DNA of 63,614 nt, counting the filler, from Aduncisulcus paluster (lineage: Eukaryota), in the NCBI GenBank assembly GCA_024181965.1. It is 11 parts of 11 records of this genome, joined end to end, with 100 filler letters (N's around TTAATTAATTAA, not from the genome) between each part and the next. Parts side by side here need not be neighbours in the genome. Positions count along the whole stretch, not along the records: positions 56,780 to 60,419 come from BQXS01010102.1; 10 more parts are not named here. The stretch is one strand, 5' to 3'. Below, piece by piece: positions 1-63,614 of this stretch (positions are counted from its first letter, which is position 1; every line of letters begins with the position of its first letter). The notes beneath the pieces were generated by a model. That model was not told where the DNA came from. It saw only the letters and a program-made list of their open reading frames with translations, and ran no database searches. A program made the translations under genes and the position numbers.

Positions 1-1360
1 CAAGGAAGATTCACTCTCTGAGAGACTTGTCGGTCACTATCATCAGAGATCTCACGATCAAGATGATGCTTTTCCATATAGACACTCTCCTCATGTTGGA
101 CTCTCCCATGTTCAAGCCCCCCCATCACCTTTTTTACGTGATGATTCGGAAGGTCATAATCGATCTTGTCATCTGAAAGATATCAAGAATGACGATATTT
201 GTCAAAGGTGTTCAGGTGAATTATTTGATGATTCTGCCTCCCAAACTCTTGTCCCTCCATTATTCACGAATACATGTTCATATGGGTTTCTTCCCTTCCC
301 TGCCAAGCTCTCCCTTGAATCTTTTGTTTCAGAATCATCCCAACTTCATCCATCCCCAATTATTCCTATTTCTGTGTCTCCCTCGATTGTATGGTTAGTG
401 GAACGAATGTCAGGATGCATTTGGGAGCTTTCTGTCGAAGACATGTTGTGTTGGCAAGAATTCAAGCATTTTATGGAGTGGAAAGAGAGATGTAGAACAA
501 GAAAGGAGGAAACTTCGATTTCATTAGATCCTCTCATCCCAATATCTTGTATTGATTTATTCAGTTTTCCTGCTCCCATTTTCTCGATTACAACTCAATC
601 CGACCCTCATCAGGAACAATTTGTTGTTATTGTATGTGAATGTGGATCTATATGGAAATTAAATGTTCAGAAACGAATATTTAAATGTATTGTGAAATGT
701 GATGTTGTTCAATGCTGTTGTGCATCTTTTCGATCTGCTTTCCCAGGCAAAATTCCAAAGGATTGCATCAGCAGAAAGCATGGCCATTCCATTGAATCGA
801 AAGGAAAAAATAAGAATCCATCAAAATCAAAATTGTGTTCAATTCCATATTCTAGAAAATATCAGATAATTTCTCCAATTTTATGTGAGAATACAGTATC
901 AAAGGATAAAAAGGCAAGTCAAAAACATCATTTTGTTATTCTCTTATCCAATAACAAGAACTTAATGAAGCTTAGAATGGATGGGTTAATGACATTATAT
1001 CTTAAATTGCCCGACCAGATGTCAATTCATTCTTCTTCGATGGGTCAATCAGACCTTCTGGCTTTGAGATCACCATGTCATATACTAACCATGTCCAAGG
1101 GAAGGATTGGATGTTGGTGTATTGATTCTAAATTGATATTCTGGACAAGTGGAGATGATATTTCCCAGGTTTCAATTCCTTCTCAAGGATCATTGGAATT
1201 CACATCGCAAATTCACCCAGGCTCAAATTCTTGTTCTTCTCAGAAAAATACATTTATTTGTTTTGACTCCTCTCGAATGCAATGGAGATTGATATGCCTT
1301 GAAGAGGTATTTCCTTCCATTCTTCCTCATAATCCAACTAAAAGTCATGACGAAGATTAG
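1..1360 (+). CDS. Hypothetical protein, 5'-partial
   Basis: The frame of the 374..1360 ORF is open from position 2 (KEDSLSERLVGHYHQ...) to TAG at 1358-1360. No recognisable family. Confidence 0.7.
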   Translation, partial: KEDSLSERLVGHYHQRSHDQDDAFPYRHSPHVGLSHVQAPPSPFLRDDSEGHNRSCHLKDIKNDDICQRCSGELFDDSASQTLVPPLFTNTCSYGFLPFPAKLSLESFVSESSQLHPSPIIPISVSPSIVWLVERMSGCIWELSVEDMLCWQEFKHFMEWKERCRTRKEETSISLDPLIPISCIDLFSFPAPIFSITTQSDPHQEQFVVIVCECGSIWKLNVQKRIFKCIVKCDVVQCCCASFRSAFPGKIPKDCISRKHGHSIESKGKNKNPSKSKLCSIPYSRKYQIISPILCENTVSKDKKASQKHHFVILLSNNKNLMKLRMDGLMTLYLKLPDQMSIHSSSMGQSDLLALRSPCHILTMSKGRIGCWCIDSKLIFWTSGDDISQVSIPSQGSLEFTSQIHPGSNSCSSQKNTFICFDSSRMQWRLICLEEVFPSILPHNPTKSHDED

Positions 1361-1935
1361 TATTACTGAACGATGAAAAAGGGGGAGAGCAAGGACATTT
1401 TTTGCATTGTATCAAAACAATTTATCTCTTCCATTACTTACAGATATAATCCATTCCATGTTTTGTCTCTCCCACCTCACAGAGTGGGGAATGAAGAGAA
1501 ATGTTGCCAAACAATCTGTATAATATGTTGGTGAGGATTTGGAAGTGATTCGATATTTGTGCAGTATCGTATAGTACAGTGTTGAAGAGGACTGGAAGGG
1601 ATAAAAAAATATCACCTGTTGCCCATCTTCGCTGCTTTATTCCTGTTCAGAAAAGAAGAAGGGTGAGAATTAGACGTTTCAGATTCCTACACATGGAATT
1701 TTGCTTCTCCGATGATCATTCAAATAGAATCATTCTTTCAAATAGATCATATCCCAAATATATGAGTCATCCAAATTAATATAATTTATCTTGTTGATAA
1801 TGAGAACCTGAGTAAATGCTTAAAAAATACAATCTGAACGAAAGACTTTTCTTCACTCATACATCATATTTCCCATCACAGTTTCTCAAGACATGAACAT
1901 AATCATCGTCCATTAGATCCATTAATGTTTCATAT

Positions 1936-4587
1936 TTATAAACTTTTTGGAGGAATACCAGTTCCAATAGAATTGGCACGCTCGAAGTAAGATTTTATCC
2001 TCAAAATTGTCGCTACCATGTCATCCACACATGAAAATGACTTTATCCCACCCTTTGCAAGACCAACACATGCTCTTGCTAATTCATCATGAGAGAAACG
2101 TCCACTAAGTTCAAGAGGATTCAAACTCTCAGATTCTTCGAGCAAAGTCTTAATTATTCGCTTCTCACGCTCTTGAATATTCCTAATCTCTCGAAGTTCA
2201 CTTGAAAATATATCGAGACTCCTAAATACGGTTTGGTTTAAAGCTTGGATAAGAGATTGATCGCTGGTTCCTGTTCCTTGTTTTGATGAAGAACCAAATG
2301 GCAGGCTAAGTTCGTTGTGAATTTCTGATCCCTGAAGCTCTTTAGTTCCCTTTATACCTTTTATCTGATGGTCTCTCGGAGACATAGGCAATCCCATGGA
2401 ATCTACAAGTGAAGGATTCACGTCATCCGGGATTTCATCGGGAGCCTTGATATCAGCCTCTCTTCCAGATTGCAATGTTTCAAATGCTTCGATTTCACCA
2501 TCTGAGGTTTTATATAGCGACATATCAATTATAACGAGACGAAGCGCACACATGATATCACCCACGCAAACACTCACAGAACACGTCTGGTCTCCAGCAC
2601 CCCCAGGTCTTCTTGCAATCTTCTGCAAGGATGATACAGAAAGTGTCACAGTTCCAAGAATAATGTCATCTTGGAATCCTGGCTGTATGATCCTGCCACC
2701 ACTTGTGGAATATCCCGATTTGGAAGGATGTCCACTTTTTCGTCCACGAATTTCAATACTTAGCCGATCTCCTCTATCGGACATGTCAACAAGAGGCGTT
2801 GGCGACGAAAGTGGCATACAATGAGCAGATGCTGCATATGTGGAAGAAGTTGAAGAAGATTGAAGGCTTGTTGACTTCGAAGATTTATATCCAGTTTTGG
2901 AATCAACCGAGAAAGTTTTACCTTGGGGAGATTTCCCAATTATTTTGAGCATGTTTGCAGAAAGAGGAAGGGCACCAAGAGTAACAGAGGCCAATTGTGA
3001 TGCGGATGTATTAATTCCCATCTCTCTCAATGGAGGAAGTGATAATATCTGTGCCAGTGATGATCGTGGTAACGTTTTAGTGAGATAAGAAATATAATCA
3101 TATTTACCTGACGAATCCATCTCAGGTTTCATTGAAGCACCACCAGATTCCTGACTGAATCTCGGAGCAATAGCACATTTATGTTCAAAAAATTTGTCAT
3201 CTGCCACAGAAAATCCTTTGGTATCATCACTAGACACATCAATTGTCCGGCTACTTCCAGAGCCACCAGCTCCAGCGGAAGCGACGACAAATGGGTTTGT
3301 GGGCATTGTTGGAGCTGCATGTGAACATAATGTACAAAGAGCAACAATGTGAGAGCACTGATTATCCCTAAGAACCTCGGCATGATGCTTGAGGAGATGG
3401 AGTTTTGTCACAGTTGGTATATACAGCTTTGCAGGAACAAGAGGTGCACCTGGAGGAGCTGGAAGGAGACCAATGCGAATATTAACATCAGCATAACCAC
3501 TCAATAAAGGAAGTTGAAGGGAGATGCAACGCTCAGCAGGGTTTACATACATGTGTTCAAGACCATTTAGACGGATAGTTGATATAGGGATAGGTTGTTG
3601 AGTCGGTTCTCTTGTATTCAAAGCTAAAACCGTCATCAATACGGGTTTTGAATTGTCAGGATCCGATAACACATCAAGAGGAAGGAACACCGAGGTTGAA
3701 GGATGGGATGTTGACAATACAGAGGTAACATCAGGATATTTTGATATGATTGGGGTACAAGAAATCAAAGGAATAATATCTGTTCGACAAAATGCATCTG
3801 GAAAGGATTCTGAAGCCATAGCAATGGCAAGACCATTGATACTAGAAGGTACTGGAAACTCAGGTGGAATTGGCTTCGGTGATTTGATTCCAACACATCT
3901 CCCAAGAACCATTTTTGGTGTTAAAGAGGTTTTTGTTAGAGATATTGTTGCATTTTCCATTGTAATACTGACATGGGGTAATGGTCCTTGGGTTGGCTCC
4001 CCACCAAATACAAATTTGTCACGCACATTATTTGCAGGAACTTGAGCCCCCATATCTCCATCAATAGCAGTTAAAATATCTTTGCTTAGGAGTTTTTTCA
4101 TTGAAACTTCCACAGTACATCTTCCTAATTCCTCATCAGTCGATTCAACATTAGCTCCATCATACTTAATTCCTGTCAATTTAACATTGATTTTTAATGG
4201 TCTTCCGGCCGTTGTTCGATCAAAAATAACACCAGTATCACCAATAGCAAGAGATGCAACAGCAATGAGAGGGGCATGCTTTTTATGAGGAAATTCCAGA
4301 TTCCGTGTGTCAAAAACTTCACAAATTTCAATTGAAAAATTGATTCCCTCCCCTTCATCATTCGAAGTATCCGATCCAGCGACTGAAGATAAGACAAATG
4401 ATATAACAGACCGAGGGAATTTTGGACGAATGGATGGGAGAGAAATTCCAGTAATCCCGCTAGATTTTGAAGAAGAATATATTAATTTTTGATCTACACG
4501 AACGACAGCGCAATACCTAGCCTTTCGTTTCAATTCTATATTTTCCAAGCGTATTTCAAGTTTAATGGCTCCATCACTGGCGAACAT
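1936..4587 (-). CDS. 883-aa hypothetical protein, possibly with C2-like beta-sandwich domains
   Basis: Long uninterrupted ORF. The N-terminal LEIRLENIEL...YCAVVRVD...FSIEICEV...IAVASLAI pattern resembles a C2 domain (inference only). Confidence 0.75.
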   Translation of the reverse strand: MFASDGAIKLEIRLENIELKRKARYCAVVRVDQKLIYSSSKSSGITGISLPSIRPKFPRSVISFVLSSVAGSDTSNDEGEGINFSIEICEVFDTRNLEFPHKKHAPLIAVASLAIGDTGVIFDRTTAGRPLKINVKLTGIKYDGANVESTDEELGRCTVEVSMKKLLSKDILTAIDGDMGAQVPANNVRDKFVFGGEPTQGPLPHVSITMENATISLTKTSLTPKMVLGRCVGIKSPKPIPPEFPVPSSINGLAIAMASESFPDAFCRTDIIPLISCTPIISKYPDVTSVLSTSHPSTSVFLPLDVLSDPDNSKPVLMTVLALNTREPTQQPIPISTIRLNGLEHMYVNPAERCISLQLPLLSGYADVNIRIGLLPAPPGAPLVPAKLYIPTVTKLHLLKHHAEVLRDNQCSHIVALCTLCSHAAPTMPTNPFVVASAGAGGSGSSRTIDVSSDDTKGFSVADDKFFEHKCAIAPRFSQESGGASMKPEMDSSGKYDYISYLTKTLPRSSLAQILSLPPLREMGINTSASQLASVTLGALPLSANMLKIIGKSPQGKTFSVDSKTGYKSSKSTSLQSSSTSSTYAASAHCMPLSSPTPLVDMSDRGDRLSIEIRGRKSGHPSKSGYSTSGGRIIQPGFQDDIILGTVTLSVSSLQKIARRPGGAGDQTCSVSVCVGDIMCALRLVIIDMSLYKTSDGEIEAFETLQSGREADIKAPDEIPDDVNPSLVDSMGLPMSPRDHQIKGIKGTKELQGSEIHNELSLPFGSSSKQGTGTSDQSLIQALNQTVFRSLDIFSSELREIRNIQEREKRIIKTLLEESESLNPLELSGRFSHDELARACVGLAKGGIKSFSCVDDMVATILRIKSYFERANSIGTGIPPKSL

Positions 4588-4654
4588 GAAATATAATTGA
4601 AATTTTTAATCAAATAAAATTGGTATAATAAAATTGAATACTGTATTTAACAGA

Positions 4655-4715
4655 AATCGTATTATACGATTATCGTATAATATTAATACTATTCCGAATA
4701 GTATACGAGTCGTAT
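4655..4715. promoter_or_regulatory. Cluster of four palindromes built largely on TCGTAT/ATACGA
   Basis: AATCGTAT-T-ATACGATT (4655-4671), TATTATACGAT-T-ATCGTATAATA (4660-4682), ATACTATTC-C-GAATAGTAT (4686-4704), ATACGA-G-TCGTAT (4703-4715). Lies upstream of the ATG at 4587. Function unknown. Confidence 0.35.
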
Positions 4716-5039
4716 TATTAATTCAGAAAATATATTAAGATATAAATAATGATAAAAATTAAAATATTAGGAAAAAAAAAAATCATCTGGTTCAAATTTG
4801 CTTTTTCGTGGCTATTACTCGGTCAATATTGACTGTCAAGTTGACATTCGTCATTTGAATGATTAGAAAAAATGAATAATTCTGTACTGTAATACATCAC
4901 AGAAATGTGGACAATACATTTTTTGAATGAATTTATCTTCTTGATAAACCTAGTTGGTTTTAAAAATTTAAAATTAAAATTTGTCTTGATCACCAAGATT
5001 TTTGTGCGAAAAAGCAATCGACGTATCTCAAAAGTCCAT

Positions 5040-6047
5040 TGTGGGCACTTCAGATTTAAAATCTGAGATTTTCCCATTCAAATCGAGATACCCATTCTTC
5101 AAGAAGTTCTTCTTCTTCTTCCAGACAACATGCTGATGATGATTTCGTGATATATTTGGAGATTATGGAACAAGACGTATTAAATTTAGATCCTATATAG
5201 TTTGAAGTTGGGAAAAGGCAAACTATGACAAGAGATCGTCCAATCTCTGATTCTTTTGATCCTCAACCAATCATTCATGGATCCACTGATGGGAGTCTAA
5301 GTTTGGAAGATGGTAGCAGTGTGAGTGTCAGTGGTGGGAATAGCTTGTCGAGGATGGAATGACTTCTAAAATAGATCACATAAAACTCAATTCTAATGGT
5401 TCGAGGTTGTTAAGGATATTTCATTGTTACGATTCCTTTTGCTTCAGTTCTATGCCGTATTGAAAAACAAGTTAAGTATTGAAAACGTTCACGGTTCATA
5501 CTTGCTTCTTTTGTTACCAACTATTCATTCAGCCCATTCGAGCGATAAACTTCAATGTATTGCGGGATACATATATGAATTGTGACAGACAGTCGTGATC
5601 CTAGGTGTCTAATTTCTTTCCTCAGAGGTTAACATTGTTCCCATTTTAAAACATGAATTTGAATATTCAAGAACATAGAAAATCTCATTGAACTCGGGTC
5701 GATTGCTGTCCATCATGAATCTCCTCCTGAAAGGAAGATATAATATCATCGAAAAGAACAAACTTATGTCCGAGCTATTCAACGAAGCTCTGGCAAAGGC
5801 CGTATTCATTGATTTATTGGGTTATTCCCCTGACAAGTTGGTACTCACAGAAATGGAAAAAAATGTCGCTTCTCAGCTTGATAGTGTCGAGATGATGCTC
5901 ATTCAAAGAGGTTGGGGTGATTTAATCGGCCCAAAAGTATTCAAAAATCCTCCGAGGAGAGGTTCTTTACATGCTTCATCATACGATCCAAAATCAATCC
6001 GTCGTTTTATTTTTGAATTTTCTGAACGTCATGCGGGCACATCATGA
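5040..6047 (+). pseudogene. Fragmented coding-like region (frameshifted gene or error-rich sequence)
   Basis: Coding-like composition with short open segments switching frame, ending in the 119-aa ORF 5688..6047. Confidence 0.35.
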
Positions 6048-6297
6048 CACTATCCCAATGTTGTACAATGTCTCGAATCGAATCGAGTATACATCAGGTT
6101 AAACCTGATCTCGATGGTAAATTACAAAATCGAAAGTACCTCAACTGGGAAAATTCTTGAAGTCTTGAAACATGGGAAAACAGTTTTCGAGACATTCCGG
6201 GAGTCTATTATTTCTGATGAAGAATATTAAGTACTTAATAGTAATAATATATAAATAATTATAAAAATGAAGGAGATTAACACTATCAAAAACCCGC

Positions 6298-7700
6298 ATG
6301 GTGGTCACTCGCACAAACGAAACCGGTCGCAGACATCGGCCGAAACACAATTCCAAGAAGACTCGACCCTTCGCTTGAGAGACTCCATCCGATCCATCGC
6401 CATCCTCGAGAAAATGAACTTCATGTTTTCCAGGAAGTGATGCGTTGCAAAGATGTGTCTATGATTGAATATGGCGATCTTCAGACCCTTCTTGGGTATT
6501 GTGGAGTGTATCGTAATGGAATGTTTCAAGGGTTCTCCTCACCAATGTTGACATATGACTTGACGATCTCCCCAACCATCTCCAAACTTTCTGATCTTGA
6601 TGATCCCATACTATCCGCTCACCTCATTACACGTGACGTACTATCCTCGATTGCAATCGATGAATTCTCGATTGTCCCACTCGAACCAAATGTCGTTACA
6701 CGTGTTTCCATCTCGTTTTCAGAGTACATTCGTTTCGATCGTCTTTTTTGTTCTTTACGCTCTTATCCGTTTTTCTTGGCATTATCATCATAGTATATAC
6801 CAAGAACGTGCCAAACACCGATATCCTGAGAGCTGCGAACAATGTATCCTCATAGCACACATTCGTTGAGGCTTCTCTTCCAAAAAAACAATCATTTCCA
6901 TTTATACGAGGATAAGGCCCTTGCCTTTCGTCGTTTCGGATCGATCCACTCCCTTTCTGTCATTCACACTGNNNNNNNNNNNNNNNNNNNNTTCAGAGTA
7001 CATTCGTTTCGATCGTCTTTTTTGTTCTTTACGCTCTTATCCGTTTTTCTTGGCATTATCATCATAGTATATACCAAGAACGTGCCAAACACCGATATCC
7101 TGAGAGCTGCGAACAATGTATCCTCATAGCACACATTCGTTGAGGCTTCTCTTCCAAAAAAACAATCATTTCCATTTATACGAGGATAAGGCCCTTGCCT
7201 TTCGTCGTTTCGGATCGATCCACTCCCTTTCTGTCATTCACACTGAAGACTATCTTGAACACATGCTTGTTTGGAATTCCAACAATCCAACCACTGCCGA
7301 GTGGTGGCCAGTCAACTATGTCCTCGATCCATGGAGCGACTATATGATTGCTGACACTGACAATGATGTCACTTATGGCACCTCAGATATAATAAGTCGA
7401 ATCAAGCCTTCTTTCCAGGCACCACCAATCGAAAATGGTGATTTACACCATGCTTTCATCTCTACGGTGGTATGTTGTATCATTTTCCTTATAGATGCAT
7501 TTTTTCTTGGTGTGTTGTCGTACAAGAATGTTGATATTGTTACGATATCAATCAGAAAGAGACTGATCACCTTTTGGAACATGATATCGGGGTACTCTCA
7601 GTATCTAGATTTAAATGATGCAAATCCGTTCCCATATTCTATATATATAAATGGACGGGCGCGAAATTACTCGGGAGTAACTTCCTCCGGTAAAAAGTAG
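6298..7700 (+). pseudogene. Frameshifted putative membrane protein gene (pseudogene or indel errors)
   Basis: Segments MVVTRTNETGRRHRPK / ...HPRENELHVFQEVMRCK / FFTLLSVFLGIIIIVY (TM) / ...AFISTVVCCIIFLIDAFFLGVL (TM) join with single-base shifts near 6368, 6745 and 6845. About 6718-6971 is duplicated after the N20 gap. Confidence 0.45.
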
Positions 7701-8167
7701 GTGCCATAACAGTCCGACAAAGAAGAGGCTCATAAATCATGTTTACTAACGGCTCAAGACAAAATAATAGGAAGGAAATAAGGGGAATTAAAAGAATGAG
7801 CTCGAGTAATAATATAGAGAATTAGTAATTTCCTCAGTAGAGGTCCAGACGGATATAAAAATAAGCAAAGAAAAACAAAGTTTATGCAACAATTCCGAGA
7901 AAGCAAGGACAAAAAAAGAAGCCAAGAAAAGCTTGTGTTATAAAAAAAACAACAACATGGGATATTGAAACACAATAAATAAGATTTAAACACCCCGTTC
8001 AAAGTACAACAATAATAAAATAAATTCAAAGCCCGGGAATCAAAGAAGTAACGGATGAGAATCACGATTACAAAAAGAATAATAATTATGATAGATCGAT
8101 AGACGATGTGAAAACAAACAACAGAAATGATATGTAATCAACGAATAATGATAGTTCTGGGCCTCAC

Positions 8168-8966
8168 TTAGCGTCTTTCAGTCACACTCAACCTAACATC
8201 AGCAAGATCAAGGCCTTCGGCACCACTCTGACTGTGGAGAGTTCTCTCGGCAACAGAAAATCCTCTGTGCTTGGTGAGGGAAGACAAATCGAGACGAGAA
8301 GCACCACGGGTCCTTCTGATCTGTTTCATCATCTTCTCTCTGAACTGAATCTCATGGGTCTGGATGGGAACCCAAGCAAAGGCCAACAGAATCATGGCAA
8401 TGAAACAGACAGGAGAGTTGTACAGGAACATTGTCATGACAGGGTCATAGTCAGCATCTCCTTTCACACCATCAACAATATCGGCAAGCTGTCCAAAGAC
8501 AATGGGGAAGGCTGCACGACCGATAGAGTTACCAAATTGGGCGATACCGAGGTTTGAACCATGGTCCTCAGGCTTTCCAAAGAGAGACAACAAGTAAATG
8601 AAGCAACCATGAGCAAGTCCCTCGAGAGATGTTGTGAACATCATAGGAATGACAGGCATGTATCTGGTCTCATAAGAGGGAGTGACATAACCGAGGAAGA
8701 GGTTTCCAATGAGCATGACGAGAAGGTTGATGTGAATGGTGAAGACTTCTCCAATACGTTTGACGAGATAGGGGGTCAACAACTGTCCATACACAATGGT
8801 GATAAGACCAGGTCCAGATTGAGTCAGAAGAACCATGAAAGAAGTGTCCTCGAAAATCCTAGCCTGGAGAACACCAGTATCAGTGATGTCTTCCTCTTCC
8901 ATATACTCAGAGGCTGGAACACGACTAAACCAACTAACATTGGTATCACGGTTGATACTGTAAATA
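8168..8966 (-). CDS. MFS-type transporter, C-terminal half (5'-truncated at contig edge)
   Basis: Several TM helices with PYLVKRIGE and EDHGSNLGIAQFGNSIGRAAFPIVFG, typical of MFS C-domain loops. Frame is open to the linker. Confidence 0.75.
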
Positions 8967-9066
8967 NNNNNNNNNNNNNNNNNNNNNNNNNNNNNNNNNN
9001 NNNNNNNNNNTTAATTAATTAANNNNNNNNNNNNNNNNNNNNNNNNNNNNNNNNNNNNNNNNNNNN
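8967..9066. other. Artificial contig linker N44-TTAATTAATTAA-N44 (also 15739-15838, 22765-22864, 27422-27521, 34663-34762, 42664-42763, 50113-50212, 53153-53252, 56680-56779, 60420-60519)
   Basis: Identical 100-nt structure each time, with six-frame stop codons. Adjacency across linkers is not biological. Confidence 0.98.
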
Positions 9067-9731
9067 CCTGGATATATGCAGATAATTCAAGAATCTAAGA
9101 GAAGGAATACCAGCAATTATTTTAGCACGAAGATCTTGGCAGAAGGTTTTATCTCCGGGGCTTTTTGGATGCTGAGTAATAGGATTTTCATCGATAATAA
9201 GATGTTCCAGTTTTTTGCAGAAGAATAGAGGTTTGAGTTGGTCAATGTTGGAAATTCGATTGTTATGGAGATTAAGACATTTTAATGATGGCATAAATAT
9301 CGAAATATAATATGAAATCGTGAAAATATTGTTATCGGCTAAAAATAGCGAAGATATGCGCGGCATAAGAGGAAAGCCAGATAATGATGAAATTGAATTT
9401 CTATTTAAATCTATGCAATCATATTTCGACTACATAATAGTTTTAAATGAAAATTAATGAATAATAAAGTTCAATATTAAAATAGAAGAGATATAAAAAA
9501 TCGATTAGAATGGACACAAGAAATGGGTCGGAAAATAGAACATGTAACAAATAATAGTGAGTAATTTCTAGATTATAAAACAACAATGGGATATTTTCTT
9601 GTGATATTAGAAGTAACACATACAGATAATAGATGGAACGATTTAATCTTGGTTCTACCCTGATCTCTGAGAATTAAAGTTCGTTCCCCGATACATGAAA
9701 CGTATTCTGTTGCAGAGGAGAAATATTGCAT
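9067..9731 (-). CDS. SNRPA1: U2 snRNP protein A' (LRR), two exons 9731-9624 and 9429-9067 (3'-truncated)
   Basis: Spliced product MQYFSSATEYVSCIGERTLILRDQGRTKIKSFHLLS|SKYDCIDLNRNSISSLSGFPLMPRISSLFLADNN...LRAKIIAGIPSLRFLNY parallels U2A' (DRELDLRG...FDAIDFSDN...LDGFPLLRRL). Phase-0 intron 9623-9430, GTATGT...TAG. Confidence 0.85.
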
Positions 9732-9781
9732 CTGATACGAGATCAAGAAAACGAGTGAAAATAAAGTTGTGTTTTTGAACC

Positions 9782-12700
9782 ATGTCCTTTCCGAAAACCT
9801 GTCATTTCTTTTCTAGAATTGGTGTATGTAGGCATGGAGATTCTTGTAACAAAAATCATATCCGTCCAGATCATTCTAGTACACTTTTATTTCCAAACTT
9901 GTATCCCTTGCCCGAATTACAATTAAAATGTAAAGAAACTCAACTCCCTAAAGATAATAATGAATTAATAAGTTTAATACCCCTTTCATTTCTTCAAAAA
10001 CATTTAGATGAGTTTTTTGAAGACATTTTTTGTCGTTTGATACAATATGGTCCAATTGAGCAACTTCATATAACGTCAAATCATGTTGATCACCTTGCAG
10101 GATGTGTATATGTTAAATATTATTTTGAAGAAGATGCAATGCGTGCTTTGGATGCCTTTACAGATGAATATTTTGCTGGTCGTCCTGTTCGTGTTGAAAA
10201 ATGTCCCGTCCATGATTTTTCCAGTGCTAGATGTAAAGATTATGAAGAGTCTGTTTGTACTCGGCATGGTGGGTGTAATATGTTACATTTACGCCGCCCA
10301 TCTCAATCTGTGTGCGATCAGCTTTATTCTACTGCTAATAAGTTCTGGGTATGGAAGAGAGGAGCATCAGAGTTCAAACCCAAATATGATTATCGACATA
10401 TTTATGGGTGGCATGATCGAATCAACACCCCGTCACATCTGAGTGATCTCCGACAACTCCATGAAGAGAGGCTGACAGAAATAGATCGTGAGAAAGATAG
10501 GGATAGTAGAGATCATCCACACTACCATCCTGTCCACGACAGGGACTCGTGGCGTTCCGGTGGTGACTCTCGGCGAGATGACTGGCAGTATATTGAGTCT
10601 AGACGTACAAGTGGAGATGATTACCATTCATTTCATTCATATAGGACACCACACTCATCCTCCCAATATCCTCCTATGTCCTCATCAACATCAACATCAT
10701 CATCAACATCCGTGGCTATTGGTTTCTCTGGTGGGAAGAGGAGAGTCTGGAGAGAAAAAGAATGGAGTAGAGATTATACTGAACAACCTCTTCGGACAAC
10801 ATTGTCAGGCACAGATGTTGGATCATCATTACTACCACTATCAACGACGACTGGAGTGCTGGACTCAAGAGATAGAGATAGAAATATGGATACAAGAGAT
10901 CACAAACATCTGCACTATCATCAGTATCCTTCAACGCTTTCATCACACCCATCAACAACGACTACAGCTTCTTCCTCTTCTTCCTCTTCTTCCTCTTCTT
11001 CCTCTTCTTCCTCAGCCATAACGACTGCTACTGCTACTGCTACTGCTACTGCCATACCCACAAACACTGCAACTCACACTTCCACTTATTCTACAGGTCC
11101 TTATCAGTCAAGCCATAAACACCATGCTGCTCCTCTTGGATATAATTCACCCAGGATATCTCAAGATTCCATTCGAGACAGTGGCAGAGACAGTGGCAGA
11201 GACAGAGACAGAGAGAGGGACAGTGGCAGAGACAGGGACAGTGGCAGAGAGAGGGACAGAGAGAGGAACTGGGGCAGGATAGATGAGATGAGAGTGGCAG
11301 AAAGAGTCGATCGAGGAGGAGATAGGAGAAGACAGAAGGTGGGTGGATCACATGTATCTTCACATGGACAACCATCGTCTGTGATACATGTGAATGATGC
11401 AGCTGTTAGCAATAGTATTATGACACCAGCATCTGCTTCAGCATCTGCATCATCATCTGCAACTATACCAGCCATGTCAGGAAGTGCTATTACGGCTGCT
11501 ACCGGCAATGTTACAGGCAATGTTACAGGCAATGTTACAGGCAATGTTACAGGCAATGTTACCGGTAGCACTATTATTATTGGAACTGATATTGCTGCTG
11601 CCTCTGGTCCTAAAGAGTCGATCGAGGAGGAGATAGGAGAAGACAGAAGGTGGGTGGATCACATGTATCTTCACATGGACAACCATCGTCTGTGATACAT
11701 GTGAATGATGCAGCTGTTAGCAATAGTATTATGACACCAGCATCTGCTTCAGCATCTGCATCATCATCTGCAACTATACCAGCCATGTCAGGAAGTGCTA
11801 TTACGGCTGCTACCGGCAATGTTACAGGCAATGTTACAGGCAATGTTACAGGCAATGTTACAGGCAATGTTACCGGTAGCGAGAGGGACAGTGGCAGAGA
11901 CAGGGACAGTGGCAGAGAGAGGGACAGAGAGAGGAACTGGGGCAGGATAGATGAGATGAGAGTGGCAGAAAGAGTCGATCGAGGAGGAGATAGGAGAAGA
12001 CAGAAGGTGGGTGGATCACATGTATCTTCACATGGACAACCATCGTCTGTGATACATGTGAATGATGCAGCTGTTAGCAATAGTATTATGACACCAGCAT
12101 CTGCTGCTCCTCTTGGATATAATTCACCCAGGATATCTCAAGATTCCATTCGAGACAGTGGCAGAGACAGTGGCAGAGACAGAGACAGAGAGAGGGACAG
12201 TGGCAGAGACAGGGACAGTGGCAGAGAGAGGGACAGAGAGAGGAACTGGGGCAGGATAGATGAGATGAGAGTGGCAGAAAGAGTCGATCGAGGAGGAGAT
12301 AGGAGAAGACAGAAGGTGGGTGGATCACATGTATCTTCACATGGACAACCATCGTCTGTGATACATGTGAATGATGCAGCTGTTAGCAATAGTATTATGA
12401 CACCAGCATCTGCTTCAGCATCTGCATCATCATCTGCAACTATACCAGCCATGTCAGGAAGTGCTATTACGGCTGCTACCGGCAATGTTACAGGCAATGT
12501 TACAGGCAATGTTACAGGCAATGTTACAGGCAATGTTACCGGTAGCACTATTATTATTGGAACTGATATTGCTGCTGCCTCTGGTCCTTCCTTTGGTGTG
12601 TCCTCTGTGAGTAGTACGAGTGGCATAAGTACAGCTGCTTCATTGTCTTCCTCCCAAGATATCCACAGTGATTTCATAGATGCCGACAACACTATAGCCT

Positions 12701-14586
12701 CTCTTCCTTCCCAAGACCAAGTCTTAGACCAGGATCAAGTCTTAGACCAGGATCAAGTCCTAGACCATGAATCTGAAGAACGACACAGTCATCTTGTTGT
12801 TGTTGGCAGAAGTGAGGAAAGAGGTGAGGAAAGAGCTGAGGAAAAAGGTGAGGAAGATAGTGTTAGTGATGAATGGGGAGGTATTGGAATGGAAGGAGAC
12901 GGAGTGAGTGCAGAAGATTCATGGGGGGCACCTATCATTCAACCAACTCCTCAATCACATCCTCAAGCAACTTCTGTGAATGCCACTGCCACTGGGACTG
13001 CCACTGGGACTGCTACTGCCACTGCTACTGCTACTGGCACTGTTATTTCAATATCAGCAGCATCAGGCCATGACTATGACATGAAAGGTAAGACCAAGAC
13101 ATACCCCTCCATAATGACTTCTGGTAGTGTCAGTGGACGGACTGCAGGCACTGGCATGCATAATGGGGTGGGATATAGTAGAATGGACACCATACCAAGA
13201 TATGCATCCCATGAATCCTCAAGCCAACCTCAACGAAGAAGGTATGATCAACCAAGAAGAAGAGATGATAGAAGAGTAGTGATGGATCAGGATATATCTG
13301 GTCATTCAAGCGATTATGCAGCTGATAATGTTACATGGGATGAGTTCGTTACAACTTCTAGCCGAGAGAACCAATACGCAACTTCGGCCAGTGCCGGTGA
13401 CTGGCGGTCATCTGGCCAACAACAGCAACGTGGCTGGAAAAAGAACATTCCACAGTCATCCTCCTCGATGTCTTCATCCTCCTCGATGTCTTCATCTTCT
13501 CTCCCTCGATCAGGCAAGATTGAAGACTCATCCACTCACCATCACACGCATCACTCTCGTTCTCATTATTCTCACCCTCATCATTCCTCATACAACCGGA
13601 CACCATATTCATTCTCACTCTCGTCTTCACTACCTGCATCTGCATTCGAATCATCCTCACATGCGGCATCAGGGAGTGGCACAGGATCTTCTTCTTCATC
13701 TTCCTCTTCTTCATCTTCTTCTTCATCTTCTTCATCTTCTTCTGGTTCAACAATGGGTGGTGTCACAGGTGGTGGTATCACAGGTGGAGGAACAACCGGT
13801 GGTAGTGGAACCGGTAGTGGAACCGGTGGATATGTACCCAGTGGGTATGGAAGTAGTTCTGGAGGGTATGGAACCACTGGTCCGAGACAATATCATGATC
13901 GTGATTCTAGGCATAGTACACGTAATCCTTCAATGCGTTACAGTGGACATTCCTCATATGATTCTTCATATGATTCTTCATACCACCAACAATATTCTTC
14001 CCATCATCACCAGCATCGTAAACAGTCCTCATACTCGTATCATGGCAGTGGTGGTCATGCAGGTGGATCAAGTGGTAGTCATGCAGGTGGAGGATCAAGT
14101 GGAGGTGGATCATATGGTTCTTATGATCGATATAGTGCCAGTCAAGGTGGTGGACCATATGTTCATTCTGAAAGACCCACGACTACTGTAGATTCATGGG
14201 ATACTACTACTACTTCTACTATTAATCATAGTTATCCATCGACTCCATCACACCATTCATCACATCTTCCATCACACCATCCCTCACACCATTCATCACA
14301 CCATTCATCACACCATCCATCACATGGGGGCGGTGGTATGACCAGTAGTATGGGAAGTAGTATGAGGGAGTCATCAGATGGAATGAATGGAGGTGCTGGA
14401 ATGATGGCATATACACCTGGAGGTACTACTGGAGGTACTCCTGGAGGAAGGTGGAGAGGCGGGTATGACTATAAGGAAGGAAGAGGGAGAGGGAGAGGGA
14501 GAGGGAGAGGGAGAGGAAGAGGAAGAGGGAGATTTACACCACGTCATAATAGTCCGTACCCTCCAAAATACCACAAACAATACTAA
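9782..14586 (+). CDS. U2AF1: U2AF small subunit (U2AF35: CCCH-UHM-CCCH) with very long low-complexity tail; probable true CDS 9782-11611 + 12589-14586 (about 1275 aa)
   Basis: CHFFSRIGVCRHGDSCNKNH, HLDEFFEDIF, NHVDHLAGCVYVKY and CKDYEESVCTRHGGCNMLH match U2AF35. Tail has RD, poly-S, TGNV and (RG)n repeats. 11612-12588 consists of exact copies, and removing it restores one frame. Confidence 0.9.
11612..12588 (+). repeat. Shuffled exact duplicates of 11125-11611 within U2AF35 (probable misassembly)
   Basis: Identical blocks (GGSHVSSHGQPSS, (TGNV)n, RDSGRD) recur out of order and break the frame. Confidence 0.75.
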
Positions 14587-15838
14587 TTTTTGAAGTTTAT
14601 TTCTTAAATATATATATAAATATATCTTAGGTTACGTGATTTGTGAGATTTATGGTTTGTAGATGGTTGTTAACGTGATTTAGAGAATATGAAGCTTGAT
14701 TCGAAGTAATTTGGAAGTAATTTGGAAGTAATTTGGTAGTAATTCGTGAAATTATTATTTCAAAAGGTTCTGCTCCCTTTTTCTGTCCTATCCTTAATTC
14801 CGCGATCCAGTGAAGTGAAGTTACCAGTTCCACCGACTGTGCGTATGAATTACAAAGTAATATTTATGTATTTATATTTATTTATATTTTTATAGTTTAT
14901 GTATATATCCAATATGTTCGAGTTATTGGATATTATTATTGACTGATAGATGATATAGATCGACATCTCTCACTTAACTTTATTGGTTGGAGACATGGAC
15001 AATTGCAAAGGAGAAATATTCCAAGAAGACACGCACAGAAGACACGCACAGAAGAATCGGAGATAAGAGTTGAATATATGCCACAGTGCCCGGTTTGATG
15101 ATATGTTTGACTTGAACAATGAGCAATTTGTGTGCAGATATGTTCCATGATAATCGAATCATTCCAATTCTCATGGAACTCCACGTTGTCACTGTTGATT
15201 ACATTGACAGAGAATGCATCTTCGATTTTCCTTGATGATGCCAATTTGTCGCTGTTCTTTTCTCCTTCAGTATTCTACGATAGGTGCAAACAACGATAGT
15301 TTCTTGGACTCGAATGATGGAGTATATTGTGATTGTGATTGTGATTGTGATTGTGCGATTAATTTATGATTAATTAGTTCCATGTTTTTACTTCATGAAT
15401 GTATGTTTTTATAACAACAATAATAATAATACAGAATAGAGAACAATTCCAAACAACGCTCCAAAGTTCAATAATAATGTCTCATCGTGAAGGAGAGTAT
15501 GCAACTTGTTCAACAATCAACCATCAACCATTAACTTCAAGCTTGAAATGAACTCTTCTCTCAATTGTTCCATTAACTTGATGGCATTAAGAATAAAAAT
15601 AAAATATTACATCAGAATCTTTCCACATCACTCACTGACTCTGATCCCAACCTTCCTCATGCTCAACACCAGCAACACCACATCTCATTCCTTCAATGGT
15701 TCCAACAGAGCCATCCTTTGGTGTGTCCTCTGTGAGTANNNNNNNNNNNNNNNNNNNNNNNNNNNNNNNNNNNNNNNNNNNNTTAATTAATTAANNNNNN
15801 NNNNNNNNNNNNNNNNNNNNNNNNNNNNNNNNNNNNNN

Positions 15839-18800
15839 CGCCCTCTCTCCTTTTCTTTCCCTTCTTTCCCTTCCTCTTCTTTCCCTTCCTTCTGCTCTGA
15901 CTTTTTCCATGGTTCGACAAAGAAATCATTAAGACCAGCGCCCAAAGATCTCACAACACCTACGGGATTCCCTAATAAAGAGGTACTTCCAATGATAGTG
16001 AGAATCTGACGTTTTAAGATATGCATATAATGTTGAGAAAGTCTGGCAACCAATGTCATGGGAGCTAATAATTGGTTAGATATATGGAAACCGGCAAGAG
16101 TGACGATTCCTTCCCGAATTTCAATCATCGAGGATGCAAAGTGAACGATCGACGCAAGCCCAGCAGGTATAACACCGCTCCAAGCCCGTTTGTTGGTGCT
16201 TGTCGAAATATCTAATTGAACTCTTACAACATTCACTGCCAATGTCTTGAATAAAATAGCATCTTCTGCTGCGTTATTATTATTATTGTTGTTTTTGCCA
16301 CTATCGTTGTTTCCATTATCCTCAACAATACTTGTATCTTCGAGGGCAATTCTATTGGATTCACCAGGTAGAAGTCCCTTCCTAAGTTTTGGAATGTAAT
16401 GGGAAGGCAATAGAGCAGGAGCAGTTCCAATATACTCCTTTAACATGGACAATAGACGGAAAATATAGTCAGCAGAAATGCGTAGATGTATGTCAGGGGT
16501 TGATATGATGCATTCTTCCACAACAATGACCTCATCTCTGAAAGCAGTCGAAAGGAGATTGTGCGGATCATCACTTGTGGCGAGAGAGGAAGTACAACTC
16601 TGAGTGTTGGGAGGAGGAGAATTTGAAGGTAAGTGCATGACACAACGAACAGACATACAGTGCTTCTCACCTTCTTTTGGAGTTAATTTGACAGGGACAA
16701 TGTACCGATTAACATAAGTGCATTGGTCATCGATTTGGGCATTTTGAATACCAGCTTCGAGACAAATGGCACCTTTCCCATGTGTGACGTCAAGAGATAT
16801 CTGAGTCATCGAGAAATGAGTCATCTCAAACGTTGAGGTGAACACTGAAAAAGATACTTGAGGAACTGAAAACTTAAGATCACCAGCAAAATTCATAGGA
16901 TAGTCGGATTTATCCATATTTTCATAGGCCTTTCCATCAGCATGTGACAGAGCAGCTCTGATAGAATCAATTGTACAAGCATTTGGATTGCTTGATCCAG
17001 ATATTGTTGATCCAGGACTTGTGCTCACTGTAGAAGCCTGAGAGAGAGTATCAGATGAGAAGGAAGAAGAACCCGTAAAGGAAGAAGAACCCGTGAAGGA
17101 AGAAGAAGAAGTCACATCAGAAACATGATTATCGTCTTTGATATCATCTTTATCTCCCTGTACATGACCCTTTTGACCCTTTTTCTGTTGTTGTTTAGCT
17201 AATTTTCGTTCGAGCCGTTGAGCTTTCCTGTCCTTTTTCTTCTGAAGTCTCTGTTCCTTTTTAAGGGAATTTGAGGACAAAGATGTAGATTTTTGCCGAG
17301 AACGAGGAATAAAATCTTTTTCCTCAACAAAAACCATCCTTTTCCCAGCGATGACAAGACATAGAATAATGGCGAGTTTATGAACTATTTTACCGGTCCC
17401 CTTTTCTTTATAACTAAATTTTACACTTTTTCTGCCATTATTCTTCCCATTCGTAGCATCCATCACATCAATAATCACTGGGGAAGTCATGCCAGATATG
17501 AATATTGCAGCCTTAGGAGAGTCAATTGAAGGATCAGGGAAAGTGAAGAAGCGTTTGGACTGGGGTTTTGTAGTAAACACATTATAAGAGGCGATCTCAT
17601 CAGATAAATGGAAGTTCTTCCCTTCAAGTCGCAGTTTCTTATTATTTGGAACATTTCTAACTGTAATAATGTCTTCTTTAAGCTCTTCAGGCAGTACTTG
17701 CCAGACATACACGTTGTGACTTGAGATATTGACAATACACATAGGCAAATGTGTTGCACTACAGCGTGTAACAGAAACGTTCACTCCTCCATTGTCAGTT
17801 TTTCTTACATTGGCACGCATAAAAGCACGAATAGAGAAAGTGGGTGATGTTATCGGTTCTCCTCCCTTATTCAAAGTTCCAAACCGTTTTTTATCTTCAA
17901 ATTGTCGAACATGAACAGCTGAAGTAGCCCCCAATATTTTATCATCGTCAGAAACAGCAGCAGATTCATGTTGTGGTATAGAATAGCTATCACAACCAAC
18001 GGGAACATTATTCATATCACATATCAAGTAAGTTTCTCCAACAGACTCCAGTGAAAGGGGTCCACTGAATCTCCACGGGGCGTATTTCCTCACATCTGCG
18101 GCCGCTGTTGCTCTTTCTCCAAACCTCATCCACATCACAAGTTCTTCGGATACTTCTTGTCTATGTGATCTATGAGTTGTTTTCACAGGTTGTTCCATGA
18201 AAACAAGGGAAATAACTTCAGTCTTTCCGGGATCAATTTGTTGGATGTCAACATGTTCAAAAATACATGTCCCTTTCTTGCTCCAGCCCACACAGATTGA
18301 CAAAGGTAACGCTGAAGTGTTGGAGCATGTAAAAAGATGATCGATAGAAAAAATAGAGAATAAAGAATCGGGGGAAGCAGAAATACTAATGCTAATTGNN
18401 NNNNNNNNNNNNNNNNNNCAAGTAAGTTTCTCCAACAGACTCCAGTGAAAGGGGTCCACTGAATCTCCACGGGGCGTATTTCCTCACATCTGCGGCCGCT
18501 GTTGCTCTTTCTCCAAACCTCATCCACATCACAAGTTCTTCGGATACTTCTTGTCTATGTGATCTATGAGTTGTTTTCACAGGTTGTTCCATGAAAACAA
18601 GGGAAATAACTTCAGTCTTTCCGGGATCAATTTGTTGGATGTCAACATGTTCAAAAATACATGTCCCTTTCTTTCTCCAGCCCACACAGATTGACAAAGG
18701 TAACGCTGAAGTGTTGGAGCATGTAAAAAGATGATCGATAGAAAAAATAGAGAATAAAGAATCGGGGGAAGCAGAAATACTAATGCTAATTGGTAAATAC

Positions 18801-21800
18801 GGGAATATATTGGCTGAAGATCCACCAGATCTTTGAGATTGACCAATTGAAGGGACAAACGTCTTTGGGAAAGGCAAATATGCAATCCCCTCAGAGCCAA
18901 CATCTCCAACACATCCAATTTCAATCAATTCCATGCCATCATTGCCCAATTCCACGATAACTTTTTGTCTTTCTTTCTTAATTTCCCTTTTTTCCATCCC
19001 TCGTCGATTCAAATCTCTGACAAAATCTCCAACAACACAACACATAACTTGTTCCATATTGTGTTGGAATGGCATCAACTCGGGAACAACACAACCATTT
19101 TGAGCATTAACCCGCATGCCGGTTAATGTACGGTTCAAGACGACAGCAGCCGGGAAAAATTTCAGGTTACACGCGGCCACATCTGTCAAGAAAAGAGTTC
19201 TCACTTGAGCAATGAAAGGAGTAAATCCGGAATCAGCATATGAATCTGTCAAAGATTGGAATTCACGGGGTATTTTCTTAACTTTGGGGTTCTTAATCTT
19301 CCATTCTTTGTATTGTTTTTCAATCTTCAACTTTTCAACATTCTGCATTTTCAAACGTTGGTCTTTCTTCCTCCCTTGCCATTGTTTTCTTGCCTCTTTC
19401 ACTCCGACTTGACCCACAGTGAGTGAAGCGAAATCATGGAAGCTAGACTCCAAATCTGAAGGTTTTGTCACGACCACCATTCCACTTCTATATGAAACCC
19501 CACTGACATCGAAGGACATCGACACTGCAACGGTATATATCTGCGGTGAGATGGAGTACAACGTCATCGAATGGCCTTCTTTGAGGAACACAGACTCGTG
19601 ACTCACTAGACCCACAGTTTCAACATTTGCAGCATCACCTTCTTTCCTAACACCGTAGCAAGCTACAGTCACAGTAATAGGGAAAGGGAATAGATTGGTC
19701 ATTGCAAGAGGAGCATATATATCGATTACAGAGACCTGCTGCCACTCCTGCTGTCCGATAATCAAATTTACATCCACTCCACGGCCAGATGCACCAGTTG
19801 TTGAGACGCTGGTGCGAATATGTTTGGGATCAAACTTAACACTACTACCGATTGACTGTTTTGAACTCCCTTGAACCACCGAGGAAACACCTGAACTCAT
19901 TGTTGATGGAGGGACAGAAGGAGTATTGTTTTGGTTTGATAGTACAGTACGGGCTAAAGTAATAGATTGACGAGACTGCACTGCCACACTTGGGGCATAA
20001 CTTGTTACAAACTCTCGAACAAGTACAGGAGTGAATTTCTGATGCACAAGAGCACTTGACAATGGAGTCACGGATATGTTCGGGGTTGTGAACTTCATTG
20101 GAATAAAACCCAGATTGTTCTTTTCCAACCAAAGCTGAGAAGTGAAAGGGATTGAGCTTGTAGTGGACTTCAAATCATCTGATTTAGAGCCACGACTATC
20201 AGAAGAAACAAGAGAAGAGGCATCTGGGAGAGGAGCTGATGTGTCAATAATTGAGGTCGGGGAGACTTCAGATACAACACCATCTTCATCTTCACATGTG
20301 CTTGTGATATCACTCTTCACAGAGAGATCAGAAGAAGCCACGTGAGATCCCTGAATGCCAATTTCTACAGGCTCTGGTAGTCTAATTCTTTCCTCACGAA
20401 CACATAGAGACAAAGAAGAACCAGTGAAGTTTCTAATGAGATATACACTGCCTATCCTAATTGTGAATGCACTTCCAACAGGGAGAATGGTCAGAATAAT
20501 GGGACATCCGTGTCCAGTCTTTGAATGTCTCAGTGTGAAACTATTGGATGTCTTCACGTTCACAGGAACACCACATATCGGATCATACCCATCAATCTTA
20601 AAGGAGAGGAAGAAGAAAGTGAATGAATGACGATTACGGAAGGGTACACAATGGTAAGGAATACCACCAGAAAGGCTAGGAATGGCTGAAAGAGTCTTCT
20701 TGAGCTTTGTTTGAGCATTCTTCCACTCTTCATGATGGATTTTAGGCAGACCAAGACTGACCTTACTGTCAGCATTGCCAGGAACATGTGCAAATGAAGC
20801 CCAAACACCACTTTCTATTGGTTTTAGATCCTTGGAAGCCACCCTTAATGTTCGTTTTCTTCTCTTCTTATCCCGAGATTGGATAGATTGCCCAGACTGG
20901 GAAGAATCTGTGTCATCAAATGTCACATCACAGGAAGGAAATTCATCAATGTGGAACTTTGAAGTCTGAAATATCTCTCTCGTTAAGACAACATCCATCC
21001 CAAGTCCCGTTTGATTCATAATCTGGAACTTTTTAAACATTCCCTCGTGTTTCTTAGCATTTGATTTTGAAAGCGAGAGTGATGAAATTCGAGTGTGTGA
21101 TGATTTTCCAGTTATTGAAGAAGATGTAGAGGAAACAGAGGATGAGGATGATGAGGGACTTGATACAATTGAAGTTGTTTCAGAGCCACTCGCAGATACT
21201 TCAGAATCTTCATCATCTATCATGGCTTGTGTGTCAACCATTTGCTGTGCGAAACTGGCAATAGTCTTGTTATTGTAAGCTTTCCTCAGCAATTGAGCTT
21301 CCAATGAAGATTGTTTCTGTTCTACGCGCTGAGAAAGAAGATCAGAAGAGAGGGTTGAGAGTAAAGAACTGATTGCATGAATGGATCTCGCCGTTACATT
21401 GATAAATAACTTCGTAGAACTCACATCAATATGCCAACGTCCTTTCTTAATTGGTGAGATCACAAGAGTCGGAGCTGTTTCATCTTCACAAACAGAAGTT
21501 CCCTCTTCTTCACCTCCTTCTCCTTCTTCTTCATCTTCTTCATCTTCTTCTTTCCCATCAATATTAGCACCGATTGTATCATTGTTCGTGGTATTTTCAA
21601 ATGCCTCATCACTATCAGGCATGTATTGAATGAGGAAATTCAGATGAACAGGCTCAAGTATTGTGTCCCAATAGTTGAGAGAAGGAGGAAATATGGAACA
21701 TGAGGTTAAAATAGACGAGAGAATCGTACATTTGTTCTCTGACCCACTCACATTTACATATGGAAGGGATAAAACGAGAGAGAGAAGAGGAAGAACAGTT

Positions 21801-22764
21801 CGTTTGGAATCGTCAACAATGATCAGTTCAAATCGTGGGAATGCGGAAGAAAATGTGATTGGGAAAGGGAATATTCCTTCAATTGCATTATCATTATCCT
21901 CAATTCTCCTAGTATTTTGTTGCTGGACATGAGTCTTTCCATTTCCATGAGACAAGGAGATAAGAGTATTCTCAGCTTTGCTACTGGAGGTGAAATCCAT
22001 TGATGATTCGGGAACATCACTGATCTCTCCAGCCTGCTCTGTGAGTTTTGATACTCTGAGATGTGATAAAGTGGATGAAGAAGTTCCCTTCTTTTCCCCT
22101 CTTTCTTCATAGCTCTCTTCACTCTCACACCGTTCTTCCTCTTTTTTAGATAACATATCTTTTTTATCCACTCCCGACATTAAATCAATCATTTCTGCTT
22201 GCTCTTTCTTTTTCTCTTCAGCAATATCAATTTCTTCCATAATTCCATTCATACAGCTCAAAATGAGGAGAATATCCTTTATGGAAGCCTTAACAAGTCC
22301 TTCAGAAATGCCCAAATTAACAGATAGAATCTCAGTAACACTTATTTCTTCTTTTTTACCCGTTTTGGCATCAACAATGGTATCTTTTCGTTCGCCAGAT
22401 CTCACTTGCCCATCGAAATCTATAGGTTTCAATATAACTGATGTTTGATCTTCGGCTGATGACAAGTATTTCGTCACACCCAATGAGAATGCACGAATAC
22501 TCATTCCGACAGCTATTACACTGTTTACACTGTTCATTAAACCACTTAAGAAACCAACATTGAGAGTACCTAAATTGATGGAGATTATTGGAGAAGTTGG
22601 AGACAAAGGATTGGCAACAAGAGCAAGCATCGGATCGATAAGTTTTACGAACATTCTCATTTGATTGCCTAACCGAGTATTTGACGCCAATCCATTTCCC
22701 TGGAGAATGATTTGATTCTCAATATTGGTCATGAATTGTGTGTATAATGAACCCAGTGTGTCAG
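15839..22764 (-). CDS. VPS13: VPS13 family lipid-transfer protein, central/C-terminal part (truncated at both contig ends; N20 gap with duplicated flank at 18399-18418)
   Basis: YWDTILEP (WEPxxEP-like), VAB-repeat motifs IMNQTG, IRNFTG, MTNLFPFPI and VLNRT, QNAQIDDQ, and QHYMHILKRQILTIIGSTSLLGNPVGVVRSLGAGLNDFFVEP of the VPS13 C-terminal region. Confidence 0.9.
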
Positions 22765-22864
22765 NNNNNNNNNNNNNNNNNNNNNNNNNNNNNNNNNNNN
22801 NNNNNNNNTTAATTAATTAANNNNNNNNNNNNNNNNNNNNNNNNNNNNNNNNNNNNNNNNNNNN

Positions 22865-23574
22865 TCAGCAAGAACAATGGTACATTCTCCACTTTTGTCA
22901 TCAAAACGAACAAGGAAATTGTCAGGTTTCACATCTCGATGGGCAAGATCAGGTTTGGCCATGAATACGTCATCTAGACACTCAATCATTCCAATGCATA
23001 AGGAAGCAACTTGAAGGGGGTTTAATGTCATGGGATTAATGTGAATGGATTGTTCAGAGGTTGACTCAGAGGTTGAATCAGAGGTTGAATCTTCAGAGTC
23101 CTCATTATGCTTAACGGATGAAACTCCCTCACCAGGTGCACACCAACTCTTGGCAAAGTCTTTAACACTACCACCTCGACAGTATTCCATGCAGAATCCA
23201 TAGACTCCTTCATATTTCTCATCGAGAAGATCAAGAATGTACATCGGACGAGGAATACGATTGAAACATCTTGGGTTCATGAACAGTTTTAATTGTGTCT
23301 TAAATTCTTTATGGCATGCTTTAATAACTCCCTTATCTCCCACTCGAAGCATTTTCTTCAAGACATAAACGCCATCAATTCCTTTAATAGCCACAAGAAT
23401 AACTTCTCCAAATCCACCTTCACCCAATCGACACAGAGATTCGAGAGCAGATGCGGAAGTCAATGTCTTGGAATCATATTTTTTACGCTTGTGGCCAGAA
23501 TGTTTTGGTTTCGGCGAGGAGGAAGACCCTCTATGTGAGGAATTTCTCAATGGTTTAGATATGTCCTTTTCCAT
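22865..23574 (-). CDS. Ser/Thr protein kinase of a lineage-expanded family (3'-truncated)
   Basis: LGEGGFGEV, VLKK, MEYCRGGS, HRDVKPDNFL. Confidence 0.9.
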
Positions 23575-24203
23575 TGATAGAATACGATATTATACAACTA
23601 CAATTAAGGTTGATATTGAATAAAAGGGGTCAGTGAAAATATCCCTATAATTAAGAGATAATGGAAACAGTCATTGAGGCAAAAACATTAGACGATATTC
23701 ATGGATATGAATTGAAAAGTAAAAAAACATTACTAATGCAAAACGTACTTGGAATTACAAAAATGACTCCGAATGGTATATCAATTGTAGCCAAACGACG
23801 AAACTTTCAAGAAGTCATTTTGGATACCTATTTATCAGGGAATAACAGTTGGATCTGTGGATAAAATATTTTATCAATTTGAAATATTTTAATATTATTG
23901 CAACAACCATTGTTGAACCCCGTTTTCATAAAAGTCGTTGTTTTCTGCACAACGACATATTTTCATCAATATTTAGGTGTCGATTCTTCTCGAAGGCTGT
24001 ATAATATAAAGGAAATATCCCCATTCTCAAGATCAAAAGGGGTGTGAATAGGTTCTAATATGTGTTTTCTGAAACAGATGATACCTTCTGATCGAATGTG
24101 ACCAATCTTTTATCAAATAGGGTTCAAGCGTGTTATTGGGATTTTATTAAGATTATATATCTTGAGATAAAGATGTAAGCACTGAAAGAAAAACTCTCAA
24201 ACT

Positions 24204-27023
24204 TCATTTTGTCTCCTTTTCCTTAAATCTCTCAGGATTGAATTGAATATCAACCTTTGTCACATCTAGTTTGTCGATATCGGTGAGTTTCCCAATAATA
24301 TCCCCCAAATAAGGATATGTTCTTCCCATATCCCCATGACAAAATTCTTTCACGTATGTCCCTGCACTTGTGACCAAATCAAGGTTAAACTCGGTCTGAC
24401 CTTCATGGATTGAATCTATATAGAGTGAATGCACTATCTTTTCCCTTGTGAGGAGAGAGCGTCGATGAGCAACACGAATTGGAGTAATCTGTGCTAATTT
24501 TAGATCAGTGTGACTATTTATCTTCTCAATATCCTCAGATGTGAGAACACCGGCCTCTCTTATCCTGCAATAAGCCCTATAATGTTTCTTTTTCCCTTCT
24601 TCTCCTTCCTTCAGAACATCGTCAACACTTTGCTTTGATGCCCACACCAGTCCAATTCCTCCTCTTCCTCTTCCTTCGACAATATCTTCCCCTTCATCAC
24701 CTTCACAGCACACCTCAACGCCACTGACTGTCCAAGATGGCACAGATCTGGAGACATACAAGGTCGAAGAGTCATCTGTCTTCGTATCTACAGTTGTCAA
24801 GTTCATCTGTTGACCAAGCCAGACACAATGAACTCCATTTGAGAGAGTGATGGGACAATCGCGTACAGAGACACAGAAAGGTCTTCCATTACCAAGCATA
24901 CACACATCCATATCCTCCCTTCCCGAGGCATGGAAGGACACGAAGGGCTGTGGAGGTTGAACCAATAGGAAGAAAGGGAGAATCTGTGGATCGGAAGGAG
25001 ATAGCGGAGAGGTTATAAGAGATTGGTCAGGAGCTGATAGAAGAGAAACGAGGGCTGTATGTTCCTCAGGGAAATGTTCATACAAATACTTCTCCCCAAT
25101 CCACAAGGGACGGTCTTGCATCTGTCCAGCACTCTGGGAAGAGTCAATGGGTCCATCAAGCGAAAGGAAAGAGTTTCCTGCGTGTAACTCAACTCCATGA
25201 CATAACTCACTTTCCCAGCCTTCTACCAACCCTCTCTTATCTACCCATTGTTTCACACTCCTTCCAAGACACTCCTCAACACTCCACAGAACACGGGGAG
25301 AGGAAGAGGATGAAGAGGAGAGACGTTTGGATTGTTCTCTAGCTTCTCCAATGTGCCATCTGCTTTGACTCACACCTCTCATGATCTTCCGATACCTTCC
25401 ACACAAAGACAACGTTGGCAGAGAGAAGGTGATTGATAGTGGAACATTGTTCTTACTACATTCCAAAGAAGAGTGTTTGGCCTGTTCTTTGACAGAGAGA
25501 AGGATAGAGAATAGTGCCGAAGAGAAGACTTCTAATAAATATCGTGAATGGGGAGATTTGTCAGATTTTACATCAGAATCCTTATGTTTAATTGATCTGA
25601 CCCATCTAAAGAACTCTACATCGAGGATACGTTTTTGAAGCATAGAACAGAAAGTCATGTTAAATTGGGAATAAAATATGATGTGATCATTGCCACGGCG
25701 ATGGAACCTGCGTTTTCCACCATGACGTGATGATGAAGAGGAAGATTTGCTTGGCAGTGAACCAGCTTTTCCAAGAATGCTATTTGAGGAAGGAAGCTTA
25801 TTGGGACTATCAAAGAAGGAAACACCGACACCGACATCTTCGTTCAAACAGGCAGAACCATCCAACAACTTGTTCTGAACAAGGTAGACCAGCAATGAGT
25901 GGGCATAGGCAGTGTGAGACTCAGACCGGTTTGAATACTCTGAGAAGGAAGAGAATGGAGGGTTTGGGAATACGTCTGGGGTTATTACTGTTGCTTGGTG
26001 GTCCTCTTCTTCCTTTCTTCCTCTTCTATAATCTTTTCTCTTGTCTTCCTTAGCTTTTCTCCATCCACCCAAGAGAGTATCACTGGTTATGAAGGCTCCA
26101 CTGATATTCGAGCCACTATCACGTCCGTATCCTCCTACTTTTGATAAGAAAACCTCTGAACAGAGACCTGTAAGAGCAATAGGTTTTATCTGCTCCCATA
26201 AACAGATCTTGACACTCAACTCAGCAAGATGGGACACAGACAAACCAAGAGATGTGGTAAATAATGGACCTAGCTTATATTTTAGAGCATTTTTAATAGA
26301 AATGGGGAATAAATCAGAAAATACGGATGAAGATATCATCGTGTAAAGATCTATGGTTGGATCTAAGGTTGGAATATCAGAATGTTTCTCATTACCTTCA
26401 GTTTTAATGGTATCTTTCTCCGTTTTAATCTCTTTCTCTGTTTTAATCTCTTTCTCTGTTTTTATGACTTTGATTCGTTGTTTCCAGGTGACAATAGTCT
26501 TAACAGCTTCAACGATACTAACATATTCACTGATAACCTCGTATGTTAATGGCGTAGTAAGGGCGAAATGGTATGTATCAAACCCGTAAAACCGCTGAGA
26601 AACAATAGATTTGAGTAATTCAGGCATAAATGAGGGATGATGAGCAGAAGGACAAACATCAAGACAACTTCCACAAAACTTCTCTCTACCCTGTTCGATT
26701 GCTATTTTATGCATAATGTCATTATATTCATCCACTAATGGATCAGATAAAAGAGAATCTACATTAATTGAATCGATGGATATGAGTGGAATCAATTCGA
26801 GGCCAGACATAATAATAGAATCAATAATCATATTCATTTCATCGAAATCAAGGGAATGAATATCGATGCCTTCATACACAGTCGCAATTGTACGAATACA
26901 ACAAGCAGGACAGATGGAAAGATTCCTTTTGGCTTGAAGAAGAGCAGCAAGTATAATATGGTGTTCTCTTGAAAGTAAATTTTCTTGTATTTGAGAAATG
27001 TATCGTTTTATAAATTCATTCAT
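24204..27023 (-). CDS. PUS10: tRNA pseudouridine synthase Pus10
   Basis: N-terminal CPAC...CGSC zinc site, GRYRK..RGVSQSRW, catalytic FHASGREDMDVCMLGNGRPF, QITPIRVAHRR, TSAGTYVKEFCHGDMGRT. Confidence 0.93.
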   Translation of the reverse strand: MNEFIKRYISQIQENLLSREHHIILAALLQAKRNLSICPACCIRTIATVYEGIDIHSLDFDEMNMIIDSIIMSGLELIPLISIDSINVDSLLSDPLVDEYNDIMHKIAIEQGREKFCGSCLDVCPSAHHPSFMPELLKSIVSQRFYGFDTYHFALTTPLTYEVISEYVSIVEAVKTIVTWKQRIKVIKTEKEIKTEKEIKTEKDTIKTEGNEKHSDIPTLDPTIDLYTMISSSVFSDLFPISIKNALKYKLGPLFTTSLGLSVSHLAELSVKICLWEQIKPIALTGLCSEVFLSKVGGYGRDSGSNISGAFITSDTLLGGWRKAKEDKRKDYRRGRKEEEDHQATVITPDVFPNPPFSSFSEYSNRSESHTAYAHSLLVYLVQNKLLDGSACLNEDVGVGVSFFDSPNKLPSSNSILGKAGSLPSKSSSSSSRHGGKRRFHRRGNDHIIFYSQFNMTFCSMLQKRILDVEFFRWVRSIKHKDSDVKSDKSPHSRYLLEVFSSALFSILLSVKEQAKHSSLECSKNNVPLSITFSLPTLSLCGRYRKIMRGVSQSRWHIGEAREQSKRLSSSSSSSPRVLWSVEECLGRSVKQWVDKRGLVEGWESELCHGVELHAGNSFLSLDGPIDSSQSAGQMQDRPLWIGEKYLYEHFPEEHTALVSLLSAPDQSLITSPLSPSDPQILPFFLLVQPPQPFVSFHASGREDMDVCMLGNGRPFCVSVRDCPITLSNGVHCVWLGQQMNLTTVDTKTDDSSTLYVSRSVPSWTVSGVEVCCEGDEGEDIVEGRGRGGIGLVWASKQSVDDVLKEGEEGKKKHYRAYCRIREAGVLTSEDIEKINSHTDLKLAQITPIRVAHRRSLLTREKIVHSLYIDSIHEGQTEFNLDLVTSAGTYVKEFCHGDMGRTYPYLGDIIGKLTDIDKLDVTKVDIQFNPERFKEKETK

Positions 27024-27521
27024 CTTAATTCAATCAAAATAGCTCGATTGGCAGTTCAGCTGCAAAACATGCTATCATTCACAATTATTATATTTCAATG
27101 GCAATGTATTATGTGGTAAATGTTGATATAATTATCAAAACCTCATAATATTGTCAATACAATTATATCAAAACAATCATCTCTTTTGACTCGGGGGGGT
27201 TTATTCAATTGTGATTAGCATATTCTAATAAAGATTTATGGTGTTCGTATTGTTCCAAATCACCCAATGCGGAATAAAGTATATATTAGGAAAGTGCACA
27301 CACACACACAATCATCTCTTTTGAACCCATTTCTTATGATATGAATAGTATTCCATGAGTTTTAAATGTTAAAGCTAATGTTTTATCTTTTTCAGTTGTC
27401 TTGGATTCATATTACTCTCTANNNNNNNNNNNNNNNNNNNNNNNNNNNNNNNNNNNNNNNNNNNNTTAATTAATTAANNNNNNNNNNNNNNNNNNNNNNN
27501 NNNNNNNNNNNNNNNNNNNNN

Positions 27522-28234
27522 TCTTAAAACGTCAGATTCTCACTATCATTGGAAGTACCTCTTTATTAGGGAATCCCGTAGGTGTTGTGAGATCTTTGGG
27601 CGCTGGTCTTAATGATTTCTTTGTCGAACCATGGAAAAAGTCAGAGCAGAAGGAAGGGAAAGAAGAGGAAGGGAAAGAAGGGAAAGAAAAGGAGAGAGGG
27701 CGTTTTGTCAAGCAAACAGGGAAAGGTGCAGCTTCGTTGATGATAAACACAACGAGAGGGGTTACATCTGCTGTCAGTGGGGTCATTGGGGCCGCCAGTG
27801 GTGGATTGTCAACGTTGGCAGAAGCCGAGTACCAAGAGAAACGGCTGAGGAGAGAAAGAGATGCCATATCTTCCTCCTCACACATGGGTGCCGCTGCTCT
27901 TGCATTGGGAGATGGTGTGATTGGTGGTGTTACCGGATTGGTCACATTACCTGTTAAATATGCTCAAAAGGAAGGAATTAAGGGATTCTTTAAGGGAATT
28001 GGACATTCTGTGAAAGATTTCTTTGTTAAACCTGTGACTGGTATTCTTGATGCTGGATCGCATACTGTCAGTGCTATTGGGGCTGTCGGAAAGAAGGAAA
28101 TAATGTTCAAAAGAGTCCATGATCCTCGTATTACCGATGATTGTGGTCGGATTATCCCAATTTGTTCCTTCAGAAATCCTGGAAGAAAAGAGGATGAAGA
28201 TGAAGATGAATTTGATGAACATGAAGAAAAATAA
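27522..28234 (+). CDS. VPS13: VPS13 extreme C-terminus (continuation of the 15839-22764 gene on another contig)
   Basis: 27522-27702 is the reverse complement of about 16019-15839. It continues into the ATG2_C-like GVIGGVTGLVTLPVKYAQKEGIKGFFKGIG...KPVTGILD. Confidence 0.9.
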
Positions 28235-28338
28235 ACTCTGATTTATTCCTTGTGTTTTTGAAATACAAAACCCCTGTTCCAAATCGAAACCTTAACAAAA
28301 GAGCTCTGAAATTCAGAGTCTGAATCAGGTTTTTTATT

Positions 28339-30555
28339 TTATTCATACAGATTTGACCATTTCAATCGCATGACAAGTTCTTCATATTCTCCCGAATGCT
28401 TTAACACCTTGCACAACCCATCTACCCCTTCTTTCCAACCCTTCATCTTCTCCTTAAGATCAGGCAATAGAGACTCCTTCTCTCTAATGATCTCAACGAG
28501 GGCATCTCCACTAATCGTGTCAGCACGCATTGACATGAACAAAAGAATACATTGATTGGAGAACAACATGGCACGATGGCATAATTCATCAAGTTGGGCA
28601 GCATGCTTAGCATTGGTAAGAAGACATCCACGGAGAACAGCATCAAGGAAGCGTGTATGTAGAATCTCGATTGTCTTGAGAGATACCATCAGCGACGATG
28701 AAGAGCCAGCAGAGGCCACATACGGAGTCATATTAACAGCTCCCATCCCAACGCTACTCTTAACAACAGCCTGCCTATTGCGCACGGTTGAAACGGTGGA
28801 ATGTCCTTCGCCCGTCCATCCAAGCCGACTCTCACACTCTCTCTCAACTACATTCAGACCCTTAGTAAGAGTGTTGAAATTGGTATCAATGATGGAGTAT
28901 GAAAAGAAAGAGAAAACAGAGCGGAAGAAGGACGACATCGTGGATAGAATGGTCTGAATAAGCACAATAAAAGGAGAAGTAGATAACTTTGAGGCAGCTC
29001 CTGCATAAGAAGAGATCGCAGTAGGTGTATGTCCCCGCGTGCGTAGAGCAGTGATACACATTTTCCTCATTCTCATACACTCCATCCAAGCAATAGACAG
29101 ACGTTCTTCTACTAATCTACAGACCCACATACGTCTGAAGAGAAGTTCATATTTATATAAAGTCGTTGAGGTGAAGAGTAGAGACGAAGGGAAAGGAGGG
29201 ATGAACTTGAGGGAGAATAATTCATATCCACAATGAGTTCTTGACGACACAGAGGAGATGGATTCTGATGGAACCTCGGAAAGAGGGGAGTCAATAACAT
29301 ATGGGGCAGGATCAGAACCCGAGGATACAGAAAGGATCCTATTGAGCATCTTTCTGAAGGAATGGGGCGAGACTATGGCCCTGAACAAAGTGGTTGGTGA
29401 TTCTTCGCTCTCTTCTTCGTCAATCCCAATTCCTTTTGTGAAAGACGATTGAGCAAGCGAGAGCATGAACAATGTGTGTAATTTATCAGCTCTGATATCT
29501 TTAATCTTTTCGAGCTCTTCATAAGAAGAATGTATGAACTCATTCAGCCAATCTCCGCACCCACAGAGCATAATGTCATGGATGTATGCAAGACACGATG
29601 ATAAGTTATGTCTCTTGGCAGAAGCAAACATGGAATTGGAGTAACGACCAGTGAGGATGAAAAGAACGATCTTATGGGTCGTCACTTGAGCGAGATTCAT
29701 AATGTACTCGCAACATTCTTTCTCTTGGCCAATCTTTATGAGCTGTTTATCTTTTGGAATGGGTACAACCTCGATGGAGGAGGGCTCGATACCATCCTCA
29801 ATCATGCATCGCCGGAGGATGTTCAAATTCCTTCCAATCTCAAGAATATGATGTGCGACAGAACTCAATATATCTGGAACATTCCTGGACTCAAGCTTGA
29901 ACATGTGATCCCAAGTGGAACTCATAAGAGAAGAAACAGGAGTCGAGGAGAGTTTATGACCTTGGACAATACGAACGAAGAAGTCATGATTGTGAACAAG
30001 CTCACCATGAAAGAGCCAATGGAAAAGAATCTCGTTGAAAGGTTTCAGAACTCCATTTAGCAGAAACTGAAGAATCCGCACAACAAACTTTCCACTCTCT
30101 GAAGTCGAAATACTACGATCACATTCCCATTGTCTATATAATATGTTGATTAATGAATGCCTATTAAGCTGATATTTCTCGATAATTACGCTGAGACGAC
30201 CCAAAACCTGAACATAAGGGGAAAGATGAGTATTCAAAATTTGAAGTGAAGTCATGGTATGTTTTTCGTATAATCTAACAATAAAATCCTTAAATTCTAA
30301 TAATATATCGTGAAGACAGCTTACAAAAGCTTGAGAGCACTTACCCTCACAATATGACTCCTTCTCGATAAAATCTTCAATTTTCACAAGGGATTTAAAC
30401 ATTGGAAGAAATGAATTAACAAAATCTCTATTTGGCCGGCTAATACTAGGATCTATCTTTAAAAAAGTTCTTTCTGAATTCCACTGAATGTTGTTTCCAT
30501 CTATACTGAGACAGAGATGTAGTATATCTTCAATCAAAAATTGTTCTTCCGTCAT
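28339..30555 (-). CDS. Gamma-tubulin complex component, Spc97/Spc98 family (GCP2-like)
   Basis: EQFLIEDILHLCLSIDG, PFNEILFHWLFHGEL, ILEIGRNLNILRRC, GDWLNEF, YELFSLKF..PFPSSLLF...KYELLFR, HTRFLDAVLRGCLL. Confidence 0.85.
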   Translation of the reverse strand: MTEEQFLIEDILHLCLSIDGNNIQWNSERTFLKIDPSISRPNRDFVNSFLPMFKSLVKIEDFIEKESYCEGKCSQAFVSCLHDILLEFKDFIVRLYEKHTMTSLQILNTHLSPYVQVLGRLSVIIEKYQLNRHSLINILYRQWECDRSISTSESGKFVVRILQFLLNGVLKPFNEILFHWLFHGELVHNHDFFVRIVQGHKLSSTPVSSLMSSTWDHMFKLESRNVPDILSSVAHHILEIGRNLNILRRCMIEDGIEPSSIEVVPIPKDKQLIKIGQEKECCEYIMNLAQVTTHKIVLFILTGRYSNSMFASAKRHNLSSCLAYIHDIMLCGCGDWLNEFIHSSYEELEKIKDIRADKLHTLFMLSLAQSSFTKGIGIDEEESEESPTTLFRAIVSPHSFRKMLNRILSVSSGSDPAPYVIDSPLSEVPSESISSVSSRTHCGYELFSLKFIPPFPSSLLFTSTTLYKYELLFRRMWVCRLVEERLSIAWMECMRMRKMCITALRTRGHTPTAISSYAGAASKLSTSPFIVLIQTILSTMSSFFRSVFSFFSYSIIDTNFNTLTKGLNVVERECESRLGWTGEGHSTVSTVRNRQAVVKSSVGMGAVNMTPYVASAGSSSSLMVSLKTIEILHTRFLDAVLRGCLLTNAKHAAQLDELCHRAMLFSNQCILLFMSMRADTISGDALVEIIREKESLLPDLKEKMKGWKEGVDGLCKVLKHSGEYEELVMRLKWSNLYE

Positions 30556-31124
30556 TCTCTTAAAGGAGGTCGAGAAATAACGGAATTGAAAATAGCGCGA
30601 ATTGATTTGTGTAAAATCTACATATCAGCATAATATTCTATATTTATGAATACTATAATGCTTAAATATTGCATGATATGCATTTATTTACCGAATAATC
30701 TACCTTTTTCGAAGGCGCCACAAGTATTTGATGATCCATACATATAAGATATTTGTATGAGCCCAATTTATTATTTTTAGACAGTTACAGAACTGGAAAT
30801 ATTATTTAAAATAGTAACCATCTTTATTATGAAGGATTGAACAGAATGCGAGCGAAAATAGAAACTCACGAAGAATCTATTAAAGATCGAGGCATGAATT
30901 ATAATATATTTCATTATACTTCTAAATTTAAATAGCTATTGCTCATATGAATACAGAATCCGGGAAAATAGAAATTTCTCACAAAATCTCGTGAAATTGT
31001 GAATATTTTTTTATAGACTATTTATATATTGCTTAAAAGATTTATTTTCTTAGACTATACTATAAAAATTTTAAGATATTTGCATTTTTAAAGATTTATT
31101 TTAAAAAATTAATTTTTGTATGCG

Positions 31125-31580
31125 ATGGCCACTCAGAGAAAGAAATCCATCACTCTGGATGGGACCAAAATTGAATATGACGTTTGTACCTTTGGTCAGA
31201 CCGAATATGTCTCATTAGAAGATCATATATCAATAATTCAAGAATATAAGACAATAGAGGCCTGGTTTGACCGATTAAAAATTACTGTTTGTAAACAAGA
31301 AGAAACTATTGATCAATGGAAGAAAGAATACGAAGAATTAGATAAAAAATATAAAACAAAAGAGAAAGAATGTCAAAAGCATGCTCAACTCGCAAAAAGA
31401 GCACCAGAAGAGTTAAAAACATCATCAGCTGTGCCTAAATATATCGACGATCATCGAAAAAAAACTGTTAAAATATTTAAAGAACATAAAGAAACATTAG
31501 AAAAGTTAAAAGAAGATATGAGACTATTATTCGAGAAAAAGATAAAAAAATTGGAACAAGAGAAATCTAAAGTGATTTAA
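31125..31580 (+). CDS. Small coiled-coil protein (may be the N-terminus of the adjacent SH3 protein)
   Basis: K/E-rich heptad pattern; ATG at 31125. The stop lies only about 25 nt before the next ORF's ATG. Confidence 0.55.
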   Translation: MATQRKKSITLDGTKIEYDVCTFGQTEYVSLEDHISIIQEYKTIEAWFDRLKITVCKQEETIDQWKKEYEELDKKYKTKEKECQKHAQLAKRAPEELKTSSAVPKYIDDHRKKTVKIFKEHKETLEKLKEDMRLLFEKKIKKLEQEKSKVI

Positions 31581-31605
31581 ATACGTGAAAAATGTTGTAA
31601 TATCG

Positions 31606-32726
31606 ATGAGAATTCTTCACATTATGCTCTACTCCTTCACTGCTCGTTCCCACAAGCCGTCTGAGATATCGGTTAGGGCCGGCGAGGAAGTTTGGGTTGT
31701 GACGAAAGCAGGAGATGGCTGGACTCTCGTATGCCGTGGTGACGGAGAAATGGGAGTTGTTCCCACAGATTATCTTGGGAAACAGGTAAAGAAGAAGAAG
31801 AAGTCGCCAAAGACTGCTGATGCAAAGCATGTTGATGGAACTGAGGGTGAGAAGAGAGAGAAGAACGAGAAGAGAGAGAAGAAAGAGAAGAGAGAGGAAG
31901 TGAGTGGTAAAACAAAACATAAGGATTCTAAAAAAGAGCTGCGATCGAAAGATTCTTCCAAACATGACATTCCACATGCTTCTCTCGATGGTTCTGATTC
32001 TGAGAAAGATGATAGAAAAGTAGACAAACAACCATTGTCTCCAAATGCTGGCAGTGAGGGTGAAGATATGGATTCCAAGACTTCTCCTCCTCTTCTCAAA
32101 CATATAGATATGGACAGTGGCAGACCAACAACAAAGCCACACTCAGACAGTCTCAAGGGCTCAGATATTCATTCGGAGACTGATGGTATCGATCATACTC
32201 CCCCTCTCGAAGCAATGTCTCCTTCCTCAACACAGCTCATTGATAGCNNNNNNNNNNNNNNNNNNNNGATGGTTCTGATTCTGAGAAAGATGATAGAAAA
32301 GTAGACAAACAACCATTGTCTCCAAATGCTGGCAGTGAGGGTGAAGATATGGATTCCAAGACTTCTCCTCCTCTTCTCAAACATATAGATATGGACAGTG
32401 GCAGACCAACAACAAAGCCACACTCAGACAGTCTCAAGGGCTCAGATATTCATTCGGAGACTGATGGTATCGATCATACTCCCCCTCTCGAAGCAATGTC
32501 TCCTTCCTCAACACAGCTCATTGATAGCGAGCATATCATTGATAGTGATCCTCACATGGATGATCCTGCACCAGAAATATCTCCTCTCAAATCCAGATTT
32601 AAACGAAGGAATGATGAAATATTGCACGAGTCCGGAATGATGAAATATTGCACGAGTCCGGATTTGGCCAAAATCAAGATATTTTTGCAATATATATATA
32701 AATATAATAAAATAATTTTCTATTAA
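31606..32726 (+). CDS. SH3-domain protein with disordered tail (interrupted by N20 gap and duplications)
   Basis: MLYSFTARSHKPSEISVRAGEEVWVVTKAGDGWTLVCRGDGEMGVVPTDYL is an SH3 signature. Confidence 0.75.
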
Positions 32727-32839
32727 ATACATATAATTTTACTATATTCGACTTCGGCTTCTGCTGAAACCCCTGAGCAAAATATAATCCGAATGGTTTT
32801 TGGCGTTTTGATCCCAGATAAACAAATTCATAATAGATC

Positions 32840-34493
32840 ATGACTAAAGGCGGAAAGGCCCATGAGGCTGAAGACAATATTAAGGTTATAATCAGATGCA
32901 GACCAATCAATGAGATGGAAAAAAAGCAGGGCAGTCAAACGTATGTTAAATAACAATTTTTTATAAATTTACCATTTTTGTTTTGATTTATTTATTTATT
33001 ATATCATTTTTTATAGTGTTGTTGCCATAAAAGAGGACGGAGAGTTAGTCGTTCATAGAAAGACCAAAGATGGGAAGAAATTATCTAAAGAGTTTACTTT
33101 TGATGCAGTATATGGTCCCACATCCCTTCAAAAAGATATATTTACATTTTCAATCCGTTCTCTCGTTGATGCAGCCTTGGACGGATACAATGCCACTATT
33201 TTTGCCTATGGGCAGACAGGAAGTGGTAAAAGTTTCACCATGATGGGAAACGAGAAGGATGAAGATCTTAGAGGAGTAATTCCAAGAACTTTTCAACATA
33301 TTTTTGATTATAAGAGTGTCGCTGACGAATCCGAGGAATACCTTTTCCGAGCATCATATATTGAGTTGTATGGAGATAATATTTATGATTTGTTGATTAA
33401 AAGGGGGAAGAGAGAAGAAAAACAATCATTGAAACTCCGTGAACATCCGGAAAAAGGTGTTTATATTGAGAATGTGACTCTGACTCCCATTAGAAGCGAA
33501 GAAGAAGTTCCAGAGTTGCTTGAGATTGGTGGAAGTAATCGTACTGTTGCATCAACACAAATGAATGATGTCTCATCTCGTTCTCACTCCATTTTCCAGC
33601 TCCACCTCGAAGTTAGTAAGAAATATGATGATGGATCCGAGCACATTCGTGTTGGTAAGTTGAACCTTGTCGATCTTGCCGGATCTGAGACCCTCAAGAA
33701 AACCAAAGCCACTGGTCAGCGTCAGAAAGAAGGTATCGAGATCAACAAATCCCTATCAACTTTATGTCGTGTTATCCGCAATCTCAACGAAGGCCTCACC
33801 CACATTCCTTACCGTGAAAGTAATTTAACTCGTCTTTTACAGGATTCCATTGGGGGTAACAGTAAGACAGTCATGATTGCTAATATTTCCCCGGCTTCTT
33901 TCAATATCGATGAGACCATTGAAACTCTGCGATATGCCAAGAGAGCCAAGAATATCAAGAACACTCCAAAGATTAACGAAGACCCTAAAGATGCTATGCT
34001 CCGTCAAATGCGTCTACAGATTGAGAAGCTTCAAGAAGAACTCAAATCTGCCCATTCCACGGCTGGAGCTGCTGATGCTGCAAGCAAAATTGCCCAGATC
34101 GCCACAGATACAGGAAATGCTTCTGCCTTCCGTGCCGCTGAGAAAGCTGCTCAAGAAGTAATATACATTCAAGTTGGTGAGAGTGAGGAAGAGAAGAAGA
34201 AGAGGCTTGAAGAGTTAGCTCAAAAGGAACAGACGATTGCAGAAGAGAAGAAAGCCAAAGAGGAACTTGCTATTGAGTTGGCAGAGAAAGAAAAAGAGAA
34301 AGAAGAAAGTGTGAAACAATTGCGCATTATGGAGTCCAAGATGACTGAAATCAAGAAACGTGGTCAAGAGATCTTCACAGAAGCAAGGAAGAAAGAAGCC
34401 GAAGCAAGAAAATTGGAGAACGAGCTCCGTGACAAGGAATTGGCAGCTAGGAAGTTGAAAGGAAAGATAAAAGAGAAAGAAGAAGAAGCTTGA
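32840..34493 (+). CDS. Kinesin motor, kinesin-2/KIF3-like; exons 32840-32940 and 33017 onward; 3' end probably truncated by misassembly
   Basis: NIKVIIRCRP, FTFDAVY, GYNATIFAYGQTGSGKS, SSRSHSIF, HIRVGKLNLVDLAGSE, HIPYRES, neck NEDPKDAMLR. Intron 32941-33016 GTATGT...TAG keeps frame. About 34490-34629 duplicates 34207-34346. Confidence 0.92.
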
Positions 34494-34762
34494 AGAGTTA
34501 GCTCAAAAGGAACAGACGATTGCAGAAGAGAAGAAAGCCAAAGAGGAACTTGCTATTGAGTTGGCAGAGAAAGAAAAAGAGAAAGAAGAAAGTGTGAAAC
34601 AATTGCGCATTATGGAGTCCAAGATGACTCCTTGTGAAAGAAGAGTTTGCAACCTTACAAGANNNNNNNNNNNNNNNNNNNNNNNNNNNNNNNNNNNNNN
34701 NNNNNNTTAATTAATTAANNNNNNNNNNNNNNNNNNNNNNNNNNNNNNNNNNNNNNNNNNNN

Positions 34763-37727
34763 GTGCAACACATTGCTCCATGATGTATCGAGGGCACACA
34801 GAAGACGACTCAAGGGCAAGAGCAGGATGCAAGGCTGTCGTCGTCTTGCTCACAGCACTCATCTTGCATGTCACCTGACGAATACTCTCATGCATGGTGC
34901 ACTTGCAAAGACCATTGTTCATGTCAGTATCATGGAGATGACCATCGCTCAAAGCATCATCACACCCATCATGCAAAGCTCGGAACAGACTCACGAGCCC
35001 AAGCATCATCATGGCATTGTGAGAGAGTGTGCCATCATCAGACAATGCATTGTGCCACAGTGAACATGGAACGCTTGTCATCAATGTGGAACTCATCGTG
35101 TCCACATCACAACTCACAGAAACATACTCACTCAAAGGAGACAGAACACTCACACGACGGGAAACAGTGTCAGCATGAGTCTTTGTCACACTTGCACATA
35201 GCTCTGGTGGCTGTCCAGACACACGAGCAGAGACACATGACAGCTCACGTTGCAGAGATCGAATGTCACGGGAAAGAATCAATCGTTTCGTCTCAGACGT
35301 TTGTTGATCCATCGACAGTTCCCTTGACAAAGAGTCCATCTGGGCTTTTAGTTCACTCTGTTGCTCAAACTCTTTGTTCTCTTGAATTCGAAGTGTCTTC
35401 TCGGCTTCAAGCTCAGCCTTTGTGTGCGCTAATTCTTTCTTTGTTGCATCAAGCTCATCTCTCAAAGCATTCAGAGTCTGTTTGGTGGAAGAGATGAAAT
35501 CACTCAACAATTCATTGATCTCAACTCGTCGCTCCTCTTTCACTTCTGCAGCTCGTCTGGCTTCACCTTCAACACGAAGTTTCTCAATCTTGAAACGTTT
35601 CTCTTCAGCTTTCAGCTTCTCCATTTCCTTATCGATAACAAATCGAATGGCATGCAAGTGCACTTTTGGTTGTTTATCATCTCCATCTGGAGAGAGGACT
35701 TCAAGATAACATGCTTTAATTGGAACAGAAATCCCAATAATGAACTTTTCCCAGAAGTAATGTTTTGAAGGAATATCAGAGGATATGGAAAATTCTTTGA
35801 TAATTATTCTTTGCTCAACAGTTGGAAAATGCATTTTGAACCTCTTTATACCACTTGGAACATTCTGACTACTTATATAGAAATGACTGATAATATGGGT
35901 TTTTTTAAAAGGAATTCGTAGATTAACATCTCCCAGATCAGGAGTTAATGACAAACTTGTCTTGCCCTGAAAGAACTTCACTAATTTGCTCTGGCTATAC
36001 CCTTCTGTCGATTCAAATTTGGGGATATCAATATCACAAATGAGAGAATCATCATCAATTTTGGGCAATTCGATGCTCTTATTTGACGAGTTAGTTCCTT
36101 CATCAACGATTGATTGCAGTTCACCATCCTTCTGCTGGTCCTGATAATAATCCACACACATTTCTACGATACTTGAGAGCATTCTATTAATACCTTCTCC
36201 AGTTTTTGCACTTGTTTCGAAGTATTGAATTTCGTTATCGTGTGCAAAAGTTTCAACAACGGATTTTTCAACTTTTCGTTCGGCAAAAAGATCTGCCATC
36301 GTCCCAACCAAGACAATGTAAGAATTGATTTTTGTCGATTGAGGAGAAATTACTGATTGGAACTCATCAACAATACTTTGATAGATGGTCTTTGCAGTTT
36401 GAAAAGTTGATTCTTGTGTTGTGTTATATAATATCACGAATATGTGGGTTTCTTTGTTCTCAAGATAATGCTGGAGCAAACTGTGAACTTCCATACCAGA
36501 AATGGCGATGAATTGGAGCTGACAAGTTTGATAAAAAGCTCCAAAATAATCTACTCCCATTGTAGGACAAGTTCTTTCGTGGAATTTATCATAACATATG
36601 CGATTACAGAGACTTGTAACTCCAGAAATGTTGTCACCAGACACTAAAATGTTATAGGTTGGGGAATCTTTCTCAAAATGCCCAGAAGTAATTTTTTTCT
36701 CCCAAGTTCTTTCCAATTCTGCATCCTTAATAAATTTAATGGCGTGAATTTGTACCTTTTCTTGATCCTTTCCCCATGACGAACGAATAGAGATCTCAAC
36801 ATTGAGAACAGGATCTCCAATATCACAAATGAGGAATTTTTGCCAAAAATAATGATTTAAAGGGATACTATTGGGCATATAATAATGTTTAATAACTGTT
36901 TTCTTTGTTGTTTTAAAAGTAATATCGAAATCTCTCATTCCACTGGAATAACTATCGCTACTTACAAAGAAATATTTGAGGAAGTGAGGTTTATCAAAAG
37001 TAATGTGAATATTTGTAGAGAAAGATAATGACCCCTTTCCTTGAAAGAATTGAGACAAATCGTCCTCAAAATCGTCCTCCGAATGAGTGATAGATCTCCG
37101 AGAATCCATTTCACAAACCAGAGAATCATCAACATGGGGTAAAATAAACTTCTTTGAGGAATCTTGGAGATTGTCCATCACCAATGTACCGTTTTCTTCT
37201 GGCAAGCAAGCAAGAGGATGGAGAATTCTTCGACGATAAACATTCACGCCAATATTTCTAAGCAAGTTATCAATTCCCTCTCCTGTTTTGGCACTTGTCT
37301 TAAAATAATGGAGTTGTTTTCCGTGAATATATGTGTCGATTGTTGAATAACTCCTTTTTACAGTATCTATCTTATTTGCGACGACATATATCAAGGAATT
37401 AACTCCAGCTTCCTTTTCAACAATTTTATATATATTGTCAATGTATTTGATAGAAGAGACATCAGAAATATCGAAAATAATCACGATCGCATCAGCATCT
37501 CGGTAATGAATTTGGGAGAGAGAGTACAAATAGATATCTTTTCCTGATGTATCTAAAATCTTTAAATCAAAGTTCCCATGAGTTGTTTTAATTGATTTAT
37601 GAAAGTAATTTATCCCAAGAGTCGGTGGAACAGTTTCGAGAAATTCTTTGTTCACTATTTGATTAATTAAACATGTTTTCCCACTTCCACTACATCCTAT
37701 GAATACTATTTTGTATTTGTGAACCAT
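34763..37727 (-). CDS. Multidomain protein: Rab-like GTPase, beta-sandwich, degenerate Rab-like GTPase, beta-sandwich, coiled coil, C-terminal module (3'-truncated)
   Basis: GTPase 1: GCSGSGKT, DTSG, NKID, TSAK. GTPase 2: GDNISGVT, AISG, TMAD, ETSAK. Two homologous repeats FFQGK.SLS...HYFW(Q/E)KF.I...KV..HAI(K/R)F. Confidence 0.85.
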
Positions 37728-38164
37728 CTTAATCAATATCAATTATAGTTAATTTTAATTGTTACGCAGAAATTAAATTTCCTCGATGCAAACTTTCTCG
37801 ACATGCCAAATGTTTAATCCGAAATTCAGCAAATGTACAAATTCCAATGAATTGATTTTAGTAAAATAAAACTATTCAATCATTTTTCTAATAACATTTC
37901 GCCCCGCTATGAAATGAATCTGAATTTTGCACAAATTAAAAAGAAAGCAACGATTTACACCAAATTAATTAAATCATCACAGATCAAAAACATATTTGAA
38001 GATATAATTTTCTCTATATTCTTCATAGTCTTGCATATTCTTTCAATTTTTTAATAACTCATCAATGCTTAAATAATTATTGGTTATCTATCAATTATTA
38101 GTTGAAAAATAGCTAATAATGTTGATCAAGGGGAATGCTTTGAACGATTTAATTCAATCCTTCG

Positions 38165-38539
38165 ATGAAATTAGTTTTTGTGGAAATGGGAACCACCGTG
38201 GTTCTCAGTGACTGCAACCAGTTAAAAGTAGCTTTTTTTAGCGATTATGATTGTACTATTACCATACACCCAATCGTGGAGCTTCTCCATGAGAAGTTTG
38301 GATATATGGAACTGAAAGAAGATGGTGAGCTCATTGCCAAGGTCCCCGTGTTGTGGCCTACCTTGATGACATTACTGTTACTTGATATTGGAAAAGTCGC
38401 TACATCCGAATTGCCACATCATTTAATCTTTCACATTTTTGAGACACGCCAAAAAGTTAAAAGAACTTTATCCGAAAATCGAAAGCCGGAAGTCAAAACA
38501 AGACAACGAACCCTAAGAAATGTTATTTCGAAGCAATGA
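38165..38539 (+). CDS. Hypothetical 124-aa protein
   Basis: ATG-initiated ORF with coding-like GC content in AT-rich surroundings. No family recognised. Confidence 0.35.
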   Translation: MKLVFVEMGTTVVLSDCNQLKVAFFSDYDCTITIHPIVELLHEKFGYMELKEDGELIAKVPVLWPTLMTLLLLDIGKVATSELPHHLIFHIFETRQKVKRTLSENRKPEVKTRQRTLRNVISKQ

Positions 38540-39129
38540 TATCATTTCAATATCTATAATCATTAGTCCACACTATGATTTTATTTGACTACTTGTTTGT
38601 TAACCTTAGTCCAACAGATATTCAAGTGACCCGGGAATCTCTCTATCCATAAAATCGCATTTTATGTTCTATTTAGGATAATTCTAATACATAATATTGT
38701 ATTTTTGATTGTTCTAATTTAGATCTACAGGCACCTAATTGATTACTTTGCAATTCCAAAATAATTAATTTTACAACGAAAAAAAAAAAATAAAATATTC
38801 AACTGATTTTCTGAAAAATATAATCAAAATAAAAAAGAATATAGATCAATGAGTATTGTATCAAGAAGACCATTATTAATCTCTGAAGAAAAAATGCAGA
38901 GAGAGAAATATAAAATTAATAATTAATAAATTACAAATTGGTTATAGAAGTATAGATAATGTAATATTTCTCCCAGCATCAGCATTTAAACTTTTCACCA
39001 TCTCCTCACTTTCAAATAATGCACATAAAAGCACTAATTTAGAACAATAGAATAGATTGAAAACGATTAGAAATAATTATGAAAGATTGAATATTAATTC
39101 TAAAATATCACAATTCTTTTTTAAAAATA

Positions 39130-42100
39130 TCAATAACGCCAATCTTTGGGCATCTTCTTTTTCTTTGGCACCGGAGTTCTAAGAGTTCTCGATTTCTTAA
39201 CTCTCGGCGAAGAAGTTATCTTCTCGTCCAACATGTATCGTTCACTCTCAACCATGCTATCATCATCCCCATTTGTCAGAATAGATATCTCAGATCTGCT
39301 TGGAGTAGAGTCGCGGTATGCTGAGTGTTTCTGGTGTTTTGATGCCCTTCGTTTACCATTTCTTGATGATGAACTCTTCGTCTTAAGCGTCGAAGTTGAA
39401 GATTTCTTGGCAAATCCCATTGCTTCCTCGTCTTCCTTATCAGTTTTAAAGATATCAAGCATTGCAAATTTTCTAGAATCTTTCATTTCATCCATATATG
39501 AGTAAGTACCTTCTTGAGAATCACGAGAAAGGGAAGGATCACGTCTCTGTGGGAAGTTGTCAATCGATTCAGGGACAATCCCAACCTCACCCCTTCCAGT
39601 TCTGCTACTGGCATTCCGACTGCTTCCAGTTCTGCTACTGGCATTCCGACTCTCTGTGCTTCGCTGCGAACGAGAGCCATGTTTATGCTCAGGTAAGTCA
39701 GTACCACCATTCCTGGCCATATCCAAAGCTCTTTCCACGTCCCTCTCGGCTTCATGTTGTTCTTCCTCATCATCATACTCATATTCATCCTCCAAAACTT
39801 CCTCCTTCTTTGTAGATTGATGAGCAGCTTCCTTGTATTCCTCACCCATATCTATATCCTCTTCAAATATCTCTTCGCCCATCGCTGGATTTGATACACC
39901 TTCATCAGTCCCATGGTCTTCTTCATCAACATAATCTGCACTTCCATCACCTTCGAGGGGGTATTCCACATCTTCTTGGTCATCAAACAGCTCAGCGGCA
40001 TCAAGATCACCTGATCTAGCATCCTCATGTTTGTCATCACTGACAACTTTCGCCCCAGCCGAAGAACCGGTCGAAACACCGGCTCTTTCCTGTTGAAGTG
40101 CCAATAACCTCTGTTCTCTCTCTTTCCGTCCCAATGACATCTTTTCGGGTTTCCAACGATGTCCCTGAGACATTGACATTACTCTGTCATCGTCAATGAA
40201 ACTGGTATCATCGCTCAACTCCTCTCTGCTTCTGAAACGTCCTTGTGTGGATCGAGCGCTTGGAGATCCATATGATCCAGGTTTGCCAGATAGAGGGGAA
40301 GAGATGGCCGAAGCAGCCACTCTTGCGTTCCTCATGGCTTGTGAAGGAGGAGCAATCATAGAACTTGAGGCAAAACCAGTGCGTGCATGAGGTGAAGAGA
40401 TGATACGACCTGAACGTCTGCCACTTGTATGTGATGTGACTGGGCGACGCTGAGGTGAGGCCATAGCGAACTGTCTTGGAGACGCAGGGGGATGTGGAGT
40501 GTGTCCCAGAGGAGGCGATGGGGATGGAGAAAACTCTCGAACAGTCAGTCCAGTCCCACCCAGACCACCGGAAGAGGTAAGCCTACTTGAGGAGGACTTC
40601 CTCCATGTGCGTATGGATGAGCCTGATGGAGAAATGACAGGTAACGCAGGGGTGGTGCGAACATTCTCCAGCTGTTTGGATCCAGAGGAATAAGATGAAT
40701 AAGATTGGGGTAATGTTGACTCATCGAAAGTACTGAATGTCAACATAGTTCGAGAAAGAGAGTCTCCAAGCTTTTGCATAGATGTCCCTTTCTGATCATT
40801 GTTATCAAAGATATGCTTACAGGAATATCTAAAAGATGGCATCATATCAGCAAGGACTTCGGTCAAGACAGCAGATAAGATTCCCGTGTGTGCATTCCCA
40901 CCAAATAAATCATCTTCAAAGAACCCATATATCTTCTGTTTCTTTGTTTTGGCCACCCCAAGATGAAGTAAAACATGCTGAAGGATGGATCTAGTCTGCG
41001 ATATCTCAGTAAAAAGCTTTGTAATTGTTGGAGTGACACGAGCTTCAACTTTACGGACAGCATTGAAAACACTATTGCCTTGGGACAAAGTAATCGTCTG
41101 TTTCCGAAGACATTCCCGCACGAAATCTCGGGCAAACTCAGCAGCCTCGATTTCATCAAGGGGAACAATAATTCTACAATCATTCCTACGTCTTGAAAAC
41201 CTCTTCTCAAGCTCTCTCTCAGCAAATTTAGCCTTTTTATGCTCCACGTGATATTTGTTCTCCATCTTTGTCAATTGTGTGTGCAAGTGAGTGATAGTAT
41301 CTCTGTTTTTTGTTTCAGAAGTCTGAAGACTCGCAATCTCCATTTCATAGAGTTGTTTGCTATCTTCCAATTGATGCTCAGCCTCAGTGATACGATTTCT
41401 CAACAGGCTCACTTCGGAGATATTGGATTTCTGGACCTGTTCAAGCTTACGTTGGGAACGCTTTTCTCGTTCTTCCTCCTCCAATTTTGATTTCTTCTCA
41501 TCTCTCTCATGCTCAGCTTTCAAAGAAGTTATCTCAGCTTCAAGAGACAGTTTTACATCAGACAATCTCGAGACTTCGGCAGAGAGACTGGTAATCTGTT
41601 TATCCTTCTCCTCTAGGGTGGCTGATAGTTGATCTGCACGTATCTGGAGTTTCTTGAGAGTCGTAGAATTAAGTGAATACATTTCAGAATCCTTCTTTGC
41701 CTTGGTGCGTTCGGAAGTCAGAGATTCAATCATGGAGGACATTTTACCTAGCCACCATGTGTGTTGATCTTCAGAATACATCCTGACTCGTTCGAGATGA
41801 GCCCGGATACCATCATGCTTGCGATCTTCTTTCTCAAGCTGTTTATCAAACACAGATAAATTCTCAGTAAGTTTATCGATCTGCATGTGAAGTCCTACCT
41901 CTTTCTTTCTCATAGATTCTTGCAACTGATGCCGAATTTCCTCGACTTCCTCGTTCAATCTGACTTGAAAGGTAGCCTTGGCCTTTTTCTCTTGCTCTTT
42001 GAGCTGTCTGAGTTCCTCAGTGGCATTATTGGTACTCTCAACGAGCTGCCTTCTGCTATCGGCCAGTTGTGACGTTGTGACAGTGGAGTTTACAGACAAC

Positions 42101-42663
42101 TGCACCAGTTGAGACAACATGGATGATTTCTCCTCAGAGCCACGCACGCGATCTGTATTCCATTGAATCGTTAGATCATCAACAAGAGACTCAAGACTTT
42201 CCAGGGACATGGATTTCATGAGACAATGCAGATCGACTGCAAAAGCAGACAAGTCGACATCTTCTTCTTCCTCCTCCTCAATTTGAGGTCCTTGTACTTC
42301 CTTGAACCTATCTTTCAGCCTCTCCTTATCGATAGCTTCTTCGTCAGCATCATACCCTTCATCATCATACTCGTACTCACCTCCTTCCTCCTCTTTACCT
42401 TCTTTGGGAGTCTTTGAAGAAGCATCCTCTTCCTCTTCTTCCTCCTCTTCTTCCTCCTCTTCTTCTCCCTTTCTCCCTTCCTTTCCTTCAACGGTCTCCC
42501 CAGTACTCACAGAACAAGCCCCATTGTCCTTTTCGTCAGGAATAGTTTCTTCCTCTTGCTCTTCGATACTAACACTACAATTATCAGCAGAATTCTTTGC
42601 CCTGAGCTTTTCTTCAATCAGTCTGGTCTCTTCTTTGTCAGCTTCTTCACGACGTTTCCTCCA
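39130..42663 (-). CDS. Large acidic/coiled-coil protein (5'-truncated)
   Basis: ORF of more than 1126 aa, open toward the linker, with long heptad repeats and a Ser-rich disordered C-half. Confidence 0.8.
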   Translation of the reverse strand, partial: WRKRREEADKEETRLIEEKLRAKNSADNCSVSIEEQEEETIPDEKDNGACSVSTGETVEGKEGRKGEEEEEEEEEEEEEDASSKTPKEGKEEEGGEYEYDDEGYDADEEAIDKERLKDRFKEVQGPQIEEEEEEDVDLSAFAVDLHCLMKSMSLESLESLVDDLTIQWNTDRVRGSEEKSSMLSQLVQLSVNSTVTTSQLADSRRQLVESTNNATEELRQLKEQEKKAKATFQVRLNEEVEEIRHQLQESMRKKEVGLHMQIDKLTENLSVFDKQLEKEDRKHDGIRAHLERVRMYSEDQHTWWLGKMSSMIESLTSERTKAKKDSEMYSLNSTTLKKLQIRADQLSATLEEKDKQITSLSAEVSRLSDVKLSLEAEITSLKAEHERDEKKSKLEEEEREKRSQRKLEQVQKSNISEVSLLRNRITEAEHQLEDSKQLYEMEIASLQTSETKNRDTITHLHTQLTKMENKYHVEHKKAKFAERELEKRFSRRRNDCRIIVPLDEIEAAEFARDFVRECLRKQTITLSQGNSVFNAVRKVEARVTPTITKLFTEISQTRSILQHVLLHLGVAKTKKQKIYGFFEDDLFGGNAHTGILSAVLTEVLADMMPSFRYSCKHIFDNNDQKGTSMQKLGDSLSRTMLTFSTFDESTLPQSYSSYSSGSKQLENVRTTPALPVISPSGSSIRTWRKSSSSRLTSSGGLGGTGLTVREFSPSPSPPLGHTPHPPASPRQFAMASPQRRPVTSHTSGRRSGRIISSPHARTGFASSSMIAPPSQAMRNARVAASAISSPLSGKPGSYGSPSARSTQGRFRSREELSDDTSFIDDDRVMSMSQGHRWKPEKMSLGRKEREQRLLALQQERAGVSTGSSAGAKVVSDDKHEDARSGDLDAAELFDDQEDVEYPLEGDGSADYVDEEDHGTDEGVSNPAMGEEIFEEDIDMGEEYKEAAHQSTKKEEVLEDEYEYDDEEEQHEAERDVERALDMARNGGTDLPEHKHGSRSQRSTESRNASSRTGSSRNASSRTGRGEVGIVPESIDNFPQRRDPSLSRDSQEGTYSYMDEMKDSRKFAMLDIFKTDKEDEEAMGFAKKSSTSTLKTKSSSSRNGKRRASKHQKHSAYRDSTPSRSEISILTNGDDDSMVESERYMLDEKITSSPRVKKSRTLRTPVPKKKKMPKDWRY

Positions 42664-42763
42664 NNNNNNNNNNNNNNNNNNNNNNNNNNNNNNNNNNNNN
42701 NNNNNNNTTAATTAATTAANNNNNNNNNNNNNNNNNNNNNNNNNNNNNNNNNNNNNNNNNNNN

Positions 42764-43234
42764 CAAAAAATCGAATGGATCAGAGGTTTTGGGAGCAGGT
42801 TTAGAGGCCTTGAAAGGATCGGAAGCAGTCTTGGCATATCCTTGACTGGACCTTCGCCCTGTGTAGCCCGTGTATGTACCTGCAAATGGATTGGAACCGC
42901 CGAACGGATCTTGGCTTCCAAATGCGGTGGGTTTCTTCGAGCCGACAATAAATGAGTTTGTTTGGAACGATGTATCAGGAGCTGTGCTGAAAGGGTTTGG
43001 CCCACTGGTGGAGGCCCCAGGAGAAGAGAACACGTCCATAATGTCTGCGGACATGTCCATGGGCTTCTTGACAGGCGACTTGGGCTTGGCTGGAGCAAAC
43101 GTCCCAGGACTGGAGGAAAAGCCCATCAGATCTGAAAATGGATCACTGACTTCTTCTTTTTTGACATGGAGAGTGCTCTTTTTTGTAGGAGAATGTTTCG
43201 GAGCTTCGGTTTTAGGACCGCTGGAAGCTTCCAT
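42764..43234 (-). CDS. DPF/NPF-motif protein, putative endocytic adaptor (3'-truncated)
   Basis: Four DPF and two NPF motifs in a disordered 157-aa segment. Confidence 0.55.
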
Positions 43235-43254
43235 CAGAGATTATTCTTCGAGAT

Positions 43255-44613
43255 TCATTTCAAATGAGGAAGGCGGGAATCAACAAAAAATCTTGCTCCC
43301 TGCTCAACAAGTTGAGTCGGAAGATATTGAATTGCTGATATTCCACCATACTTCTGAGGGTGTTCATACCCAATCCCATCACCTGCCTTAGAACCTAAGA
43401 TCCCAACTGGATTACAAAGGTGTGAGGGTACAGGAAGAGCTCCCAAACGATGAACAGCCTCTTCTGCTCTGGCCAATGCACTGTATGCAGCAGTACATTT
43501 TGGGGCAAGGGATAAATAGGAAACTGTATGAGCAAGAACAATACGAACCTCAGGCATTCCAACTGTTTGAGCAGCAGTCATACATCCAGCAGCAAGAGTG
43601 AGTCCAAAAGAATCAGCGAGACCAATATCCTCACTTGCAGATATTATTAAACGCCGACTGATTGTTTTAGGATCTTCACCTCCAATGAGTAGTCTAGCAA
43701 GCCAATACATCGCAGCATCTACATCACTTCCTCTGATACTCTTAATTAATGCACTCAAAAGATCATAGTGAAGAGATGATGATCTGTCATGTTGAGGAGT
43801 AACATCAACAGATACTTCTTGGACGGTTTTAAGAGTGACATGAGGAACAGCACCTTCCCCAATTGAAGACAAAGCAGAATGACGAGCCCAATCAAGAATA
43901 TTCAAAGCAGTTCTAGCATCTCCAGAAGACTTGCGAATTATTTCGGCTGCTGCTTCAGGATCAATGATCAGATTTTCCATCTCTCCAGCTCTTGTTATTA
44001 TTTTTCCCATTCCATCTGACGAAATCCTTTTCATCTTAACGACGAGACACCTTGAAACGAGAGCAGGAACAAGTGAGATAGAAACATGTTCTGTTGTGGC
44101 GCCAATGATAGAAATCGTTCCATTTTCAACATGGGGAAGAAGAGCATCTTGCTGAGTCTTGCTCCAACGATGTATTTCATCAACAAATAACAACAATCGC
44201 TTCTTTTTCCTTCCTAATTTTTGCGCCTCACTTACAGCATCAAGAAGCTCAGACTTTCCAGACGTAGTAGCAGAAATCTTTCTAAGGATATAATTGGGAG
44301 AATTTTGAGCAATAAGCAAAGCCAAAGTTGTTTTCCCACATCCCGGACACCCATAGAGCAGGATTGATGGTATAGTTATTTTTGTTTTCCCATCACGTAA
44401 ATCTCGAAAAATAGAGTGTTTGAAGAGATATTCGTGCCCATAAAACTGAGAAAATGATTTAGGACGCATTTTATCAGACAAAGGACTATAGTCACTCGAG
44501 ATTGAAGCTCTTTTCGTTGATTTTTCTTCACAACCCAGAAGAGAATGGACAGAAATCATAGATTTTTCCTTATGATCATATGATGAAAATCTTCGTTTTG
44601 CATCTTCATTCAT
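43255..44613 (-). CDS. WRNIP1: WRNIP1/MgsA/RarA AAA+ ATPase
   Basis: PLSDKMRP, GCPGCGKTT, LFVDEIHRW.K.QQDALLPHVENG, IGATTE, HYDLLSALIKSIRGSD, SASEDIGLAD, VGMPE. Confidence 0.95.
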   Translation of the reverse strand: MNEDAKRRFSSYDHKEKSMISVHSLLGCEEKSTKRASISSDYSPLSDKMRPKSFSQFYGHEYLFKHSIFRDLRDGKTKITIPSILLYGCPGCGKTTLALLIAQNSPNYILRKISATTSGKSELLDAVSEAQKLGRKKKRLLLFVDEIHRWSKTQQDALLPHVENGTISIIGATTEHVSISLVPALVSRCLVVKMKRISSDGMGKIITRAGEMENLIIDPEAAAEIIRKSSGDARTALNILDWARHSALSSIGEGAVPHVTLKTVQEVSVDVTPQHDRSSSLHYDLLSALIKSIRGSDVDAAMYWLARLLIGGEDPKTISRRLIISASEDIGLADSFGLTLAAGCMTAAQTVGMPEVRIVLAHTVSYLSLAPKCTAAYSALARAEEAVHRLGALPVPSHLCNPVGILGSKAGDGIGYEHPQKYGGISAIQYLPTQLVEQGARFFVDSRLPHLK

Positions 44614-44790
44614 GCCTCACAAATCATTATTTCAAAAAGAACTAATAAAAAAGATCTAAAAATAGAATAAGAAATATTTATTTTAAAACATATTATTATT
44701 TTATATAATATAGAATTATAAAATATTTATTTCATAATTAAATTATATTATATCCAAATATAGATATTTTTTTTTCGATTTCAGTGCTAA

Positions 44791-45972
44791 ATGATTGGAT
44801 TCTTTCTGACCCGATTTTTGAAAATGAATCCAAGTTCTCAACCCAAACCTCCCATTGAAGATGTAAAAAAGGAAAAAACGAAAGGAGAAATTAGTTGTTG
44901 TATCAATTGTGTTGCCTGTTTCTTTGGGGCCTTCAAATCCTGTTGTAGTTCTTTCTTTGTAATTTTTACCAGTTGTTTAGTTCTAGCTTTAGGTTTTGGA
45001 GGAATATATTTTGGTATTTTTGAACTTTTTGAAAAATGGATCTTTCGTATTCCATTTTTATTGCTCGTTGTGTATTCAGTATTTATGACCCTTTGGTATT
45101 ATTATTTTACTGTATTTTCAGATCCTGGAACTGCTTTACTATTAAGTGAGGCGATTTCCGCGGGGCATTTAACAATTTTTAATCAAGGGACATCTCCTCA
45201 TGCTATTCTTCCAGAAGAAAGTGTTAAAGATGAAGATGTTGCAAAAATGAGAGATGTAGAAGAGATAAAAAGCGCTCCTCCAATGTTAGAATCCGAAGAT
45301 TCTCCCGTGTATATCTGGAAAAGTGTAAGGGTTGCAATATGCCCGAAGTGTAATCGTGTTAGAGGCCCTCGTACCCATCACTGTGGTTTCTTAAAGAAAT
45401 GTGTTCATAATTATGACCATTATTGCCCCTGGGTTGCTAATGATGTCGGTTATCGAAACCACGGTTATTTCCTCATGTTTTTACTTTGGGGAACGGTTGG
45501 TCTTCTTATAATATCTGCATCTTCTGTTACAGCCCTCATACAATCGCTTATTGATGGATCAATAGATGATGTGACTGGAATGTTGGGGAGCTTTGTAACG
45601 GTTATCTTTGGTCTGATGATGTTTATTTCTGTCTTTTTCATGTTTATTATTCATATAAAGCTTGTTCGAAACAATGAGACAACCGTTGAATATTACGATA
45701 ACAATCGAAAGAAGAGACTTTGTCGTGAAAAAGGTTTAACGTTTAGAAATATTTTCGATCTTGGAACTTCAAGAAATGTTCAGGAAGTCCTTGGGAAAAC
45801 TCCATGGAAAACTGTTTTTCTTCCCCAAATTATAAAATTATCTTCTGATGGAGTTATCTACCCGACAAATACCCTTCAATCTGAATCATTTTTTGCACAT
45901 CACTCTCCCGAAGAAGATTCAGATCTTGGAATGATAAATCCAAAGATATTGAATGGAACTGAAGCCGTATAA
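44791..45972 (+). CDS. DHHC-family protein S-acyltransferase (DHYC variant)
   Basis: Four TM helices, DPG, CPKC...RTHHC...CVHNYDHYCPWVANDVGYRNH, NETTVE (TTxE), NIFDLG...NVQEVLG. Confidence 0.93.
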   Translation: MIGFFLTRFLKMNPSSQPKPPIEDVKKEKTKGEISCCINCVACFFGAFKSCCSSFFVIFTSCLVLALGFGGIYFGIFELFEKWIFRIPFLLLVVYSVFMTLWYYYFTVFSDPGTALLLSEAISAGHLTIFNQGTSPHAILPEESVKDEDVAKMRDVEEIKSAPPMLESEDSPVYIWKSVRVAICPKCNRVRGPRTHHCGFLKKCVHNYDHYCPWVANDVGYRNHGYFLMFLLWGTVGLLIISASSVTALIQSLIDGSIDDVTGMLGSFVTVIFGLMMFISVFFMFIIHIKLVRNNETTVEYYDNNRKKRLCREKGLTFRNIFDLGTSRNVQEVLGKTPWKTVFLPQIIKLSSDGVIYPTNTLQSESFFAHHSPEEDSDLGMINPKILNGTEAV

Positions 45973-45993
45973 TCGATAAATAATCATTCAATT

Positions 45994-46163
45994 TGTGAGA
46001 GATCTTCCTACTTCCGGAGTCTACTCTCATGCTTTGCCATGTCCTGAGGTCGGGGGCCCTATCGACTGAATTTTAGATCTTTCATGAACAAAAACATCAG
46101 CAAGCCCCATGGCTCTATCCTCAGTGGAAAAATTTGACACCATACGCTGGCTTGTTAATATCA
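45994..46163 (+). ncRNA. Candidate structured ncRNA with H/ACA-like two-hairpin layout
   Basis: GC-richer island in AT-rich intergenic DNA. 12-bp stem 45994-46005/46075-46086, hinge ACAAAA (ANANNA, 46088-46093), 8-bp stem 46099-46106/46149-46156, then AUA at 46158-46160. Confidence 0.35.
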
Positions 46164-46339
46164 GTTAATATACCGTGGCGTATCCATGATGAAAAAAGAA
46201 AAATCTTCTCATACTATATTTCAACATTTATTCACCTTTTTCAGTAAAATATTTTTAATTTGACTTTTGGAATTGATCATTTTGAAACTAATTTTTTTCT
46301 CTGTTGTTCACCTCGACATATTCATTAAATTTGATTTGG

Positions 46340-47254
46340 ATGTTTTCTTCAAGAAGCTTTTTATTTTTTTTTCTCTTTTCTTTTTTATTTTACCTCTCTT
46401 TGTGTCAAAACCCCTATCCCATTGTAATGATGCATGGTATCAACTGTGATCACCATTGGTGGGATACTCCTTTATCTTGGATGGAAGAACGTTATCCTGA
46501 CACATATTTTTTGAATGTAGAAGTCGGTGATGGTTACATAAATTCGATTTTCTCAAATCCGGTGGAATATATTGATGAATTTGCTCAAACCCTGAAAAAC
46601 GATCCCAATTTATCGGATGGAATTGTATTAATGGGTCATTCACAGGGTACCTTTGTCACTCGTGCTTATATTGAAATGTACAACGATCCTCCTGTTATTG
46701 CTTATATTTCTTTGGCTGGGGTCCATGGAGGTTTTTTTGGAGATGATCTCGATGATGTTCCCCTCTTTGGAATCGAAGATAATGATCTTGCCAAGTTGGT
46801 TGGAACATTCCTCTATGAGTTGTCTTTCCAAGATTTCTTTATGCCCGCCGGATATTGGAGAGATCCAATGCATTTGGATGTCTATAGAGAGTATTCATCT
46901 GTGCTAGCTTACATTAATAATGAAGTTTCTCACCCTAATCGTAACATTTACAAGGAGAGATTATCTTCTTTGGATTTATTCGTTTTGGTTGGTGCACCCA
47001 ATGATGGGGTAATCAATCCGTATATTAGTTCTTGGTTTGGTTTTTATTCTGATGGGAGCACTGTTGAATTCACTTATTTGGAAGATAATGAAGATTTGTG
47101 GACTAACGATGTGCTTGGACTGAAGTCTCTCTTTGATGATGGAAAATTATTATTTCTTGATAGTGGGTTGTATCATAACGATTACAAGAGAGAGGTTGGA
47201 TATGACTTCTTTGTCAATACTCTTCTTCCTCTTGTTGATCCTTATGAATTGTAA
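46340..47254 (+). CDS. PPT1: Palmitoyl-protein thioesterase (PPT1/PPT2 family) with signal peptide
   Basis: Hydrophobic leader, PIVMMHGI, GHSQG nucleophile motif, ISLAGVHGG, PAGYWRDP, DGVINP, terminal His. Confidence 0.9.
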   Translation: MFSSRSFLFFFLFSFLFYLSLCQNPYPIVMMHGINCDHHWWDTPLSWMEERYPDTYFLNVEVGDGYINSIFSNPVEYIDEFAQTLKNDPNLSDGIVLMGHSQGTFVTRAYIEMYNDPPVIAYISLAGVHGGFFGDDLDDVPLFGIEDNDLAKLVGTFLYELSFQDFFMPAGYWRDPMHLDVYREYSSVLAYINNEVSHPNRNIYKERLSSLDLFVLVGAPNDGVINPYISSWFGFYSDGSTVEFTYLEDNEDLWTNDVLGLKSLFDDGKLLFLDSGLYHNDYKREVGYDFFVNTLLPLVDPYEL

Positions 47255-47369
47255 TTTTTTTCGTTTTTTCATTGTTATTTTTGGATTTTTATATATATAA
47301 TTGTTTAATTAATATATATACGTTTTTTTGATCATAATTACTACTCAGAAGAATAAATTAATGGCTATT

Positions 47370-48078
47370 TTATTCAAATTCGGGCATTGGTGGCATGACA
47401 GCTTTCTTTTCTTCAGAAATGGTAGAAGCATCACCAACTCCGACTCCAGGAAGGGCGGTAGCCAAATCTATCTTTGCTTCTTCTGCGATTTCAGTCATCA
47501 TTTGACCAACAGACTGAGAGGAAGCACCGGTAATAGCCTGTTTTCCAAGGGCATCATCCATAACTCTACTCTTGATTTCCAATTCTTCAAATTGTTCTTC
47601 ACATTTATCCATAATACGTCCAAGTTGTTCCATATCCATACTAGCCATTGCAGATGAAAGCATTCCAGCTGTCTGGCCCATCATCTGGGCAGTTCCTTGC
47701 ATAACAGCGGCTGATTTTAACTGCATGGCAACAGCTTCCATCCTAGCTCCAAGTCGAGTCATTTTGAGTGCTTGCTGTTTACACCTAATACAACTTTGGG
47801 CATGAATTTCTGCTGTGGCTCTGTCGCCTTCTTTTATACAGGCAAGAACTTTGGTTTTGTATTTCTATGAGGGAAAAATGAATGAAAGAGAATAAAAAAA
47901 ATACAAAAATAAATAAACAAATGTAAATGTATCGTTTAATTTCTTTTTTTTAAATTTTAGTCGTACATACAGCTTCATCTTGTTTGGCCTTTGAAGCTTC
48001 TCTTTGTAATTGCTTACTATTCATTTTGAGTTCAAAGGCGAAATCATCCATTGTAGGCTGTGACTGTTTGGGTCCCAT
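47370..48078 (-). CDS. CHMP1: ESCRT-III CHMP1/Did2/Vps46; exons 48078-47971 and 47864-47370
   Basis: FELKMNSKQLQREASKAKQDEA|KYKTKV...AEIHAQSCIR...RLGARMEAVA...IMDKCEEQFEEL. Phase-0 intron 47970-47865, GTATGT...TAG. Confidence 0.9.
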
Positions 48079-48235
48079 GTATTCTTTATGTTATCAAAAG
48101 GGGTGGCAGAATTCTTCTCAACAAATCGGTCTGTTGCAGGTTTGGCGAGTCTAAACCTTTGATTAAATTAACATATAATAATAAAAATAACTATCAAATA
48201 AAATATAGTTTATTCATTCTATTCCATCAGTATCC

Positions 48236-49756
48236 TCAAAATTCGTCCACATCATCTTCATCTTCAAATTCGAAGTAATCATTACATAATTCCTCAACTT
48301 TGACGGCAATAGCTCTCGGAGCATACATTCTCAAACTATCCAACACTGTAGATCCATCATTTTCAAGAACAGCGTCCACAATAGGATTGGAACCAAGACT
48401 CATCTTTGAACCCATTTCAAGGAGTTGCTTCAACGTATCGACAGCGATATGTGTGGTACGTTGGTCTGTAGCCCGTAAAGATTGAATAAGAGCAGGGATA
48501 AGTCCTTTACGACAAAGAGCTATCCTGGGTTCATTCTCAGTAAGTCCCTTCACAAGATTAGCAACGACCCAGAGACATTCTCGTCTAATACTAGGGTTCT
48601 CATCGGGATTAGTCATAAAGCTAATGACTTTATCGATAATATCATCATTCTTAAGAATGAGTTCGGCCTGTTCGGATGTTCCAGCAGCAATATTAGCAAC
48701 AGTCCATAAAGCCTCTTTTTTGACCATTCTCCGCCCTTCCAGCAAGGCTGAGAGCTTTGGAATTATTCCTGCACTTATTGTGGCCTGTGTATGGGCTTCA
48801 TCACCTCCACTCGTACAACCAATGATGCGAATAGCAGGAGTATGGAAAGATGAGGTTTCACGATCAAGTAATTCAACAATTCTATAGAGAAGATTGTTTT
48901 TGACAGCAAAATCCAAGGGTTCAGTGCCACTCTTTTCGTTATCAATAATGAAAGCAAGTGCGAACAAAGCATCAAGAACAACCTGATCATTCGAGTTATA
49001 AACAAGGTGTTTGATAGGCTCCAAGAAACCCTTCACATCCTCGTAAGGTGGTGGAGGAAGCCCACGGCAGACATTGGACATACTCCAAGTACCATTCAAG
49101 AGAGTAAATTGGTTAATATCTTTATACAAAAGCAAAGAAGCAATGGCAGGAACGCAACCTGCTCTGATCACAAGATCTCTATACTCAATTCTATCTCCAG
49201 CAATATTACCAAGAGCCCAGACAGCTTGTTCCATTATTCCTTGGTGCTCATGACACCCACACAATTGGACCAAACGAGGAACAACATCTTCTTTTATGAC
49301 AGCGGCACATGGATCTTTTGAGCCTGAACAAATATTGGTTACACACCAACAAGCATCATAGACAACATTGATATCTGTGCTGTGAAGATAACGACAGATG
49401 ATAGGAATTACTCCAGCATGAAAAACTTGAAGAATGGGGGGAATATGAGGATGAGAGAGAGCTAAACGTAACCCATGTAAAGCAGAACGAATGTCATCAA
49501 CGTTATCAGACTTGATGTTGGCCAAATGGGTATCAATACGCTGAATTTCTTGGAATGACTTCTCAACAGCATGATGAGATCCAACACTACTTGATGAAGC
49601 CTGTGATTGGGTTCTGGCAGACCTGCGCGATTTCAAAAGTTGACTCCTTTTTTCTTTCCGTAAAGCAACCGCCATCTTGGCTCTACGACGACGAGTATCA
49701 ACACTACTTTCTGTGGTTAGAACAGACTTGTTCACCTGCCTCATATGGTGTTCCAA
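48236..49756 (-). CDS. KPNA: Importin alpha
   Basis: IBB domain RRRRAKMAVALRKEKR, ARM repeats ACWCVTNICSG, EQAVWALGNIAGD, KKEALWTVANIAAG. Exact start uncertain. Confidence 0.95.
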   Translation of the reverse strand: MEHHMRQVNKSVLTTESSVDTRRRRAKMAVALRKEKRSQLLKSRRSARTQSQASSSSVGSHHAVEKSFQEIQRIDTHLANIKSDNVDDIRSALHGLRLALSHPHIPPILQVFHAGVIPIICRYLHSTDINVVYDACWCVTNICSGSKDPCAAVIKEDVVPRLVQLCGCHEHQGIMEQAVWALGNIAGDRIEYRDLVIRAGCVPAIASLLLYKDINQFTLLNGTWSMSNVCRGLPPPPYEDVKGFLEPIKHLVYNSNDQVVLDALFALAFIIDNEKSGTEPLDFAVKNNLLYRIVELLDRETSSFHTPAIRIIGCTSGGDEAHTQATISAGIIPKLSALLEGRRMVKKEALWTVANIAAGTSEQAELILKNDDIIDKVISFMTNPDENPSIRRECLWVVANLVKGLTENEPRIALCRKGLIPALIQSLRATDQRTTHIAVDTLKQLLEMGSKMSLGSNPIVDAVLENDGSTVLDSLRMYAPRAIAVKVEELCNDYFEFEDEDDVDEF

Positions 49757-50212
49757 AAATACGATACATCTGTTCTAAAATAATAAATTTTGAAAAGAAA
49801 TACAATAGGTTGAAATTTGTCTTTTATTGTCAATATCATGTTTTATTCACCATTTTTTTTAACTCCAAATCTATTGCAAACGCTACAAAAGCTCCTTGAT
49901 TGATGTCTGAGCGTATTCCTATATTGTTAAATAGAAGTAATATATTATTATTAATTCAAGCAGAAAAAAAAAATATAAAATGGTTTCCCCAACATTCTTT
50001 TCCTGAGAAAATAATCATATGAATGAATACTTTTTATTCTTGTCATGGGGAAAGAATTGAAGCAAAAAAACGTGGATCCAACACTGTTTCGAGATCTTCA
50101 TTTAAAAGAAAGNNNNNNNNNNNNNNNNNNNNNNNNNNNNNNNNNNNNNNNNNNNNTTAATTAATTAANNNNNNNNNNNNNNNNNNNNNNNNNNNNNNNN
50201 NNNNNNNNNNNN

Positions 50213-53152
50213 CAACGAGAGCAGAACACACAGCAGCTCGAAGGTTTGCATCGGGGATAGAAACATCATGGAACTCACAGTTAGTACCATACCACCCTTC
50301 AACACAATCAGAATGCACAGAAGCAGCATCCATACCAGCATCGACAACACATTGAGTTGTGGGGTAGTCAACAAGTGCATCGACACACGATGGGGCAGAA
50401 GAGGCAGATTGTGAAGCATCGAGGGAAACACATGTCGGTGGATCAGACGAAGACGAGGAAGAAGAAGAGTTATAATCACGATAACTGAACAGGGCACACT
50501 CGACCTGATACTCATCAGTCCACACTTCACGACACACGACATTGTCCGACGGTGTCATGGAAGACAGAGCTTCGGAACAGTGTGCACAATACGACGAATC
50601 TTGGTCAATCAAAGAATCACTGCTACCCACATTCACGGAGAGAGCTGGCGAAAGAGGGAACAGTGCAGCATACACGGTGTCGGACACATTGCACAGCTTG
50701 TTCTCACGCACGTCAAGCGAAGACAGACCAGAGATCGGGAACAAGAGCGAGATGTCCGTGAGACCATTCGAACGGATGGACAGGGTGGACAATGCAGGGA
50801 ACATGCTCAGCGAACGCAAGGAAGTGTCACACAATCCAACAGAATCAAGGGTTAATGTCGTCAGAGAGGGCAAGGTGGACAATGTTGTCAGGGAGGAAGA
50901 CATGGTCGTGGATAAGGGGTTGTTGCTGAGGTTCAATTCTGTTAATGCATTCATGGAGGAGAGGGCAGAAATGTCTGAGATATCGTTTCCATAGAGTTGT
51001 AAAGTTAACATCTCTTCCATTACAGACAAAGGAGAAACATCAGAAATACTGTTGTTATAGAGGCCCAAAGTGGAAAGGTTCACCATCCTTGAGAGATAAG
51101 AGATATCGGAAATATTATTATCACCAAGATCTAAAGATGTGAGATTGTTGGCATTGGCAAGGGGAGAAATATCTGAGATATCGTTAATATTGAGATACAA
51201 CTTAATAAGAGTTGTTTTCCCCGATAGAGCAGATATATCTGAAATATTATTGCCGTGTAAGTACAAATATTGTAAATCTTCCAATTCAGTGAGTGAATCA
51301 ATTGAATCAACTTCATTATTTGCGAGATGCAAATATGTCAACTTTGTCATGGAACTCAGTGAAGAGATATCAGAGATATTGTTTCCTTGGAGTTGTAAAG
51401 TTAGCATCTCTTCCATAACATACAAGGGAGAAATATTATAAATATTGTTGTTATAGAGACGCAAAGTGGAAAGATTCACCATATTTGAGAGGTAATTATT
51501 GATATCTGAAATATTGTTATCACCCAGATCAAGATATTTTAGCTGGGACATATTAACAAGGGAGGAAATATCAGACACATTATTTTTTTGAAGTTGTAGA
51601 TTTGTTAGAGAAACCAAATCGACAAGAGAAGAGATATCTGACACATTATTATTATTGATTGACAATGTAGTAAGATGTATCATATCTGACAGGGATGAAA
51701 TGTTAGATATTTCATTGTTTCCAATATTCAACGTTGTCAATTTTGACATTAGACCCAGCGAAGAGATCTCACCAATACAGTTTTCTTGAAGAAATAAGGA
51801 AACTAATCCTATCATACCTTCCAGAGCAGAAATGGATTCGATTTGATTAACTCCAAGATGTAAATATTCCAATTTAATTAAATTTTGCAAGGGACCAATT
51901 TCAGAAATTTGATTATCAAATAAATGTAATAACGTTAAATTCACTGATGCAGATAGTGGAGATATATCAAAAATTTGGTTTGAATTAAGATATAGCGTTT
52001 TCAGCTCAGACCTACCAGATAAAGGAGAAATATCAGAGATGTTGTTATTGTTCAATCTAAGATCGATAATATTCACCATAGTAGTGAGAGCAGAGATATC
52101 TGAAATGTTATTATTGTAGAGATGTAGGGTAATAATACTCGTTTTCCCTAATAGCGAAGAGATATCCGAGATATTATTGCTGTACAGATACAAATATTGC
52201 AAATCAAACATATTTTCCAAAGGGGTTATTGATGATATCTCATTATTTGCGAGATGCAAATATGTCATGTCAGTCATGTCAGACAACGGAACAATGTTAG
52301 ATATATTATTATATGCCAAATTTAAATACCTCAAATTTGTCAAATCATTTAAAGCAAAAATATCAGAAATATTGTTTGCAGCAAGATGTAGAGATTTCAG
52401 TTGTAACATGTCAACAAGAACACTAATATCAGAAATATTGTTGCTATAAAGATACAAATGTTGTATCCCGACGTTATACGAAAATGAAGCAATCGAATCA
52501 ACTTGATTATTCCCAAGTTCAAGATAAGTTAAATTAACCAAATTCTGCAATGAACTAATATCACATATTTCATTACTATTTAAATGTAAATACAATAAAT
52601 TTACCATCCCATATAGAGCAGTAATATCAGATATTTGATTGTTGTACAAATGCAAATACGTCAGATTCACCATTCCAGATAGAGCAGAGATATCCGAGAT
52701 ACTATTCTCACGCAAGGTCAACTCAACAAGCTGCTCCTCAACACCACTCAAAGAACCAAGAACAATGTGAGAATCAGTCAGACCAGTGTTTCTCAGATCA
52801 AGCTTCGTCAACATCGTGAATGCGGATAAAGACACATCCTCAGATAATGCAATGTTCTGCAGATACAACGTGGATAGGGAAGACGTTGGAAGATACCCAA
52901 TCTCTGTCGAGTCAATCTCAAGGTCAGATGTGGATGTGCCATCGATGGTGAGTGATGCAAGGTTCGTTGCATAAGACAATCCTTCGAAGGTGTCAACAGA
53001 GGATGCACTGAGGGAAGTCAACGACAGCATGTCAATGTTGGTTATGACGGAACAATCGTCAGAGAGAATGAGAGACGCAACGAGAGCAGAACACACAGCA
53101 GCTCGAAGGTTTGCATCGGGGATAGAAACATCATGGAACTCACAGTTAGTAC
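50213..53152 (-). CDS. Internalin-like LRR plus Cys-rich/EGF-like surface protein; one 955-aa unit of a larger repetitive gene
   Basis: About 30 repeats of 22 aa, LxxLxLxNNxISDISxL, and CVEGWYGTNCE. Both contig ends share an identical 75-nt sequence (50213-50287 = 53078-53152) in frame. Confidence 0.9.
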
Positions 53153-53252
53153 NNNNNNNNNNNNNNNNNNNNNNNNNNNNNNNNNNNNNNNNNNNNTTAA
53201 TTAATTAANNNNNNNNNNNNNNNNNNNNNNNNNNNNNNNNNNNNNNNNNNNN

Positions 53253-53496
53253 TGAAATGGGTTTTGAATTCCTTACCACAGTCCATGAGTACCTGTTTAT
53301 CGCCCCGCCTGACGATTTTTTTAAGAACACAATAATTATCATCACTACCGATTGTTACAAGTTGAACTTGACCAAATCCACCAATACCAAGCGTGCATTT
53401 TTCTTTTATCTCCCTTTTAGAAGTCAACGTCAGAGAATCAGGATCTTCTCGAATGTCATCTTCTGTAGACGGTGTTGATGCAGTAATGTGTTGCAT
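53253..53496 (-). CDS. Protein kinase N-lobe fragment, same expanded family (3'-truncated)
   Basis: LGIGGFGQVQLV, VLKKIVRRGDK..CGKEFKT parallel the kinase at 22865-23574. Confidence 0.8.
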
Positions 53497-54171
53497 GAAT
53501 AAATATTATGATTATAATATCGCCAATAATCGATATGCTCTGATCCTGTATAATTATATACTATGTTTTAAAACAAGGGATGAGAAGATAATCAAGGGTT
53601 ATAAGATAAGCAAAATAGAAAATATATTCCCCAATAAATAATCAAAATAGACATACTTTATACAAAATTGAGCAAGAAAATTTTTGTTCTGTTTACCAAC
53701 AGATCAGTGCATGAAGGTTTTCGATTTGACGGCGGTTACAATTTTATTCGGAAATATTTCCATATGAATCCAAATTAACATCTTCAATATGTTTTATTTA
53801 TCCCCACATAATGCTCATCCTATGCTTAAATAATGACCTATGTTTGAAAACTGCCATCAATTTTGTCTTCTTAGAGTATAGCATACATATCTTTTATGAA
53901 TATTCGATTTCATGTCCATGCAAATATATTTTATGCAGTTAAAAATCATGACATCTTTCCCAACTACCTCTGATGGATATTGAAATTGACCCCACGGTAA
54001 TTGCATTGAATTTCAATATAATGGGGAAATAATATGATAAATCATATCATAACCTATTAAATAATCAAATAAAGAATTTGATGGAGAAATTTTCTTATTA
54101 GAAGATGAGATCAAACAAAATCAATTGTTTGGTGACAACAAAGTCAAACTTCAAAATATTATCAGTTTTAG

Positions 54172-55707
54172 ATGGATACCGCACAAATTGGAATTGATAT
54201 TGGAACATCAACTATTTCAATTTCGTTTATAAATCCTCTCGGGGTGGGCATGTTTTCAGATGAAGTCGAAGATATTTCTTTTCCCGCTTGTATTGCATTT
54301 GTTGACAAAATAACATATTTGGGATCATCCGCCAAGCGTTATTTAAAAAAATATCCAAGCCAGACGATATTTCAACTCAAAGAAATTGGTTTAAAGGTTT
54401 CTGAGTTATCTCCATCTATTTTTTCACAATATTCAATAACATCAGATGAATACGGTAATACTATGATTTCTATCGAAGCTGAAAAACTGAGTTTCACTCC
54501 TCAACAACTATTGTCACAATTACTTGTTTATTGCAAATCCAGGATTACAAAAGCATTATTCTTTGATTCCCCGAAAATTCAAGTTTCCTTATCGGTCCCC
54601 TCTTTCTTTTCCGATAGCCAACGTAGAATGATGGAAGAGGCGGGTACTTCAGCTGGATTGGATGTTCTTCGAATCGTTAATGATCCCACCATGGTTTGTT
54701 ATGGTTATGGACTAACAGATAAAGAAGATGAAAAAACATATGTCATCATTGATATTGGAAACTCTTGTGATGTTTCTATTCTTTTGATTGACGAAGGGAT
54801 TGTCGAAATACTTGGAACTTCCAGAGATTCTTCCATTGGTGGCGAGCTAATGACTGAAAATCTTTTGAAGAATATGATTTCAATGATTGAAGAAAGACAT
54901 AAATGCTGTATAGCTGAGGATTTGACAGCTGTTTCCATTCTGTATGATGCTTGTGAGAGTGCAAAGTGTCAATTATCCACTCATTCTCACGTTGATCTAA
55001 AAATAGATATTCCATCGTCAACGGGCGATATTTCATTTTGTCACACTCTTTTGCGTGATGAGTTTGAAAGATTGAATTGGTCTCTCTTCGAACGCATTCC
55101 AAAAGTGATTGATCAAGCCTTTGAAAATGTTTTCGGTTCAGTGCCGTATTCAAAGTCCGATATGAATGAAATCATTTTGGCTGGTGGATGTTGTTATATT
55201 CCACGGATTAAGCATGTTGTAAGGGATTATTTTGACCATGAACCATTATGTTCAATTAATCCCGATGAAGTGATTGCTCGGGGTTTGGCCATTTTATCCA
55301 AAAGGTTATCAACTCCCGTAGAAATCATAGATGAATCGCATGATGCCCCTACACAGGCTGAGATCGAAGAAATGGTTGCAATGGCAGAGCAATATCTTCG
55401 TGAAGACCAAACAAAACAAGCCAAAGAAAGGCTTCAAAATGCTGTTCAAATTATTACTCGATGTATTGAAACATTTGATTTACTTTCCTCCTCCCAACTT
55501 TTCACTCTTCGCAATGCCGTTGAGCGGTGGTCACTGTGGTTATCTCGCCATCCTGATGCCATGAAGGAGGAATACGAAGGCCAATTCACTGAATTGTGTG
55601 AGTTCATTTCCAGTGTTGAGGAGGTAAAACCCCTTATCACGGGACCTGTTGTTCATTTCAACAATTTCACTGATAAAAACATTAATTTCATTGAAGACTT
55701 GGACTGA
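54172..55707 (+). CDS. Divergent Hsp70-like protein: NBD plus lid helices, lacking the substrate-binding beta-domain
   Basis: IGIDIGTS, VPSFFSDSQR, AGLDVLRIVNDPT, ACESAKCQLS, LAGGCCYIPRIK, SINPDEVIARG, then almost immediately TQAEIEEMVAMAEQYLRED. Confidence 0.85.
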   Translation: MDTAQIGIDIGTSTISISFINPLGVGMFSDEVEDISFPACIAFVDKITYLGSSAKRYLKKYPSQTIFQLKEIGLKVSELSPSIFSQYSITSDEYGNTMISIEAEKLSFTPQQLLSQLLVYCKSRITKALFFDSPKIQVSLSVPSFFSDSQRRMMEEAGTSAGLDVLRIVNDPTMVCYGYGLTDKEDEKTYVIIDIGNSCDVSILLIDEGIVEILGTSRDSSIGGELMTENLLKNMISMIEERHKCCIAEDLTAVSILYDACESAKCQLSTHSHVDLKIDIPSSTGDISFCHTLLRDEFERLNWSLFERIPKVIDQAFENVFGSVPYSKSDMNEIILAGGCCYIPRIKHVVRDYFDHEPLCSINPDEVIARGLAILSKRLSTPVEIIDESHDAPTQAEIEEMVAMAEQYLREDQTKQAKERLQNAVQIITRCIETFDLLSSSQLFTLRNAVERWSLWLSRHPDAMKEEYEGQFTELCEFISSVEEVKPLITGPVVHFNNFTDKNINFIEDLD

Positions 55708-56199
55708 AACGTAAATGTTTTGTATTTCTTGACAATATGAAGAAGAGNNNNNNNNNNNNNNNNNNNNGAAGGAGGAATACGAAGGCCAATTCACTGAATT
55801 GTGTGAGTTCATTTCCAGTGTTGAGGAGGTAAAACCCCTTATCACGGGACCTGTTGTTCATTTCAACAATTTCACTGATAAAAACATTAATTTCATTGAA
55901 GACTTGGACTGAAACGTAAATGTTTTGTATTTCTTGACAATATGAAGAAGAGTGAAGTGGAGACCGTTGAGTTCTTTCCATATATATTTTATGGGGAAGT
56001 TCAATCATAATCGCTTTCTACACTGTTTTCTTATTCCATCTCGTGTTTTCCCCAGTATTCTTTTCCTATAAGTCTTCTGTTTCGTTGTTTGGCAAGTTCA
56101 GATTATGCAATTCTTTTTCCATTTTCTTCTTAAATTAATCCCTCTCCGTCTGATTGGTTGCAATACATACCATAAACATTATCAATAAAGGCCTTTTCG

Positions 56200-56552
56200 A
56201 CATGTTCAGCTTTCAGTCTTGGCAGATGTCTCAACAACAAAGATTAAACCATGTATATTTTAGCAAATTCCTCACCCTCATCTCTCTCAACTTCTCTACT
56301 CTTTTCAAGATCACATTTGTTTGTTTCCAACAAGTATAATTTGAATGTCAGAAGAGGCATATTTCCTGACTTCTCCGAGCCAAAGTGGGAAGATGTTCGA
56401 AAGTAGCATGCCTAGTGATATCGTACACAACTATAACTCCTTCAACACGTCCAAAATAACAACGAGTAAGAGGTTTGAAAGTAATCTGTCCAGAACTATC
56501 CCAAATATTGAGTGTGAATTGACTTCTTCTGTTATTCAATAGTTTTTGTCAT
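56200..56552 (-). pseudogene. Frameshifted Rab GTPase
   Basis: LNIWDSSGQ..F..LTRCYF.RVEGVIVVYDITR..TFEHLP|WLGEVRKYA..IILVGNK|CDLEKSREVERDEGEEFAK|...ETSAKT, joined by small insertions. Confidence 0.7.
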
Positions 56553-56779
56553 CTGAAATTTTTAATCGATAAACTAAATATCATAGCTCACAATATTATA
56601 TTGTTGTCAAGAAAGAAAAGAGAATTTGAATCTTGTTCACGATCAAAGTTTGAAAACAAGAAACTATGGATATGTCAAGNNNNNNNNNNNNNNNNNNNNN
56701 NNNNNNNNNNNNNNNNNNNNNNNTTAATTAATTAANNNNNNNNNNNNNNNNNNNNNNNNNNNNNNNNNNNNNNNNNNNN

Positions 56780-57430
56780 CATGATAGAGTCACGGCCGCA
56801 GTCAACAAGGCTCTTCGTTTCACTGGTCATATGACGAACACGGAAGACCTATCCGTGACATTGACAACCGAAAACCCCCGGACGATCCCAAGGAGCGACA
56901 TTACATCAACCAAAACACAAGGCAAAAACGCTGGCTCCTATGTCTTTGACGTGGTGATCACAGGGGGATGGAGGGGTAGAGCAGCACCCCAGACAAGACT
57001 AGGTCAAGCTGCTATGAGAGAAGCCACAACCAAGTTGAGGAAGTACGATGGACTTAATTTATCATACTCATTTGTCCCTCTTGCTTTTGAAACATCTGGT
57101 TTGATGGCTCAGGAAACTGCAACTTTCTTTAGAGAGCATTTCTCCTACAGAGTTGCAAGAAGAACCCTCTTTGAGATAGCGACGATCATCGCAAGGGGGG
57201 AACACTATGCTTGGTCCAAGTCATTGAATGCGACCGTTATCGGTTCTTCAACGATACAGGCCGAGGAAATCACTGCTTTTTATGAGCAATGATTGACATA
57301 ACTTAAACACAGGGACATATTAGAGCTCAGACGACCCATGGGGAACCTCAAAGTTGAAGAAAAGGAAGAAGGAACGCCGAACCCAAGATCCCATCAGGTA
57401 GAGTAGAATTTATCTCTGAATAAACGCGAC
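56780..57430 (+). mobile_element. 3' end of an RLE-type (CRE/NeSL/R2-group) non-LTR retrotransposon: endonuclease domain 56780-57292 plus 3' UTR
   Basis: Frame open from the contig edge: HDRV...TE...RSD...FDVVI...KLRKY...FVPLAFETSG, the (R)HD / E / PD-like / D / KxxKY / P...G motif order of restriction-like endonucleases. 3' UTR ends in a hairpin and AATAAA (57419-57424). Confidence 0.8.
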
Positions 57431-57474
57431 GTCTCATAAGCTAAAGGTCGTGAGTTCAAGCCTCACCAGAAGCA
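57431..57474 (+). tRNA. 3' half (about positions 30-73) of elongator tRNA-Met(CAU); 5' half absent
   Basis: GT-CTCATAA-GCTAA-AGGTC-GTGAG-TTCAAGC-CTCAC-CAGAAGC-A. Perfect T-arm and CAT anticodon at 57435-57437, but no upstream GCTTCTG acceptor strand, D-arm or TTA anticodon-stem partner. Confidence 0.85.
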
Positions 57475-57475
57475 G

Positions 57476-57481
57476 TTTTTT
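57476..57481 (+). terminator. Pol III terminator (T6) of the tRNA-Met gene
   Basis: TTTTTT begins 2 nt after discriminator A73; no encoded CCA. Confidence 0.75.
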
Positions 57482-57701
57482 CTGTTCCTTTCAGGTGACC
57501 CTAAGCGTCATTTCAGTAGTTTAATGATATCTCTGAGGATATTGGTAGCACAAATTTATTGATTTTTATCATCTAGTTCTGAAATAGTTCTATATGCCAC
57601 ACAGCAGGAATACATACAGTTCATACATATGAATACCACATATAAAAATTTAAACTCGATATCGATACAATTTTGATCAAATTACATTACAATTTAAACG
57701 T

Positions 57702-58304
57702 TTACCATTTGGCTTCTTTAACCAATGGAATAAATTTTGCGAGTTGAGTTTCGTAACCATCTTCATCATTATCATCACAGTACAAGGCAGGACAGACCAG
57801 AGTAGCTCCCAGTCTCTTGAAATGCCCAACACACTTCTTCATTCCTCCATTAAACACTTCATAATCGGAACATCCAAGACCAAGACAAGCAATCTTCACT
57901 TTGGAGAAACTACCATCTTTTTGTTCGGATAACCATTCGTAGAATACTTCACCAGATACAGGAACGTTTCCATGACCAGTGGTTGAACAGACAAAAACAA
58001 ATTTACCACCATGGAGAAGAGATTTATAGTCAAACTCAGATACCTCAGACGGATCATCAACACCAAGCTCGGAAGCAATTTCTTCAGCGGCAGCCTCAGA
58101 ATTACCAGTTTCAGTCGCAAAAAAGACTTTGATGGATCCATCATCATCAGTTTTACCTACTTCCTTCATTTCTTTTTCAACTTTTTCTTCTTCTTCTATC
58201 TTTTCTCCTTCTTCTCCTCCTCCCTTCTTCTTCTTCTTCTTCTTCTTCTTCTTCTTCCTTTTGGAATCTGGAAAGAACTTCTTTCTCTCGAGTTTCCTTA
58301 TCAA
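57702..58304 (-). CDS. Flavodoxin domain (CPR/MioC-type), probably the C-terminal domain of the upstream PFOR
   Basis: IKVFFATETGNSE, FVCSTTGHGNVP, IACLGLGCSDYEVFNGG, LGAT. Preceded by a K/E low-complexity linker; the ORF begins within 10 nt of the PFOR stop. Confidence 0.88.
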   Translation of the reverse strand: MIRKLERKKFFPDSKRKKKKKKKKKKKGGGEEGEKIEEEEKVEKEMKEVGKTDDDGSIKVFFATETGNSEAAAEEIASELGVDDPSEVSEFDYKSLLHGGKFVFVCSTTGHGNVPVSGEVFYEWLSEQKDGSFSKVKIACLGLGCSDYEVFNGGMKKCVGHFKRLGATLVCPALYCDDNDEDGYETQLAKFIPLVKEAKW

Positions 58305-58312
58305 CTCCCTTT

Positions 58313-60357
58313 TTAACTGGACTTTGGAGACATATTAATGATAGCAGAGGCCATTGGAACCTTCACCGTTCCCCTTGGAGCTTGACCACGGACAATAGCT
58401 GGGCGTTTCACACTGAAAGTAGGAGAAGATATCTCACTGATAATGGGTCTCTCATCAGGAGCAGGAAGACGGTAATCAATCCGCTCTTCAGGGACCTTGA
58501 AGGAATCACGGAGCTCAACAAGTTTCAGGTATCTTTGAAGCATATCCTTGATCAACAAGGTGTCGAGTCTCTTGGCAACCTCAGGTTTGGTCTGAATCAA
58601 AGAGTTGAAACGAGCTTGTGTCTCCAGGAACTCCATAGGATCCTTGCTTGGAGCCTTGGAATCAATAGTCAACGGATTCTTTCCTTTCTCGACAAGAGCT
58701 GGGTTGTAACGGTACAAAAGCCAGTATCCAGTTTCAACAGCAAGTTTCTGAGAGTGAGGACCGTAAGCGAGACCCTTACGAATACCATGCTCGATACAAG
58801 GAGAATAAGCGAGAACAATGGAAGGCCCATCGTGAGCATCGGCCTCAGCGATAGCCTTGAGGAATTGGCTTTGGTTGGCGTTGAGAGCTACACTGGCAAC
58901 ATAAACATTGGGATNNNNNNNNNNNNNNNNNNNNTCCAGTTTCAACAGCAAGTTTCTGAGAGTGAGGACCGTAAGCGAGACCCTTACGAATACCATGCTC
59001 GATACAAGGAGAATAAGCGAGAACAATGGAAGGCCCATCGTGAGCATCGGCCTCAGCGATAGCCTTGAGGAATTGGCTTTGGTTGGCGTTGAGAGCTACA
59101 CTGGCAACATAAACATTGGGATATGTCATGGCAATCTTCAAAATATCCTTCTTGACAACCTCTTTACCTCCAGCAGCGAATCTGGCAACAGCTCCAGCAG
59201 GAGTGGCCTTACTTCTTTGTCCACCAGTGTTACTGTAGACCTCAGTATCACAGATAAGAATGTTCACATTCTCTCCAGAAGCAAGAACATGGTCAACACC
59301 ACCGAAACCAATATCATAAGCCCAACCATCTCCACCAACAATCCATTGAGACTTCATGCCCAACTGGTCAAGGGAATCAATTCTGTTGAACTCCTTGAAT
59401 TCAGGTATCTTGATGTGAATAGTATCTTTGTCATCTTCAGTGAGTTTCTTAAGCTCTTCTTTGATGTTATCGGCAGCAATACGAGATTCTTCCTTGTCAC
59501 CATGAACTTCGAACCATTTCTTAAGAGATCCATGCAACTTATCACTAAGAACACCTTCGCTTTCATCACGGCTCAAAATAGTTGACACCAAACCAGCAAC
59601 ACGAGCACGACGTTGCTTTGTGGCCAAATGCATACCAAAACCGAACTCAGCATTATCTTCAAAGAGAGAGTTGGCCCAGGCTGGACCTTGACCCTTGTGG
59701 TTGGTAGACCACACACCGAATGGATAAGCACCAAGAGTAACAGACTAAGTAGAATAAAAATAAACAAACAGCGGTTAGAAATAAATCGAATGAAGAAAAT
59801 ATGGAAAAATTTAATTAAATATAAGATAAACATACACTACAACCAATGGCATTGGCAATCATGAGGTTTTCTCCAAACATGTTAGCAAGGTTCTTGATCT
59901 GGGCCATTTCCTGACAACCACCACAAGCAAGATGGAACTCAAGAAGAGGTTTCTGAAGACTGGCTCCAACAGGAAGTTTCTTCAACTTGTCGGGGATCAA
60001 ATGGCCTCTGTTCTCCAAGGATCTCACATATTCGTATTCATCACTCTTGACATCGAGCACATCTCCAATCAACTCCATTTTGAGAGTTCCCTTCTCACGG
60101 GTGGGACACATCATGACACAGTTGGAACACCCAGTACAATCATATGGAGACACAGAGATGACAAACTTCTGAGTGCCTGTTGCAGAAGCAAACTTCTTAT
60201 TCTTGATATTGGCAGAATCCATGGTGGCAGGGGCACTCTTGGTCTCATCCTCAGTCAAAAGGAAAGGTCTGATAACAGCATGAGGACAGGCAATAGCACA
60301 TGCACCACATTGGATACAAGTATCGGCATTCCAGACAGGGATTTTGATGGCAGTGTA
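58313..60357 (-). CDS. PFOR: Pyruvate:ferredoxin/flavodoxin oxidoreductase, C-terminal part; exons 60357-59836 and 59744-58313 (duplicated block across N20 gap 58915-58934); 5'-truncated
   Basis: CIQCGACAIACP and CTGCSNCVMMCP ferredoxin motifs, ACGGC, PAWANSLFEDNAEFGFG, GGDGWAYDIGFGG, DTEVYSNTGGQ, YSPCIEHG. Intron 59835-59745 GTATGT...TTCTAAC...TAG; upstream acceptor TAG ending at 60358. Confidence 0.96.
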
Positions 60358-60519
60358 CTAGCTGAGCAAATTTACTTGAAAAAGGATGAACTGTGTAATC
60401 TAAAAATAGACTTCGAGAANNNNNNNNNNNNNNNNNNNNNNNNNNNNNNNNNNNNNNNNNNNNTTAATTAATTAANNNNNNNNNNNNNNNNNNNNNNNNN
60501 NNNNNNNNNNNNNNNNNNN

Positions 60520-61745
60520 GTGGACGAGGAAGAGGAAGAGGAAGAGGAAGAGGAGGAAGATCCGGCCGACGAACAGGTCCCTTGAGTATCCTGGACCTGT
60601 AAAGATATGACAAAATCATTCGTCGTCACACTGAGTGCACCCGGCATCATGGACACGTCGGGATCGCTCCCAAGGTCAAACACGGCACGAAGAGGTGTGG
60701 AATCAGGCAGAGAGGAGACGCATTGCGGCAAAGAGGAGAACATTTGCTCGAGAGTGGCGAGGGTGAAGGGGAACGGGAAGTCAGTGAGATCACTCGCTTC
60801 AATTTCATAGTGGAAGAATCCATCAATGCGGTTGTACGCATGGAATGCAGAAGCTAGAAAATCAGGTTTCATAATCGTTTGCAAATCGCTTGAATCAATG
60901 ATTGTTGGTAATTCCGTGTATATATCTGGATCTACCTGATAAAATCCTTCTTGAGTGCCATCATAATATATCTCAGACTTCGGTTGTGTGTAATAACCAT
61001 CATAAATCGGAGGATCATACGTCATTCGGTTATCGATATATATTCCATGGGACTTATCCATCAGAATACATGGACCACACCCCATGAATCCTCCAACCAC
61101 TTCATTAATCATGCCAGCAAGTTTTGTATTTATCTCTTCTTCTAAGGAAACGGCCAAAACTGAGGAGACAGCATTCAAAATATCATTGAAAAGTTCAGAA
61201 ACATCATTAGAAGTCATATTAAATTCGCCAAAGGTCAAATTAATTGTGGAAATATTCATGGAATAACAATGATTATCAGAGAAGAAATATGCATTTAGAA
61301 ATACGGCAGTTTGATCTGCAGTGAGGAAAATGGTTGCAGAATCATATGTATACGGATAAACTAACAATTTAAAAGCAAAATTGAAGGATAATTCAAAGGA
61401 AACTTCATTGGTTTCAACGGTAATACCGGCGATATCATCAAGATCGATCGTAAAATCTCCAACGGAGGCACCATCGATGGAGATCTCGGTAACATCAATT
61501 TGGACCATATCAGTTTGAAAGTGAATATCAGGAATATCCTGAGATATCAACTCTCCGATGACTTCTTGAGAATATGGAACTGCCACCAAATTTAATCCAT
61601 GTTGTGTCGTTGTTATAAAAGTAGTAGGGAGTAGAGTTTGAAAGGTCGAAATAAAAAAAGAGAAAAGAAGTAGAAGGCATAGTTGAAAAGGCCGAAAAAA
61701 AATCTGGAAATCCATTACAAAATTCAAAATATCAGAGTGAAACAA
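60520..61745 (-). CDS. BPI/LBP (TULIP) family secreted lipid-binding protein (3'-truncated)
   Basis: Signal peptide, TQHGLNL...ELISQDIPDI start motif typical of BPI/LBP N-domains, long beta-rich segments and central helix LEEEINTKLAGMINE. Confidence 0.7.
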
Positions 61746-62192
61746 AATTTAGTTTTGAAATCGAGGGTATTCGAGAGAAAAAGGAATAAAGAAAGTTCGA
61801 CACAACCCGGATGTAGATCTTGCGAAAAAGTGACAGATGACAACAGCGCACCAAACCAATTCTGTATGTTGTGGATATCACATTATTCGTATGTTTTTGA
61901 AATCAATATCGAGGTCTTACAAAATAGTATTGATAATTTAACGCTTGGAGAGAATTTCTCATTTTTCGGTGATTCTTTGCCAAATTGGAAGAACTAAAAT
62001 ATTTATTATAAATATAATTTACTTCAAAATAAAATAACCCCATTAAATTCTGATGAATATTCTATATTTCTTGTCAGTCCCCGCTTGCATTTCGTCCTAT
62101 AAATAAATCACGTCCGACCTAAAAAATTTGCAAGGTTTGGCTAAAAATAGACCAAGGGTGAAAAAAATACATATATTTGTGTATAATACTCA

Positions 62193-63614
62193 ATGCAAAA
62201 ATCACGATTTCTAAAGATAGGATGTGCTGCGTACTTCTATCCACCTGGAAAGGAACCTCCAAATCAGGAGCCTCCATTAGCGATTGACAATGAATTGTGT
62301 ATTCCAATAGATTGTGATAATGCCTCTGGGACAAAAGGATCTGATCCTATTTGGGAAGCATTGCGCGTAGAGCTTCTAAAAGGATTAGGAGGATTGGCTT
62401 TTACATCCTTGGTCCTTCCCTTTTCCTCGTATCATTGCATAAAAGAGGTTCACATTCAAGTATGTTAGTTTGATGAGTTTTATGTTGTTTTGTAAAATTG
62501 TTTTCTTCACTTGTGTTTTATAATATCTAGGTTCGTAAATCCGTTGGACCAATTCGTGTCTTAACCCTTCGTTTTTCTCATGTGGATGGAACAATAACAA
62601 CAAGACAATTTGAAATTCCGAGAGCATCTAATCAATATGAGTGGTATTCTTTGCCTAATATTGATTTGTATGGCGTTATTGGTTGTGAGATAAAGTGTGA
62701 TCCATCCGATGTTTGGGATATATCGAAGAATCCTTGGCCTTTTATATATGGTCTTCGCCTTGTTAGAAATCCTAAACTTGAAAAAGATCCAAAATTTCTC
62801 CTCGAGAAAAAAGAATATGATGATCGAATGAAATCCGAAAAAAAGAAAAGAGAAAAAGGAAAAGTTTCCTGGATTTTGGATTCTTCAACAACTATCGAGC
62901 CACTATGTTGTCTAGGACATGGTGGTTTCGGTGAGGCAATTCTTGTTCAGGTTCCTGAATGTCCGGACCCTGTTGTTTTGAAGAAGATGAGGGGAAATAT
63001 CGATGAGTCTGTTGTTGAGCGTTGTCATGAGGAATTTCAGATTCAGCAAAAACTGTTTATGAATCCCGCATGTTTTCATCGTATAGCACGGCCAATGTAT
63101 ATTTTGGATCTTCTTGATGATAACTTTGACGGTACGTATGGGTTTTTGATGGAGTTTTGTGTTGGAGGCAGTGTGAGTGACTTTGCCAAGACTTGGTGTA
63201 AAGAGGACAAGGATGGTGTACTAGACCCTCAAAGCGACCGTTTTGATTATTTTGACATCATGTCTTTGAACCCTTTGAAAGTGAGTGCTTTATGTGTCGG
63301 GATGATCGAATGTCTTGATGATGTTTTTTTGGTAAAAAAAGGTATTGTTCATCGAGACATTAAACCTGAAAACTTTCTTGTTCGTGTTGATCCTAAGGAT
63401 GGAGAATGCACCATTATTCTTGGAGATCTTGGATTGACTGAAATTTTAGACTCGCGATCTTCATCAACCTCAAAGATCTTGGTTTCATCGAAGAAAGTCA
63501 AAAAGACAGAACATGAGCGTTCTATATGCGGAACTCTTATTTACAATTCATATGAAACCTTGAAATATTGTGTTCAAGATCAGCGTAGCGATGGATATTC
63601 ACTTGGATTGTCTA
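62193..63614 (+). CDS. Beta-sandwich domain plus protein kinase (same expanded family); exons 62193-62459 and 62531 to window end
   Basis: Phase-0 intron 62460-62530, GTATGT...TAG. Exon 2 encodes LGHGGFGE, VLKK, KLFMNP.CF.RI.RPMYILDLLD, HRDIKPENFL, GDLGL, CGTLIYNSYE. Missed by the ORF track because it runs off the window. Confidence 0.9.

Follow-up and report, generated by a model that had tools for sequence, protein, structure and literature searches.

A putative RLE-type non-LTR retrotransposon joined to the 3' part of a tRNA-Met gene in Aduncisulcus paluster, a candidate for site-specific insertion

Introduction

The retrotransposon R2 sits in 28S rDNA and moves by target-primed reverse transcription (TPRT), whose initiation by R2 is the subject named in the titles of structures 8gh6 and 9dou. 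Other elements of protists and animals that encode a restriction-like endonuclease (RLE) also occupy multicopy small RNA genes, with differing targets: Utopia is found in U2 snRNA genes, and NeSL and CRE/SLACS in spliced-leader genes. GilM is the RLE element of a fornicate related to the organism studied here, and NeSL-1_TV, going by Repbase naming, is presumably hosted by the metamonad Trichomonas vaginalis. In the excerpted text of Kojima & Jurka 2015 (PMC4640811), four RLE clades are described as mostly target-specific, GilM of Giardia is used as RLE outgroup, NeSL-1_TV is specific for tRNA-Pro genes, and the planarian elements LIN15_SM and LIN25_SM go to tRNA-Arg genes and tRNA-Glu genes, respectively. 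Excerpts of two later papers (PMC5035012; PMC8869645) likewise count tRNA genes as targets that non-LTR elements use.

Mobile elements of other kinds have arrived at tRNA genes as well. Dada DNA transposons, as presented in the excerpt of PMC8869645, insert independently at fixed sites in tRNA genes, in the anticodon-stem region, but do so with a transposase rather than a reverse transcriptase, so that the likeness goes no further than a convergent choice of target. For Dictyostelium TRE5/TRE3 and yeast Ty1/Ty3, whose host genomes are compact, tRNA genes mark safe places to land; according to the excerpt of PMC5006619, they integrate beside tRNA genes, tens of bp upstream or downstream, via the Pol III machinery, without an RLE and without a fixed base within the gene.

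The free-living fornicate Aduncisulcus paluster has a draft genome of 29.4 Mb in 25,863 contigs (N50 4.6 kb, GC 39.1%), built with 69.9 Gbp of Illumina reads (PMC9933649). Here we analyse a locus in this genome at which a putative RLE non-LTR element is joined to a tRNA gene, as NeSL-1_TV, LIN15_SM and LIN25_SM are, with a multicopy small RNA gene as its home. Those three elements target tRNA-Pro, tRNA-Arg and tRNA-Glu genes, whereas the A. paluster element adjoins tRNA-Met and is represented by about two copies of the junction. An earlier note on this DNA had been aware of no such target in metamonads, but novelty of the kind is not supported in view of the published elements for tRNA-Pro, tRNA-Arg and tRNA-Glu genes (PMC4640811, in its excerpted part): RLE targeting of tRNA genes is already known, and what is new is the probable tRNA-Met target and the lineage. 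Among the publications consulted, none describes a non-LTR element that targets tRNA-Met.

Results

The window, that is, the whole 63.6-kb stretch of DNA analysed, is a chain of draft contigs held together by ten artificial N44-TTAATTAATTAA-N44 linkers and containing five 20-N gaps, all five of which are flanked by exact duplicates. One linker, identified from the listing of N runs and the sequence (56680..56779, no strand), directly precedes the contig of interest, which extends from 56780 to 60419 and whose start falls within the element. Window GC is 39.2%, in agreement with the 39.1% of the draft genome, and the part of the element ORF contained in it has a GC of 47% (vs 39% for the window). 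Self-BLAST detected no second copy of 56780-57481 in the window, with chance matches of at most 27 nt. To check the junction and copies of the element, contigs of three runs, X1 (DNA), X2 and X3, were aligned to 56780-57900. On this stretch, 44 contigs of X1 were aligned, five of them fitting partly, and the contigs of X2 and X3 were confined to 57701-57900, which is a flavodoxin gene.

The classification of the element rests on its predicted protein. Positions 56780..57292 of the plus strand encode the last 170 aa of the element ORF (P0001), comprising an RLE domain and a C-terminal tail and closed by a TGA codon at 57290-57292, as judged by translation, identity to a longer A. paluster protein and a profile match to R2Bm. 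Residues 1-132 of P0001 are 100% identical to residues 607-738 of the longer protein (P0002), deposited at NCBI as 'hypothetical protein ADUPG1_011333, partial [Aduncisulcus paluster]', which has 738 aa and is N-terminally partial on a 2217-nt contig. In R2 proteins the N-terminal part carries zinc finger(s) and a Myb DNA-binding domain, and such a region, which would confer target specificity, lies beyond what P0002 covers. The earlier note had expected a reverse transcriptase (RT) and a CCHC knuckle upstream of the nuclease; through this 132-aa overlap both can be placed there, the RT evidence coming from this other contig of the same species, outside the window. The RT of P0002 (PF00078, residues 71-288, E 1.7e-19) has an intact FADD motif. 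Between the RT and the nuclease domain, just before the first residue encoded in the window, P0002 contains a knuckle of the form C-x3-C-x7-H-x3-C, which aligned to the R2Bm knuckle.

Comparison with solved structures pointed to R2. R2 proteins took the top 5 of 10 rows for P0002 (E 2.6e-14 to 1.4e-8), against an E of only 3e-3 for human L1 ORF2p. For the remainder of the protein we used a profile (A2) made from the CCHC and nuclease parts of four sequences (P0002, P0004, P0005 and P0007), which matched the C-terminal knuckle-plus-RLE region of R2Bm (8gh6_A 934-1041, E 4.7e-10); R2Bm and three other R2 proteins filled the top 5 of 12 rows. In this alignment the rpD motif of the profile corresponds to KPD of R2Bm, D.tivS to DVQVVS and K..kY to EKRNKY, and the D of the R2 KPD is, in the same output, the residue mutated to A in an 8ibw chain. 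The second C and the GH of the knuckle are invariant in A2. Because P0002 carries an RT and a CCHC knuckle and the A2 profile matches R2, we class the element, on the evidence of its sequence, as an RLE-type (R2-like) non-LTR retrotransposon with predicted RT, CCHC and RLE in one ORF.

The motif order of an RLE that the earlier note had read from the window held up, with the motifs present and mostly on invariant columns. In an alignment of P0001 with RT-linked relatives (A1), the invariant columns are P33, D40, D57, K85, Y89, P100 and G107, and four of the motifs read at first (SD, DVVI, K..KY and FVP...G) fall on such columns; the H of the HD motif (H28) is invariant in A2. The PD motif reads SD in P0001, with P replaced by S and D40, D57, K85 and Y89 kept. 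Searched alone, P0001 matched no Pfam family and gave no relevant match in the PDB with phmmer; for this domain, R2 was reached only with the four-sequence profile. Its AF2 model was poor (pLDDT 45.3), and Foldseek with this model returned no match at E<=0.001; its best row was R2 (8iby_C, E 0.06), further PD-(D/E)xK nucleases also scored weakly, and this search was left out of the evidence.

Downstream of the stop codon, the sequence gives an element 3' UTR of 138 nt on the plus strand (57293..57430), with the end AATAAACGCGAC and without poly(A), as the earlier note had described. It stops just after an AATAAA, its last bases being CGCGAC. We detected no stable fold in this 3' UTR (z +1.11; 171 of 200 shuffles folded at least as well). 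Since its last bases do not resemble tRNA positions 20-29, there is no indication that a read-through transcript anneals there.

The 3' UTR is followed by tRNA sequence. Positions 57431..57474 (plus strand) were matched by Rfam RF00005, 5'-truncated, as the 3' part of an elongator tRNA-Met(CAT) gene, positions 30-73. This piece begins with two bases of the anticodon stem and the loop CTCATAA, continues with the 3' strand of that stem, the variable loop and the T arm, and closes with the 3' strand of the acceptor stem and the discriminator A. The match covers positions 29-71 of the 71 in the model at 27 bits (E 2e-4 with 60 bases searched), below the gathering score of 29 as expected for a partial tRNA; half a tRNA scores only if the searched stretch begins at the break, and Rfam on 56000-58500 gave nothing relevant. 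The 7-nt loop gives the anticodon CAT, and T54 and a G1:C72-type acceptor end can be read directly off the sequence, features that we take to mark an elongator rather than an initiator tRNA-Met. Directly after the discriminator base come a G and T6 (57475..57481, plus strand), the tRNA gene's terminator of Pol III type. Since the terminator is present and CCA is absent, the flank stems from the gene itself rather than from reverse transcription of a mature tRNA. ARAGORN detected no whole tRNA gene anywhere in the window.

The element and its target meet between tRNA positions 29 and 30 (57430..57431, plus strand), in sense orientation, with the join falling at tRNA position 30 and without spacer, filler or poly(A). 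An assembly chimera, in which the organism's DNA would not contain the join of element and tRNA half, was conceivable, given that the draft has artefacts such as the duplicated gap flanks and that the contig starts within the element. However, a separately built contig of DNA run X1, from another assembler, crosses the junction with 0 mismatches (57223-57459, 237 nt, depth 2376), and we give a chimera scarcely any credence. X1 may be the read set behind the assembly, so that this comparison excludes a chimera of the assembler on a sample that is not independent. On the tRNA side the crossing contig extends for 29 letters, two below the 31-letter 'bridging' criterion, and it ends at a point at which a de Bruijn graph is bound to fork if other copies share the tRNA core. 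The earlier note had proposed to examine the 3' flanks of other copies; none of the X1 contigs switches from the 3' UTR to a different flank at 57430.

The intact form of the target could be recognised from the same run. A loose end before 57431 occurs in just one X1 contig, and the ten letters of this end read as the canonical 5' context of a tRNA: the D loop end with A21, the GAGC strand of the D stem, G26, and positions 27-29. The last three read GTA, where the earlier note had predicted TTA before G30. The tRNA half thus has two left contexts, the element's 3' UTR and a normal 5' strand, which places the break exactly at 29|30, and intact tRNA-Met genes exist. The break interrupts the anticodon stem on its 5' strand, two bases 5' of the loop. 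In the window itself, the 10-letter context had one one-mismatch match, compared to 1.22 expected by chance.

Three other origins of the tRNA piece were considered and rejected. First, it is not the primer-binding site of an LTR element, being in sense rather than complementary. Second, it is not a retro-copied mature tRNA, as CCA is absent and the gene terminator is there. Third, it does not belong to a split or permuted tRNA gene, as the break at 29|30 is within a stem and intact genes are present.

To the right of the tRNA half, X1 contains three contexts: the window flank and two that diverge from it after 57480 and 57483. That the flanks part right after the T run would suit a tRNA half that the element carries with it, whether by 3' transduction from a master copy or as a tRNA-derived tail, as would the presence of the tRNA half after every UTR copy detected in X1; a 3' junction alone cannot separate a target from a constant 3' part, and such an origin would be silent on where new copies land. 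Against this stand the identity of the piece to the 3' half that intact tRNA-Met genes have in X1, its beginning exactly where the 5' context of the intact gene is replaced, and its ending in the gene's own G and T6 rather than in CCA or poly(A). A carried tRNA half would, moreover, still presuppose that the element had once inserted into a tRNA-Met gene at 29|30, and we consider this origin improbable. Still less likely, in our estimate, is a secondary join, in which deletion or ectopic recombination brought an element copy together with a nearby tRNA-Met gene, at the cost of the original 3' flank and of the 5' part of the tRNA. It would agree with the single visible side of the element and with the high fragmentation of the assembly (25,863 contigs, N50 4.6 kb; PMC9933649), but the element end, 138 nt past the stop codon and after an AATAAA, looks natural, and sense orientation together with a clean end would have to be coincidence. 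Insertion into the tRNA-Met gene remains the reading that we favour.

Contig depth was used to estimate how many copies carry the junction. In X1, depth was 2420-2592 over the element body, 2376 for the junction contig (57223-57459), 1187 for the contig of the locus flank (57454-57730), 1277 and 1397 for two allelic 60-mers (57797-57856), and 2771 for a homozygous contig, values that are given per contig and are a rough proxy, not copy number. About two haplotype-equivalents carry the element and the same junction, and one carries the window flank. The element is low-copy and not a member of a high-copy family. The earlier note had taken the contig break within the element as a sign of a multicopy family; with a depth of about two haplotype-equivalents, copy number does not account for the break. 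The summed depths of the tRNA bins (15080 and 7521) gave no consistent split into intact and occupied tRNA-Met genes.

The two haplotypes that bear the junction may be alleles or duplicates of a single insertion. Neighbouring non-coding DNA has sharply diverged second versions, seen as a loose end before 57701 in X1, X2 and X3, so an allelic flank without a common 31-mer is possible. Such divergence makes plausible, and the depth of about two haplotype-equivalents fits, a one-off insertion of no or weak specificity that happened to fall in a tRNA-Met gene and from which both haplotype-equivalents descend. We consider this unlikely, although it is the strongest of the competing explanations. 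By a rough estimate, tRNA genes make up well under 0.1% of the 29.4-Mb genome (genome size from PMC9933649), so that a random landing in any of them would be very unlikely, with a chance estimated at well under 1 in 1000. The exact sense junction is also like those of known target-specific RLE families, as described in the excerpt of PMC4640811.

Relatives of the protein were few. A second family member in A. paluster, P0006, is a dead RT fragment in which 132 of 166 residues are identical and the FADD region is deleted; its gene model also holds a hAT dimerisation domain. At the protein level there was no sign of a tRNA in this context, and we counted the fragment against specificity and in favour of a one-off insertion. 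Outside A. paluster, the nearest proteins in two large protein libraries were 22-24% identical and unnamed. Searches of environmental and other collections added no relatives: P0002 gave 57 pattern matches in metagenome contigs, and scans of prokaryote-genome and viral contigs gave 140 and 241 pattern matches, none of all these confirmed; a 34-nt tRNA stretch had no match in metagenome contigs; and the ESM Atlas returned generic RVT_1 clusters only.

Discussion

Our analysis suggests that the A. paluster element entered a tRNA-Met gene by site-specific insertion between positions 29 and 30, in sense orientation, an explanation that we consider reasonably likely. For the insertion claimed in the earlier note, the sense orientation, the exactness of the join and the genuineness of the tRNA-Met gene are borne out by the window and by the X1 contigs; specificity is a weaker part of the claim, depending on about two haplotype-equivalents that possibly stem from one event. 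We infer it from one or two junctions, taken together with the tiny chance of a random landing in a tRNA gene and with precedent. The R2-like element is probably a new low-copy example of the known RLE habit of targeting tRNA genes.

The likeness to R2 extends from the RT-CCHC-RLE order of the predicted protein to the precise 3' junction without poly(A), and the mechanism is likely the same TPRT. R2 (8gh6, 9dou, 9nl3) is the best solved relative for both the RT (E 2.6e-14) and the CCHC plus RLE (E 4.7e-10). There are also differences. R2 sits in 28S rDNA, the site by which the R2 clade is recognised, whereas the 3' flank of the A. paluster element is tRNA-Met positions 30-73, and the protein stands apart from its R2-like relatives by its 22-24% identity and by SD in place of PD.

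By analogy with R2, the element protein would bind the tRNA-Met gene, and the RLE would nick the antisense (bottom) strand opposite 29|30. The freed 3'-OH could then prime reverse transcription directly on the terminal base of the element RNA. Priming there, at the very end of the 3' UTR, would leave neither poly(A) nor filler at the join. Insertion would split the tRNA-Met gene, parting its 5' part from the 3' part with the T arm by the whole element, and intact tRNA-Met copies would cover the loss. The visible sense strand contains runs of T4 and T5, at 57085 and 57277, with which Pol III reading through from the promoter in the tRNA gene could not yield a full-length RNA, and the element would presumably have its own promoter.

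A broader picture can be put forward more tentatively. The element may represent an unsampled, deep-branching RLE lineage that recognises the anticodon-stem region of elongator tRNA-Met, nicks exactly opposite 29|30 and persists at 1-2 copies per genome, which would make it an independent, convergent origin of tRNA-gene targeting in Metamonada and its protein a new TPRT enzyme with natural sequence specificity; we see this picture as possible rather than probable.

With one or two copies, the A. paluster element is for now a lead rather than a demonstrated system. If its specificity is true, tRNA-Met would join the short list of RLE tRNA-gene landing sites, and the tRNA-gene habit would be extended to a fornicate that is free-living and whose genome is compact. 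The finding also bears on the idea, set out in the excerpted part of PMC4640811, of target-specific early non-LTR elements. Site-specific RLE enzymes are of current interest as gene-insertion tools (PMC13188248), and a very divergent RLE enzyme with a short, defined DNA target would, if confirmed as such, be a useful comparison to R2.

Assembly structure of the window

The window is a string of separate draft contigs. Ten linkers of the form N44-TTAATTAATTAA-N44, carrying stop codons in all six frames, lie at positions 8967-9066, 15739-15838, 22765-22864, 27422-27521, 34663-34762, 42664-42763, 50113-50212, 53153-53252, 56680-56779 and 60420-60519, and neighbourhood across a linker is therefore without meaning. 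Within contigs, all five of the 20-N gaps (6972-6991, 18399-18418, 32248-32267, 55748-55767 and 58915-58934) are flanked on either side by direct duplicates of 185-374 nt, which are exact in four cases and match at 373 of 374 positions in the remaining one. These duplicates are scaffolding overlaps left unmerged, and they create spurious tandem duplications within genes, for example at the end of an Hsp70-like ORF and in a pyruvate:ferredoxin-oxidoreductase (PFOR)-like ORF.

Other probable transposon debris and a small ORF

A second, dead reverse transcriptase (RT) fragment of the element family was found outside the window in the protein P0006 (ADUPG1_012915), whose gene model joins an internal RT fragment of the family to a hAT dimerisation domain. 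In the RT fragment 132 of 166 residues are identical, and the FADD region is removed by a 23-aa deletion. P0006 is probably a chimeric gene model spanning nested transposon debris. On the contig preceding that of the element, a short minus-strand ORF (56348-56539) reads, by eye, like a putative fragment of a small Rab-type GTPase.

The flavodoxin gene and its second version

On the element's contig, a flavodoxin-domain ORF (57702-58304, minus strand; PF00258, E 2.6e-26) lies immediately downstream of a PFOR-like TPP-domain ORF (58313-59714, also minus strand; PF02775), and the two may form a single gene, either fused or split by an intron. The flavodoxin gene also exists in a second version, which departs from the window at two bases across 57701-57900; these SNPs, at 57738 and 57826, are each present at ~50:50 in the DNA run X1. 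Just beyond the stop codon (57701 and leftwards), the second version diverges abruptly from the window. The version present in runs X3 and X2, both RNA-like, is this second one. The pair may represent alleles whose non-coding DNA has diverged strongly, or else two paralogues.
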